Shown here piece after piece: positions 1 through 64,000 of a stretch of DNA of 64,000 bases. This stretch comes from Candidatus Latescibacterota bacterium. Lineage in GTDB: Bacteria > Latescibacterota > UBA2968 > SICM01. Position numbers and translations under genes: made by a program. The notes under the pieces are model-generated. The model was not told the origin of the DNA, did not search any database, and saw nothing but the letters and a program-made list of their open reading frames with translations. Location: assembly GCA_965217865.1 (NCBI GenBank), contig CBDCJO010000002.1, positions 2,432,001 to 2,496,000 of the forward strand, in the 5' to 3' direction. How positions within the stretch are numbered: position 1 is the first letter of the stretch; every line of letters starts with the position of its first letter.

Positions 1-512
1 GTGAGCCTATCCCGCGTACCTTGAAGAAACAGCATTGGAATCGTGAGATCTAAAAGGTGCCGGGTGCGCTCTTCCGCCTTGCCTGCCAGGGGAAAGGCCA
101 GAAACACGATGCCCTCCAGATGTGGGATCGGTGATTCAGCTGCTGCCATCGATGTCATCCGTCCACTCATCGAATGGCCCCCCGCAAAAAGCCGAACCCC
201 GGGCGCCGTTCCGGCTGCGGCTCCGATCGCGGAGCGCACGGTCTCAAGGAGAATCCCCCGCGAATCAGGGCGCCGTCCGCCGGCCTCCGTGTATGGAAAC
301 TGGTAGCGAAACGTCCCGATCCCGGCCGGCCCAAGCTTTTGGCTGAGGCCTTCCAGAAGGGGGCTCCGCATGTTGGAACCCGCACCGTGGCCAAGGACCA
401 GCAGTCCTTTTGCGTCCCCGGGAAGGGTCAACAGCGCGGACACCTCACCTTTCTCCTTGGTCGCGACGAACCTCAGTTCTTTCGGTTTCGGGGCTTTGTG
501 AAATTCCATTGA
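1..512 (-). CDS. Alpha/beta hydrolase family protein (partial; runs off the window edge, start not evident)
   Basis: Not in the ORF track. Manual minus-strand translation gives ...LLVLGHGAGSNM...FRYQFPY...FAGGHSMSGRMTS...LFLQGTRDRL, with the GxSxG-like nucleophile elbow. Confidence 0.75.
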
Positions 513-518
513 CCTCTC

Positions 519-1111
519 CCCCAAGCGATCTGCTCGGAGAGGATTTCAACTACATGGGCAGCGATGGAAACTACTACGTGGGGGATACGGGGTGGCATTC
601 CGATGGGAGACATCCGGAATTTTTACACATCAAAATTGCTTTTTACCTGGACCGCCTGACCCCGGAAACCGGCAGTCTCCGGGTCATTCCAGGGAGCCAT
701 CGGATCGGGGATCGCTTTGAGGAAAACCTTCAGGATCAGGTTCGAGCTAGCGATCACAATTGGGGGGTCGGGGGAGCCGACGTACCGTCCTTCGCTTTTG
801 AGAACGGGCCGGGAGACCTGCTCTGTTTCAACCACAACACCAAGCACGCGGCCTTCGGTGGGGGGATTCGGAGGCGAATGTTTACGATAAACTTGAGCCA
901 GCGCTATCCCGAAAACCGACTGGAAGATCTTCGATCCTACCTGGCTAAAGCAGCTCGTTTCTGGATCGATCGGAAATACGGTGAGATCATGGTCCGCACC
1001 GCCGGTCCGGAGCGGATGCGTCACCTGGAACAGGTGATGGCCAACGACGGGCATCTGGCCGAACTATCCCGGAAAGCCCGAGAGGAAATGACCGAACCGG
1101 CTCGGGGTTAA
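519..1111 (+). pseudogene. Phytanoyl-CoA dioxygenase (PhyH)-family Fe(II)/2OG dioxygenase, 5'-truncated
   Basis: WHSD, GSLRVIPGSH, PGDLLCFNHNTKH and RRMFT motifs in ORF 410..1111. The first ~36 codons are the antisense of the hydrolase gene. Confidence 0.75.
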
Positions 1112-1247
1112 AGGGGAAACCGGAGGGGTGGTTGCTAAAAATCCACACCCTTCCTATCCTGTGATCGCGATGGGCCCAAAGAATGTGGCAAACGCGGTCT
1201 TCGGTGGCGGCACAGGCAATTCGGATGAGAAATGATGAACCGCATTT

Positions 1248-2082
1248 TTGAACCCTTCTTCAACCGGATCTATAAGAAGGTCTTCGATCATCTCTTCGGC
1301 GGTATTCGTCCTCATCGCGGTGATCATCACCGCAGGGGTGATATATTACGCGAGGCAGAAGTACGAGAGCGACCTCAAACGCAAAGTCGCGGAGTTCGCC
1401 ATCATCGCTGCGGAACAGAGCCGGGAAATGTTCATCGATGCCCTGCAACAGCACCATGTCACCCTCGAGGAACTCTTCGATGACGACTACCAGAAGATCA
1501 GTTTGGAAGAATTCAAAGCCACGTATGTTTCCGAGAGTGATCAACACAGAATCTCCGATGACTATATCCGTCTACTGATGGATCGTGTGGTGGAAAAGGA
1601 CGTAGATGAATACTATCGCTACCACACCGCTTATGACCAGATCCCTTTTCTAAACGAGCGGGCTTTGCAGATCGAAGAGCCTTTCCTGAAATTGGAGAAC
1701 ATCGATTTCACCCTGGTGATCGACCGCAACGGCTATATCCCCTTTCACCACGCTGCCAATTCCAAAAAATTAACGGGCGATCTCGAAACCGACATTTTCG
1801 CCAACCGCACCAAACGTATGTGGCGAAAATTTGGGGGAAGAACACAGAATCCTGACGGAGTTTCTTATACTTATTACCGACGCGACACCGGTACTCCCTA
1901 CCTCAATGTCAACGGCCCCATCGTGCTGGAAGGCAGGCACTGGGGGGCCGTTGTAATAGGATACAACGCGACGGAAATCGATACGGCTGTAGCCGAATTA
2001 CAACGAACCGCCGCACTGCTCATCCTCGCCATCGTCCTGCTGACCGTCACCATTTACTCCATCTTCATTCTCTTTTCCCTAG
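1248..2082 (+). pseudogene. Membrane sensor protein (TM - Cache-like MCP-type domain - TM), truncated by IS copy 1
   Basis: Two hydrophobic segments flank IDRNGYIPFHH...LTGD...NRTKR...YRRDTG...GRHWG. The ORF ends at the IS CTAG site with no signalling domain. Confidence 0.6.
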
Positions 2083-3609
2083 CAGCCCGTTGAAGAACTA
2101 CCTTTCAACGCACATAAACGGAAAAGACGCCTGGAGTGCGGGTCGGATAAATCAAGGTAAGGAGATTGAGCAGGAGACGCTGATAAGAGGTTAAAAAGGT
2201 GACCGAGGGCAGCAAAGCGTGATTGTAGGACGAGCAGTAGACGCTGCAAGGCCTTGGCCAGGTCCTGGAGGGCCTTCGGAGTACCTACGCCCATCACTTT
2301 GCGCATGAGCAGAGCCAGGTTGCAGCCCCCGATGTGGATCAGCAAACGCTTGAGGATATTGCCGCGGTCTCTCAAGTGCAACCTGCGCATGCCACCGGTA
2401 TCATATGTGTGAGCGATGGTTCTTTCCACCCGTTCTGCACGACTTCGGCGCAAGGCCTTGCCGCGATCTCCCTTGATCCGGCGTCGATTCGCATATACCG
2501 CGGCCTGCTCATCTCGTCGGCCGTTCCACTTGCGGCGTCCCCGATCCGGTTCTGAAATGTAACTCCGGATGCCGCCTTGCTTCAGACTGGTCAATACATC
2601 GTTGCTATGATATCCTTTGTCCGCAACCACCTCCCGTATACGCTGTCTGTGCAAACGTTTGGCAGCTTTTTCGTCCTTCGCGACCTGCTTGAGATTGAGC
2701 TGCGCCTCGAGCAGCGTCCAGGGCAACGACTCGGTATCTCCTTCATCTGCTCCCGACAACGCCACTGCCACAATGGCATTGGTGTCCAGATCCACCGCGT
2801 GCTCCACCTTGTGCGCCATGTGCGTGCGACCGTCCTTCATCTTAGCGATCTTGGCATCCGGGTCGTGCGGGTGCTCCCAGTCCTGGTTCGATCCCTTCTT
2901 CGGTCGCTTCTTATCGATCTTGGACAAGTCCTCGCGGGTAGGCGTTTCAATGCCCGAGGCCTTGGCCAGATTCTCAAGGAATGCCTGGTAGCCTTCACCC
3001 GTGTCACGGCGTACAATGCTGCGCATCGCGGCGTTGGCCTCCAGTGTCGTAGCATCCACGCCCAACGTCTTCCCCTTCACCAGACCCGCTTTGCACAAGA
3101 CCCTCAGGATCCACTTGAAAACCGCTTCGTGAACTTCCAAGGGAAGCCGATGCCGGATGCGAGACAGGCTGGAATGATCCGGGGTCTGTTCGTCAAGGGC
3201 ATACCCCAAAAACCGGCGCAACGTCAGCGAGTCAGATACACGCCATTCGATCCCACGTTCCGAATCAAGTCCCTCGAAATACCCAATCAAAAGCATCCGA
3301 AAATAAACCCCGGGCGGAATGCCCTTGCGACCCATATGAGGAGCGTAATACCGCTGGCAAAGCCCCTCGACGAACTCGTCGAAGCCGTTCGCCCCCAATA
3401 CCTGATTCAGCTTCTCGTAGAACGGATGACCCGGAGATTTCACCAAAGTGTTCGATGCGATGTTCAGGTTTTCCTGTCTCTGTCGTCCTCGTTTTCCCAT
3501 TGCCATTTGCTCGTCCTCCCTTCTCAGTTTGAACCTGATATATCATAGGACCAAACCACAAGGAAAGACAACAGTCATCTTGGCATAAACGCACTTTTTC
3601 AACAGGCTG
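2083..3609 (-). mobile_element. IS5/IS1182-like DDE insertion sequence, copy 1 (1527 bp; transposase 2079..3506)
   Basis: Ends CAGCCTGTTGAAAAAG / CAGCCCGTTGAAGAAC. CTAG at 2079-2082 and 3610-3613. Motifs PDHSSLSR, GVDATT, VADKGY, ERVERT. Confidence 0.93.
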
Positions 3610-3613
3610 CTAG

Positions 3614-3805
3614 TGTCGTGTCCCGGAAATTCCTTCAATAATTTCTCGGATAGCGGTCTGTAAACCCTGAACGGAGCGAAGGATCTCTATGTCCCGAACT
3701 ATCAGACAGTTGGTGCGTTCTTCGCTCGCTCGCTCTCGATCAAAATGACAGCCACCGCTACGTTTTTGGAGGCTTTCTTTTGTAAGGAACTTCTGGGACA
3801 CGACA
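3614..3805. mobile_element. 192-bp MITE-like element with 22-bp terminal inverted repeats
   Basis: TGTCGTGTCCCGGAAATTCCTT vs TGTCGTGTCCCAGAAGTTCCTT (20/22 identical), flanked by CTAG on both sides. Its right half recurs at about 23015-23090. Confidence 0.75.
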
Positions 3806-3808
3806 CTA

Positions 3809-3823
3809 GGCCTTCGTTGAGCG
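3809..3823 (+). CRISPR. 3' fragment of the I-G-like CRISPR repeat found at 10384-10420
   Basis: GGCCTTCGTTGAGCG is identical to the last 15 nt of that repeat and lies just before a cas3 fragment. Confidence 0.55.
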
Positions 3824-3840
3824 CTTACCCCTGCGTGATT

Positions 3841-3945
3841 CCGTTCCCCTGGCAAGCGCATCTGGCTACGCAGGTCGCTGATACCGAGGGATGGCCTGCC
3901 GAAGTAGGCGTACCGACGGGACTGGGGAAGACGGCTTGTCTGGAC
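3841..3945 (+). pseudogene. cas3: N-terminal fragment of a type I-G (I-U) Cas3 helicase
   Basis: PFPWQAHLA...GWPAEVGVPTGLGKTACLD matches the Q-motif plus Walker A pattern of I-G Cas3. Confidence 0.65.
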
Positions 3946-4079
3946 CGCGGTGCGGAGGTTGTCCTTGGGGGTGAGCATCGTCGTCGGCTGGCCCCATCCG
4001 GCAGATCCGCGTGCCTGCACCACCGCGACACTTCCGCCAAATCGAGGGCGTTTCCGGCGCTCGTGAATCGCCGGAAACG

Positions 4080-4470
4080 CCCTCGCCAGGATGTGGTCTT
4101 CCCCTGCTGTGCAGAACACAACATCGGTGTAATCAACGTCTTCACGGTACGCAATCTCTTCGGGAATCCCCCACGCCTCAGAGAGGTCATTCAAGATCTC
4201 AAAAGACGGGGAAAGATAGCACCCGAGGCCCTTCCGGACGAAACCCCCTTGGCTTGGCTCCTGGAAGATCCCGAAGTCGGTTCACTGGTGGCAGCGGCCT
4301 ACCGATACGCGTTGCACACCGAGCCGGTAACCGCGGTGATGAGCGGCACCATCGAGCGATCGGAACTGGAAGAAAACGTCGCCACATCCGGACAACCGCC
4401 CTTGCCCGAATACTTGCGAGACAGGCTCAAGGAGATATTCGGCGTTATTGCCGAACCCATCGGGAACTGA
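4080..4470 (+). pseudogene. Aldo/keto reductase C-terminal fragment
   Basis: VFPCCAEHNIGVI...AAYRYALHTEPVTAVMSGT...ELEENV. Confidence 0.6.
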
Positions 4471-4489
4471 AGTCTGAAGGAGCGGAATG

Positions 4490-4608
4490 ACCTCTGCCTT
4501 TTGCTTTCCTGCTACTGCCACTTGTTACTGCTACTGCTTCCCTCGACCTCCGACCGCTGACCTCTGACTTTTGCATTTTCCATTTTCCATTTTTCACTTT
4601 GCAATTTC
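4490..4608. repeat. Degenerate heptamer tandem repeats
   Basis: Runs of ctgctac, ctctgac and ttttcca units. Similar tracts occur at 21924-21956 and 58415-58460. Confidence 0.5.
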
Positions 4609-4985
4609 CATCCCCTCTTTCCCCTTGACATTGAGGACCTCCAAACCTATCTTTTCACACGTAAGGATAATTGGTGCTTGTCGATAAAGGTTTCCTTGGA
4701 TGAAAGAGCAAGAACCGAAATGTAGAGTCTTACAGGAAATCGAGATGGCTTTTCTGTCTCCTAGCAGGTCATTTCTCTTCGGTATCGCATTTGGCAAGAT
4801 AGCAATCGGCGGTGCCTTAAAGGGGAGAAGTATGCCCATGTCCTTCGAGGGGTTTGATCCTTAACTTGCTGTATCATTAAGCGATACAACATACGGGTCG
4901 TGAGGAACCTCCTCACGACTTTTTTTATTCTACTTCCCGAAGCCGTGGGCTCTATCTGAATGCTCACGGCTTTTTTTTAACGGAA

Positions 4986-6851
4986 GTGGTGACGATGACG
5001 ATTCTGGAAGTCAATAACGTAACCAAAAGATTCGGGGCCGATGTGATCCTCGAGAAAATTTCATTCAAGGTCAATGGAGGGGAAAAAATCGGCCTGGTCG
5101 GGGCAAATGGATCCGGTAAGTCCACCTTGCTGAAGATGATCGTTGGAGCGGAGCAAACAACGGCCGGAACGATCATAAGGCAAAAGGGCATCGGGATCGG
5201 CTACCTCGCACAGCATCTGCAGTATTCCCCAGGCAATACGGTCTACCAGGAGATCCTGGACAGCTTCAAGCCGCTGATAAAGCTGGGAGCCGAACTAAGA
5301 GCGCTCGAAGCCAGGATGAGTAGTGCTGAGGAGGAGGAGCTTAAGCCGGCGTTGGATCGATATGGGAGGTTGCAAGACGAATACGAACGGCAGGGAGGAT
5401 TCACATATGAGCAAAGAATTGAGGCCGTGATAGAAGGCCTCAGGATCTCCAAGATGAGGGAGCAAAGCATCGAGTCATTGAGCGGCGGGGAAAAGAATAT
5501 CGTAGCGCTTGCTAAGATCCTACTCGGGGAACCGGACGTGCTTCTCCTGGACGAGCCGGCCAACCACCTGGATTTCGAAGGTATGGCCTGGTTGGAGGAG
5601 TTTCTCGGGAACTACAACAAGACCATTATCCTGGTTTCTCACAACCGTTATCTTCTGGACAGAGTCGTGGATAGCGTACTTGAATTAGAGGATAAGAGGA
5701 TTACCGGCTATCCGGGCAACTATTCGGCCTATCGGGCCGGAAAGATGAGAAACCTGCTCAAGCAAAGAGCCGCGCATGAGAGCCAGCAGAAGGAGATTCA
5801 GCGTATTGAAAAAATGATCGCAAGGTTTGAATTATGGGGGGGGGAGAAAAATGCCATACGGGCTCGAAGCAAGCGGAAAATGCTGGACAGGATGAATCGG
5901 ATTGAGAAGCCAAACCTTGACAGGAAAGGCATCGAACCCCGTTTTTCTGTTAATGAGAGAACCGGTCGAATTGCGTTAGAGCTTAAGGGGTATTCAAGAG
6001 TCTTCGGAGAAGCCGTGCTATTCGACAATGTTCAGTTACATCTATCCTCAGGTGATCGAGTGGGATTGTTGGGCGCGAACGGCACTGGCAAAACCACGCT
6101 TTTCAAGGACATTGTCAAGCATGCTTCCTGGGACAATCCAGCCATTAGAATCGGACCCAAGACAAAGATAGGATACTATGCACAGGAACACGAAACGCTC
6201 AATCCGGAACGTTCAATTACGGAAGAGGTGCAATGGCATAGTGAGGTGTCCAGAGATCAAGCCTTCGCGCTCCTGTCCAAATTCCTCTTCGCGTGGACCG
6301 ATATCGATAAGAAGATCAGGACCTTGAGCGGAGGGGAAAAAAGCCGGGTTCAGATCGCCAGGTTGACGGTCTCCGATTCGAATCTGCTCCTTCTGGATGA
6401 GCCCACAAACCACCTGGATATCCAGTCAAGAGAGCGAATGGAGGAGGCACTCGAAGCATTCGAAGGAACCATCCTGGTCGTCTCACACGACCGGTACTTC
6501 CTGGACCGAATTGTGGACCGGATCGTTGAAATCAGAAATCCCCGTCTGCTGGAGTATCCGGGAAACTTTAGTTACTTCTGGGAAAAACGAAAGGAAGGAA
6601 AGGAGTCTGTTCAAAAGAGGAAGAAAAGGAAACCTGTTTCAAGAAAGAAGAAGCGATCTGTCAAGGCATCAGCTTCATCCGTACCGGAGGAGATCAAGAA
6701 GAAAATAAACCGGCTCGAGGAGGAAAAACTCCGGTGCGAGAAGAGCATGGTTTCTGCATATCGCAACCGAGATTACAAACAGGGGGAAAAGATCAGCCAG
6801 AGACTTCGGAAAATCGAGACACAGATCGAGGAGCTTTATGAAAGCCTGTAA
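4986..6851 (+). CDS. ABC-F family ATP-binding protein
   Basis: Two ABC domains (GANGSGKST, LSGGEK, LLLDEPANHLD; GANGTGKTT, LLLDEPTNHLD), no TM segments, C-terminal coiled coil. Confidence 0.92.
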   Translation: MVTMTILEVNNVTKRFGADVILEKISFKVNGGEKIGLVGANGSGKSTLLKMIVGAEQTTAGTIIRQKGIGIGYLAQHLQYSPGNTVYQEILDSFKPLIKLGAELRALEARMSSAEEEELKPALDRYGRLQDEYERQGGFTYEQRIEAVIEGLRISKMREQSIESLSGGEKNIVALAKILLGEPDVLLLDEPANHLDFEGMAWLEEFLGNYNKTIILVSHNRYLLDRVVDSVLELEDKRITGYPGNYSAYRAGKMRNLLKQRAAHESQQKEIQRIEKMIARFELWGGEKNAIRARSKRKMLDRMNRIEKPNLDRKGIEPRFSVNERTGRIALELKGYSRVFGEAVLFDNVQLHLSSGDRVGLLGANGTGKTTLFKDIVKHASWDNPAIRIGPKTKIGYYAQEHETLNPERSITEEVQWHSEVSRDQAFALLSKFLFAWTDIDKKIRTLSGGEKSRVQIARLTVSDSNLLLLDEPTNHLDIQSRERMEEALEAFEGTILVVSHDRYFLDRIVDRIVEIRNPRLLEYPGNFSYFWEKRKEGKESVQKRKKRKPVSRKKKRSVKASASSVPEEIKKKINRLEEEKLRCEKSMVSAYRNRDYKQGEKISQRLRKIETQIEELYESL

Positions 6852-6874
6852 CGTTTTTGCGGATAGATCTCCAA

Positions 6875-7590
6875 TTAGGATACAGGCATCCCCACAAATA
6901 GCCTGCTGAAGTCATCAACGAGTGGATCTTCCTCTCCGCTATCTGCAGCTCGTGCAAAAACGACTCCCGGGCGCTTCGCACGTCGCGCCCTTGCCAGCAC
7001 ACCGTAACCCTTTGGCGCGTTTATTTCTTGCACTTCCTGAGCTTTCTCGCGTATCTCGAATTGGACCCGCGCAAGCCCATTTCTCGCCCCGAAAACACGG
7101 GCAAAAACCTCTTCAGGCGTGAGGCCATCCCGCCAACCGTTGGGGATCGGAACAAGCTTTCCTTCCACGTCCGGTACGACCCCGCTGCCGCCCAAGTACT
7201 GACGAAGCTGGTGGACGTTTGCGTGCGCCCCGCATTTCGACATCAGGATCACCTGTCCAATATTGTTGTCATCATACGCGCAAAAACCCATCACCCGAGC
7301 CTCCACCTCCCCGGCATAAGCCAGCCACTGATCAGGGTCGTTCTCCTCAGGCTGGGGAGGAAGATCCAAATCCTCCCCAATGAACGGGCTCACAAATGCA
7401 CCCATCCCCTTTGCGACCTCGAAACCGCGCCGCATCAGCCGTTCTGAAGCATCGAGGGCTTTTTGGGGGCCCTCGTGTTCAACGATGTGTCGCAAAGCCT
7501 TAATAAGGGTGTGCCTCGTGATAATTCCGTCTTTTCTCCCCACCTCGGCGCCCGCGAGTTTCCCGATCTCCCCCCATCCTGTCCGTCGAG
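6875..7590 (-). pseudogene. Divergent RNA polymerase beta'-like protein, C-terminal part only
   Basis: LMRRGFEVA...VILMSKCGAHANVHQLRQYLG...PIPNGWRDGLTPEEVFARVFGARNGLA parallels the RpoC segment MxxSGARG...QIRQL.G...NFREGL...HGARKGL. Confidence 0.6.
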
Positions 7591-7747
7591 ACCCGCCTTC
7601 CGGCACAGCGCCTCGATGCCGGGTGGGCGAAAGGTGACGGTCACAGTCTCGTCGAGAGAGTCGGGAAGGGGATCGAGGTCAGGCTCCAAGGGGATACTTG
7701 CCGGAGGACCTTCCGAAACGTCGAAACCGGCCGCCCGGATGCAACCG

Positions 7748-8007
7748 GGCTGTTAAACAAGGCCGACGGGAAAAACAGAGAATCAGAGAATCCTGAGGAA
7801 ACATCTCTGCTCAGCGGACGCAACCCCACGGTTGTGCTTGCAATCCCGGGTGGAGCGCTTCGAAACAGAGAATCGGCAGAGAGGGGAAGGAGGTGGCCCA
7901 AGTGTTTGTGAATACGACAGAAACGACAAGACTCCGAAGGGTTGCCCCACGGGGTCTTGCGTTAACGGACGACCGCCGAAGTTGGCGGATGGGAATATGG
8001 CTCCCCA
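7748..8007 (-). repeat. ~260-bp dispersed non-coding repeat, copy A
   Basis: Closely similar inverted copy at 36863-37120. Starts TGGGGAGCCA, contains the hairpin CAAGAC...GTCTTG and ends TTTAACAGCC. Confidence 0.85.
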
Positions 8008-8174
8008 ACTGCACCCTTTTCCTAACCGCTCACCGTCACGCCAGAGAGAGAACCCCTTGTATTTGAGTAAGTTGTGGAACAAGGACGCCTGCCGCCTGTG
8101 GCCCACGGCCAGGCACTTCACCTCGTGGCTCCCCTCCCGCACCCCTCTTCAGAACCCTCCTCTGTTCGACTGGA

Positions 8175-8246
8175 AAGTCGTAACATCCTGTATTGAACTG
8201 TCGTAATCACGCCCGCTACCACAGAGGCGGGAGTCATGTCAAGACC
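8175..8246 (-). repeat. Diverged third copy of the ~115-bp motif duplicated at 36579-36870
   Basis: Minus strand reads GTCTTGACATGACTCCCGCCTCTGTGGTAGCGGGCGTGATTACGACAGTTCAATACAGGATGTTACGAC, versus GTCTTGACATGGCTTCCGCCTCTGCGGTGCTGGCGTAATTACGATAG...TTCAATACAGCAAGTTACGAC. Confidence 0.7.
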
Positions 8247-8411
8247 GGTTCCCGTTTTTTCAGCCGGATCAGCGGGGCGGAAACGGCGCCAAGGGCAACT
8301 CCTGGCTGGACCTGGCCAGGGGAGAGCCATGGGCGAGGGACTCAGGGCGCTTCACGTCACCTGGGGAGGACGAAAGGGCCTTTGGAGGGAAGGGGTGAAC
8401 TGTTAATTTTT

Positions 8412-10154
8412 CTACTCAACTGAAGCATTGTCCAAAATGGAATCTAAAGGGTGAGGAACCTTAATCGCGCCTGCTACTTTTTCTGCGAGAATTGGCGGTA
8501 CTGCATCAGCTACCTGCTGCTGCTGAAATCCTATGGAACCCAAAAATTGATAGTCGTCCGGGAAGGATTGAAGTCGGGCAGCTTCTCTAACTGACAGGCC
8601 TCGATTCTGCTCAGGATGGATGAGCATATTTTTACGAAAATTCCCGATGACTTTAGCAGGTTTATTCTTTTCTAGTCTGTAATAGATTCCTGTGTGGCAG
8701 CGTGCGATATCCTTGTAATTATCTATTAATTCAGGTGGTACGGCTTCCCAGTTTTGGCCGGATTTGATATGCCTATATCGCTTGATAATCTTCTCCGCAT
8801 TGTGTGATACAAGATTGCCTTGCACATTGCCCAGTTCTGGCAAATCATTGATTGCCTGCCGCACCTTAACATAAGGTTTTTTTCCAGGGCCCCGAGTAGA
8901 CTCAGGAAAGTTAATGGGCAAACCAAACCGGTTTCCGAGAATAAAAAGCCGCCGCCGGAACTGAGGCACCCCATAATCCGCTGCATTCAATTCTTTCCAT
9001 TTGACTTCGTAACCAAGTGCAGCGCATTCTTCAATGATGCGTTGAAGGATGTAACCCCCAGATAAGGTTCGCAGACCAGCGACATTTTCGAAGACAAACC
9101 ACACCGGCTGCACAGCTTTTAGAAACTTGAGAAATTGTTGATAAAGATGATTTTGGGGATTTGTAAGTGATCTCGTGCGACGGTTTGACTCCGAGAAACC
9201 CTGACACGGGGGGCCATTAATCAGGACTGTAATATCTCCTGGCCTCAATCCCAGACGACTTAGAGAGGCATCAGGATCAAAACTGCAGATATCCTCCTCT
9301 AAAAGATCCGCTTCCGGATGATTGTGTCTATAGGTGGCAGCAGCGTGAGGATCACTCTCAATAGCTTGAACAACCTGGAATCCTGCCTTTTTGAATCCCA
9401 AACTTAATCCTCCTGCGCCCGAAAAGAGGTCTAATGCAAGACGTTTAGGCCTGACTTCAATAGGTAGCGGTTTTGCCGCTGCTGGATGCAAACAGTATTT
9501 TCTTAGAGGACAGCCTTGGCAGTCAGGATCGTGTGCAAAGCAGCGGGTCCGACCGTGAGCAACAGCGTTTACGTGGAAAGCTTTGCGAAGGTGTTGAGGG
9601 ATGCCTTTTTGAAGCAATGTATGTGACTGTTCATAAGATACCCACCGGTGGATGAACCCCAGCCTGACAGCCAGACGGTAAGTGTGCACATCGACTGGGA
9701 GAACTGGGAAATCAAAACAATAAAGGAGAACACAACGCGCTGCCTTACATCCTATGCCAGGAAGGCAGAGAAGTTCCCTCTCTGCTTCCACCGGAGTCAT
9801 TGAGGATAGGGGAGACAAATCCAGCGAACCAAATCTTTGGATGATGCCTTGCAGTATTCGCTTCAGAAGCTCTGCGCGCCTTTTACCAAACCCAGCATCT
9901 TTGATAAGGGATTCAATCTGGGACCTTTTTGCATTAAGTAGCCCTTCCCATTTTAAGAAGTGTGCCTTCAGCCTTCTGAAGGCTTTCAGATATTTCTCCT
10001 CATCTGTCTTTTCCGAAAGTAGGATAAAAACAAGCTCATCCAAAGGATCCCTCTGGTTATTGAGGAGTGGGTCGCCATATTCTCCGGATAAAACTGACGT
10101 GGCACGAGTAACTTTGTAAGCTATGCCAGTTTTTCTACCCATTGGGTATCTCAT
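8412..10154 (-). CDS. Fusion of an endonuclease III-like HhH-GPD glycosylase and a DNA (cytosine-5) methyltransferase
   Basis: N-terminal: HhH LPGIGCKAA, PVDVH, 4Fe-4S motif C-X6-C-X2-C-X5-C. C-terminal: DLFSGAGG, PPCQGFS, ENV, QFRRRLF, REAARLQSFPD, QVADAVPP. Confidence 0.88.
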   Translation of the reverse strand: MRYPMGRKTGIAYKVTRATSVLSGEYGDPLLNNQRDPLDELVFILLSEKTDEEKYLKAFRRLKAHFLKWEGLLNAKRSQIESLIKDAGFGKRRAELLKRILQGIIQRFGSLDLSPLSSMTPVEAERELLCLPGIGCKAARCVLLYCFDFPVLPVDVHTYRLAVRLGFIHRWVSYEQSHTLLQKGIPQHLRKAFHVNAVAHGRTRCFAHDPDCQGCPLRKYCLHPAAAKPLPIEVRPKRLALDLFSGAGGLSLGFKKAGFQVVQAIESDPHAAATYRHNHPEADLLEEDICSFDPDASLSRLGLRPGDITVLINGPPCQGFSESNRRTRSLTNPQNHLYQQFLKFLKAVQPVWFVFENVAGLRTLSGGYILQRIIEECAALGYEVKWKELNAADYGVPQFRRRLFILGNRFGLPINFPESTRGPGKKPYVKVRQAINDLPELGNVQGNLVSHNAEKIIKRYRHIKSGQNWEAVPPELIDNYKDIARCHTGIYYRLEKNKPAKVIGNFRKNMLIHPEQNRGLSVREAARLQSFPDDYQFLGSIGFQQQQVADAVPPILAEKVAGAIKVPHPLDSILDNASVE

Positions 10155-10383
10155 CTATAAAGATACGATTAGCCCCTTCAGAATAGTTATCAATGTTATA
10201 CTCACCAGGTACACAATATACGATGTTTCGCAGGCTCAAGAGCGTAACGGAATACGTTTCCATAGAGCACATCATATTGACTACAAGCTGTGGATTCAGC
10301 CCTTATGGCCGAGAGAGCGGACGCACCTCTCCCTGGTTTGGAATAAACTCAGCCAGCATGAAAACGCCGCCGTTCGGGATCCA

Positions 10384-10420
10384 CGCTCAACGAAGGCCGG
10401 GGCGCATACCCCGGCGACAC
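10384..10420 (-). CRISPR. Single 37-nt CRISPR repeat (type I-G/I-C-like) after a leader; the rest of the array is lost
   Basis: GTGTCGCCGGGGTATGCGCCCCGGCCTTCGTTGAGCG with a GCCGGGG/CCCCGGC hairpin, about 200 bp downstream of cas2. Confidence 0.75.
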
Positions 10421-10624
10421 TGCTAATCCTGGGAAAAGGGGGGTTCAAGGCGAAACATGGCCTTTTCGCAAGGCGGGGAGCCGTCGGAGGTGACGTGTTT
10501 GCGGTAGATTCACAGCCTTACGAACGATACCAGTTAAGAGAAATCGGCACAATCGGGAAAAACCGGCCCTATAGACGCCGCTTGTGACGCGGCTCCCCAG
10601 GATCACCGAGGGTTCGCAGATGAG
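10421..10624 (-). promoter_or_regulatory. Probable CRISPR leader
   Basis: Non-coding interval between the cas2 stop and the first repeat. It begins with TGCGAACCTCGG, a start typical of I-C-like leaders. Confidence 0.55.
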
Positions 10625-10915
10625 TCAAAGCACCCAGGGTTGGCCCAACTCGTGAGGTTGGCTCCGACCGAAGCGCAGTCTGGCCTCCTCCAAGCGCCCG
10701 GGGAAGCGATACACGATCACCGAATCACGATGACTGTCGATGACATCCTGCATCTCGTTGATCATGCGAGCCAACCGCTCATGGGACAGGCGACACTCGA
10801 ATACCGATAGCTGCACCCGTTGACCGTACTTCTCGCAGACTTCGGCGATACGCCTGAGTCGAGACGCTCCCAGACCTTCCGTGTTGGCGATGTCGTAGGT
10901 GACCAGAAGGTCCAT
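10625..10915 (-). CDS. cas2: CRISPR-associated endonuclease Cas2
   Basis: LLVTYDI...RLRRIAEVCEKYGQRVQLSVFEC...DSVIVY. Confidence 0.93.
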   Translation of the reverse strand: MDLLVTYDIANTEGLGASRLRRIAEVCEKYGQRVQLSVFECRLSHERLARMINEMQDVIDSHRDSVIVYRFPGRLEEARLRFGRSQPHELGQPWVL

Positions 10916-10918
10916 AGC

Positions 10919-11020
10919 TCACGACATGACGAAGGGTGGATAGGCCGGCAGATCACCGCGCAGATGTCGTGCGAGCAGCGTCGCCTGGGCCGATGGCAAT
11001 GCCCACCTGCCTATCTGTCG
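10919..11020 (-). pseudogene. cas1: Cas1 C-terminal fragment
   Basis: Manual translation QATLLARHLRGDLPAYPPFVMS* ends directly upstream of cas2. Confidence 0.75.
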
Positions 11021-11079
11021 AACTCCAGCGTTTCCGATTCGCCTGTCGCGGCCAGCGCTGTGATTTGATCAGGCGTCAT
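11021..11079 (-). pseudogene. AlbA_2/Schlafen-domain protein N-terminal stub, joined to the cas1 remnant
   Basis: MTPDQITALAATGESETLEF contains the GES.TLEF motif. Confidence 0.5.
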
Positions 11080-11136
11080 AGACCAAAGTCGTCCCTGCGT
11101 TAGTCCGGCACCGATGTCCGCCCGTGACAGATCGGT

Positions 11137-12885
11137 TCATTGGTCAACTCTGCTCGTGCTGGTTTCACCACCGATTTCAACCCATCCGATCAGCTTTGAC
11201 GAGTAGCCTCCGTTCTCAGGGACCAATCCTCGGTGATGAAGCTCGCGCTGGAGCATAGGTTCCAAAGTGTTGTGCAGGAGCTCCCGTCGCTGCTTTGCCG
11301 AAAGGCAAGACTGCCCTGGCGGTCGTTTGAGAAGGTCGCCGCTATTGCGCTCTAACTTCGGGACCCGCCTGCCATCCGCGCCGACGATGAGCGGCTTAAC
11401 AAAGGACCGGTGTTCACCGTTCATGCCTTGAGTGTGAATCAACCACCAAGACGCGACCGCTGGTCCATCGTTCCCGTCCACGGAAACGCCGAGCATCTCC
11501 GGATCAAGACCTTGCCAGCGCTTCAACGCTTCGAGCATCAGTGGGTGGTCAAGCCCCATCAGTTCGAGCCCTGCTTGCTCGCGGGCAAGTTCGCGGTCAG
11601 TGGTGAATTTCCCCTCCGACTTCCCCTCTTGCGAGAGGACGGTAAACGTCTTCTTGTCGAGCCACTTCACTTGCCGTCCGTTTTCCGACATGGCAGCGCC
11701 AAGGAAATGGACAACGCGGTCAAACCCAGCTTCAACGTTGGCGAACGGCTTGTAGTCCTCGAGCGAGAAGCCATCGAGGTCCTGGAACAATTCAAAGACC
11801 ACCTTGCGAGCTTCGGTGGCATTTGACATTGCCGCCTCGAGCTCCTCCTTCGTGCGACGCAGCTCTGGATCGGAGAGTGCTTCCCGGTAAAGCGTGTCGT
11901 AGGTCAAACGCTCCGAAAGCTGCCCGAGGACTTGCAGCCGGAGATCCTCCGCGACGTTGCCAAGCTCATCGACCTTGCCGAGGGTGCGCGCAATCTCCTC
12001 AAGCTTGTCCGTGAGCAGTAGAAAAATCCTGCCCTCGATAGTGTCCGACAACACGAGGTTGTAAACCTGCGCCGTGTGTTTTTGGCCGTATCGGTGGATT
12101 CGCCCGATGCGCTGCTCGACATCCATCGGATTCCAGGGCAGGTCGAAGTTGAAGAGCACGCGTGCAAACTGAAGGTTGATGCCTTCCCGTCCGGCTGCGG
12201 TGCACACAAGCACCCGAGGCCCGTCAGGTCTCTTGAAGCGGCGCTCGGCCGCCAGCTTTGCACCGTGATCTCCACCGCGTAGAACGACCACACCCTGTCC
12301 AGGGTACGAGCCATCAATCTCCCTTCCGAGCAGATCAACTGTGCCGAGATAGGTCGCGAAGATCACGACCTTCTCCATGGGGTTCTGCTCCCACAACGCC
12401 CCAAGGCCACGCAGCAGTTTCTCGACCTTTGTTTCACGTGTCTCTGGAAAGCGCTTCAGTAGGTCACGAATACGCAGTCGTTCCTCTGGCAGCGCCAAGC
12501 TAACCGCCATGACGGCCGCGTCTTCACCTGCCGCTGCAGCTTCCTCACCGGAAGCAGAGTCCGACGCCATGGCGAGTTCCTCTTCGTCCAGTCGCTTGAG
12601 CATGCGGACCTTCAGGTCGGCCAGGATTGCATCGACCTGGCCCTTGGAAACGGCATCGTCTTGAGGGATGCCGTGCTCCTCGTGAATGAGGTCACGCGCC
12701 TCGCCGTAGAGTTCATTGCGGGCATCAATGTCGAGCTGTTGGTCCTTGATGATTGCTTCGTGCAACGTGAGCATCATCAGCCGGCGAGACAGCGTCCGAT
12801 GTACGGCCGCGAAGCTCGATGCCGCGATCTTCTGGAAGATGGTCATCACAAATCCGAGGGCACGCCCCTCGTTGCCCTGGCGCTT
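11137..12885 (-). pseudogene. SNF2-like (HepA/RapA-type) helicase, C-terminal half
   Basis: KVVIFATY, CTAAGREGINLQ, NFDLPWNPMDVEQRIGRIHRYGQ. The Walker A/B half is missing. Confidence 0.8.
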
Positions 12886-15529
12886 TGAGCTGTGCGCCGG
12901 TCAAGGACGAAACCCTGAGCGACATGTCTTGGACCTGAGTTCCGGTGCTGATGCCCCACGACTCAACTCTACCGAGCAGGTTCAGTGCGGATGTCGCGTC
13001 CGCTGCGTGCGGTACGAGATCGGAGACCCCTCCGAAAATACCGCCAGCACCACCTTCCGAAGTTGGAGATGTTCCTCCCCCGACACCTTGATCGCCTTCT
13101 TCCTGTTGCCCGCCGCCACCCGTCGCACCTCCGAAGGTCCCTCCCTCTGGATCGGGTGATCCAGAAGGGGTCGAGACGCCTTCTGTTTGTGGTACAGCCT
13201 GTGGCCGAAGCACGTACGTCTCATCGAGGTGCTTCCCAGTGCCGAGCTTGCCCCGCATCCGTCTCCAGGCGCTGTTTTCATCCTCGTCAGGTGGCACCTG
13301 GAGATACTCCATGCCCCGTAGGTTAATAGCGATATCGCCACGTGCGCAGATGTGGATGATCCGTTCTTTCATTGGCGTCTCGCCTAGCCAAGGAATGCAG
13401 GTTTCACCCGATGCGCGGGGTTCCTGTAGCTCTCGCAGGAGCTTGCCGACAGACTCGTTGTTATCCGCCGCGGCACCAACCAGTGCGTCGAAGTCTTCGG
13501 GGATGAAGAGATTAGTGCGAATGTGTTCGTCTACTGCACCGGGAATCTTAGCGCCCAGAGACTTGTGGGCCTCGACGTGAAGAACGCACTTTGCTGGCTC
13601 CTGGAAGTTCCACGTGTCGAGGATGGCGAAACGGTCGAAGCGCCCGTTTAGGATGCCTCGCAGTTCTCGCTGGTACTTGGTGAACAGTCTTCCGTACTCT
13701 GGACTTTGCGTTCTCCATCGTTCAGCCAAGACCACAGCGCGAGAGAGAATCAACAGTTCGTGGTCAAGGAAGATGTCGGTGCTGCCGACCCTTGGAAGGA
13801 GGAATCGCACAGCGTTTCTCCGAGATTGCAGATGGTTTCGAAGCCACGGTCCCAGCGCGGGTCCCACGGCCTCCGGGCTGGCGGGGAGCACCATCAACGG
13901 CAGACGCTCGTCCCAGCTTTGAGGTTTGTCGCCGTCTTCAACGGATTCCCAGGGTGCCGTTGACCAATTCGATGGAAGCACGACCACTCTGAACGCCTGG
14001 GATACACCCTCCTGCCCGCCAATGACGTAGCGGACTTCCTTGGCAAGCTGTTCTTGATCCGCTCCATCCGTGAAGAGTTTGTCGTTGCGCGCGTTGGCGA
14101 TGAGCTTGGCCTGAGGATTCTCCTCTTCTCTGAATACCAGCCGGGTGCCGTCCTGGTGGATGTTGAAGCTGTTCTCCTCGATATTCGCCAGCTCCACTTT
14201 GAACTGGTTGTCGTCAATGCGTTTGCCACGCGTAATATCGACCTGCAACATCTCGGGTTCGGCACCTGCCATGTTCCCCACCGAAAGAGAACGTAACCAC
14301 AAGGCCGCGACAATTTCTGCCAGGTGTGGCACATCGGAATCCGGATTCGCCACTGCATCGAGGACGGCAGACAGGTTGCGTTGCGCCTTCTCTCGCAAGT
14401 CAGTGTGGTGCTGATTCGATACGGAATCGAGAAGTGCCACGATGCCACTCTTCTCATCGTCGAGACGAAAATCAGCAGCGGTAATGACAGGGCTGTCCTT
14501 GTGCTGCTTGAATAGGTCGGTGAGAATGCGGATGAGGTCTCGAGTCTCCTGTGCTTGCGTGGCCACGAGCACCTGATCTTCGAGGAGTTGCATGAGATGT
14601 GGGGCGTATGGCCAACACTCGCGAAATTGCTGTCGGATCTGGCCGTGCTCCGAGGGCGGCACTTTGCGGAGCCGCAGATATTCAGAAACGTGGACACTGA
14701 TTATTAGTTCAATCTGCGACTCTGACACCTGCATGCGGTTCTCGAACAGGCGGTGGAGGAGCAGCTTCTGTCGGTCTTGCTTCGCGGTTGGACTCTTGAA
14801 ATCGACCAGTATTGGCCCCACGCGTTGGATCTGCTGGAAAGCGTCTGTGCTGCCGTCTCTCACCGACACGACCAATACGAGTAGGTCGGGGTGTTCCTTA
14901 GCGATTTCAGAAAGGAGTTGAATGAAGTTGAAGGCCCACGTTCGCCACGGATACTGTTTGGTGTTCGTCAGGCCGTCGTACCAGGTCTGAAATTCGTCAA
15001 GAACCAACGCTGTCGGCGTGTGCCTGAAGAGCTCAATAAGAAGCTCGTAGCTCGGCACTTCCGTCTTTTTCTCACCGAGTCCCTTCCACATGCCGCGAAC
15101 TTCGGGTCCGTAAGGGTGACGTTCGAAGATGAGGTCCCATAGGAACTTGTAGCTTTGGCGGTGAAGGCTCTCACTGACGACGTGCATCCCTTCACGGAGC
15201 GGCAGTTTGCCGAGTTTGGATTTGCCGAGACGATCCTCCCAAGCTCTTAGCCAGTCGTGCGTGGCACCAAAGTTGGTGAATGCGTGATGCAGCATCGCCA
15301 TCAAGTGAGACTTGCCCTGGCCGCGCTCGCCGATGAGGACGAGGGGCCGACCGTGACCCGGTCCCACGGCTTCAATCGCTTCAAGCGCGTCCGCCGACGG
15401 ATAAGTGATCTCCAGAAAGTCCGATGCCGAGATCTGCGTGGCGCCTGTATTACTCGAATTCGCCAGCTCGATAGCGGTGCCTTTTAGGCGGCGACTTTGA
15501 AACTCCTGTCGCAGTGTAAGTTTCAACAT
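12886..15529 (-). CDS. DUF499-family AAA+ ATPase, C-terminus fused into the helicase remnant
   Basis: FLEITYPS, GERGQGKSHLM, LVLDEFQ, LHRLFE, WPYAPHL, QETRDLIRIL. Confidence 0.75.
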
Positions 15530-15532
15530 TGG

Positions 15533-15769
15533 TCAGTCCTCCCGACTGATGGCCGACGGTTTCGCGCTATCGTTGGCGGGCTGTGCGCCAGCAGCATTGG
15601 TCTTCACCTCGATCCAGGAGTCGATTGCCGTTCGACGGAACCGCCACTGGCCGCCGACCTTGAAGGCAGGCAAGTCGCCCTTTCGGACGAGGCTGTACAC
15701 GGTCTTCTCTGTCACCTTGAGGAGGCTGGCGACATCGGGGATGGTGAGGACATCATCTTGGCTCGTCAT
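15533..15769 (-). CDS. Excisionase-like helix-turn-helix protein (HTH_17)
   Basis: LTIPDVASLLKVTEKTVY...LPAFKVGGQWRF. Confidence 0.85.
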   Translation of the reverse strand: MTSQDDVLTIPDVASLLKVTEKTVYSLVRKGDLPAFKVGGQWRFRRTAIDSWIEVKTNAAGAQPANDSAKPSAISRED

Positions 15770-16008
15770 AGCTACCCCACCGGAACGATTCTTGGGAAGA
15801 CATGCCCATATTCTAGCAAAATATGGAAAATACGGGAAAGCGTCAAGGAAACTTCATCGACGAGATCAGACCCACATCACGACTGGGACGGATGTTGCGC
15901 TGACAACTTCAGCACCACCGCCGATGAATTCTGGGCCGGCCGCTACTCTGGCCAGCAGCCCGACACGATCCTGCGCCGCTTGATGCCGGTTGTTTCGACC
16001 GTGTAGAC

Positions 16009-16262
16009 CTAGGCGAGCTCGTGGGCTCCATTCACCGCGACCAGGACAAGCACCCGCCGATAGAGGCTGGAAGCGCCCGGGCGGAACCCCTCGAGGCGGT
16101 CGATGGCGGGCAGGCGGGACTCAGGGTCGTCGAAGGTGAGCAGCTCCCCGTACACGGCGCCCCAGGCGCCCGTTGTGGCGCATTCGGGCGCCGATCGGGA
16201 GTCTGACCCCACCCAATCGGACAGCCCCGCCTGTGTGGCTACATCAGCCAGATGATTGGCGG
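16009..16262 (-). pseudogene. Gamma-glutamylcyclotransferase-like fragment
   Basis: WGAVYGELLTFDD...LPAIDRLEGF...YRRVLV. Confidence 0.55.
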
Positions 16263-16541
16263 TGCCGTAGGCAAGGATAGAGAGAAAGCACGGGTGCCTG
16301 TGTGCTGCGTGCGGACGGCCTGCTCGAGAAGACGGTAGAAGAGCAACCCTCTGGATCGGGAGCTGCGCCGGTTGAAGCGGAACGTTTTCTTTCCTTACTA
16401 TTTGTCCAATCAATTTATTTCCTTAAGTGGTATATATAAGTTATCAAACAATGTCCAAGGCTCCAGCGTCGTTGTACTTCTCCCAGGGTGCTGCAGCCTC
16501 TAAACCAGAGCGCCAAACATAATATCCCAACCAGCCCCATT

Positions 16542-19088
16542 TTACCGAAGAACGAAGGATGTCTGTCTGCTTACTCCAATCCCACTGTTCAGGTCCGTAA
16601 CGGTCACCTGAAGGGTATGGTCCCCCTTTTTCCCCTTCCTCAAATCCAGCGCTGTGTGGATTATCTCCTGCGTCGTCTCTCCCCTTGACTCGTGGGAGGT
16701 GGTGACCTCGTCCTCCTTCTTACGCCTTCCGATCAGCCGTCCGAGGCCCGACAGGATGGGATTACCGATGCCCCCCTTCAGCCTTCGCAGAGTATAATCG
16801 ACCCGGTAGTGCGTCCGTCCCTGTGCGTCCCGGGTGAGATTGTAAATCTCAAAGTAGAGGAAGACATCTTTATTCCGTTTGAAGGTCAGGGAAGGCATGG
16901 GGATCACCTCCAGCCCCTGTTTCACGAACTTACCTTCCTCTGTAGCCGATTCAATCCTACGGGCCATCTCGATGCCGCTCATCCGGAGGCTTTCTCCCCC
17001 ATAACCCTCCACGCGGAGGCTGTCGCGTATCACCTGCGTTCGTTTGGACTTCAGGTCTCTGACCTTCACCGCCATAAAATAGTCGCCCGGCTGCAAGTTG
17101 AACGCCGTTACATCCAGGAGCTCCTCATCGAACCCCGGCAGAACTTGGAGCGGTGAACGGTCGATGGAGCGGTGAACCTCTCGCCACATCTTGTCGTACA
17201 CGACCACCCACCGCTCCCCCGGCCATCCCTGCTCCGTCGGGGTGATCTCTTCGACGGGCACTTCAAGGTAGATCTCCACGTGTGAGCTGTCGCGGCTCCC
17301 CCGGAAGTCCACTGTGGCCACGTGAGACGTGAGCGGCTCTGTCAGATCCTCAGGCAAGTACAGCGACCGCGCCTTTGATTTGAGAGCGCGAAAGACCTGC
17401 TCGGGAGCCTCTTCGCGCACCTTGGTTCGGAACTTTCCCACTGCTGCCGTTGGAGCCATTGGAGTATAGATCGTGGGAATCGGGGCAAAGTCATAGTCAT
17501 ATCCGTGGAATTCGTCGGTGAACACAAACTCGATCCCCCCCTCGATATGAGGGTAGATCCAACTCTCCCACAACTCAGAGGTGTTTCCACCCGCCGCTAT
17601 AATGGTGTAGCCAGGCCCGTAGGCCTGTAACGGATAGACCGGACCCTGGTGGAGTCCCATGTCCGTAGTCAGATTGTTTGAATTTGAAGGGAAAAACCTA
17701 CTAAGATTATTTTTCGAAGAAAGACTGTCGACCTTGAACCTACCAGAATTACCTTTCAGAAACAAAAGGAGGTCATGGATATCCGTTCTCATTCCGCCGT
17801 AAATGCGGGTCGCTTGTCGCTGCCGCACGGCCTGTACCTTCCGGTCCATCGCCTTTTGGAAGTTGCCCTCCCACGACCGTTGCCGGAAGTATGGTTCCCC
17901 GTAGCGAATGTAGATCTCCCCACGCCGGTCCCACGGTGTCCGTCCCTTGGAGAACTGCGTCCGGGCAACCCACACGCGCCGATAGTGCTCAAGACGCCGC
18001 TTGTTAACCCCAGTTATCAAGTCTATGTCCCGCCGCGCCCAGAACTGCCGCAGAAACTCAGGGGTATCCTCCGGCTTGATGGCATTAAATGCCTCTATCT
18101 CCTCCGGCGACCCCACAAGCGAAATGTCATTGTAGAATGCTCGCTCCTGAGGGTTGACCCGGTCCAGATAGGCTCGAAACACAGCCTCCGCGGGCCCCAA
18201 CCGCTCCTTCTTCAGGTGGGCTTGCCCGATCAGGGGCAAGAGACGGATCTCGTGAGGCCGCTTCTTGAGGTAGGACATTAACACGGTAATCCCAGTGTCC
18301 TCCCCACCCGAGAGAAACTTGAGCTCCTCCCTTCGGACCAGGAGGTCCGGATCATCCGGATTTGCTTTCAGGCCGCGCTCACACCATTCGAGGGCTTCTT
18401 CGAGACCGTAAGGCTTCTGCTCAGCCCACTCGGAGAGGAGGAGGTAGGCCGGTGTGTACTTCGGATCCGCCTTCACAAGGCGCTTGAGCTCGGATCCTGC
18501 GTTCCCCTCTCCCAGGCTGTGCAGGACGAGGGCGAGTCGATAGCGGGCATCTGACATCTTCGGGTCGCGGGCAATGGCCTCCCGGAACCGGTCCGGAGCC
18601 TCCCGCTTCCGGGATCGGTCCCCCGCAGCCGCGACTATCCCCAGGCCAAACCATGACGCCGCGGAATCGTCGAGGTGGCGAGCCCGATCAAACGCCTCCT
18701 CCGCCGCATCGAGCTGTCTTCCGCCCAGATAGATCGCACCCAGAGTCCGTTGTGCGGCAGCGGCCCCTTCTGGATCCCCCGATTCCGACAGCAAGGTGGC
18801 CACCTCCACCAGCGAATCCATGTTCACCGGTTGAACTTCAGGTGACCCTTCACTCGAGGGTTCGACTCCCTGACCAAAGGCCTGGTTGCTCACTTTCACA
18901 GGCGGTGCGACGTTCATCAACGAGTCGAGCTCCGCCTGTAAGGAGTCCAGAGCCACAGCTAATGAGTCCGGGGACTCAGCGCCTGCATTGGGGGCGATGA
19001 AGGCTATCCCTGTGACCGCGAGGCTCAACGAGATGAAAAGATGAGCAATCACTCGTGCGGTTTGAGAAAAGGTGCGTGATGGACACAT
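16542..19088 (-). CDS. Exported TPR plus GWxTD-domain protein
   Basis: Signal peptide, TPR-like repeats, FWARRD...EHYRR...WDRRGEIYIRYGEP, WESWIY, FVFTDE, and a C-terminal Ig-like domain (LYFEIYNL). Confidence 0.8.
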   Translation of the reverse strand: MCPSRTFSQTARVIAHLFISLSLAVTGIAFIAPNAGAESPDSLAVALDSLQAELDSLMNVAPPVKVSNQAFGQGVEPSSEGSPEVQPVNMDSLVEVATLLSESGDPEGAAAAQRTLGAIYLGGRQLDAAEEAFDRARHLDDSAASWFGLGIVAAAGDRSRKREAPDRFREAIARDPKMSDARYRLALVLHSLGEGNAGSELKRLVKADPKYTPAYLLLSEWAEQKPYGLEEALEWCERGLKANPDDPDLLVRREELKFLSGGEDTGITVLMSYLKKRPHEIRLLPLIGQAHLKKERLGPAEAVFRAYLDRVNPQERAFYNDISLVGSPEEIEAFNAIKPEDTPEFLRQFWARRDIDLITGVNKRRLEHYRRVWVARTQFSKGRTPWDRRGEIYIRYGEPYFRQRSWEGNFQKAMDRKVQAVRQRQATRIYGGMRTDIHDLLLFLKGNSGRFKVDSLSSKNNLSRFFPSNSNNLTTDMGLHQGPVYPLQAYGPGYTIIAAGGNTSELWESWIYPHIEGGIEFVFTDEFHGYDYDFAPIPTIYTPMAPTAAVGKFRTKVREEAPEQVFRALKSKARSLYLPEDLTEPLTSHVATVDFRGSRDSSHVEIYLEVPVEEITPTEQGWPGERWVVVYDKMWREVHRSIDRSPLQVLPGFDEELLDVTAFNLQPGDYFMAVKVRDLKSKRTQVIRDSLRVEGYGGESLRMSGIEMARRIESATEEGKFVKQGLEVIPMPSLTFKRNKDVFLYFEIYNLTRDAQGRTHYRVDYTLRRLKGGIGNPILSGLGRLIGRRKKEDEVTTSHESRGETTQEIIHTALDLRKGKKGDHTLQVTVTDLNSGIGVSRQTSFVLR

Positions 19089-20001
19089 AATCTCACCCCC
19101 TTAGGAATTACAGTCCTTATGTCCAAGAAAGACAATTTTCATCGAACATCTACTACATATACTGAACCGTGCTCTTTCGCCACAAAAAGCTCGACGCTAC
19201 GGATCGATCCAACCTGTTTATGCGTTCATCTACCGTTTTCATGTTGCCCCCCACGCGTTGGATGTGCTTCAAGGCGTGAATCCTTACAGCTCATAATGCC
19301 GCCATCGCCACCTTTACAGCATCCTCAGCTTATCCCGCTCGTACATGAAAAATGTACGGGACGTATTTATGGGGGGGCAATGGTTAACAAGGAAGGAGCG
19401 TCAAGCCTAGAACCAAAAGTTGTACGATATTTAACACTTTGGACGGAAACCGGCACCAAATTGGTATACGACGACAAAGCGCGATGGACCTCTGTCCGGG
19501 GGGGACAAAATTGGGCTTGGAGATCAATGCCAAGGGGTTAACACCCCTTAATTTTTCCTTCTTGTCCCTTTTTAAACCTTGTAAGTCACCAAAAAGTTCC
19601 ATATCTATCTCGCACGGTCGGCCCGGAGAAGAGGGCCCCTTTCACAACCGTCGATTCCAGTCTGAAAACCAACGTAGCCCGCGCAGCGATTGCGGCTAGA
19701 TCACGAATATATTACTGGGCACACATCGGGGTTTTCCAGATCCTCGGTGCAAGGCCAAGGAAGCGTGGCCAGTTGCTGTGATTTTTCCGTGCGCAGATGC
19801 AAAGCAGGGATATCCTCTCGACTCAAAATGCCAAAAGCCAGCATCCTTCAAGACACGTTGACGGGGAATTTTTGTTTGATTTCAACCTGTTGAGGGCGTA
19901 TATTGTTCCGAAGTTCCGGGTGATCTCGACGGTTTTGCGTAGATTTTTCGTCATTGATTCACCAGATCGGTTCAATCAACGGGAAAAGGAGAGTGCTTTT
20001 T

Positions 20002-20985
20002 ATGGCCGATAATATGCCTTTCGATTTAAGAGATTTCAAGCCGCCGAACATTCAAGCCCGGACGTTTGTTTGGATTGTGCTGGGAATCCTGATCCTGATC
20101 CTTCTGTTTTCTTCCTGGTTCACTGTGGACCCTGAAGAGGTGGGAGTGGTTCTGCGCTTCGGAGAGTTTGTCCGCCAGGAGGAGCCTGGTTTACATATCA
20201 AAATCCCCTTCGGCGTCGAAACCGTTACCAAAGTTCCTGTTGAGCGGCAATTAAAGGAGGAATTTGGATTTCGGACCCAACTTGCGCAGATTCAAACCCA
20301 ATATTCTTCCCACCGGAGTTATCAGGAAGAATCATTGATGTTGACGGGAGACCTGAATGCGGCGCAGGTGGAATGGATTGTTCAGTATCGCATCAAAGAC
20401 CCGTATAAATATTTGTTCCGGGTCAGGAACGCACGCAAGACTTTCCGCGACATCAACGAGGCGGTTATGCGTGAAGTGGTCGGAGACCGCACCGTGAATG
20501 AGGTGTTGACGATCGGTCGGCAGGAAATCGAACACGCAGTTGCGGTGAATCTGCAGGCCCTGTGCGACCAGTACGACACGGGGATCAAAGTGGACCAAGT
20601 GGTCCTTCAGGACGTGAATCCTCCCGATCCGGTGAAACCCGCGTTCAATGAGGTGAACGAAGCGCAACAGGAGCGCGAGAAATTGATCAACCAGGCGCGC
20701 TCGGCATACAATCAGGTGATTCCCAAGGCCCGGGGCGAGGCCGCCCGGACAATCGAAGAGTCCAAGGGTTATGCACTGGAACGGGTCAACCAAGCCCGGG
20801 GGGAAGCGTCCAAATTCAACTCCGTATTCAGGGAGTATTTGCGGGCAAAAGATGTCACCCGGCAGCGAATTTACCTGGAGACGATGAATAAAGTCATGCA
20901 AAATGTCGGTCGAAAATTGATTACGGACGAAAAGGCCTCCGGGATTCTCCCTCTGTTCCAGTTCCAAAAGGAGGAAAGAAGATGA
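20002..20985 (+). CDS. hflK: FtsH modulator HflK
   Basis: TM segment plus SPFH domain: GVVLRFG, SLMLTGDLN, QDVNPPDPVKPAFNEV, TRQRIYLETM. Confidence 0.92.
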   Translation: MADNMPFDLRDFKPPNIQARTFVWIVLGILILILLFSSWFTVDPEEVGVVLRFGEFVRQEEPGLHIKIPFGVETVTKVPVERQLKEEFGFRTQLAQIQTQYSSHRSYQEESLMLTGDLNAAQVEWIVQYRIKDPYKYLFRVRNARKTFRDINEAVMREVVGDRTVNEVLTIGRQEIEHAVAVNLQALCDQYDTGIKVDQVVLQDVNPPDPVKPAFNEVNEAQQEREKLINQARSAYNQVIPKARGEAARTIEESKGYALERVNQARGEASKFNSVFREYLRAKDVTRQRIYLETMNKVMQNVGRKLITDEKASGILPLFQFQKEERR

Positions 20986-21923
20986 AAGCCGTCTGGGGGG
21001 TTCTCGGGCTGATCGTATTGATTGTCGTCATATCATCAGCGTATGTGGTACAAGAGACCGAACAGGTCGTGATTACACAATTCGGAAAACCGGTTGGGGT
21101 TCCGATTACCGATCCGGGGCTTAAGTTTAAAGTTCCGATCATCCAGGTCGCCCATTTTTTTGAAAAGCGGTTTTTAGAATGGGACGGGGATCCTAACCAG
21201 GTGCCGACCCGAGACAAGAGATTTATCTGGGTGGACACCTATGCGCGTTGGCGGATCGCGGACCCTCTGCTGTTCTTTCAGAGGGTTCGGGACGAGCGCA
21301 GGGCCCAGTCCCGGTTGGACGATGTCCTGGACGGAGAGACCCGGAATGCGATCGCAAAGCACGATCTTGTCGAAGTCATCCGTACTTCCAACCGGACACC
21401 AAAGGCCAGCCAAGACCTGACCGAAGGGGAGGAGGCCGAGACCTTTCCTCGTATCGATATCGGGCGTGAAAAGATCACGCGCGGGATTCTGGAAACGGCT
21501 GCTCCGCGTACCGCGGAGCTCGGTATCGAACTGCTGGACCTTCGGTTCAAACGAATCAAGTATGTGGAGGAAGTTCAGAAGAAGATCTTCGAACGGATGA
21601 TTTCGGAGCGACAACGAATCGCGGAAAAATTCAGGTCTGAAGGTCAGGGTGAGGCGAGCAAGATCATGGGCGATAAAGAGCGCGACCTGAAACAGATTCA
21701 ATCCGAGGCCTACAAGACCGCGCAGGAGATCATCGGGAAGGCGGACGGTGAAGCCGTGGCGATCTACGCGAGGGCCTACAATCAGAGCCCAGAGGCGCGT
21801 GATTTTTACGGTTTCTTGAAGACTATGGAGACTTACCAGACGACGTTGCTGGATAAGGACTGGCTGATTTTATCCACCAAGGGAGACTTTTTAAAATACC
21901 TTCAAGACCAAAGGGGGAGATAG
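20982..21923 (+). CDS. hflC: FtsH modulator HflC
   Basis: ITQFGKP, TRDKRFIWVD, WRIADPL, RMISER, RSEGQGE. ATGA overlap with hflK. Confidence 0.92.
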   Translation: MKAVWGVLGLIVLIVVISSAYVVQETEQVVITQFGKPVGVPITDPGLKFKVPIIQVAHFFEKRFLEWDGDPNQVPTRDKRFIWVDTYARWRIADPLLFFQRVRDERRAQSRLDDVLDGETRNAIAKHDLVEVIRTSNRTPKASQDLTEGEEAETFPRIDIGREKITRGILETAAPRTAELGIELLDLRFKRIKYVEEVQKKIFERMISERQRIAEKFRSEGQGEASKIMGDKERDLKQIQSEAYKTAQEIIGKADGEAVAIYARAYNQSPEARDFYGFLKTMETYQTTLLDKDWLILSTKGDFLKYLQDQRGR

Positions 21924-21959
21924 TCAGAGGCCAGAGTTCGGAGGTCGGATGTCAGGGAA

Positions 21960-22250
21960 ACCAGTTGTAGCTCTTGCCCGCCGACACGCGGGGCCTCTTT
22001 CAACAAGAGATCGCGGGCAGCCCGATTAGGCCCTTCTCCACGCAGGCCATGCTGGGCCACATACTCGCCGAGCCGCACGAGAGAATCCTTGAGTACCTGC
22101 GCATTGACGTACGTATGTGCAAAGACGGCTTGCGGGTGGATCGCGACGCTGTCCTGACGCTTCTTGAACCGCGAGCCGAACGACCTCCGAGGCTTGCTCG
22201 ATGACGAACCTGCGGATGGCTGCACCGATGGCGGTGTGAGCCTCTTTTCA
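21960..22250 (-). pseudogene. TM0106-family RecB-like nuclease/helicase internal fragment
   Basis: KKRQDSVAIHPQAVFAH...SLVRLGEYVA...AARDLLL. Confidence 0.45.
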
Positions 22251-22346
22251 TGTGTGGGGTGACGGGCCTGCCAGCTTCGGAACGAATTTCAGTTTCAACT
22301 ATGGTGGCGGGTTGAAGGTGGCGTTGATCGAACCCGCGGCGAGCAT

Positions 22347-22742
22347 GTGGAGGAGCCGGAAATGAATACGCCCGTGGAAGATCTCGATCCGATACCCGAC
22401 GTGTCCACTCGGGACTGGCGGTACTGGAGGACGCCCGTGCTGTTCGGGGCGGGATTCTGCGCCCTCCAAGTCGCCCTCTTCGTAGTGCGGTTCGGCTTCA
22501 GGGATGCAAGCACGGCTGGTCCCGTCGCTTGGGTCCCGGTCCCTTTTGGCCTCGTCTTATTCTTCGCAGGTGGCTTGTTGGTCGGGTTGCTCGCTCAGCG
22601 GCTGGTGCGAGGATGCCACGGTGCGTGGCGGACCTTCCTGCTTGTGGCGATTGCCATAGCCACTCCCTTCGCCGTCGTGTTGGTCGGGATTCCCGTACTG
22701 ATCCGAAAGGTATGGTTGTGGCGAAAACACAAAGGGACTTAG
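22347..22742 (+). CDS. Small multi-pass membrane protein
   Basis: Three hydrophobic segments and a GGAGG RBS before the ATG at 22362. Confidence 0.55.
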   Translation: MEEPEMNTPVEDLDPIPDVSTRDWRYWRTPVLFGAGFCALQVALFVVRFGFRDASTAGPVAWVPVPFGLVLFFAGGLLVGLLAQRLVRGCHGAWRTFLLVAIAIATPFAVVLVGIPVLIRKVWLWRKHKGT

Positions 22743-22774
22743 GGATTACTGGGGCGGCCCATACGGAACCGCGC

Positions 22775-22875
22775 TCATCGAAATACAGGCAGCTGATTTG
22801 ACACAACGGTTTGGTCGCGGATTTTCTCGACAAAACATACTGCAAGATGCACCTGTTTTACCTCTCATATCCACC
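22775..22875 (+). pseudogene. DUF1016/YhcG N-terminal fragment
   Basis: Manual translation AADLTQRFGRGFSRQN, then a frameshift to MHLFYLSYP. Confidence 0.55.
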
Positions 22876-23014
22876 CCCGAGCAGATTCAACGGTAATTAT
22901 ATACTTGATGCAGCCACGGGCTGGGAAATTGAATCGTTATGGGGATGGCTACAGCACTACCAGGTGTAACGCCAATTGAGGTAACAACCCCCATATCCTA
23001 GATCTTCGCTGCTG

Positions 23015-23090
23015 GCTCTCGATCAAAATGACCGCCACCGCTACGTTTTTGGAGACTTTCTTTTGTAAGGAATTACTGGGACACGACACT
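23015..23090. mobile_element. Partial second copy of the MITE (right half), cut at its terminus by an IS110 end
   Basis: CTCTCGATCAAAATGAC...TGTAAGGAATTACTGGGACACGACACT matches 3733-3807. Confidence 0.75.
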
Positions 23091-23383
23091 GATATGTATT
23101 GACCCCTGTCAAGGGCTCCGAAGGTGGTTAGTATGGGTTTATTCTTTGCATAGGTTGTTGTCCGGGGCAGAAGGGACGCTATAGCGACGGTTGATCCGAC
23201 TGATATTCGCGGGTTGGTTACCGTCTGTCCTGGGTTCGTCGCGGAGCTTCCTCAGTCTAGCGTCGAGGGTCAGCCCACTGGGGGGCGGCTCATAGTGTCG
23301 TCGAGGGTTCTCCTGACCGGCCCCTTCTGTCCCGGTTCATTCTCCATCCGCTTACGGATTCGTTGCCTGGGACGTTGATCGTG
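23091..23383 (-). ncRNA. IS110/IS1111-type 3' non-coding region (candidate bridge/seekRNA) and right end
   Basis: Follows an IS110 transposase stop and ends CTTGACAGGGGTCAATACATATC|AG. Internal loops carry ACGACACTA, CTAG and ATATCAG matches to the flank and the element end. Confidence 0.65.
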
Positions 23384-23570
23384 TTATGCGGCCTTTCTGA
23401 CGATGCTGCCGGGGTGTTGATGCTCCCAGGCGATGGCCCAGATGAAGCCGAGCAGCTCCCGCGCGATGGCGGTGCAGACCTTGTTCTTGGGCATCCCCCG
23501 CGCGCTCAGACGATGATACCGTCCAGAAAGTCGTTTCTGCGCCTTCCAGGCGATGGCCTATATGGCGGGC
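23384..23570 (-). pseudogene. IS110-family transposase C-terminal fragment
   Basis: IAWKAQKRLSGRYHRLSARGMPKNKVCTAIARELLGFIWAIA. Confidence 0.8.
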
Positions 23571-23583
23571 GCGGTCCGTTCGG

Positions 23584-23763
23584 CGAGGCGTTGACTCAGC
23601 TAGTTCAGTTGTCCACCCGGCTGATCTGCCAGGAGGGTTTTGAGGCGCATCAGCGGGACCACCTGGGTGTCGATCGGTATAAACGCGGTGAAGGTCGTCG
23701 AGGCTACCGTAGCGGCTATGAGCCGGGCTATCTAGATACTGCCGAAGGCCGCCTCGAGGTCGC
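23584..23763 (+). pseudogene. IS256 transposase fragment
   Basis: Near-identical to the reverse complement of about 43890-44070 (EALTQLVQLSTR...EGRLEVA). Confidence 0.85.
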
Positions 23764-23807
23764 ATACTTTCCTATCCCCCGGAAGGCGGAAGGAAGGGGA
23801 TTGGAAG

Positions 23808-24190
23808 GTGAAACTTCTTGAAGGTGTCGTGATAGGCGTTTCGGCGGGAATTATCTTGAGTCTGTTTTTTTGGGCGAGAGACTTTGTCAAAAGACGTATC
23901 GAGAGACGCGATCAAATACGATATCTCGCCAGTTTGATAGCGAATTTCAGGGAGCTTATATACAGCGCCGAGACGATACATATTTCAGCTATAAGTCAGA
24001 AATTGACAAGAGACCAAATCCGCAAGGCGTATTACGATGACATGCGAAGGCAATTGGATCAATGAAGTGAAACTGGTATTTTTCACCGACCTCTACCCGA
24101 CCGTTCGTTTGAATGATAAAGCATACGAAGGCATATTCGGGAAATTAGAATCCATCAAATGGCTCAAGCTCCCACCAAGGACTACCTGAT
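23808..24190 (+). pseudogene. Small membrane-anchored hypothetical protein, frameshifted near 24062
   Basis: N-terminal TM segment. The frame appears to continue EVKLVFFTDLYP...KWLKLPP after the stop. Confidence 0.35.
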
Positions 24191-24614
24191 TTCCTGAAGA
24201 TGACTGTCTAGAATAACCACTATGCCTAAAGGCATTTCGAATACACGAACCTCCCGAATCGGAAGTTCGCAGGGACGGCGCCGCAAAGCCAAGGTAGCCG
24301 AATCCGACAAGGTCCTTCGTGATATCCTTGAAGAGAGAGAATTCAAGCGGCGCCATCACTGCGGAGGACAGACCTGCCGCAACCATGACAAATCCTTCAA
24401 GCTGCAGAACAAATCTTCGGTGGATTTGAATCATGTCAAAAGCAGAATCTCGTTTATGCGAAGCTTTCGTTCGGATGTGCACTTACACATAACGTTTCCG
24501 CAATTGTGCAAGATGGGCGGGAAGGATCAGCAACGACTCGACGACATGCGGCGAAGCGGGCATTGGCCCGCGACGACGCGATCGCCGAACTTCAGCCGAC
24601 GCTGGAAGAGGTCA

Positions 24615-25640
24615 TCGCTGAGCAGGAGCGTAACCGATTGTTCATCATACTCGAAGAATTGGTTCTTTGGAAGAACACCACGAACGAAGAAGTGATCGAA
24701 CGGGCGCGGCGGGAGATCTGGCAGAGTTGGCGGCGAGCGTGCGCTGAGAATGCGGCGCAACCGAGAGCCACAGAGATTTTCGATCGTCACAAGCTCCCGG
24801 CTTTTCACGATCCGTTTGCGGGGGGTGGAGCGCTTCCGCTGGAGGCGCAGCGGCTGGGGCTGGAAGCCCATGCGAGTGACCTGAACCCGGTGGCGGTGCT
24901 GATCAACAAGGCCATGATCGAGATTCCACCGAAATTTGCCGGCCAGGCGCCGGTGAATCCGGCGGTCCGCCAGGAAAAGAACCTGATCGAGCGCGGCTGG
25001 ATGGGTGCCCAGGGACTAGCCGAAGACGTCCGCTACTACGGGCAGTGGATGCGCGAGGAAGCCGAGCGGCGCATCGGGCATCTGTATCCGAAGATCGATG
25101 TCACCGAGGAGATGGTCGCGGAGCGGCCCAACTTGGAACGCTACAAGGGCCGCAAGCTGACGGTGATTGCGTGGCTGTGGGCGCGGACGGTGAAAAGCCC
25201 CAACCCGGCGTTTGCCGATGTCGATGTGCCGCTGGCCTCGACTTTCATGCTCTCGACCAAAAAGGGCAGGGAGGCATACGTCGAGCCGGTGATTGAGGAG
25301 CAGGGCTATCGGTTCACGGTGAAGGTGGGCCAGCCGCCGGATGCGCAGACGAAGCTAGGAACCAAATCTGGTGGTAGTGGTAGTAGCTTCCTTTGTCTGA
25401 TGTCGCATGTGCCAATGCCGTTCGAGTTTTTGCGTTCCGAGGCAAAAGCGGGTCGTATGGGCGCGTGGGGGGGTGGAGCGTGACGCCATCGCCACCGACC
25501 TCCCCGACGACAATCGACCGCTACGTGAGGGCGGGACCGGAGCCACAGCCTACGCCGAGGCCGTGGGGGTGTATCTGGCGTTGGCGGTCGACAAGTGCAG
25601 CGACTACTGGTCATCAATCTGCAGTTGGCACAATTCTAAG
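24615..25640 (+). pseudogene. DUF1156-family DNA methylase fragments
   Basis: [39 protein letters not shown]. After a deletion: AYAEAVGVYLALAVDKCSDY. Confidence 0.8.
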
Positions 25641-26045
25641 CGACAGACAGCGGAAAACACCTTTGAGCCAGGAGCGCCAAGCCAGACGGTTCCGTTGAGA
25701 CGCAATCAGCCGCGTCCGTTCGACTTGGGCATACTCCGAATGACGGCCTGGATCGATTCTACGCGCCCAAATGACAGCGTTGTTCCTTATGAAGTAGTGG
25801 CTGCCGCAGCCGGAATTGGCCCACACGGACCCACCCCTAGGACCGTCCAGAGAGACCGACTTGCCATCGAAATGAACGTGCCAGCGGCTTGGGTGGAGAG
25901 ACAGCACTGTCAGATCGCCGCAACCGCAGGGGCAGCGCAGGTTGACAGTCCGGTACTTGTGACTAATCCAGAGCTCACCGGCTTTGATTGCGTCAAAATC
26001 GGGCAATACGTCTACGAAGACGGGGCGGAGTTTCACGGGCGTCAT
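25614..26045 (-). CDS. DUF6527-like Cys-rich protein of bacterial ubiquitination operons
   Basis: PVFVDVLP...GELWIS...CPCGCG...W...DG.SVSL...SVW...CGSHYFIRNNAVIW. Confidence 0.7.
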   Translation of the reverse strand: MTPVKLRPVFVDVLPDFDAIKAGELWISHKYRTVNLRCPCGCGDLTVLSLHPSRWHVHFDGKSVSLDGPRGGSVWANSGCGSHYFIRNNAVIWARRIDPGRHSEYAQVERTRLIASQRNRLAWRSWLKGVFRCLSLRIVPTAD

Positions 26046-26054
26046 TCCTGCGAG

Positions 26055-27236
26055 TCAGTCTGCTGTGACAATGCACGGCGTCTCGAGCCGGAACTTGTGG
26101 AGGAACGAAGCCGACCCCGAAACATACTGTTCCGTGCGACGCCGCCACTCCATCACGGCAAGCGACGCCGCCAACGCGTTCACTTCCGGCAGCTGGACGT
26201 TGCGGTAGCCGGGGACATTGCCCTCGACTCTGGCATTCGGAATGGCATCCTTCCACGCGCGAGAGCCTGCGGCATAGGCGCTCGTCGTCACAGCCCCTCT
26301 GACGGCGTAGTCTTCCAGCGTAATGCTCACACCCGAGTCTATGAACGGGACCTCCGCCGCTGAGAGCGCGCAGTAGACGACGTTCTGACGCGGCGAATCG
26401 CCGTCGGTCAGTTGGTCGATACACACGAAGACATAGTCGACGGGATGCGCCGATAGAAACTCGGCGAACATGGACGGGCTGTCCACTCGAACAGCGTGCG
26501 GGTGGATGCCTTCCCGGAGGGAGGCATACTTGGAATGGTAGTAGTCCACTTTGCGCAGGCGCCCCTTGGGACGCGACTCAATCTCCTCGACAGTAGGTGC
26601 GCCCGGTGAGCGCATGAAGTTGTGCCAGTCAACGTCGTCGGAATCCCAAAGATGGATTTCCGCCACTGGCGTCTTCGCAATAAGGTCTAGGACGTAGGCG
26701 CCCGTTCCGCCCAAGCCGATGATCGCAATGCTCTGATCACGGATGCGATCCTGAACCGAGCCTATCGCCGCTCGTGCCTCGAAAGTGTTCGGGATCTTGA
26801 ACGGACCCCGCCTCCCGAGAGAAGCGGTTTCGGAGTAGCCGGCCGCCGACACGGCCCCGACGATCTGCTTCGCATAGCGGTGGATCAAGTCGCTCGCCGA
26901 CACGTCCTCCTTCGGGCTGTTTTGGCTACCTTTCCGGATGGAGATGTTCGACCAGGTCTTGCCGTCGCCGGCGATGTAGCTCTCAATCGGGTTCCCGTCC
27001 GCGTGGTACACGCGCCCGTCGTGCTCTTCGTCAGCGGTGATCCGCACCGCATGGACTGCGCCACCTATCCGGTCATTCGGTTTCCCGTTCATAGGGTCGT
27101 AGGACTTCTCAATGGTACAAGTGCCAACAACCCCGTCTGCAAGCAGACAAGGAACCCGGACGGCCAAGACGACGTCGGAATCGACCCTGACGGCAAACCC
27201 GGCCTGCTCAGCGAACGTGGAGAGACGGTCCCTCAC
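26055..27236 (-). CDS. E2-like plus ThiF/E1 fusion protein
   Basis: IAIIGLGGTGAYVLDLIAKTPVAEIHLWDSD, HNFMRSPG, FVCID, PFIDSG, NVQLPEVNALAASLAV, preceded by a ~150-aa N-terminal extension. Confidence 0.8.
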   Translation of the reverse strand: MRDRLSTFAEQAGFAVRVDSDVVLAVRVPCLLADGVVGTCTIEKSYDPMNGKPNDRIGGAVHAVRITADEEHDGRVYHADGNPIESYIAGDGKTWSNISIRKGSQNSPKEDVSASDLIHRYAKQIVGAVSAAGYSETASLGRRGPFKIPNTFEARAAIGSVQDRIRDQSIAIIGLGGTGAYVLDLIAKTPVAEIHLWDSDDVDWHNFMRSPGAPTVEEIESRPKGRLRKVDYYHSKYASLREGIHPHAVRVDSPSMFAEFLSAHPVDYVFVCIDQLTDGDSPRQNVVYCALSAAEVPFIDSGVSITLEDYAVRGAVTTSAYAAGSRAWKDAIPNARVEGNVPGYRNVQLPEVNALAASLAVMEWRRRTEQYVSGSASFLHKFRLETPCIVTAD

Positions 27237-27365
27237 GAGACATGCTCGGGGTCTACCGAGAAGCTCGTGCCGTCCTTGACTTCAACGTCCTTGCCCGGCA
27301 GGAGGACACCGTCCTCGCCTTTCAGGCTGTCTTCGTAGTCGATGCCGGGCGTGCCTTTGCCGGAA
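27233..27365 (-). pseudogene. Multiubiquitin-like (Ubl) protein C-terminal fragment
   Basis: Not in the ORF track. IDYEDSLKGEDGVLLPGKDVEVKDGTSFSVDPEHVS*, with a GTGA overlap onto the E2-E1 start. Confidence 0.6.
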
Positions 27366-27527
27366 ATCTTCCGGATGCAATTTCGGCCAGCATGGTGTTG
27401 TTCTTGTCGCGGTGGTTTCCGAACCTTATACTTATATAAACGAAACCGGGTTACACCCCGGACAAAAGGAACGGCCGCGCTCCCGAGAGTACGCGGCCTT
27501 GTCCCATTAACTAACTAATTTACAAGA

Positions 27528-28019
27528 TTATATGGATGACAACAGCCCTTGGGAAGAGATCCTCCTGAATACCACCTCGGGACTCACGTTGAAATGATTC
27601 GCAAGCTGATCCATATTCTTGCATTGCTTTAATTCGAGTTTCAGATAATGTAGAGGTACAAGTAGCTCACCGGCGAATTCGTTCGCTTCGAGGTTAAAAT
27701 ACTTCACTTCCTCTTCAGATTGCTCGTCTTCCGGAGGATGTTCAAGATAGATGTGGCCGAGTTCGTGGCCTATGGAGAACCTTCTCCTGTGTGAGTGATG
27801 CCTCTTATTCACTCCAATAAGTTTCTCAGACAAGTCCACAATGGCCGAGTGTTTGTCCATCAGGCTTTCAAGGAGCACCACCTTGCAGCCATCAAACTTA
27901 GCTATATCACAGACAGGAATTGGCGGTCTGATATCACCTGCTCCTTTGCTGTATCTCGAAAGCAGACTCCGCGCTGCCGTCCTGCAGTAGCCTGTTCTTT
28001 TCCTTGGAAGTTCTTCCAT
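27528..28019 (-). CDS. ImmA/IrrE-family metallopeptidase
   Basis: RRRFSIGHELGH and EANEFAGELLVP. Confidence 0.88.
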   Translation of the reverse strand: MEELPRKRTGYCRTAARSLLSRYSKGAGDIRPPIPVCDIAKFDGCKVVLLESLMDKHSAIVDLSEKLIGVNKRHHSHRRRFSIGHELGHIYLEHPPEDEQSEEEVKYFNLEANEFAGELLVPLHYLKLELKQCKNMDQLANHFNVSPEVVFRRISSQGLLSSI

Positions 28020-28209
28020 TAGCTCTTTTCCAACATCTCTCTCAGAGCCTGCAGATGCGATTCCAGATCATTATCTCTTTCTTCTGCTCTACCTTTGAGA
28101 AGCAGCTCCTCATAGGCGATTTTCATTGATTGCTCCTTCCCTTTGGCTCCCTCCCTAGAATCATACCTGGCAGCTCCTTTATATCTAGGTCCGATGTTGT
28201 GAAGCCTAT

Positions 28210-29736
28210 CAGCCCGTTGAAGAACTACCTTTCAACGCACATAAACGGAAAAGACGCCTGGAGTGCGGGTCAGATAAATCAAGGTAAGGAGATTGAGCAG
28301 GAGACGCTGATAAGAGGTTAAAAAGGTGACCGAGGGCAGCAAAGCGTGATTGTAGGACGAGCAGTAGACGCTGCAAGGCCTTGGCCAGGTCCTGGAGGGC
28401 CTTCGGAGTACCTACGCCCATCACTTTGCGCATGAGCAGAGCCAGGTTGCAGCCCCCGATGTGGATCAGCAAACGCTTGAGGATATTGCCGCGGTCTCTC
28501 AAGTGCAACCTGCGCATGCCACCGGTATCATATGTGTGAGCGATGGTTCTTTCCACCCGTTCTGCACGACTTCGGCGCAAGGCCTTGCCGCGATCTCCCT
28601 TGATCCGGCGTCGATTCGCATATACCGCGGCCTGCTCATCTCGTCGGCCGTTCCACTTGCGGCGTCCCCGATCCGGTTCTGAAATGTAACTCCGGATGCC
28701 GCCTTGCTTCAGACTGGTCAATACATCGTTGCTATGATATCCTTTGTCCGCAACCACCTCCCGTATACGCTGTCTGTGCAAACGTTTGGCAGCTTTTTCG
28801 TCCTTCGCGACCTGCTTGAGATTGAGCTGCGCCTCGAGCAGCGTCCAGGGCAACGACTCGGTATCTCCTTCATCTGCTCCCGACAACGCCACTGCCACAA
28901 TGGCATTGGTGTCCAGATCCACCGCGTGCTCCACCTTGTGCGCCATGTGCGTGCGACCGTCCTTCATCTTAGCGATCTTGGCATCCGGGTCGTGCGGGTG
29001 CTCCCAGTCCTGGTTCGATCCCTTCTTCGGTCGCTTCTTATCGATCTTGGACAAGTCCTCGCGGGTAGGCGTTTCAATGCCCGAGGCCTTGGCCAGATTC
29101 TCAAGGAATGCCTGGTAGCCTTCACCCGTGTCACGGCGTACAATGCTGCGCATCGCGGCGTTGGCCTCCAGTGTCGTAGCATCCACGCCCAACGTCTTCC
29201 CCTTCACCAGACCCGCTTTGCACAAGACCCTCAGGATCCACTTGAAAACCGCTTCGTGAACTTCCAAGGGAAGCCGATGCCGGATGCGAGACAGGCTGGA
29301 ATGATCCGGGGTCTGTTCGTCAAGGGCATACCCCAAAAACCGGCGCAACGTCAGCGAGTCAGATACACGCCATTCGATCCCACGTTCCGAATCAAGTCCC
29401 TCGAAATACCCAATCAAAAGCATCCGAAAATAAACCCCGGGCGGAATGCCCTTGCGACCCATATGAGGAGCGTAATACCGCTGGCAAAGCCCCTCGACGA
29501 ACTCGTCGAAGCCGTTCGCCCCCAATACCTGATTCAGCTTCTCGTAGAACGGATGACCCGGAGATTTCACCAAAGTGTTCGATGCGATGTTCAGGTTTTC
29601 CTGTCTCTGTCGTCCTCGTTTTCCCATTGCCATTTGCTCGTCCTCCCTTCTCAGTTTGAACCTGATATATCATAGGACCAAACCACAAGGAAAGACAACA
29701 GTCATCTTGGCATAAACGCACTTTTTCAACAGGCTG
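28210..29736 (-). mobile_element. IS5/IS1182-like element, copy 2 (1527 bp) with non-matching flanks
   Basis: Near-identical to copy 1. Flanks CTAT and ATAG are not a direct repeat. Confidence 0.93.
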
Positions 29737-30525
29737 ATAGGCTTGGATGATACCTGACATCGACGCAAACAACCGCTTTTTATCGCGATCCTTCCTGCTG
29801 AGTAAACCGTCAGGTTCTTGCAACCACTTTATAGTATTGTGAAGGAAATAGGCTAGGTCCATCATCGGCGTTCCGTAGCTGAAGTGATCGCAGTCTACGA
29901 TGCCAAGGACGCGGTCTTCGCTGCACACCACGTTGCCAGCGTGAAGATCACGATGTATTAGCTGGAGAGGCAAGTCGGTCAAGGTGGCTCGCATTTCGGC
30001 TTCCACACCATTAACAAACTCTGAGAGTTCATTCGCCTTTCCGACCTCAAGTACTCCCTTAAGACGGGAACTCCGCTCCAAAAACTCCCCCAATGGATCA
30101 TTCTTCCATGTCGTTGCCGCGAGTTCCAGGTTGGGGTAGTTTGCGAGGGAAACATGCAGTTGAGCGAAAGCCTTACCATACGAACGCATAAGATCCTCCG
30201 GCTTCCCAGGCTTTGGATCGTCATCAGAGATAAGACACGGTGAAAGGGTGAATCGCGTTCCTTCAATATCCACAGTCTGCTGACCATCTCTGGCTCGAAG
30301 AGGAACAGCAACCGGAACTCCCTGTGAGGCGAGATGACGTAGCAGGTCGAACTGAAGGTCGAGCCTTTCGTGCGCTCCCTCGCCGACGAGTTTGAGAATA
30401 AGATCATCGCCGTTGGCACGTCTGACTCTGAACACCTTTTCCGGGCTCAGTTCCTCCAGAGAATGGGCCTGCGATATGCCCCATGCCTGGAGAGCCGCTA
30501 ATGCTTTTTCACGAATAATCATCAT
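29737..30525 (-). pseudogene. Phosphotransferase (APH/homoserine kinase II-like), C-terminus cut by IS copy 2
   Basis: LIHRDLHAGNV, GIVDCD, MDLAYF. Confidence 0.8.
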
Positions 30526-30541
30526 CAGAGAGGGGCATGGC

Positions 30542-30620
30542 CGCTAACGTTCCCGGCACCCACGAACCTGCCAAAGGCAGGTTGGGTCGGAGGCGTGTAT
30601 GCGCCGGAGCCGGGGGTGCC
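30542..30620 (-). other. attC-like hairpin, interrupted by IS110
   Basis: Minus-strand GTTAGCG lies 16 nt before the phosphotransferase start. Stems GGCACCC/GGGTGCC and AACCTGCC/GGCAGGTT. Confidence 0.45.
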
Positions 30621-30710
30621 ATGATATTAATCTAAAGGCCCTCGTTGTCAGGAAAAGTTATTATTTGAGGTCCGGATATCTCAATAACCTTTCCACCACA
30701 GGAGGGCCTT

Positions 30711-31754
30711 ATGCGATACGCGAAGATCGACTCCGACTATTTCTGTGGCATCGATCTCCACGCCAGAACCATGTATGTTTGTGTAATGAGTAAGATGGGG
30801 GAGATTGTGTTCCAGCGCAATCTGAAAAACGACTTCAAACTCTTACTGCAGGTGCTGGAAGCTCACCTCGGTAGCATCGCCGTCGGGGTGGAGTCAACCT
30901 TCAACTGGTACTGGCTGGCTGACGGATGTCACAAGGCCGGAATTCCATTCTACCTGGGACACGCCCTGTATATGAAGGCGATCCACGGGGGCAAAAAGAA
31001 GAACGACCGTCTCGATTCCAGAATGCTGGCAGAGCTGATGCGCTGCAACCTGTTCCCGATGGCCTATGCCTATCCGCAAGAGATGCGGGCAACCCGGGAC
31101 CTGCTCCGGCGAAGGCACCGGTTTGTGGCCTTACGGGCTGAGTGCTACACCCACATCCAGAACACCTTCTCTCAGCAGGCTATCCTGGATCCTCTCAGCG
31201 ACCAGGTCAAAAAGAAGACCAGCAGGAGAAAGCTGTGCGAACGTCTGGCCGACCCAGATCTGGGTATGTCTGTGGGCTGCGATCTGGACCTGGTTGACTC
31301 CCTGGACAAAATGATCTACAAAGTCGAGAAGCAAGTCCTTGCACAGGCCAAACATCACGATCGCAATGCCCTGTCTATCCTGATGACGGTTCCCGGACTT
31401 GGGGAGATGCTGGCCATGACCATCCTGTATGAAATCCACACGGTTGAACGGTTCAAATCCGCTTCAGCCTTCTCCTCCTACAGCCGGCTGATCAAAGTCG
31501 AGAGAGAGTCCGCTGGGAAGAAGACAAAGGACGGGAATAACAAAATCGGAAACTCACACCTAAAGTGGGCCTTCTCGGAAATCATCCTCGTGGCTCAGCG
31601 ATGGTCAGAACCGATCAATAGAAACTACGAGAAACTCAAGAGCAAACACGGTCCGGGAAAAGCCAAGAGCGTCATCGCTCATAAATTCGGCGTGGCCGCC
31701 TACCAAATGCTCAAAAGTGGCCAGGCATTCGACGAGAAACGGTTTGTAGCATAA
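30711..31754 (+). mobile_element. IS110-family transposase, intact, with a GC-rich 3' non-coding region
   Basis: CGIDLH, VESTFNWYW, KNDRLDS, TVPGLG, ESAGK, GNSHLKWAF. Confidence 0.92.
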
Positions 31755-32204
31755 TGGGTGGGGCGGTTAACCCGGCAGCTAACTGGCAGGGCAACGTCCG
31801 GACAATAGCCCAGCTCTCCCGCTGTGATTGGGAAGCCGCCTTCACCCCTTATATAGAACATAGATGAGCGGATCTGAGACAGTCAGTCCGTCTGCCCCCG
31901 CGATGAACCCGAACCTAACCGATGGACCATCCGTCGTGTGAGCAGAGGAGGGCAAACAGGTCCCGCAGGGGAGATGTCATTCCAATTGTCTCCCCAAGGT
32001 CGATAGCGCAAATCTCTCCTCTCACTGTGGCAATGACGTTGTCCGTATGCAGGCCTCCGTGGACCAATCTCCTCATAGTGGGTCGAGTCAAGTTGTTCCA
32101 ATGCCGTTCTATGATTGGGAACAGCTCGGGAAGGTGCTCCTGGATCGGGAAAAGATCTGGGTCCCTTCGTCGCTACCCGACGGGTTCCGATCACTCTCGG
32201 ACGA

Positions 32205-32330
32205 AAACCTGGTGTTTCCGCCGGCGGCTGACCAACGGATCCAATTGAGGGTTCGATGGAAGTCGTTACGGCGTCTGATCTGTCCGATGGTACCTTGCGA
32301 TTTATCTTCCTGCTTGCTGTTCTTGCCACC
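32205..32330 (+). pseudogene. AAA/ABC-type ATPase fragment
   Basis: FPPAADQRIQLRVRWKS, then in a shifted frame DLSDGTLRFIFLLAVLA. Confidence 0.5.
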
Positions 32331-33350
32331 CGGCGATCATGTTCAGGGACGAGACGGCCGGGGAAACGATAGGAGGGGAACGCCATACGCGGAACCCGAC
32401 GCTGGAGGAGCGGCGCCTGCTGACGCCACGCCTGCGGGGGGGAAGGTGATGCGCAGGGGTGCCATCCGATCAAATCAGCCGCGTCTCGGGACCCGGATGT
32501 CCGGGTGGTCGTGACGGCGAAGTCTGGAAATTCATGCGGTTTGTGCAGTCCCCTGAAAAAAGGCGAGGTAGATCTCAAGGTCTCGAAAGGGCAAACGGCT
32601 CGGCCGCCCGGAGGGCGCCCGGGGCAAGTCCATGCGGCGGCGGCATGAGTAAATCAACCCTCATCAAGGGCACGAGAGTTCACAACATTGGCAAAAGACC
32701 GAGATCGCGCACGCTTATGAAAGCTTCTCCTGTCTCGGCTGCACGCCTGACTTTCATTGCGAGGACGCCCGCCAAATCAAGTCGGTGACACAGAACCTCG
32801 TGCAGATCGAGTCCATCCATGCAAACTACGCTCTTGCCGCGCCCAAAGGCTTCCAGCCCCGCAGCGGTGAATCCGCTTTGGCTGACAATCAGGCCGCGCG
32901 ACCATTTCGCTTTGTCCTCGACCTCCCCAGGGGAGGCACTCTTTATAACCTTTCTCTGGCCGGATGAAAGCCTATAAGACGAGTATATTTAATGTGTTGT
33001 GTGGTGGACGTGACGAAGGGTCTTGCCGTCCTCCGGAAGGGCCAAAGAAAGAATTGTCCCCTGAGAGGTGTTGAGTTATATTGTGTGACAGATTAGCCGG
33101 GTACATGGGTAACAGGTGTTCTTAAGCTTATGGCACCGAAAGGAGGTGCCCTATGTCCTGGAGCCCCGACGAGATTTATTCAAGTAAAAGGACCTATATG
33201 GAGGCCGCCCATGGCTACGGAACCCGTTACCGACGCTCTCTATCGCGCCCTGCGCAGCTCCGAGCCGGACCCCGACTTGGCGCATGCCGCCGTCGAGGAA
33301 GTCCGCAACCTCGCCAGGATCTGACAGCAGGGCCAGGAGGGGACATGGGC

Positions 33351-34751
33351 TCATTCCGAAATACCGCATGCAACGTCCGTTAGACTATCGTAGTAGTGCA
33401 CAAAAGTCATTCCGTCGATCACAATTCGATCGTTGAACGGTAGGTCCTCTGCCCACGTGAGTTCGGTGCCCCAGTTGTGTGGAGGACGGTCCGATTTTGC
33501 CCACCTGTTCCCATTGTAGCGACGAAACAACACAGTCCGACCAGCTTCGGTGACATATGCCTCGACCAAGACGTCACGTTCGGTGGTCTCCTTCTTAATG
33601 TTGAGTAGTCGGAAACAATCGAACCTTTTCTGGCCAATCGTCACCGCGAACTTGCCCGCTCCAAACAAATCTGGCACATCGTCGGCTCTTTCGAACGCGC
33701 CACTCCCGAGTTCCCTCACATATCCGCGATCTTCGATACGGCGTGGTGCGCTGTCCCAGTCGTCGTTGAATCCCTCGTCAAGAAAGCTGGTGAGTTCGCC
33801 TCTCCCGTCGTGACGGATGGTTTCTACTGCGAGCCATGCGACTTCGTCATCTGTGAGCCGACCCCACATTCTGGTTAAACAAGTCTTGTCCTTATTCGGG
33901 TTTCTGTCGTACGGGACGTCCGCACAATTGAGGAAACGCTGCTCGACTTCGATCTCCACCCCCTCCTGACCGTGAATGACGGCCTTGCGCCGGGCGCTCA
34001 TCTCGACGGTCTCAGAAAGCTTCCACGGAGACTGGCCACTCCCCGGAGGTTCGTATGACGCCCATCTCACCTCGTCGCCTACCTCGGGCAGGACGAACCA
34101 CCAAGACATCTCTCGAAAATCCAGGTCAAAGGGATCCTCTCCAATCCGTTGGATCTTGACCTCGGGCATTTGCTCCGGAAACGGTTTTCTCGCATCCATG
34201 ATAGCACTCCTTCGTTTTCTCTTGATGCCCAGTACGGCTCTCACTCGGTCCCGACCGTGGGATAGGCGGCGCTTCACGGTGCCGGCGGGACACTGATGTC
34301 GCGCTGCGATTTCAGCGATGGTCAACCCGTCGAGGTAGAACGATTTCAGCGCCTTCCTCTCATGCTTTGAGACTTCCTCAAAAGCGTCTACCACCTCTTC
34401 AGCGGCCTCCCGCAGGTGCGTAGATGCCAACCCGAACCTGTTGACCATGGGTTCGAGCAGCCTTGTTTCCACGAGGACCTCTCGTCGCTGCTTCGAACGG
34501 AGGTAGTCCCGACAACGGTTGCGGGCCACTTGCAGAATCCAGGGGCGGACTTTTCTTGGTGTTTCTCCGTGGCGCAACCCGGTCCAGACATGCAGCAGCG
34601 TGTCCTGCAACACGTCCTGAACGTACTCGCCAGACCCGATTCGGCCGTGAATCAATGCTGCCAGCGAGCGCTCGTGGCGTCTGATCAAGGCCAGGAAAGC
34701 TTCTTCGTCTCCGTCCCGTATTCGGCGGGCCAAAACTTCATCGGAATCCAA
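33351..34751 (-). CDS. ECF sigma factor with a ~280-aa soluble C-terminal extension
   Basis: Region 2 QDVLQDTLL...WILQVARNRCRD and region 4 GLTIAEIA...GTVKRRL. Confidence 0.85.
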   Translation of the reverse strand: MDSDEVLARRIRDGDEEAFLALIRRHERSLAALIHGRIGSGEYVQDVLQDTLLHVWTGLRHGETPRKVRPWILQVARNRCRDYLRSKQRREVLVETRLLEPMVNRFGLASTHLREAAEEVVDAFEEVSKHERKALKSFYLDGLTIAEIAARHQCPAGTVKRRLSHGRDRVRAVLGIKRKRRSAIMDARKPFPEQMPEVKIQRIGEDPFDLDFREMSWWFVLPEVGDEVRWASYEPPGSGQSPWKLSETVEMSARRKAVIHGQEGVEIEVEQRFLNCADVPYDRNPNKDKTCLTRMWGRLTDDEVAWLAVETIRHDGRGELTSFLDEGFNDDWDSAPRRIEDRGYVRELGSGAFERADDVPDLFGAGKFAVTIGQKRFDCFRLLNIKKETTERDVLVEAYVTEAGRTVLFRRYNGNRWAKSDRPPHNWGTELTWAEDLPFNDRIVIDGMTFVHYYDSLTDVACGISE

Positions 34752-34914
34752 CTCTACGCCCCCCCTCTACCAATACAAGGCGGAGAATGAAACCAAAAGG
34801 TTCACAACGCCCGAATGAATGGCGGCATCTTTTTAAAGTAAAAGATCACACGGCAGAGGCCAAAACCTATCTTGAAATACAAGGTATGGGCAATTTGGGG
34901 GCGATCGAAAAAGC

Positions 34915-35540
34915 GATCACGATCGTCAACACCTGGAGCATCACGGGCAGCGCCCAAAACGGAATGCGGGCGCTCAACAGATCGACGAGATAAGCGCCTC
35001 CGCCGGCCTCTTTGCTCACGCCGCCGATCGTGATGGCCAGAAGGAGAATGACCGAGCCGCCGACCACCCCCTTCATCCCGTCGGTGATCCCGTCGATCAG
35101 ATCCTTCAAGGCCATCCCGCGGCCCAGGGCCATGAACGCGCACAGAAGGAGCGCACACCCGAAAGCCCATAACACGTTGGGCGAGCCGATGGCGACAAAC
35201 GTTCCGATCGCGATGGCGATCAGCACCACAAGGGGTAAAACGAAGTCGAGCAGATGGGGCCTGTAGTTTTCCGGCACCTGCACGTCGTGGAGTTCACGGG
35301 CCGCCAGGGGAGTCGCCTCGGGCGCGTCCAATCGGCCTGTTTGCCGAGCGCGGTCGATGGCCGCCATCAACCGTTTCCCGACAAAGAGCGGTTTCTCGAT
35401 GCTCAGCAGAAACGTCCCCAGCACGGCGAAAATCGCGTAGAAACAAAAAGGCACGCTCTTGAAAAAGAACAGCACACGATCGGTCTCCGTCGCCAGGAAA
35501 CCGACCCCCGCGACGTAGATAAAGGCCTGAACGTAGCCTG
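34915..35540 (-). pseudogene. NhaC-family Na+/H+ antiporter-like internal fragment
   Basis: SVPFCFYAIFA, FVLPLVVLI, DGMKGV...ILLLAITIG. Confidence 0.65.
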
Positions 35541-35575
35541 GCGGGGCCGCTGAGGTCTCCCCTTAGCCCGCGGCC

Positions 35576-35849
35576 CGGTTCACCCCCACTCGCGTGGGGA
35601 ATACAAGCCCTTTCGCAAACATACAACGCTTGCAGTCCGGTTCACCCCCACTCGCGTGGGGAATACAGCAGCCGACGCTCGGTGTCGGTGATGTCAGCCG
35701 GTTCACCCCCACTCGCGTGGGGAATACCTGAACGTGAGGTTCAGATAAATGGCAGACTTCGGTTCACCCCCACTCGCGTGGGGAATACTTGACAGGTCCA
35801 GGTCCAATGCGCTGGAAAACCGGTTCACCCCCACTCGCGTGGGGAATAC
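35576..35849 (-). CRISPR. Orphan type I-E CRISPR array: 5 repeats, 4 spacers
   Basis: Identical 29-nt GTATTCCCCACGCGAGTGGGGGTGAACCG (minus strand) at 35576, 35638, 35699, 35760 and 35821. Spacers are 33, 32, 32 and 32 nt. Confidence 0.96.
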
Positions 35850-36284
35850 GGAATTGGGGCGGCCTGCAGAACTGGCTTGAGAGGAGGGCTCCGATAGGAG
35901 TCGCTTCGGCTAACAGATCCGCAGGCCTCCCCGTCTTCCTGGATCGGATTAGAAAATGCGCGAAGACCGGCACACCTACTCACACAAACAAGAGTGCCGG
36001 CCGCGGATGTAAGTTGGTATCGGAAGACACCACCCCCCACACGGGAGCTTCGCCCCTCTTCAAAGACCGGTCCTGCACCATAAGGGCGAACTGCGCTCCG
36101 AACATAGTAAGAATGTCCACTTTACACCCCTTGACGCTGAGAAAACCGGCATAAAAAATCTCATCCAACCTCGAAATCGTCAACTTTGCTCTTGACTTTC
36201 CGCATGTAGTCCCGCCAGGTGCGAAACCTGCCGAAGCGAAGCGGAGACAGGTTGGGTCGGAGGCCCGAATGGGCAGGAGCCACA

Positions 36285-36365
36285 GCCGGCGGTTCTCCTC
36301 CTCAAGCTGCTTGAGCCGCTTCAACTCATTCACCTCAAGCCCTCCGTACTTACTCTTCCACCGGT
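36285..36365 (-). pseudogene. IS3-family orfA fragment
   Basis: YRWKSKYGGLEVNELKRLKQLEEENRRL. Confidence 0.65.
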
Positions 36366-36505
36366 AGGAGTGCAGGATAGAAGCGTTTCAGCTTGATGCG
36401 TGCATCTTTGGTGTTGAAGAACCAGTTTGACGATGGGTGGATTCTGATCCCGCTCTGTGAGCCAAGCTTTCACTTCCTTGCCGAGTTGTTGGATGGTAAG
36501 AGCAA
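36362..36505 (-). pseudogene. IS630 transposase C-terminal fragment
   Basis: EVKAWLTERDQNPPIV...TKDARIKLKR. Matches 53728-53832. Confidence 0.7.
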
Positions 36506-36578
36506 CGGATAATCTCTCGGTGAATTTACCATTGTTTGGGTCGGAGAAGCGGCTAAATTGACCTGAAGGACGGAAGTC

Positions 36579-36870
36579 GTCTTGACATGGCTTCCGCCTC
36601 TGCGGTGCTGGCGTAATTACGATAGCTCCTTTCAATACAGCAAGTTACGACTGACAAACAGAGAATGGTTCCGGGGAAAGGATCATATGGGGAGCCGGTC
36701 CCAATGTGGAAGAAACGACTGATATGACTGGAAAAACGGGAATCGGTCTTGACGTCTTGACATGGTTTCCGCCTCGACGGTGCGGGCGCAATTACGATAG
36801 ATCCTTTCAATACAGCAAGTTACGTCTGACGAACAGAGAATGGTTCCGGGGAAAGGATCATATGGGGAGC
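36579..36870 (+). repeat. Direct duplication of a ~118-bp unit (36579-36697 and 36754-36871)
   Basis: GTCTTGACATGG...TTTCAATACAGCAAGTTACG...AGAGAATGGTTCCGGGGAAAGGATCATATGGGGAGCC appears twice. Confidence 0.85.
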
Positions 36871-37120
36871 CATATTCCCATCCGCCAACTTCGGCGGTCG
36901 TCCGTTAACGCAAGACCCCGTGGGGCAACCCTTCGGGGTCTTGTCGTTTCTGTCGTATTCACAAACACTTGTGCCACATCCTTCCCTCTCTGCCGATTCT
37001 CTGTTTCGAAGCGTTTCCCCCGGTGTCCGAGCACAACCGTGGGGTTGCGTCCGCTGAGCAGAGATATCTCCTCCGGATTCTCTGATTCTCTGTTTTTCCC
37101 GTCGGCCTTATTTAACAGCC
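36863..37120 (+). repeat. ~260-bp dispersed repeat, copy B
   Basis: Inverted match to 7748-8007. Confidence 0.85.
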
Positions 37121-37144
37121 TGGTTCGTCATTATCGCGGTAAAA

Positions 37145-37285
37145 GACGAGATCTCATTGCATTTTAGACCCCATACCTTTTCTGTATATATCTCAAAGAA
37201 AATACGGAACAACCTCTCGCCAAACCTGTTGCTTACCCAATCCCGAAAGGATCTCTCTGGCTTAATTGGGAAAATTTGCCTTATT
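37145..37285 (-). pseudogene. FAD-dependent oxidoreductase internal fragment
   Basis: SFRDWVSNRFGERLFRIFFEIYTEKVWG. Confidence 0.6.
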
Positions 37286-37326
37286 GATGTAGTACCTATT
37301 GACATTTAAAACGAGCGTGCCGAATG

Positions 37327-37516
37327 TTTCGTGCCACAGACGCACCCGCGGAAGGTATTCGCAAGCGCTTTGTGCTCCAAGGGCTCGCCGCAGCCCTTGA
37401 GCGGAACGGCTGCGCCTGGCAGCCGGTCTGCAAAAAACAACAGCACAAACCGGCTGCCAGTGCTCGACCCAAACCGCCTTACGGGCGGTTTCGTGGGCAC
37501 ATGAAATCGTTAGGCG
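37327..37516 (+). other. Long attC-like branched hairpin ending GTTAGGC
   Basis: Outer stem TTTCGTGCC/GGCACATGAAA. Inner hairpins CAAGGGCT/AGCCCTTG, CTGGCAGCCGGT/ACCGGCTGCCAG and AAACCGCC/GGCGGTTT. Confidence 0.5.
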
Positions 37517-37711
37517 GTCATGCTGGTTTGGGGGTAACTGCTCGAATAAGATACGGGTGGCAAAACCAAAACCTCGTCCTTCGTCAGATTTGGATGGTGG
37601 ATCTAATCGTGGGCCCGACTGCGGAGCATCCGTGCGCCGCAGAGAATACACACGAAGGCCCTATGCATAGCATAGGGCCTTCGCTTAGATCGTACTCCAA
37701 CTACGGCCTGA

Positions 37712-39091
37712 TCATTCAGGCGCACCATGCTTACGGAGCAATTCGACGACCCTCCTATGCGGTTCGTTATACCCCTTTTCTTTCGTGGGGAGAACACCAT
37801 AGGGAGGCTGTGGATACCGAAGCGCGTAGCCGAGAGGCGTCGTATCTTTGAAATGCCTTCCCCTCTTTTTAATCTGACCTCCCCCAGGATCAGCTTGGTC
37901 GCCAGAGTGTTCCACAAACGAGGGAACTTGAACAGTGGATCTGATAGACAGGTTTGCCCTGTGTTCCAAGAACAACTCCAACATCGGATAGTTGAAATTC
38001 CAATTTGTAGCGACTGTGTGGTAAATAGGTGTATGGTCGCTACGGCTATTTCTATCCGGCTTGGCGCAGGAATTGACGTTCGCCCCGTACGCGAATAAAA
38101 TCTTCGCTTCCTCAAGCAAGTTGAATTCTGCGCAGTAGTGAAGCAGTGTGGTATTCGTCAATGGGGCTCCACCATAGAAACCACCGTACACGATCCCGCC
38201 CAGACCTATGGTGAAGTGCTCATGCACTATGCCAGGATTCTTGTCGAGACGTACTTTGAGAAGATCTCGACGGCCACGCAAGATGTCAAAAACCGGACCA
38301 TCTTCGTATTCTGCACCAGCTTGGATCAGTGCCTCCAAACAAGCTTGCATACGGTCCGTTTTGACGTAAGTCTGAAGTACCATCTGGAGCGCCGTCCAGG
38401 TACATCTTGTATCCTGACATTGTTTATTGGGGTCAGCACCATGGGTAAGCAACCAATTAAGTTGCTCGAGTCGGTGGTCCTCACAGGGATAGAGAATGAG
38501 AGGCCCCCAGTCGTAGACTTTGATATTCAGGTCTGCTCCGTGCTCCACTAGAACCTCCAACACTGCAATGTTATCCGATCCTCTGGCGACGGGTAATTCG
38601 CCATCCTCATGTACATTTGCTCCGACTTCGATCAACACTTTGGCAATCTCAGCCTTACCCCCTGCACATGCATAAGTTAGGGGCCGGTAGTTCACATAGT
38701 TGTGGGATCGGCTGCGGCGAATGTGCTCGTTCAAAAGGTCAGGGTTCGTCTGAACCATTCCTCGCACCTCGTCCATATCGTCCGCGTCGATAGCGACCTT
38801 GAGGCGCTGTGCGCTATCAGAAATCGTCTCGGTGTCGTAAGTATCCACAAAGTGCTTGAGCTTCGGCCAACTGGTAAAACTGTATTCACGAGCAATGACG
38901 AGTTGGGCATCGCTCAGAGATAGGTCAGTGGCCAGAATCTCGGTATCTGTCGCTTGTGTCAAACGAGGGTGGAACTCCCTGATAGACGCACAGACTTCCA
39001 CATTACCAGCCTTGTAGCCGTCGAGGAGGTCTTTGGCTTGCTTCTTGAGGTGAACGAGGTGGGGCGAGGCGGGAAGTAGCTTGGGAGGCAT
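37712..39091 (-). CDS. Ankyrin-repeat protein with a helical N-terminal domain
   Basis: LPASPHLVHLKKQAKDLL...LSDAQLVIAREYSFTSWPKL, followed by ankyrin repeats (PLTYAC, GADPN, TLLHYCA, TPLGYA). Confidence 0.85.
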   Translation of the reverse strand: MPPKLLPASPHLVHLKKQAKDLLDGYKAGNVEVCASIREFHPRLTQATDTEILATDLSLSDAQLVIAREYSFTSWPKLKHFVDTYDTETISDSAQRLKVAIDADDMDEVRGMVQTNPDLLNEHIRRSRSHNYVNYRPLTYACAGGKAEIAKVLIEVGANVHEDGELPVARGSDNIAVLEVLVEHGADLNIKVYDWGPLILYPCEDHRLEQLNWLLTHGADPNKQCQDTRCTWTALQMVLQTYVKTDRMQACLEALIQAGAEYEDGPVFDILRGRRDLLKVRLDKNPGIVHEHFTIGLGGIVYGGFYGGAPLTNTTLLHYCAEFNLLEEAKILFAYGANVNSCAKPDRNSRSDHTPIYHTVATNWNFNYPMLELFLEHRANLSIRSTVQVPSFVEHSGDQADPGGGQIKKRGRHFKDTTPLGYALRYPQPPYGVLPTKEKGYNEPHRRVVELLRKHGAPE

Positions 39092-39104
39092 GACGAACTC
39101 CTTT

Positions 39105-39215
39105 CTTAGAACGCACCTGGTGCCCGCATCATCAGGCAGAAAGAAGCTTGGAAATTATGTTGGATAGAAAATCGGTGGGTTCAACCCTTCCCGCGGACTG
39201 GAGGCTCCCTTGGAG
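39105..39215 (-). ncRNA. Candidate structured cis-regulatory RNA upstream of the ankyrin gene
   Basis: Pairings GUCCGCG/UGCGGGC, GGAAG/CUUCU, GGGU-UGA-ACCC and GAGCCU/AGG..GUUC, closing just before the AAAGGAG RBS. Confidence 0.5.
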
Positions 39216-39359
39216 CGATAATTCCAATATAAAATACTTTTCTTTAGAAATCAAGAAAATCCTCTTATTAGGAATGGGGGCTACGAAGAAAAAAAAATAT
39301 ATTCTTGATAAAACCTTTTAAAGAATTGGGTTGTCTTATAGGATAAATTAACTGGTGAG

Positions 39360-42300
39360 GTGACAATGGCATCCAAACTATTCATGAGACTAAGTCCTGA
39401 AACCGATGACGGTGAGCTGGTACGGGCGGCACAGAAAGGCAACGAAAAAGCGTTCTCAGTTCTTTTAGATAAGTACACTTCGCGTCTTTGGCCCAACGCC
39501 TTCGCCCTGAGCAACAACCAGTTCGACGACGCCCAGGATTTGATACAGGAGACTTTTTTGCGAGCCTATCATCGCTTGCACACACTTCAGACTCCGCAAG
39601 CTTTCTATTCCTGGCTGACCACCTTGATGGGTAGACTGGCCACAACCCGCCGTGGTCGAATGCAACACCGAGCCGAACTACTCACCACTCATCCAGGCGA
39701 GGTGGTGCCAGGCCCTGCTTCGATTTTTTCGCGTACCCCGGAAGAGGAATACCTGTCCCAGGAACTCGAGCATGCGTTGGAGCAGGCCCTTGATCACCTC
39801 ACAGCGACATCACGTGAGATCTTCACAGCCTTTCACGTGGACGGCCATTCAATTAGGGAGATTACAGCTCGGACCGGCCTATCGGTCGGCGCGGTCAAGT
39901 CCCGCCTGTTCCAAACCCGGAAGAAGCTAAGAAAGGAGCTAGTCGCCATGATACCCGAAACGACAGTGCCGAGCGAAATCCCTGAGGGGCTGAATATCGT
40001 TCTAATGGGGCAACGCGAACACGAAAATCATCCGCTCCATCCGAACAGGCTCACCCAACGCCTGTTGCCCCGGCGAGTGCTCTATGCCTGCAGGAAAATA
40101 CCCAGGAGCACTCGGGAACTGAGCAAATACCTGCATGTAGATCCCGTTTATATAGAGGATCTCGTCCCGGATCTGGTGCGCGGTGAACTGCTTGATGAAC
40201 CCGTCCCCGGCAGCTACCAAACATCCTTTCTCTTTGTGGATAAGACCGAGTTGGCCGAAATATCTGACAACCTTTCGTTCGTAAAGGATGGCGTCTCGAT
40301 CATAAAGAAGCATGTGCCCCGCCTGCGGTCTACCCTAGCAGCCTGTTGAAAAAGTGCGTTTATGCCAAGATGACTGTTGTCTTTCCTTGTGGTTTGGTCC
40401 TATGATATATCAGGTTCAAACTGAGAAGGGAGGACGAGCAAATGGCAATGGGAAAACGAGGCCGACAGAGACAGGAAAACCTGTTCATCGCATCGAACAC
40501 TTTGGTGAAATCTCCGGGTCATCCGTTCTACGAGAAGCTGAATCAGGTATTGGAGGCGAACGGGTTCGACGAGTTCGTCGAAGGGCTTTGCCAGCGGTAT
40601 TACGCTCCTCATATGGGTCGCAAGGGCATTCCGCCCGGGGTTTATTTTCGGATGCTTTTGATTGGGTATTTCGAGGGACTTGATTCGGAACGTGGGATCG
40701 AATGGCGTGTATCTGACTCGCTGACGTTGCGCCGGTTTTTGGGGTATGCCCTTGACGAACAGACCCCGGATCATTCCAGCCTGTCTCGCATCCGGCATCG
40801 GCTTCCCTTGGAAGTTCACGAAGCGGTTTTCAAGTGGATCCTGAGGGTCTTGTGCAAAGCGGGTCTGGTGAAGGGGAAGACGTTGGGCGTGGATGCTACG
40901 ACACTGGAGGCCAACGCCGCGATGCGCAGCATTGTACGCCGTGACACGGGTGAAGGCTACCAGGCATTCCTTGAGAATCTGGCCAAGGCCTCGGGCATTG
41001 AAACGCCTACCCGCGAGGACTTGTCCAAGATCGATAAGAAGCGACCGAAGAAGGGATCGAACCAGGACTGGGAGCACCCGCACGACCCGGATGCCAAGAT
41101 CACTAAGATGAAGGACGGTCGCACGCACATGGCGCACAAGGTGGAGCACGCGGTGGATCTGGACACCAATGCCATTGTGGCAGTGGCGTTGTCGGGAGCA
41201 GATGAAGGAGATACCGAGTCGTTGTCCTGGACGCTGCTCGAGGCGCAGCTCAATCTCAAGCAGGTCGCGAAGGACGAAAAAGCTGCTAAGCGTTTGCACA
41301 GACAGCGTATACGGGAGGTGGTTGCGGACAAAGGATATCATAGCAACGATGTATTGACCAGTCTGAAGCAAGGCGGCATCCGGAGTTACATTTCAGAACC
41401 GGATCGGGGACGCCGCAAGTGGAACGGCCGACGAGATGAGCAGGCCGCGGTATATGCGAATCGACGCCGGATCAAGGGAGATCGCGGCAAGGCCTTGCGC
41501 CGAAGTCGTGCAGAACGGGTGGAAAGAACCATCGCTCACACATATGATACCGGTGGCATGCGCAGGTTGCACTTGAGAGACCGCGGCAATATCCTCAAGC
41601 GTTTGCTGATCCACATCGGGGGCTGCAACCTGGCTCTGCTCATGCGCAAAGTGATGGGCGTAGGTACTCCGAAGGCCCTCCAGGACCTGGCCAAGGCCTT
41701 GCAGCGTCTACTGCTCGTCCTACAATCACGCTTTGCTGCCCTCGGTCACCTTTTTAACCTCTTATCAGCGTCTCCTGCTCAATCTCCTTACCTTGATTTA
41801 TCCGACCCGCACTCCAGGCGTCTTTTCCGTTTATGTGTGTTGAAAGGTAGTTCTTCAACGGGCTGCTAGAGGAAACCACCCTGGTGCGCCAGCAGGGGTA
41901 CGACTGGCCACACTTGGCCTGGATCGCAATTCCGGTCTGGATTGCGTCACGCGGTCTGGGGCGCCAGGTGGCCAACTCGCTGGAATGGGGTCAACACCAC
42001 ATCATGACCTATCCCCTGCGTCCCGTGGACTTCTGGCATCTTCTGGGTATGGCCGATGTAACGTTTCAGGATATATTTTCCGTCGATGCCGCTAGCATGG
42101 AGTCGGAGCACTCAGGCATGGCCTTCAGTCTTTCCACCGCCCATTTGGATGAAAGGAAAGGATTTATCGATTTCTCCGATCTGGATCGCTATGTAGGTCG
42201 TCTCAGCCGAGGGCCAGTCAACGAAGAGGCACTCCTGGAAGATGCCAACTTTCCGGAGAAAGAGAAACTAGCCCGCTATGTGGCCAAAGGTTTCATCAAA

Positions 42301-42651
42301 CGGACCGAGGAGAACACCTTCCATCTCGATGTACCGACGGTGACCGCCGAGGATGATAAGAAGCTCGCGTTAGTCGTGGATGAAATCTGCTCCGAATTGG
42401 CTCCAGGTATCCTCGATCAAGCGCTGTCGGGCTTTGCGCGAGAGGTCGAGGATGTCGGGTTTGAGCACCTTCTGGCACAGCCATATTACCTGGGGTTCGT
42501 GGGGTTCCATTTAGCTACGACTGAGCTGGTACGAGGTTGCCTTGAAGAGCACCTTCTCTCCAAGCCCAATGAACCTGATGCGAACTTCGGTTACTGGACA
42601 TGGTACCGCGCCCCTAACTTGATGAAATCGTGGAGCAAAGGGAGATCATAA
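39360..42651 (+). pseudogene. ECF sigma factor with a long C-terminal extension, split by IS copy 3
   Basis: AQDLIQETFLRAY and SIREIT...GAVKSRL. Removing the IS and one CTAG restores ...RSTLEETTLVRQQ in frame. Confidence 0.85.
40339..41865 (+). mobile_element. IS5/IS1182-like element, copy 3 (1527 bp)
   Basis: CTAG duplication at 40335-40338 and 41866-41869. Transposase 40442..41869. Confidence 0.95.
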
Positions 42652-42832
42652 ATTCGGACCTCGATTAGCACCGAAGCCAAAATTGGCTTCCTGGTCATCC
42701 AAATACACATTCACAACTAATCAATTTCAGTATCGCTCAAAAGATTCTTAACTATTACATGAGTCTACATAATTATAGGATGGAAAGTCTCACTAAAGCT
42801 TATTCCCAAGTTTCTTACCTAAAGCAATGGAG

Positions 42833-44257
42833 GGTCAAGTCTTAAGCGTCCTGCAAAATGCAAGCCTTCAACTGGAGGTCCAGTGAGGTTCACGCAACGG
42901 CTACCATTTCAGCCGGTGGTGCGATCTGTCGTTCCTCATAGAGCAGCTGGAGCTGGAGCAGTTCGGTGGCCGTGATGTTGATATTCTGCCACCTGGCAGC
43001 GGCACGGATGAGAACAGCATAGACGAGCTTCAGGCAACTCTTTTCGGAGAAGAATCGCGGCAATGTTTTGGTTCGGCGGCGTTCCTCGACAAAGCTGCGT
43101 TCGATCAGGTTGGTAGTGCGGGCGAACTTCCGGAGTCGCCAGGGAAGCTGGAGGTGTGCGAGGAGAGCTTCGAGGTCCTCCGTGAGACACTTGCACAGAC
43201 CGGGGAACTCCTTGCTGAACTTCTCCAGAAACTCTCGCACCGCACTTTGGCCGGCCTGAAGATCCGGGGCGTCACGAATCATCACCAGATACGGCTTGAT
43301 CTCATGCCAGCGCGCATCGGGCACCTTGGCTGCAAAGTTGCGCATCCGATGCACCCAGCAGCGTCCGCGCAGACTCTTCGGCCACATCTGGTCGATGGTC
43401 TGGATAAGCCCATCGGCTCCGTCGGTCGTGACGAACAGGGGTGCCGGTAAACCACGCCGGTCGAGATCCCGGACGAACTCGAGCCATGCCTCGCCGCTTT
43501 CTTTGCTGCCCAGACCCAGGGAGATCAGAACTTTCCGGCCGTCCAGTGTGATGCCCCAGGCGCACAGCACGGCCTCCCGGGTGATGCCGTGGGTACGAAG
43601 CGGCTCGTACAGGCCGTCCAGGAACAGGAACAGGAGAGGAAAGTCGCTGAGATCGCGTTCCTGGAAGGCCTGGTATTGTTCCCAAAGGACTTCGGTGACT
43701 TCGCTGACCTTGCTGCGGCTAAGCAGGCAACGCCCCTGCTCATCAGTGAAGGCGTCCTCGATGTCCCGGGTAGACAGTCCACGCGCGTACATCTCGGTTG
43801 CCAGGCGCTGCACCATCCCTGAGTCGCCGCGCAGAAGATCGTAAAGGCTGCACCGGTAGGGCTCCTCTGGATCCCTGACCTGAGGAATCGCGACCTCGAG
43901 GCGGCCTTCGGCAGTATCCAGATAGCCCGGCTCATAGCCGCTACGGTAGCCTCGACGACCTTCACCGCGTTTATACCGATCGACACCCAGGTGGTCCCGC
44001 TGATGCGCCTCAAAACCCTCCTGGCAGATCAGCCGGGTGGACAACTGAACTAGCTGAGTCAACGCCTCCTGGGCGCTCTCGACATCCTGGAGTCCTTCGA
44101 TGAACTCCTTCAATTCCTTGCGTAATCTATCACTCGGAGCTATCTTCTTCATACGGCGTGACTCCTTCCTTTTGCCCACTCGGGGCGTCGAGGTTTTTGG
44201 GGACCTCTGGAAGATAGCTCACGCCGCTTCTTTTTGCAGGAAATCTAAGACATTACC
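42833..44257 (-). mobile_element. IS256-family element, intact (transposase 42890..44179)
   Basis: MYARGLSTRD, LFLDG, TTDG, RCWVH, RTTNLIER. Imperfect 26-bp TIRs and a 9-bp GCAATGGAG duplication at 42824 and 44258. Confidence 0.94.
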
Positions 44258-44333
44258 GCAATGGAGCCTCATTTGTCAGATTGGTATGTCAATCGGGCAT
44301 GTAATGGAGAGTGTATAAACATCAGAAAGGCAC

Positions 44334-45371
44334 TTGATGAGATACTTCGTCAAAGGAATCAGAAGACATCCTATAAGAGAGGAAAGTAGACCAAATTACA
44401 GGTTTAGGTACTGCATATATCCAGCGATGAGCATTCTTAGATTTTATAGCCATATTTTTGATGATGTCCGGACATATGATCTAATGAGGGCCGGATGGTC
44501 TTCTTGGTATGTACCAAGAAAAGTCAGTATATCGGTGTCATTTCTTAGCCAATGCTACCTCAACATTGAAGTGCTATTTGGTGCAACTGTAAAAAGCCAT
44601 CTATGTCCGGGCCCGGATGAACTCCGCGAGCTCATGTATGATCGAGTGTGCAATAACCGGCCCCTATTCTTATTCATTAAGGGTGATCCAAAGAAAATGG
44701 GGGACGAGATCAGAGTGACAAGTGGCACACAGCATATCACATTTGCGGGTATCGGGATTGACAGTGTCCAAGACAGCGTGCTGTTGGTTAATAATTTCCG
44801 CCAACTTGGAAAGGGATGGTGTCCGATAGAAGATATTGGACACCGGATTCTGTCTAATCTTGTGGATGAAATTTATGTTTCGTCGGATTGCACAATGCCT
44901 TCAGTTGACGTTCTTTCTAACCATCTACTGATTCAAGTTATAAGCAACTTTGATGATAATCCTGTACAATACGGTGAGGTTCCGGTCAGGGACGTACCGG
45001 AGACTGAGATGATATGTGGTTTTAAAGGCATCCATGCATTTGCTGAACATCCCAGCTTTCACAGAGAAAGTATGTCAGTTGAGGAAACCGCTGCTCAAGG
45101 AATTACCGTTGGGCTTCTTATGAACCGTCAGGAAAGGAGTCTATTCATTTCAATCTTTGAGGATTTTATATCTTCCACATATGATCCTCACACTTTTAGG
45201 AACATAATGGCGTACTGGAACGAGCTTTCGCAGTCATGGTTGATCGCAGCGAAATTGAGTAAAAGGCTCGAAATGACGGAGAATGGGAATGTGATTTCCA
45301 AATTTCGGGATATTCTACATAGCATAGGGGAAAAGGAAAAAAAATACTCCTCTTACTTCGAGACTATTTAG
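44334..45371 (+). CDS. Low-GC hypothetical protein, possibly BtrH-like (papain-fold N-terminus plus helical C-terminus)
   Basis: Early Cys (RYCIY), NNRPLFL, TQHITF..GID, then GFKGIHAFAE and ERSLF..YWNELSQSW. Confidence 0.4.
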   Translation: MMRYFVKGIRRHPIREESRPNYRFRYCIYPAMSILRFYSHIFDDVRTYDLMRAGWSSWYVPRKVSISVSFLSQCYLNIEVLFGATVKSHLCPGPDELRELMYDRVCNNRPLFLFIKGDPKKMGDEIRVTSGTQHITFAGIGIDSVQDSVLLVNNFRQLGKGWCPIEDIGHRILSNLVDEIYVSSDCTMPSVDVLSNHLLIQVISNFDDNPVQYGEVPVRDVPETEMICGFKGIHAFAEHPSFHRESMSVEETAAQGITVGLLMNRQERSLFISIFEDFISSTYDPHTFRNIMAYWNELSQSWLIAAKLSKRLEMTENGNVISKFRDILHSIGEKEKKYSSYFETI

Positions 45372-45877
45372 ATGGTGTGCTTAAACATTCTAACTGAAAT
45401 TAGGAGGAAGTTGTCGAATAAGTATAGTAAGCATCTACGGAACCTGATGTGAGGTATTGGTTGGCTGCGGCGATGGGTTTTTTTCCCATGTTCCGATAGC
45501 CCTATAGGGGTGGACTTTTGCAGTCGTAGGTCTTAATCCATGAGGTCCCTCTGTAGGGCTTCAGCAGACTGGGAGTAAGTTGTTCGGAAAGCCTGGCGTA
45601 GGATCTGCGCCCTATTTTTTTGGCGGTATTTGTCCGAGTGTGGAGTGCCTTCGGTTCAAAAGTGAATTTTCCCGAGCTTCTGGGGGGGCGAATATGATAT
45701 TCCCACCTACATTGAATATTGGTTAGAGAGGATCCCGACTGAGAAAAACATTGCTTGGTGGTTATGGAGAGGCTGGAGTGGGTGGCGTGTCGTTGGACCA
45801 AAAGGACAGGGACTCAACAACATGTGGATGTTGCGAATTCTAGTGCTTGGTTGGGCTTTGATACGAGGCGAAAAAAG

Positions 45878-48800
45878 GTGATCAGGAATTATCTGACAAT
45901 TGCCACTCGCAATTTGGTGAAAAGTAAAGTTTACTCCATCATCAATGTCGCAGGTCTCGCTGCTGGAATGGCGTGCTGTATCCTTACTCTGCTCTACGTT
46001 AGAGATGAGATGAGTTATGACGAGCACCATATTCACGCCAACAGGATTTTCCGGCTTGTCGAGGAGGTGCACGTAGCCGGGAAAACACGTCGGATTGCAA
46101 TCACGTCTTTTCCGATGGGGCCTGCGCTTGTTAAAGACTATCCGGAGGTGATTGATGCAGTTAGGTTTTTCAGAAATGATATGAAGACGGTTGTGAGGGC
46201 TCAAAATGTTCATTTCTACGAAGACGGCGTGTGGTTCGTCGATGAAAATGTCTTCAGAATATTCCACTTCCCCCTAACAGCCTGTTGAAAAAGTGCGTTT
46301 ATGCCAAGATGACTGTTGTCTTTCCTTGTGGTTTGGTCCTATGATATATCAGGTTCAAACTGAGAAGGGAGGACGAGCAAATGGCAATGGGAAAACGAGG
46401 ACGACAGAGACAGGAAAACCTGTTCATCGCATCGAACACTTTGGTGAAATCTCCGGGTCATCCGTTCTACGAGAAGCTGAATCAGGTATTGGGGGCGAAC
46501 GGCTTCGACGAGTTCGTCGAGGGGCTTTGCCAGCGGTATTACGCTCCTCATATGGGTCGCAAGGGCATTCCGCCCGGGGTTTATTTTCGGATGCTTTTGA
46601 TTGGGTATTTCGAGGGACTTGATTCGGAACGTGGGATCGAATGGCGTGTATCTGACTCGCTGACGTTGCGCCGGTTTTTGGGGTATGCCCTTGACGAACA
46701 GACCCCGGATCATTCCAGCCTGTCTCGCATCCGGCATCGGCTTCCCTTGGAAGTTCACGAAGCGGTTTTCAAGTGGATCCTGAGGGTCTTGTGCAAAGCG
46801 GGTCTGGTGAAGGGGAAGACGTTGGGCGTGGATGCTACGACACTGGAGGCCAACGCCGCGATGCGCAGCATTGTACGCCGTGACACGGGTGAAGGCTACC
46901 AGGCATTCCTTGAGAATCTGGCCAAGGCCTCGGGCATTGAAACGCCTACCCGCGAGGACTTGTCCAAGATCGATAAGAAGCGACCGAAGAAGGGATCGAA
47001 CCAGGACTGGGAGCACCCGCACGACCCGGATGCCAAGATCGCTAAGATGAAGGACGGTCGCACGCACATGGCGCACAAGGTGGAGCACGCGGTGGATCTG
47101 GACACCAATGCCATTGTGGCAGTGGCGTTGTCGGGAGCAGATGAAGGAGATACCGAGTCGTTGCCCTGGACGCTGCTCGAGGCGCAGCTCAATCTCAAGC
47201 AGGTCGCGAAGGACGAAAAAGCTGCCAAACGTTTGCACAGACAGCGTATACGGGAGGTGGTTGCGGACAAAGGATATCATAGCAACGATGTATTGACCAG
47301 TCTGAAGCAAGGCGGCATCCGGAGTTACATTTCAGAACCGGATCGGGGACGCCGCAAGTGGAACGGCCGACGAGATGAGCAGGCCGCGGTATATGCGAAT
47401 CGACGCCGGATCAAGGGAGATCGCGGCAAGGCCTTGCGCCGAAGTCGTGCAGAACGGGTGGAAAGAACCATCGCTCACACATATGATACCGGTGGCATGC
47501 GCAGGTTGCACTTGAGAGACCGCGGCAATATCCTCAAGCGTTTGCTGATCCACATCGGGGGCTGCAACCTGGCTCTGCTCATGCGCAAAGTGATGGGCGT
47601 AGGTACTCCGAAGGCCCTCCAGGACCTGGCCAAGGCCTTGCAGCGTCTACTGCTCGTCCTACAATCACGTTTGCTGCCCTCGGTCACCTTTTTAACCTCT
47701 TATCAGCGTCTCCTGCTCAATCTCCTTACCTTGATTTATCTGACCCGCACTCCAGGCGTCTTTTCCGTTTATGTGCGTTGAAAGGTAGTTCTTCAACGGG
47801 CTGCTAAACAAAGGAGACATAGAAACGGCGCTTGAGGAACCTCATTCAGTTGTCGTTACAGAAGAGATCGCTCAAAAATACTTTAGTGAAAGAGAACCTA
47901 TCGGACAGGTTCTCTCAATCGGTGGAAACGAATTCAAGGTTACGGGTGTTTTGAAGGATGTTGATCACAATACCCATTTTCAATTCGATTTTCTCGCATC
48001 ACAAATGAAGAGAAAGGATTGGATAGACCACCATTATTATACCTACTTGCTCTTGAGAACGGAAGATTCAGCCAAGGAACTAGAATTAAAATTGCCTGAA
48101 TTCATTGACAGGCACTTGGGCGATAAGATCAAGGTAGCAGGCATTAGATTTAGACCTTTCCTACAGCCCTTGACCGACATTCATTTGCGTTCCCAGTTGG
48201 AGTTTGAGATGAGCGCGAATGGAGACATCCGGTATGTCTATCTATTCCTAGTTATCACTGCTTTTGTTCTATTGCTCGGCTGCGTCAACTTTATAAACCT
48301 CTCGATTGCTAATTCGGTACGTCGAGCAAAAGAGGTAGGTATCCGGAAAGCAATGGGCGCGGGCCGCTTTCAATTGATTTGTCAGTTTTTGGGTGAATCT
48401 ACTTTAGTGGTTTTGTTTGCGCTGGTCTTCGCTGTTATTCTAGTCGAGGTAATGCTTCCCGCGGTTAATGCGTATATCCATCGTGAGTTGTTAGCCTCTG
48501 ATTACTTAAGGAACTGGGATTTGATGTTGATTCTGATCGGCATCGTTGTGTTTGTAGGAGTCTTCTCCGGAAGTTATCCCGCATTTCTTCTTTCGGCCTT
48601 TCAACCGGTGGATGTGCTAAAAGGCCGGCTGGTGGACGGATTGGAGAAACTAAGTCTCGGGAAGTCGCTTGTTGTTCTTCAATCTGGTATTTCTGTTGTT
48701 CTAATAATTGTTACGGTAGTAGTTCATAGCCAATCAGATTACCTACGAAACAAACGGCTTGGGTTCGATAAAGAGCATGTAATAGTGATCCCCGTTTCTG

Positions 48801-49696
48801 GTAAGGAGGTGGCAGAGGGATATCAATCGAGATTATCTGAGTATGCAAATGTATTGAGTATTTCAGTGTCTTCTTCGGTGCCGGGGCGAGAAATATCTAG
48901 TTATCTCTTCCAGCCGCATCCTGATGGGAGGCAAAATGGGACTTTGCTGATGAACGTCATCCATGCTGATCACAAATTCATCGAAACATTTGGCCTTGAG
49001 CTCTTAGAGGGACAGTTCTTTTCAAAGAGTCTATCGAGTGATAGCAAGGCGGAACTTATCCTCAATGAGTCCGCTATGCGAAAATTGGGATGGGTCTCGT
49101 TTGCTGGCAAAGAGCTCCAAAGTGTTTATCCAGAGGATGGTGGTCTGAAGATTGAAGTTGTAGGGGATGTTGTTGGTCTTGTCAGGGATTTTCATTATCG
49201 GTCCCTTCATCATGAAATTGAGCCTCTAGTGATTATGGCTGGTGGTGGTTGGACCGACTATTGTTCAATTCGGATTGCCCCTAGTGATGTTTTTGGTACA
49301 CTGGCGTATCTGAAAGAGCGGTGGCAGGAATTTGCCCCGAACGTGCCGTTTGAATATTCCTTTTTAAATGATGTTTTTGATAAACTCCATCGGGCTGAAT
49401 ACCGCCTGGGCAAAATGTTCGGCCTTTTTACTCTTTTTGCCATTTTTGAGGCAAGTTTGGGTTTGTTTGGTCTAGTATCCTTCACGACGAACCAGCGAAT
49501 CAAAGAAATTGGCATCCGTAAGGTTCTGGGAGCGACGGTTTGTCGCATTGTTCTACAGTTGTCTAAGGAATTCGCATTGCTTGTCGGCTTTGCCAATCTC
49601 GTGGCTTGGCCTGTTGCTTATCTTGGAATCGACATTTGGCTCCATACGTGGAAGGCGGCACAGACGAGACCGGTAAATGTGTTGCGGTATGAGTGA
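45878..49696 (+). pseudogene. MacB/FtsX-type ABC permease, split by IS copy 4 and missing its last TM region
   Basis: IRNYLTIATRNL, LQPLTDIHL, RAKEVGIRKAMGA, RIKEIGIRKVLGA, LRYE*. Excision of the IS restores FPLNKGD in frame. Confidence 0.9.
46278..47803 (+). mobile_element. IS5/IS1182-like element, copy 4 (1526 bp, 1-bp deletion near the 3' end)
   Basis: CTAA duplication at 46274-46277 and 47804-47807. Confidence 0.95.
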
Positions 49697-49749
49697 TCCG
49701 GGTCTGATCAAAAATGGTTTAAAATGCTACCTCATGAGGGAGCGGAACA

Positions 49750-50105
49750 TGTCAACAATTTTGAGACACTGAAAGTTGGAATTCAGTGAAATTTCCGGCC
49801 GTCTCCATAAGAGGTGTCATCGGCAACCGTGGATCCCCGTGCAGGTATCGGGACCGGGTTCGATTTGGTATCACCTGGCGTAATAACGATTGGATCCTGC
49901 TGGGACTTATCCGAGATCCGGGGTGGATTGATCCAGACCTCGGAAGGCAGGTCGGTTGGCTGCGGGGGACCCTGCACAAAACGGTCGGGGTGGGCGATAT
50001 AGGCACGCCACAGGGTCTGTTCACGGGCGTCAAGGATTTCCTTGGCGTAGCCATAGTGCACAGATTCCGGGGTCAGCAAGCCCAGGCCTGAGTGGCGATG
50101 CTCCT
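49750..50105 (-). pseudogene. IS3-family transposase 3' fragment and end
   Basis: EHRHSGLGLLTPESVHYG...HPDRFV...VWINPP, followed by a terminal TGTCTCAAAATTGTTGACA-like end. Confidence 0.7.
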
Positions 50106-50209
50106 GTAATGCGTTGCTCTATGAGTGAACGTGTGGATCTGAGATTACATAAAGCGGGATGAATTTTCCGTCCCAAGAAATGAGAACAATGGATCGCAAA
50201 TTAGAAAAG

Positions 50210-51245
50210 ATAAAAAGCCAAAATGGCAGCCTCAACCGGGCGACTGAACTACTCGACCAAGCGGCAGGCGCGGCGCCTTCCGACATCTCGATCAAGCACA
50301 GTAAAGCAGAGCTCATGCTGCGGCTCGCGGACATCGCTAGGATGCCTTTAGAGAGGGAGCAACGCCTTCGGGAAGCCATGCGAATTGCAAGTTCCCTACG
50401 CGACGATCACCGAGGCCGGATCAGCGGGTCGTATACCTTTCACACGATCGTGAAGGTCGGTCTTAAAAGACTCGAAGACCTTTTGGACGACACAGCACCG
50501 ACGGTGTCCGAGGAAGCGGTGAGTTCGGCAATCAGATCGGTTGAAGGCAGCCTATTCGACGGTCTGCAGCGGTTTCCCGATGATTCCTACCTACTAACCT
50601 CTGAGGCGCAGCTCGCGACGCTGCTTAAAGACTCGGCGCGGGCCACTTCCGCGATACGCTCAGCCTTCGAGGCTAATCCTCGAAACGGTGTAATTGCGGT
50701 ATGTCTCGCCAAGATCTTGGAGGCCGCAGGTGATCATTCCGGGGCACGAAGCACCCTTCAGACTAGCCTCGACAACAACCCTGGGTGACAAGAGGCTCCA
50801 CTACGCCCTCGCTAAATTTCTGATGCGCCATGATCTGCAAGCCGCCGATCAGATCGAGTATCACCTCCAGCGATCGTTCACGAGCGGCGATGCGAACTAC
50901 GATGCCCAACTCTTGTACGCACGTCAGATCTATGTAAAGGGCGACGTCAACGGAGCGAAGGAGCGCTTCAGAACACTAGGGACAGCCAAGGTCGGTCCCG
51001 ACATTCGCAATCGGATGCGATATCCGTTAGACGGTTGGTTCAGTGGGCAGGTAGTACGGTTGGAAGCCACATATTGTTTCGTGACCCGCGACGGTATTGG
51101 GGATTGGGTATTCGCGCATCGATCTGAGGTAGACACGGCTCTATGGACAACACTGAGGATGGGCTCTCGCATCAGATTTCACATCACGTTTACGATGAAG
51201 GGGCCGGCGGCGGCGGACCTGGCGCCGGAAACCGTCGACACCTAA
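50210..51245 (+). pseudogene. TPR plus cold-shock/OB-fold C-terminus of a larger protein; 5'-truncated, frameshift near 50780
   Basis: Helical repeats, then GQVVRLEATYCFV..DG.GDWVFAH...G..IRFHITFTMKGP.A. Confidence 0.55.
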
Positions 51246-51446
51246 ACCTGGCGGACCGTGTGGAGGGTCGAATTGAGAATCTTATCCAAGCCAAAGCATT
51301 CTTCCTCTCATGGAGGAGTATGGAATTGCGACCTCTGAAGAGGTGGATGTGAAGACGTTGCCGGAGCGGCTTCGGAAAGAAGTCGTTGCGGCGAAATCTC
51401 CGGTTTTATTGCCGATGAATATAACCGCCTGGACACGGCTACCGCC

Positions 51447-51720
51447 TAGTACCTATTGACATTTAAAACGAGCGTGCCGAATGTTTGTTATCTCCCCGAT
51501 CCGTTCGCTGTGGGAGGAGGATCGGCATACCCAACAGGAAGTACATCGTCCGTCCAAGTTGCGATGAGCGGAAGCACTTGCAGGATCTGGTAAGCAAAGG
51601 CCGGACACAGGCCTACCGGATCCGACACGCACACATTCTGATGAAGGCCGACGCGGATAGCCCTTGCTGGAGCGACGAAGCCATCGCCCAAGCGTTTTCG
51701 TGCCACATAGAACTGCCATC
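51447..51720 (+). mobile_element. IS630-like left end plus degraded transposase N-terminus
   Basis: TAGTACCTATTGACATTTAAAACGAGCGTGCCGAATGTTT, also present at about 37290-37329. KYIVR...RHAHILMKAD...WSDEAIA. Confidence 0.6.
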
Positions 51721-51829
51721 TTGGGTTGATAAGACATGCTCTTCCTGAGGCTGTACCCAGAACCGCATATGGCGTTCTAAATCCTGGGTGTCAACTTTAC
51801 GCTGAGCAGTTCCGTGGCCCGTGCGGCCT

Positions 51830-51960
51830 TCCGCTACCGCGCGGGCGGCGCAGGGTTTTCCGACCTGATGATCCTGGCCGCTGCCGAACGATCGGAAGCC
51901 CACCCCCTGTACACCTTCGATCAGAAGGTGGCACGGCTTGAGGGTGTGACGCTGCTGTAG
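51830..51960 (+). pseudogene. PIN-domain (VapC) toxin C-terminal fragment
   Basis: GFSDLMILAAA...PLYTFDQKVARL. Confidence 0.6.
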
Positions 51961-52004
51961 GAACCGGCGTGTTGGGCAGAGGGAGCAGCACCAAGGGATA
52001 CGGG

Positions 52005-52165
52005 CGGTAGTCCACCTCAAGCAGTTCCTGGATCTCGTAAGCCCAGTCTACGGCGGTCCTGCGTTCCCGGACGTGGACCTTCCGACGTCCGGTCAGGGGC
52101 TCGAGGAACAAGAAATTCGCAGCTGTGCCGTTACGCTCATACTCATAGTCGTAACGTCGTATCTT
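52005..52165 (-). pseudogene. IS630 transposase internal fragment
   Basis: RYDYEYERNGTAN...EPLTGRRKVHVRERRTAVDWA. Confidence 0.75.
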
Positions 52166-52236
52166 TTGTCTGAGATCGCCCGAAAAAACGGGGGCAAGGT
52201 CGAAGCAAGATCCTGGTTGCCTGTAGGGTTGAGAAG

Positions 52237-53723
52237 GGATACATATTTTGGGATATCCCTGACCTCACAGGAGGAGTAAAGATGGAGCAACTGTCCTCAA
52301 ACAGTGACCCGGTCAAGAAGCGCAGGAGCTTGTCCCCGGAACAGAAGTATGAGATTTTCCTTGAAGCCAGCCGGGGAGATGTTCCCATTGCACAGGTGCT
52401 GCGGAAATGGGGCATTCATTCCTCGGATCTAAAGCGTATTCGTGAGTCGGTCAAGTCCGGGGCCCTCAAGGAGTTCAAGGGTCGCCGGAGCCGCAAGCCG
52501 ATGGTATCGGCTGAGGAGGTGGAGCAGCTGCGCAAAGAGCGGGCACGCCTGGAGCAAACGATCATTGAGCAATCTGTGGAACTTTCCCTGCTAAAAAAAA
52601 GTGTGAATGGGATCTGACAGGCCCGATCAAGGGCCACCGGGTGCAAGCTGAGGTCAAACGCGAGATCCTCTTAATGGTCCATCGGGCCAAGGAGAAAGGG
52701 GTGAAACTCACCCGTTCTTGCGAGATCCTACAGCTTCCCCTCCAGCGGTATTGTGCCTGGAGCCGGCGAGATCGAGAAGAGAAGCTGGATGGGGTGTCGG
52801 ACCCGCTTTTGGATGGGAAGCCCGGGCCCGCCCCTGATGAGGCCCCACACGGATTGCTGAGGGAGGAGAAAGAGCAAATCTCGGCCCTCTTAAGGGATGA
52901 GACCTATGCCGATCTGCCTCCCCATCAGCTGGCGGTGGTAGCCTCAGAGAAGGGGGTAGTGCAGGCCTCGGCCTCCAGCTTCTACCGACAGGCCAGGAAA
53001 GAACGTCTGGCACGCAGGAAACAGGTGAGGACGCCGGTCAAGCAGAGCAAGCCCCAGGTCAAACCTGAAGGTCCTAATCAGGTCTGGAGCTGGGACCTGA
53101 CCTACATCCCATTTTTCGGTTTGTTCCTGTATTTTACCGCCATTCTCGACGTGTATTCCAGGAAGATCGTAGGATGGAAGCTCTCCTTCAACGCGACCGT
53201 GGAGCAGGTCAAACAGGCCTGGGATCAAGCCCTTGCCAACGAAGGACTGCTGGACCTGGACACTGGGCCCATAAGCTTGACAGCCCTCTCAGATCACGGA
53301 TCTCAGATGAAGGCCAAATCGATGGCCCAATTCTTCAAGGACCTGGGCATCTCGCAGCTGTTTGCCCGATATCAAACACCCACGGACAACGCCTGGATCG
53401 AAGCCTTTTTCCGGACATTCAAATACGACTGGCTGCGCTTCCAGGACATCTTCACATTCCATCAACTGGAAGGCCTGATTGATTCCTTCATTCACAGCTA
53501 CAACGCCGAACGCTATCACGGGGCAATACAGTATGTCACGCCTCTTCAGAGGCATAAAGGCCAGCATCAAAAGATTCTTCACCACCGACAAGGTCGAAAG
53601 GAGGAGGCTCGGCAGCGCCGCATAGAAATCAATCGGCAAAGAACATCCCAGACCATCCACAAGGCTGCCTGAATCTTGCTTGGACCTTTATCTGCTTTTC
53701 TCTTGTTATCTCAGAATAGATAC
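52237..53723 (+). mobile_element. IS3-family element: orfA 52282..52617 and orfB to 53672, with a -1 frameshift signal
   Basis: A8G at 52593-52601. The orfB frame is open through the A-run. WSWDLTY, SDHGSQ, DNAWIEAFF, YNAERYH. Confidence 0.88.
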
Positions 53724-53727
53724 AAAA

Positions 53728-53846
53728 GCTTGGCTCACAGAGCGGGATCAGAATCCACCCATCGTCAACTGGCGCTTCAACACCAAAGATGCACGCATCA
53801 AGCTGAAGCGCCTCTATCCCGCACTCCTACCTGGGTGAACCACTAG
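53728..53846 (+). pseudogene. IS630 C-terminal fragment and right end
   Basis: WLTERDQNPPIVNWRFNTKDARIKLKRLYP, followed by ...CCACTAG. Confidence 0.7.
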
Positions 53847-53889
53847 CTACATGTCAATACATAAGGTCTATAAGGGTTCGCATATTTAC

Positions 53890-54231
53890 CTACTCATGGG
53901 TTTTATCCTGGTTATAATGACTGAAAAATACGCAGTCAGAACAACTCTTAAAAGGTGCAGCTTGATGACCTATATATCTCCTGTGATGGCGCTTATATAT
54001 CTCGAGTATATTCTCTCTGTATATGTTACCTATCACACGATCATCAGTTTTTCCACAACAAGGATACACTGTTCCGTCCTCTTTAATATGAGGATTGTAC
54101 AGCATATACCGACAGTGAGCTCGATCTTTGTACTGAGGACCAGTTTTCCCTTGTGCCCATTTTTTAAGCTGTACTTCTAACGTTTCAATTTCATTAGGTA
54201 CAGGCAAAAACTTAACTCTCGATACGCTCAT
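53890..54231 (-). CDS. SPASM/Twitch Fe-S domain ORF (probably the frameshifted tail of the radical SAM gene)
   Basis: C...IKEDGTVYPCC...IGNI...CSDC. Overlaps the radical SAM stop. Confidence 0.65.
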   Translation of the reverse strand: MSVSRVKFLPVPNEIETLEVQLKKWAQGKTGPQYKDRAHCRYMLYNPHIKEDGTVYPCCGKTDDRVIGNIYRENILEIYKRHHRRYIGHQAAPFKSCSDCVFFSHYNQDKTHE

Positions 54232-54901
54232 ATATATATTGTAATTCCGGATAATAAGCCCTATATAAATACTCTAGGAAATCACTGGGAGGTAATAATT
54301 GGGCTAAAGGATATCGATCTGGTAGAAGACTCTTTTCCAATAATTGTATTTTAACATAAATATTTTCACCATAATCTAAAATACGGTGAATCTCATCTAA
54401 TTTCTGGCTTCGCAATGGTTCAATTACAACTGTAACTACAATTTTTAAATTTGTATTACCAAATATATCCAATAGCGATATTACTCGTGTGAAATCGCCT
54501 TTTATACCTCGGATTATATCATGCTGATTTGGATCTAGGGAATCAATCGATAGAGCTAATTCAGATAGGCCTTTGTCACAATATCGATGCAATCTATCTC
54601 TCGAAAGAAGTGTAGCATTTGCTGATAGTTTTGTCGGAAGGTTTTTAGATAGAGTGTACAGCATAATATTGTCAAAGTTAGGGTGGAGCATTGGATTTCC
54701 ACCTGATATGTGTATTTTCTGTAACCCTATTGATATACAATTTTCCACTACAGTCTCTACCACTTCCTTCTTAAGGCGAGTACCACCGACAATAGGGCCC
54801 CTATAACAGTATCCACATTTCCCTTCACAGCTATCAGTAATGCTAAACTTCACTTTTTCGAATTTAAAGTCCATGATTCCATCCTGGCAAAACATTATCA
54901 A
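54212..54901 (-). CDS. Low-GC radical SAM protein
   Basis: ITDSCEGKCGYC, ISGGNP, SIDSLD..HD.IRG. Confidence 0.82.
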   Translation of the reverse strand: MIMFCQDGIMDFKFEKVKFSITDSCEGKCGYCYRGPIVGGTRLKKEVVETVVENCISIGLQKIHISGGNPMLHPNFDNIMLYTLSKNLPTKLSANATLLSRDRLHRYCDKGLSELALSIDSLDPNQHDIIRGIKGDFTRVISLLDIFGNTNLKIVVTVVIEPLRSQKLDEIHRILDYGENIYVKIQLLEKSLLPDRYPLAQLLPPSDFLEYLYRAYYPELQYIYERIES

Positions 54902-54912
54902 ACCAGCGCCTA

Positions 54913-56401
54913 GTTGTCTTTCCTTGTGGTTTGGTCCTATGATATATCAGGTTCAAACTGAGAAGGGAGGACGAGCAAATGGCAATGGGAAAACGAGGCC
55001 GACAGAGACAGGAAAACCTGTTCATCGCATCGAACACTTTGGTGAAATCTCCGGGTCATCCGTTCTACGAGAAGCTGAATCAGGTATTGGGGGCGAACGG
55101 CTTCGACGAGTTCGTCGAGGGGCTTTGCCAGCGGTATTACGCTCCTCATATGGGTCGCAAGGGCATTCCGCCCGGGGTTTATTTTCGGATGCTTTTGATT
55201 GGGTATTTCGAGGGACTTGATTCGGAACGTGGGATCGAATGGCGTGTATCTGACTCGCTGACGTTGCGCCGGTTTTTGGGGTATGCCCTTGACGAACAGA
55301 CCCCGGATCATTCCAGCCTGTCTCGCATCCGGCATCGGCTTCCCTTGGAAGTTCACGAAGCGGTTTTCAAGTGGATCCTGAGGGTCTTGTGCAAAGCGGG
55401 TCTGGTGAAGGGGAAGACGTTGGGCGTGGATGCTACGACACTGGAGGCCAACGCCGCGATGCGCAGCATTGTACGCCGTGACACGGGTGAAGGCTACCAG
55501 GCATTCCTTGAGAATCTGGCCAAGGCCTCGGGCATTGAAACGCCTACCCGCGAGGACTTGTCCAAGATCGATAAGAAGCGACCGAAGAAGGGATCGAACC
55601 AGGACTGGGAGCACCCGCACGACCCGGATGCCAAGATCGCTAAGATGAAGGACGGTCGCACGCACATGGCGCACAAGGTGGAGCACGCGGTGGATCTGGA
55701 CACCAATGCCATTGTGGCAGTGGCGTTGTCGGGAGCAGATGAAGGAGATACCGAGTCGTTGCCCTGGACGCTGCTCGAGGCGCAGCTCAATCTCAAGCAG
55801 GTCGCGAAGGACGAAAAAGCTGCCAAACGTTTGCACAGACAGCGTATACGGGAGGTGGTTGCGGACAAAGGATATCATAGCAACGATGTATTGACCAGTC
55901 TGAAGCAAGGCGGCATCCGGAGTTACATTTCAGAACCGGATCGGGGACGCCGCAAGTGGAACGGCCGACGAGATGAGCAGGCCGCGGTATATGCGAATCG
56001 ACGCCGGATCAAGGGAGATCGCGGCAAGGCCTTGCGCCGAAGTCGTGCAGAACGGGTGGAAAGAACCATCGCTCACACATATGATACCGGTGGCATGCGC
56101 AGGTTGCACTTGAGAGACCGCGGCAATATCCTCAAGCGTTTGCTGATCCACATCGGGGGCTGCAACCTGGCTCTGCTCATGCGCAAAGTGATGGGCGTAG
56201 GTACTCCGAAGGCCCTCCAGGACCTGGCCAAGGCCTTGCAGCGTCTACTGCTCGTCCTACAATCACGTTTGCTGCCCTCGGTTACCTTTTTAACCTCTTA
56301 TCAGCGTCTCCTGCTCAATCTCCTTACCTTGATTTATCTGACCCGCACTCCAGGCGTCTTTTCCGTTTATGTGCGTTGAAAGGTAGTTCTTCAACGGGCT
56401 G
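54913..56401 (+). mobile_element. IS5/IS1182-like element, copy 5, lacking about 38 bp of the left end
   Basis: Begins at (G)TTGTCTTTCC after CTAG, shares the 1-bp deletion of copy 4, and has CTAG at 56402-56405. Confidence 0.9.
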
Positions 56402-56408
56402 CTAGGAG

Positions 56409-57440
56409 GTGAACTTGAAAAAAGTGGGCTTCATATCTGCGATTGGGCTTGGTGTGATCCTATCCTGCGGTGGGAGTGCGGACCGGGAACAGGATCAGTT
56501 CAGGGTGGTCATGGTCACGGATGTCGGCGGGGTGGGGGACAAGGGGTTCAATGATTCCGGGTGGGCGGGGATCCAGCGGGCCGTGAAGGAATTGGGGGTG
56601 AAAGCGGATATGATCCAGTCACGGGAACAGGCGGACTACGCCCAGAATTTGAGCCTTGCCGCACGGAATGCCGAGGTGGTTGTCGCGATGGGTTTCCTGA
56701 TGATCGATGCGGTTAAGAAGGCTGCGCCACTCCAACCGGAAACCAAGTTTGTATTTGTGGATGGGGCGATCGATGCCCCCAATGTTGTGAGCTACGACTT
56801 CAAGGCCCAGGAGGGGGCCTTTCTCGCAGGATTGCTGGCTGGGGCTGTAACAAAGACAGGGATTGTGGGGGCGGTTCTGGGTATGGAAATTCCGCCGGTG
56901 AGGGCGTATGAGTCAGGGTTTCGGGCGGGGATTTCGACTTTTTCCCGACAAAGGGGAAAGAAGGTGGGTTATATCGCGGTCACGGCAGGAGATTTCAACG
57001 ACCCGGTAAAGGGGAAATTCCTTGCCCGAGCGTTGATGGCCAAAGGGGCAGATGTGATTCTCCAGCTTTCCGGAAACACGGGCGTGGGTGTGCTCGAGGC
57101 GGTCAAGGAGGCCTCCGCGGAGACCTATGCCATTGGAGCGGATATCGATCAGGACGACCTTGTTCCGGGCCGGGTACTGGTGAGTGTGTTGAAACGGATT
57201 GACCAGGTGGTGTTCGATGCCATCCAAACTGCAAAAGATGGGGGATTTCAGGCCGGCCATCGTTGGGTCGGTATCGCAGAAGGGGCGTCCGGCCTTTCCG
57301 AGATGAGGCATACCAAGAATCTGGTCCCCTCGGACGCTCTCGTGATGGCACGGAAGGCGGAGTCCCTGATCCGCGGAGGTGGTTTGACGATCCCCTCGCG
57401 GATAGAGGATCTGGGTGCGTTTCTCGCCCCGAAGTTATAG
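56409..57440 (+). CDS. BMP-family ABC substrate-binding lipoprotein
   Basis: Lipobox ILSC, DVGGVGDKGFN, EGAFLAG, GADVI, AIGADIDQ, SVLKRID. Confidence 0.9.
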   Translation: MNLKKVGFISAIGLGVILSCGGSADREQDQFRVVMVTDVGGVGDKGFNDSGWAGIQRAVKELGVKADMIQSREQADYAQNLSLAARNAEVVVAMGFLMIDAVKKAAPLQPETKFVFVDGAIDAPNVVSYDFKAQEGAFLAGLLAGAVTKTGIVGAVLGMEIPPVRAYESGFRAGISTFSRQRGKKVGYIAVTAGDFNDPVKGKFLARALMAKGADVILQLSGNTGVGVLEAVKEASAETYAIGADIDQDDLVPGRVLVSVLKRIDQVVFDAIQTAKDGGFQAGHRWVGIAEGASGLSEMRHTKNLVPSDALVMARKAESLIRGGGLTIPSRIEDLGAFLAPKL

Positions 57441-57517
57441 GGGGAATCGGTTCGGTATTCGGGGACCGAATATCGTGTGAACTTGTGAAATGACAGGATA
57501 TTGCGTATCTTGAACCC

Positions 57518-58429
57518 GTGAAAGAAAAGATGAAAACCAACGGTCTCGAAATGGTCCGGTCTGCACAGGCCCATCATCCCCGGATCTATCAAGCCAACCG
57601 ATATGTCTATCCCGTGCTTTCCCGTCGATCGAGGGGCATTTCGGTGGGGATCAACCTGAACCCGGATAAGGTCTGTAATTTCGACTGCATCTACTGTCAG
57701 GTGGATCGCACGACGCCGCCGATTTTCAGGGAGGTGGATCTCGAACGGCTGGTGGAGGAGGCCAGACAGGTGCTGACCTCCGCAATCGAGGGGAATCTTT
57801 ATGAGGTTCCGCCGTTCGCGGGACTTCCGGATGAGCTTAGACGCGTTAACGACATCGCCTTCTCCGGAGATGGCGAACCGACTTCTTACCCCGAGTTCCG
57901 AGAGGCCGTCGAGCGAATCATTGCGGTGAGAGAGGAGCTCGGCCTGCAGGCGGTTAAGCTCCTCGTGATCACCAACGCCACGCTGTTTCACAGGCCTTAT
58001 GTCCGGGAGGGCCTGGCCCTGATGGACCGGAACAACGGCGAGATATGGGCGAAGCTGGATGCCGGGTCGGAGGCGTATTATCATCTGATAGAACGAACAA
58101 CAATCAAGTTCGAACGGGTGGTTCGCAACCTGATCGAAGCGGCACAGGTGCGACCGCTTGTGGTACAAAGCCTGTTCATGCGGGTCCACGGTAATTGCCC
58201 CGATGATGCGGAGATCGAAGCCTTTTGCGGTGTACTCCAGCGTATCCTGGACGCGGGCGGGGGCCTCAAGCTTATCCAGGTGTACACGATTGCCCGTCCG
58301 CCCGCAGAAAGCTGGGTGACCCCCTTAAGCGACCGGGAGGTGGACCATATCGGAGACTGTGTGCACGACGCTGTCCCTGTTCCGGTGGAGACTTTTTATG
58401 GGACCGAGGGGGAGGAAAATGGAAAGTGA
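57518..58429 (+). CDS. Radical SAM protein (COG0731-like)
   Basis: YPVLSRRS.G.SVGINL...CNFDCIYCQV, AFSGDGEPT, WAKLDAG, QVYTIARPP. Confidence 0.85.
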   Translation: MKEKMKTNGLEMVRSAQAHHPRIYQANRYVYPVLSRRSRGISVGINLNPDKVCNFDCIYCQVDRTTPPIFREVDLERLVEEARQVLTSAIEGNLYEVPPFAGLPDELRRVNDIAFSGDGEPTSYPEFREAVERIIAVREELGLQAVKLLVITNATLFHRPYVREGLALMDRNNGEIWAKLDAGSEAYYHLIERTTIKFERVVRNLIEAAQVRPLVVQSLFMRVHGNCPDDAEIEAFCGVLQRILDAGGGLKLIQVYTIARPPAESWVTPLSDREVDHIGDCVHDAVPVPVETFYGTEGEENGK

Positions 58430-58494
58430 AAAATGGAAAATGTAAATTTAAGTGGCAAAAGCACTGGCCAAGGATCCTGAAAACAATCTGATAG

Positions 58495-59493
58495 TTAATC
58501 TTTCAGGTTTACAATGACTCTTCCCTTCAGCCTGCCTTCGAGGATCTGATCTATTTTCGGACTCAGGTCCTCGAGGGTGGTTTCGACGCACAGGGTATCG
58601 AGCTGGTCAAGTTTCCATTCTCGGGCGATTCTTTCCCAAGTTTTTATCCGGATATCCATCGGGCATTCTGCAGAATTGATTCCGGCAAGGGTCACGCCTC
58701 TCAAAATATAAGGAAATACCGTCATCTTCAACTCGTGGGATGCGACCATCCCACAACAGGTCACCACGCCTCCGCTTTTGGTGGACTTGATGGCCGTTAC
58801 CAGGATACTGCCGCCCACGGTGTCCACGACGCCTGCCCATCTTTCGGGGTAAAGGGGTTTTTCCGAGGTCAGGTCCATTGTCTCTCTGGAGATCACTTCT
58901 TTGGCCCCAAGATCGAGAAGAAAATTTTTTTCAGCCAATTTTCCGGTCGCGGCCACGACACGATAACCCATCTTCGAAAGGATTCCAACGGCGATACTGC
59001 CCACCCCCCCGGTTGCGCCGGTGACCAGGATGTCTCCCTGGTCCGGCTTTACGGCGGTTTCTATCTTTGATACGGAAAGTGCGGATGTGAAACCCGCGGT
59101 GCCGTAGATCATGCTCTCTTTGGAGTCGATCTTCTCAGGACGCTTCATCGCCCACGAGGCCGGAACTCGGATGTATTGTCCGAAACCGCCCGATGTGTTC
59201 ATCCCCAGGTCGTAGCCGGTCACAATGACCTCGTCTCCCTGAGAAAAAGGTCCCGCGGCCGCTTCGACGACCACCCCCGCTGCATCGATTCCGGGTGTAT
59301 GAGGGTAGCGCCTCGTCACCCCCCGATGGCCCGTGGCGGAAAGGGCATCTTTGTAGTTCAGGGATGAGTATTCAACCCGAACCAACAGATCTCCGGAGGG
59401 GAGATCGTCGAAATTCTTCTGTGAGATTTCTCTTTTGAAGCCTTGACCGGAGATTTCCCGAACGATCATCGCCTTGAAGGTCTCCGCGCCCAT
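58495..59493 (-). CDS. YhdH/YhfP (AcuI-like) quinone oxidoreductase
   Basis: YSSLNYKD, PGIDAAG, YGTAGFT, TGATGGVGS, VFPYILRGV. Confidence 0.9.
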   Translation of the reverse strand: MGAETFKAMIVREISGQGFKREISQKNFDDLPSGDLLVRVEYSSLNYKDALSATGHRGVTRRYPHTPGIDAAGVVVEAAAGPFSQGDEVIVTGYDLGMNTSGGFGQYIRVPASWAMKRPEKIDSKESMIYGTAGFTSALSVSKIETAVKPDQGDILVTGATGGVGSIAVGILSKMGYRVVAATGKLAEKNFLLDLGAKEVISRETMDLTSEKPLYPERWAGVVDTVGGSILVTAIKSTKSGGVVTCCGMVASHELKMTVFPYILRGVTLAGINSAECPMDIRIKTWERIAREWKLDQLDTLCVETTLEDLSPKIDQILEGRLKGRVIVNLKD

Positions 59494-59525
59494 GATGACC
59501 GACTCCTTATCTGAATGGACAAATC

Positions 59526-60155
59526 TTGAAATTACAAATCGCTCTGGATCTGATTGATCTGCCGGAGGCTTTAGCTCTGGTGGCTAAGGTGGCTGACATC
59601 GTGGATGTCATCGAGGTGGGAACGCCACTCGTGATCAAGGAAGGGATCAAGGCCGTTACCGAAATCAAACGGATTTTCCCTGCCCTCGAGGTCCTCGCGG
59701 ATTTAAAAATCATGGATGCAGGAGACCACGAAGCCAAGATTGCGCTTGAGGCCGGTGCGGACATCGTCACGGTCCTGGGCGTTGCCCACGACGCCACGAT
59801 CCAAGGGGCCCTTGATCAAGCCGGGGCTTTCGGCAAAGCGGTCCTTGCGGACTTGATCGCCGTTGACCGCGTTGCGAAACGGGCGCAAGAGCTCGACGAC
59901 ATGGGGGTGGATCTCGTGTGCGTGCATACGGCTTACGATGTTCAGGACACGGGTGCCGACCCGGTTCGGGAATTGGAATCGGTTCGGCCGGTCCTGAAGC
60001 GGGCCGGGCTCGCGGTAGCCGGGGGAATCAAACCGGAGACGATCTCGCAGGTTGCCGCGTTTCAACCGGAGATCGTGATCGTGGGCGGATTCATCATGGG
60101 CCACCCGGATCCACGGAAGGCGGTCCTCGAGCTCAGGGGGAATCTCGCGGGGTGA
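59526..60155 (+). CDS. hxlA: 3-hexulose-6-phosphate synthase
   Basis: LQIALD, IEVGTP, LADLKIMDAG, CVHTAYD, AVAGGI. Confidence 0.9.
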   Translation: MKLQIALDLIDLPEALALVAKVADIVDVIEVGTPLVIKEGIKAVTEIKRIFPALEVLADLKIMDAGDHEAKIALEAGADIVTVLGVAHDATIQGALDQAGAFGKAVLADLIAVDRVAKRAQELDDMGVDLVCVHTAYDVQDTGADPVRELESVRPVLKRAGLAVAGGIKPETISQVAAFQPEIVIVGGFIMGHPDPRKAVLELRGNLAG

Positions 60156-60185
60156 TAAGACACGGACAATCGAAGGAGAGAGGCT

Positions 60186-60745
60186 GTGGCTATTCAGACT
60201 TATCTCGACCAGATCGTTGAGGAATTGCGCACCACCCTGGCACACGTCTCCAACGAGCAGGGAGAGAAACTCGTTGATGCGATCATCGAAGCGCGAGCTG
60301 TGTTTGCGGCGGGAGCAGGACGATCGGGTCTGGCGGTGAGAGGATTCGCCATGCGTCTGATGCATCTGGGATTCAAGGTCTATGTGGTGGGGGATACGAC
60401 AACCCCCTCGATCACGGGTGAAGACCTGCTCCTGATCGGCTCGGGTTCGGGCTCCACCGGGAGCCTCGGCGTGAGCGCGAAAAAGGCCAGGGGGATCGGT
60501 GCAAAGATCGGACTGGTCACGATCCAGGAGGACTCAGAAATCGGCAAACTGGCGGATATTGTCCTGACCATACCCGCGCCCTCACCCAAATTGGCGGGTG
60601 GCCAGGTCTCACTATCCCAGCAACCCCTTGGATCACTTTTTGAACAGGGCCTCTTATTGACCCTGGATGCGATCATCCGATTGTTGATGGTGAAGAAACG
60701 GGTCGAGGGAGCGCCATGTTTGCCAGGCACGCCAATCTCGAATAA
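60186..60745 (+). CDS. hxlB: 6-phospho-3-hexuloisomerase, frameshifted near the C-terminus
   Basis: GAGRSGL, FAMRLMHLG, GSGSGST, QPLGSLFEQ. The canonical tail MFARHANLE* is in another frame and ends at 60745. Confidence 0.85.
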
Positions 60746-60765
60746 AGTCCTCGTTGAGATCACGT

Positions 60766-61390
60766 TCAATTCAAATCGAGGATCCTGCCGCCCTGGATGA
60801 CCACAGGCATCCCGTCATTTCCGTAATTCACAAGGACGCCTGAGTAGGATAGATGATCCCCGACCCTAAGCTCTGAGAGTCGTTCGTTTTCCTGGGGGTG
60901 AGGGTAGAGGGTTACGTCCGGAGAAAAGGGCAGGGAACTCGTACCGTGGTGGAGGGAGATGTGGGCTTCAGGGTCCAGGGACGCATTTATATAAACGATC
61001 GTACCTTCCCACCGAACGTGTTTCATTTTGTAGCGCTCAAACTCCAGGTACTTTTCGTCGGGGGTCAATTCGCTTTTAGGGCCGAAGGTCTTCTCGAAGG
61101 CTTCCGGTGTCACCGAAATGAACTGGCCCGATTTGAGCGGGTCCCTGTTGCCGGCTTTGGAGATGAGTACCACGGCTATTCCGATCAGCAGGAGGGCACC
61201 TATTCCCCGAATCATCCGGGACCTCCCGGAGAGGCCATGGGCGCTGGGGAGCCTCCGTGGAGGGTAAGGGGTCGTGGCTGCGCCGGGGGGGGCAATCCCT
61301 CTGAGGTGTTTGCTCAGGTAGTTACCGCAGTGGGGGCACTTGACAGTGTCTCGTTTCACGTGCAGGGCGCATATGGGACAGGGTTTCATC
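60766..61390 (-). CDS. Zinc-ribbon plus TM plus OB-fold-like hypothetical protein
   Basis: CPIC..CPHC, a TM segment, then YKMKHVRWEGTI...GDHLSYSG. Confidence 0.55.
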
Positions 61391-61666
61391 ATGCCTAAAA
61401 TATAGTGTGCAATCGGAGATGGGGCAACATGGTTATATTCTTGGGTTATATTTATGATTATACTCATATAAATACAAATAGGCGCCCGAGATCGATATAA
61501 TCGTCTCGCTCGATTCATACCGCCATCCACGGTGTGACGATTCAGTCCTGTAGTGAGACCACGATGCCCCATTTTTTCGGCAAGCGCTATTTCCTTTTGG
61601 ATATATTTATATGTAACTTGGTGTATATTTTAGCTGGTATATCGATTAAAGGATCAGGAGCTTCCC

Positions 61667-61682
61667 TGGCACACACCTTGCA
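61667..61682 (+). promoter_or_regulatory. Sigma-54 (-24/-12) promoter of the RND operon
   Basis: TGGCACACACCTTGCA has GG-N10-GC spacing. An AT-rich tract and the TGCC-N10-GGCA palindrome near 61565 lie upstream. Confidence 0.6.
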
Positions 61683-61773
61683 AAAGAACCTTTAGCCGTG
61701 GCGGGTTGTCCGGGCATCGTGTTCGGGGTTTCGTTCTGATGACACGGCAACCGTGGATTAAGGACCCGAAGCT

Positions 61774-62994
61774 GTGATGCAGATTCGATTCAGAGGTTGG
61801 TTTGTCCGTGCGTTTTTGTTAACGCTTGCCTGCGCAGGCTCCCTGGCGGGGGGATGCGGGGGAAATGGAGAGGATGGGGGAAAAGCCGAGACCTCCGCAG
61901 AGGCCGACACGACAAGAGCGGACACGACTAAGACCGATACCAGCGAAACAGATTCAACGAAGACTGATGCGGAGGAGGGAGAAAAACCGGAAGAAGGGGT
62001 TCCTGTGAAAGTGGTGGTGGTCGACACAGGTTCGATATCCTCCTACCTCCTGTTCAGTTCAACGGTTGAATCCGAGGAGACCGTGGACGTCTATCCTCAG
62101 GTGTCCGGTATGGTGAGGCGTGTCGAAGTGGAGGAAGGGGAGCACGTGAAGGCCGGGGAGACGATCGTTCGTTTGGAGGACGATGAAGCAAAGTTGACGG
62201 TCGCCGACGCGGATGCCCGTTTCCGGAAGCTTCAAGCGGATTTCAAGCGGACAACCGAAATGCACGACAGAAAGCTGATCAGCGACCAGGAATACGAGAC
62301 AAAACGCTTCGAATTGAAGGAGGGGGAGATCGGTTTGCAACGGGCAAGGCTCGCCCTCGCGCACACAGCGGTCAAGTCTCCCATCACGGCTGTGGTTGCG
62401 GATCGATTGGTGCGGCTGGGCGATCGGGTCTCTCCGAGTAAGAAACTCTGTTCCGTCGTCGATATGCACAACTTGATCGTGAAGGTCTTCGTTCCCGGGC
62501 GGGAGGCCCAGTTCACGGCCGTTGGCCAGAAGGCGGTCCTTGAGTCGAACTTTCTTCCCGGTCAGAAATTCCAGGGGGGGATCAAGCGGATCAGCCCCGT
62601 GGTGGACCCCAGCAGTGGAACCTTTAAAGTCACCGTGGGGGTATCGGGCGGTGATGGGCAACTGAAACCCGGGATGTTCGTGACGGCTCTTGTCATCACG
62701 GATACCCACGAAGAGGCGGTGCTGGTCCCTAAACGAGCGATCGTGTACGAGGAGGGACTCCCCTATGTGTTTGTTGCCCGGGATTCGATTGCGGATCGGG
62801 TGAGGCTGGACGTGGGATATTCCGACGCCGACAGGATGGAGGTCCGGTCCGGGCTCGCACTGGGGGACAGCATCGTGATCGTGGGACAAACCGGTTTAAA
62901 AGATAAGGCCCGCAGCCGGGTGATTTCCGGAGAGGGGTTGGTGATCCCCGCGGAACCGGACAGCACCGAAGCCGACAGCACTAAAGAATCGTGA
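61774..62994 (+). CDS. RND efflux periplasmic adaptor (MFP)
   Basis: VEEGEHVKAG, VKSPITAVV, ISPVVDPSSGTF, LKPGMF, VPKRAIV. Confidence 0.92.
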   Translation: MMQIRFRGWFVRAFLLTLACAGSLAGGCGGNGEDGGKAETSAEADTTRADTTKTDTSETDSTKTDAEEGEKPEEGVPVKVVVVDTGSISSYLLFSSTVESEETVDVYPQVSGMVRRVEVEEGEHVKAGETIVRLEDDEAKLTVADADARFRKLQADFKRTTEMHDRKLISDQEYETKRFELKEGEIGLQRARLALAHTAVKSPITAVVADRLVRLGDRVSPSKKLCSVVDMHNLIVKVFVPGREAQFTAVGQKAVLESNFLPGQKFQGGIKRISPVVDPSSGTFKVTVGVSGGDGQLKPGMFVTALVITDTHEEAVLVPKRAIVYEEGLPYVFVARDSIADRVRLDVGYSDADRMEVRSGLALGDSIVIVGQTGLKDKARSRVISGEGLVIPAEPDSTEADSTKES

Positions 62995-63088
62995 ATCGGG
63001 TAAAGATCATCTCCCGTCTTACCTTCCTTTTCCTTCCCTTACACTTCCACGTGCATCCAATCCAGTAATCACATTCCATAATTTTGGT

Positions 63089-64000
63089 ATGAACTCGAAA
63101 TCCAAAGAAGAACCCGGAAATTCCAGTTCGTTTGAATGGACCACTAGGCGGCCGGTGGCCATCTCCATGGCGGTCGCGGCGATCGCGGTGTTCGGGTGGG
63201 TCTCGTACGATCGATTGCCGTTAAATCTGATGCCGGACATCTCCTACCCATCCCTGACGGTGCGTACCGATGCGCCGGGGATGGCCCCGGAGGAAGTGGA
63301 GAACCTGATATCCCGGCCTATCGAACAAGCGCTCGGGGTGGTCGGAAACCTGGAGGGCATCAGCTCCGTCTCCAGGGCCGGGCTCTCAGACGTTGTCCTG
63401 GAGTTCGGGTGGGATACGGAGATGGACCAGGCCATGCAGAAGGTTCGAGAAAAACTCGATCGGATTCATCTGCCGGAACTGATCGAGAAGCCCCTCATCC
63501 TGCGATACGACCCGACTCTGGACCCGATTATGCGTCTGGGGCTGTATGGGGTTGAGGACAGGTTTCTCCTCAGACGTGTGGCGAAGGATGAGATCAAGAG
63601 GGAATTGGAAAGACTGAAGGGTATCGCGGCGGCAAGGGTCAGAGGCGGACTCGAGGAGGAGATACGGGTTGAGTTGAAGGAGTCGATGTTGGCGACGATG
63701 GGACTGTCGATTCAAGATGTGAACCGGCGCCTTCAGGGGAAAGCTCGAAGAGGGCGAGATCCATTATCTGGTTCGAACCCTGAGTGAATTCCGGGATATC
63801 GAGGAGATGGCCGACCTGGTCGTGGGAGAAAAAAACAATGTGGGAGTCCGGCTGAGAGACGTCGGTCGGGTGTTTCGGACCCACAAGGAGCGGGAGATCA
63901 TCACCCGGGTGAACGGTCGAGAGAGCGCTGAGATCGACATCTTCAAGGAGGGAGACGCAAATATCGTCGCCGTTGCGCAAAAGGTGCGAAATCGGACTTT
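63089..64000 (+). pseudogene. RND (AcrB/SwrC-type) permease, frameshift/deletion near 63740; runs off the window edge
   Basis: RRPVA, LMPDISYP, PEEVENLI, GGLEEEIRV. The frame resumes YLVRTLSEF...VRLRDVG...RVNGRES. Confidence 0.85.

Follow-up and report, generated by a model that had tools for sequence, protein, structure and literature searches.

The window, which is the whole 64,000-nucleotide stretch of DNA that was analysed, very probably (roughly 0.9) carries on its minus strand the decayed right end of an IS110 element with an IS1111-type layout, whose downstream RNA is predicted to guide insertion to (C)GCT|AG TGTCG, where terminal repeat and flank meet in IS630-family elements. This reading is supported from the sequence by the element ends, the sub-terminal repeats, the location at a MITE end, and the covariation of both loop strands with both target halves. 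The first-pass annotation had described an RNA-guided recombinase programmed against a MITE terminus, and neither of the two outcomes that it had set beforehand against its own reading, namely insertion of other copies at unrelated sites and a 9-mer lying in a stem that does not covary, has occurred.

The window remnant

The remnant is composed of a piece of transposase gene and a long non-coding right end, interrupted on its broken side by a foreign fragment:

23384..23593, minus strand: 3' remnant of the IS110-family transposase gene, whose C-terminal 65 codons correspond to residues 307-371 of the intact relative P0002
23585..23763, plus strand: internal fragment of a different multi-copy insertion sequence, 179 bp, with 7 other copies at 98-99%
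23091..23383, minus strand: non-coding right end with the predicted bridge/seek RNA, 293 nt, with homologous ends parsed in 122 loci
23094..23103, minus strand: right sub-terminal inverted repeat GTCAATACAT, then the 3-nt extension ATC (23093-23091)

The transposase frame stops with TAA at 23386-23384 and is followed by 293 nt of non-coding sequence up to the right junction (23091/23090), where the element terminates as CATATC|AGTGTCGTGTCCC. Across this junction, the order is GTCAATACAT-ATC, then AG TGTCGTGTCCC and 88 bp of MITE, and in intact relatives the right repeat GTCAATACAT pairs with a left-end repeat lying 7 nt in from the left junction. The remnant is 85% identical to P0002 over 53 aa. 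Its last 57 aa match NF033542 (E 6e-6, 25.6 bits), below the family cut-off because the remnant is partial, and a Pfam scan of these 57 aa gave no informative match. The 179-bp fragment, which we take from its motifs to be IS256-like, occupies the place of the 5' part of the IS110 element; a 59-aa piece from it had no match in an NCBIfam scan.

The target: MITE and IS630 ends

The sequence that adjoins the right junction belongs to a MITE, of which an uninterrupted copy is present at the beginning of the window:

23003..23090, minus strand: target, with the AG core at 23090-23089 and, of an IS630-type MITE, just the half formed by its first 88 bp
3611..3808, plus strand: intact MITE copy, the uninterrupted target, 192 bp inside CTAG flanks, with 19 paired copies in the genome

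The right flank of the IS110 end comprises 89 bp of this MITE family, which is about 192 bp long and has CTAG on both sides in 15 of its 19 paired copies. The nine letters ACGACACUA at 23301-23293 are the exact reverse complement of TAGTGTCGT at 3611-3619, and they, like CUAG at 23260-23257 and AUAUCAG at 23206-23200, stand where the first-pass annotation had placed them. The chance of meeting a given 9-mer in 293 nt of one strand is about 0.001, and the comparative data exclude chance.

A 1.17-kb IS630 of the same genome (NF033545, E 2.6e-79) has at one end the same 14 bases with which the MITE begins, counting the flank; this IS630 is present in eight near-full copies and one partial copy. 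The target is therefore an IS630-family end of the autonomous element and the MITE alike, so the claim of a MITE terminus as target is right about the location and wrong about its exclusivity, the end being common to autonomous IS630 and relatives being found at full IS630 ends. With 14 identical terminal bases, CTAG flanks and an IS630 gene (NF033545) in the genome, the MITE is classed as IS630-derived, and it is presumably moved by the genome's IS630 transposase. Whether the MITE and IS630 duplicate TA or 4 bp is ambiguous by one base; in one MITE copy (G000:C2:3831234-3831425), CTAC stands at either side, in better agreement with a duplication of 4 bp than of TA.

A further repeat, with an end that begins CTAGCAGCCCGTTGAAG, is present in about 90 copies (e.g., G000 C2:2434079, window 2079). 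The MITE often adjoins the ends of this repeat, and related IS110 copies elsewhere (L103-L109, L173) carry guides for CTAGCAGCCCGTTGAAG-type ends.

Predicted RNA structure

The consensus fold was obtained by RNAalifold from 46 of 61 guide representatives, the most divergent or damaged being left out, and 27 of its 44 pairs have two-sided change. It has two nested parts of interest here:

23160..23335, minus strand: predicted RNA core, in which a stem encloses the target arm and a donor arm that contains a multi-loop (RNAalifold, 46 homologues)
23246..23313, minus strand: target arm, with GGAG/CUCC and CCUC/GAGG stems, a symmetric 9x9 internal loop, a GAG(G)/(C)CUC stem and a variable hairpin

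The stems that close the target-arm loop are paired in 97.8% of cells, with five pairs showing two-sided changes and none of 500 shuffles scoring as high, against 35-53% of cells paired in slid controls. The first-pass annotation had closed this loop by CCUC/GAGG on one side and AGCC/GGCU on the other; the former stem is confirmed, and the latter is discarded, as it is paired in only 46.7% of cells compared with 95.7% for GAG(G)/(C)CUC in the 46 homologues. The AGCC reading arose because of a G-to-C change at 23288 that is present only in the window copy. Folding of the window sequence alone was not significant, either for the 293 nt (z -0.49) or for the 176-nt core (z -1.76), and an Rfam scan of 22700-24000 found no family for the RNA, with one unrelated weak match outside it. 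Each guide sits between CCUCG and UGAG, a layout that recalls the tandem spacers of TIGR and IS110 RNAs as the text of PMC12045711 describes them.

Guide-target covariation

Four segments of the predicted RNA were assigned as predicted or candidate guides:

23294..23300, minus strand: right target guide CGACACU, the first guide in the RNA, pairing with top strand AG TGTCG
23257..23262, minus strand: left target guide (C)GCUAG, with covariation at -1 to -4 and GCT in 4 of 7 left-end remnants
23200..23206, minus strand: left donor guide AUAUCAG, identical to the element's final 5 nt followed by the AG core
23227..23232, minus strand: candidate right donor guide CAGGAC, weak, with one mismatch to the family left end AGACC and only loose agreement

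A total of 172 loci were parsed, of which six came from handles and six from plasmids, the remainder being the best 80 of 239 genome matches and the best 80 of at least 507 metagenome matches. From these, 122 were kept after removal of 40 without both ends, six with short flanks, three duplicates and one without the loop motif. Covariation was counted on the first-listed locus per distinct guide with the window excluded, which gave 60 right and 74 left distinct guides.

Positions 2-6 of the right guide match the five bases after AG in 36, 49, 52, 51 and 53 of the 60 guides, against 16-18 by permutation (p 2e-4), with about seven shifted-register guides left in and counted as misses. The left strand matches the flank at -1 to -4 in 74, 69, 48 and 27 of the 74 guides (permutation 63, 24, 20 and 17) and is at chance at -5 and -6; the end parser presupposed the 7/3 geometry and favoured T-AG, which makes the core and position -1 counts non-independent and does not affect right positions 2-6 or left positions -2 to -4. 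The signal persists when shuffling is confined to clusters of similar RNAs, with 158 of 190 right-guide matches (mean 102, maximum 134) and 191 of 235 left-guide matches (108). Over all 121 loci, 92 match at four or five of the five positions and 10 at two or fewer.

The loop strands thus act in the comparison as the first-pass annotation had proposed, as target guides, with the complementarity to both target halves that characterizes IS110-family RNAs borne out by covariation in the 60 and 74 guides. The proposed 9-nt guide is reduced to seven letters, the AG core at positions 7-8 and the five bases; position 1 shows no covariation (18 of 60, with 19 expected), and position 9 is A almost throughout (55 of 60). 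Similarly, a short left guide is upheld at 3-4 nt plus the core, and much of CUAG is reassigned as a near-fixed clade feature, with T before AG in 68 of the 74 distinct guides and TAG nearly fixed in the clade. The right-guide-first order stands, as the top-strand guide (23300-23294) comes before the bottom-strand guide (23262-23257), which is the order of the IS1111 group. As the window copy has no left end left, we infer its own left target; the limits of covariation at both guides put the predicted window target at (C)GCT AG TGTCG, about 11 nt long (~4 + AG + 5).

In addition, the AC after the left guide was considered as a programmed match to the left end of the element and was rejected, matching in only 27 of 74. 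In L099, L110, L112, L174, L116 and L129, the guides are shifted by one base relative to the core; several of these one-base-shifted guides target palindromic REP-like repeats and have A or G, not T, before AG. Five other loci (L062, L097, L098, L108 and L164) have AA at the right junction and AG at the left, suggesting that the right junction may retain the core of the target and the left that of the donor.

Copies in this genome and intact relatives

Three right ends survive in this genome (window, C2:3730682 and C1:304988), and all three adjoin MITE ends, one of them at TATTG instead of TGTCG. Of the 43 CTAGTGTCG sites in this genome, 39 are MITE or IS630 ends. Left ends survive at seven places, four of them with GCT before AG, as the window left guide predicts; the other three have TCC (two, duplicates of one event) or TAT (one). 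The right-end remnant L227 (G000:C2:3730520-3730700) has CTAGAC as its very first letters, as though a deletion had run from the left junction to the point where the same letters encode the left guide, and the guide sequence may be a deletion hot spot.

Relatives were searched in sets of 61 and 168 related genomes, with matches in 6 and 11, respectively, this genome counted. The genome G125 has 12 near-identical copies with both ends present and an intact 379-aa transposase, P0002, which scores 263 bits on NF033542 (cut-off 140) and has the DEDD RuvC-like domain and C-terminal transposase domain of the IS110 family. All 12 copies have CT at the left and AG at the right with differing left flanks, and 11 of the 12 lie at MITE terminal repeats; together with the three right ends of this genome, this agrees with the earlier expectation that other copies occupy the same type of terminus. 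From the divergence of the left flanks, the element ends are placed 7 bp beyond the left sub-terminal repeat and 3 bp beyond the right one, with no duplication. In intact relatives, the sub-terminal inverted repeat is 10-11 bp long and about 117 nt of non-coding sequence lie upstream of the gene, compared with 293 nt downstream in the window.

Among other relatives, G029 has a frameshifted full copy at CACT|AG TGTCC, and the flanks of G029 and G055 start like MITE ends, although the partner repeat was not found. Off the predicted site are one G125 copy (L051), one G125 remnant (L056) and one G126 copy that carries the G125 guide (L045). The close relatives G102 and G101 show single-step reprogramming, the former with guide AGACUCU at AG AGTTG and the latter with guide CAAAACU at AG TTTTT. 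Many transposase-less mini elements with the left and right sub-terminal repeats of the family are present in G036 (L008, L010, L012, L015-L021), some in tandem and some with part of the target arm only.

Element ends as recurrent landing sites

Within 900 bp, the right flank opens an inverted-repeat-bounded element in 27 of 99 loci and the left flank in 1 of 90. Counted per distinct guide with IS630 matches included, the figures are 13 of 52 right and 1 of 46 left flanks, and short REP-like hairpins account for a few of the repeat-bounded right flanks. The right junction coincides with the end of an IS630 gene in L159, in L160 and, within the ISSfr2 family, in L060. Guides containing GACAC require five changes on a quick transposase tree, of which at least four are forced by well-supported branches; in this tree, L027 and L189 were skipped as broken, and the row of L025 is long and partly mistranslated.

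A tentative proposal, with slightly less than even odds, is that the clade is a specialist parasite of transposon tips, which would keep the TAG junction fixed and retune a 5-base guide repeatedly, and that P0002 would act as a bridge recombinase with an AG core, still active and using a left guide shorter than the right one, likely orthogonal to the CT-core IS621. If so, the RNA fixes the TAG junction that IS630-type elements and MITEs make as their flank at every insertion, and landing one base outside the repeat spares the end of the host element.

It is also conceivable, though unlikely, that a real guide reads just a generic short site, TAG TGTC, and that MITE ends are met since CTAG is rare elsewhere, with no selection for element ends. 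CTAG occurs 2712 times in this genome against about 25000 expected, a ninefold under-representation, and 39 of the 47 CTAGTGTC sites are element ends, which makes a neutral contribution to element-end matching possible. The near-fixed TAG of the clade's guides and the existence of off-element insertions such as L051 point in the same direction. However, the repeated, branch-supported changes of GACAC-type guides on the quick tree and the matching of other guides to other repeat-bounded elements (13/52) would suggest selection, as recurrent matching to element ends seems hard to obtain without it.

Proposed insertion pathway and the donor guide

In the preferred reading, that of an RNA guiding insertion at the IS630-family repeat/flank junction, the element would leave as a circle, by excision or by copying, with ATATC|AGACC at the joint, and the predicted RNA would be loaded on the DEDD recombinase, as suggested by other members of the family in the published texts (PMC11208160; PMC11187229). 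CGACACU would then base-pair to the top strand and (C)GCUAG to the bottom one, with AUAUCAG holding the donor, and strand exchange at the AG core would lead to insertion without target duplication. The landing point would separate T from A in the TA flank and lie a single base outside the terminal repeat, likely leaving that repeat intact and likely giving the incoming element a multi-copy, non-genic site.

AUAUCAG matches the element's own right end across the AG core, as the first-pass annotation had noted. Agreement between this left donor guide and the element end is seen in 114 of the 122 loci, with three that disagree and five unparsed, and the guide tracks changed ends in five loci (ATGAG, ATAAC and, three times, ATACC) and also in G055. 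These changes, to be set against the three disagreeing loci, make it unlikely that a short seekRNA uses the target arm only, with the protein recognising the donor through the sub-terminal repeats and AUAUCAG being no working guide. Such an arrangement would be in line with the IS1111 seekRNAs of 70-100 nt that suffice for transposition according to the text of PMC11187229, the target arm alone being about 70 nt here; in the consensus fold, the donor guide's ATC is paired within a small hairpin, and the right donor guide fits poorly.

State of the window copy and order of insertion

The window copy does not have the intact transposase and the pair of ends that an active element would have. Its transposase remnant has an internal in-frame stop at 23560-23558 and is without the DEDD domain, only the right sub-terminal repeat is kept, the left end being gone, and at 23288, 23249 and 23224 the RNA departs from 90% or more of its homologues, changes consistent with decay. 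Because the transposase is truncated with a stop, the left end is missing and the RNA is changed at three conserved columns, the copy would be unable to move by itself and is, as read from its sequence, a dead remnant. An intact transposase of this clade was not found in this genome, which has fragments only; for this copy, the RNA-guided recombinase of the first-pass annotation was overstated.

The fragment C2:2517792 was tried as the other half of the same copy and this was not supported, with 77 nt absent between the two and a left flank that misfits. A left end of the same IS110 family is present at 53853-53869 of the window (minus strand), cut 5 bp past the sub-terminal repeat, apparently by another IS630-type end, and is oriented like the right end 31 kb off; the idea that the left end at 53869 and the window right end bound one 31-kb element is not supported, its flank TTAT misfitting the left guide.

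Continued expression of the remnant RNA, with a different IS110 transposase of this genome using it in trans, is highly improbable: both guides still match sites in the genome and more distant IS110-like genes (~31% identical) are present, but the clade's own transposase survives here as fragments only, the three conserved RNA columns are changed, and a promoter/terminator scan found none, with no promoter-like site in 23000-23500. A reverse order, in which a MITE or IS630 inserted beside the IS110 end and the guide match is incidental, is scarcely credible, for although the genome is crowded with nested elements and the MITE is often at the ends of other repeats, the MITE prefers CTAG (both sides in 15/19) yet the flank at IS110 junctions is TCAG, guides change along with targets across the clade, and the missing CT sits at the far left end of the IS110 in 12/12 G125 copies, so that the IS110 split the MITE flank and arrived second.

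Comparison with known systems

IS1111-type targeting of other mobile elements is a known habit, and the window case is a well-supported new example with no new mechanism. IS4321 and IS5075 target Tn21 terminal repeats, called a safe harbour in the text of PMC8269217, and are like the window element in being IS1111-type and aimed at the terminal repeat of another mobile family. Their hosts are Tn3-family transposons, whereas those of the window element are IS630 and its MITEs, and they are described as inserting into the repeat, whereas the window element lies one base outside it, in the TA flank. Similarly, ISEc21 is reported in the text of PMC11187229 to target IS3-family genes. The guide order and the terminal-repeat targeting that the first-pass annotation had inferred are both already published for IS1111-type elements; its interpretation stands at its core and went too far in detail and novelty.

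As far as the text of PMC11187229 goes, the seekRNAs of ISEc11, ISKpn4 and ISPa11 resemble the present case in their downstream non-coding region, in sub-terminal repeats with 7-bp and 3-bp extensions, in having the top-strand guide first, in the lack of target duplication and in natural reprogramming. They differ in targeting attC, REP or other linear sites, and in RNAs that were bench-tested, the window RNA being predicted from sequence. The long downstream non-coding region and the 7-bp left and 3-bp right extensions without target duplication are those of the IS1111 group; P0002, with 379 aa, falls outside the strict range of 330-350 aa given in the text of Siddiquee et al. (2024; PMC11187229). 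The clade is filed as IS1111-type layout, and strict IS1111 membership is not claimed.

The IS621 bridge RNA, as described in the text of PMC11208160, likewise has two arms that bear target and donor guides, together with a core of 2 nt and a target about 11 nt long. It lies in the left end, has the left guide first, a CT core, and 7 left and 2 right bases outside the core (PMC11208160), whereas the RNA of the window element lies in the right end, with the right guide first, an AG core, and ~4 left and 5 right bases.

The closest described systems are those around ISSfr2 and ISCARN28. An ISSfr2-family transposase is 54% identical to P0002 and has the same right-end RNA layout, core and 7/3 ends. 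In the text of Durrant et al. (2024; PMC11208160), target and donor guides were drawn for ISCARN28 and multi-loop donor arms were noted in IS1111 orthologues, as in the consensus fold here. The domain strings of ISCARN28 (PMC11208160) have motifs in common with P0002 in an unaligned by-eye comparison, and ISCARN28, which is listed near ISSfr2, looks like a member of the same clade. According to the texts of PMC11208160 and PMC11187229, the ISCARN28/ISSfr2/ISEc45 group differs from the window element in guide and host. The texts on ISCARN28 and ISSfr2, in the parts available, name no IS630 or MITE target, though the ISSfr2-family copy L060 sits at an IS630 end. A search of PMC and bioRxiv listings and abstracts found no paper in which IS630 or MITE ends are given as the targets of this clade, and an IS630 end may already appear in the target logos published for ISSfr2 or ISCARN28.

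The analysis provides a base-by-base guide map (~4 + AG + 5) for a widespread IS1111-type clade that has elsewhere, in the literature searched, only a drawn structure, and G125 offers an intact, recently spread element of this clade. It also extends the mobile-element landing sites to IS630 and its MITEs, a gain that is incremental because the mechanism, the guide order and element targeting are already published and the window copy is dead.

Neighbouring genes in the window

An ORF fragment at 24506-25483, presumably DNA methyltransferase-like, lies near the remnant. At 25614-27236 (minus strand), two adjacent ORFs encode a small Cys-containing protein and a 393-aa protein; the latter has what we take to be a ThiF/E1-like motif, and the pair presumably resembles ubiquitin-like anti-phage genes. 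On the other side, 19954-21923 is occupied by what we assume from its motifs to be an HflK/HflC-like gene pair.
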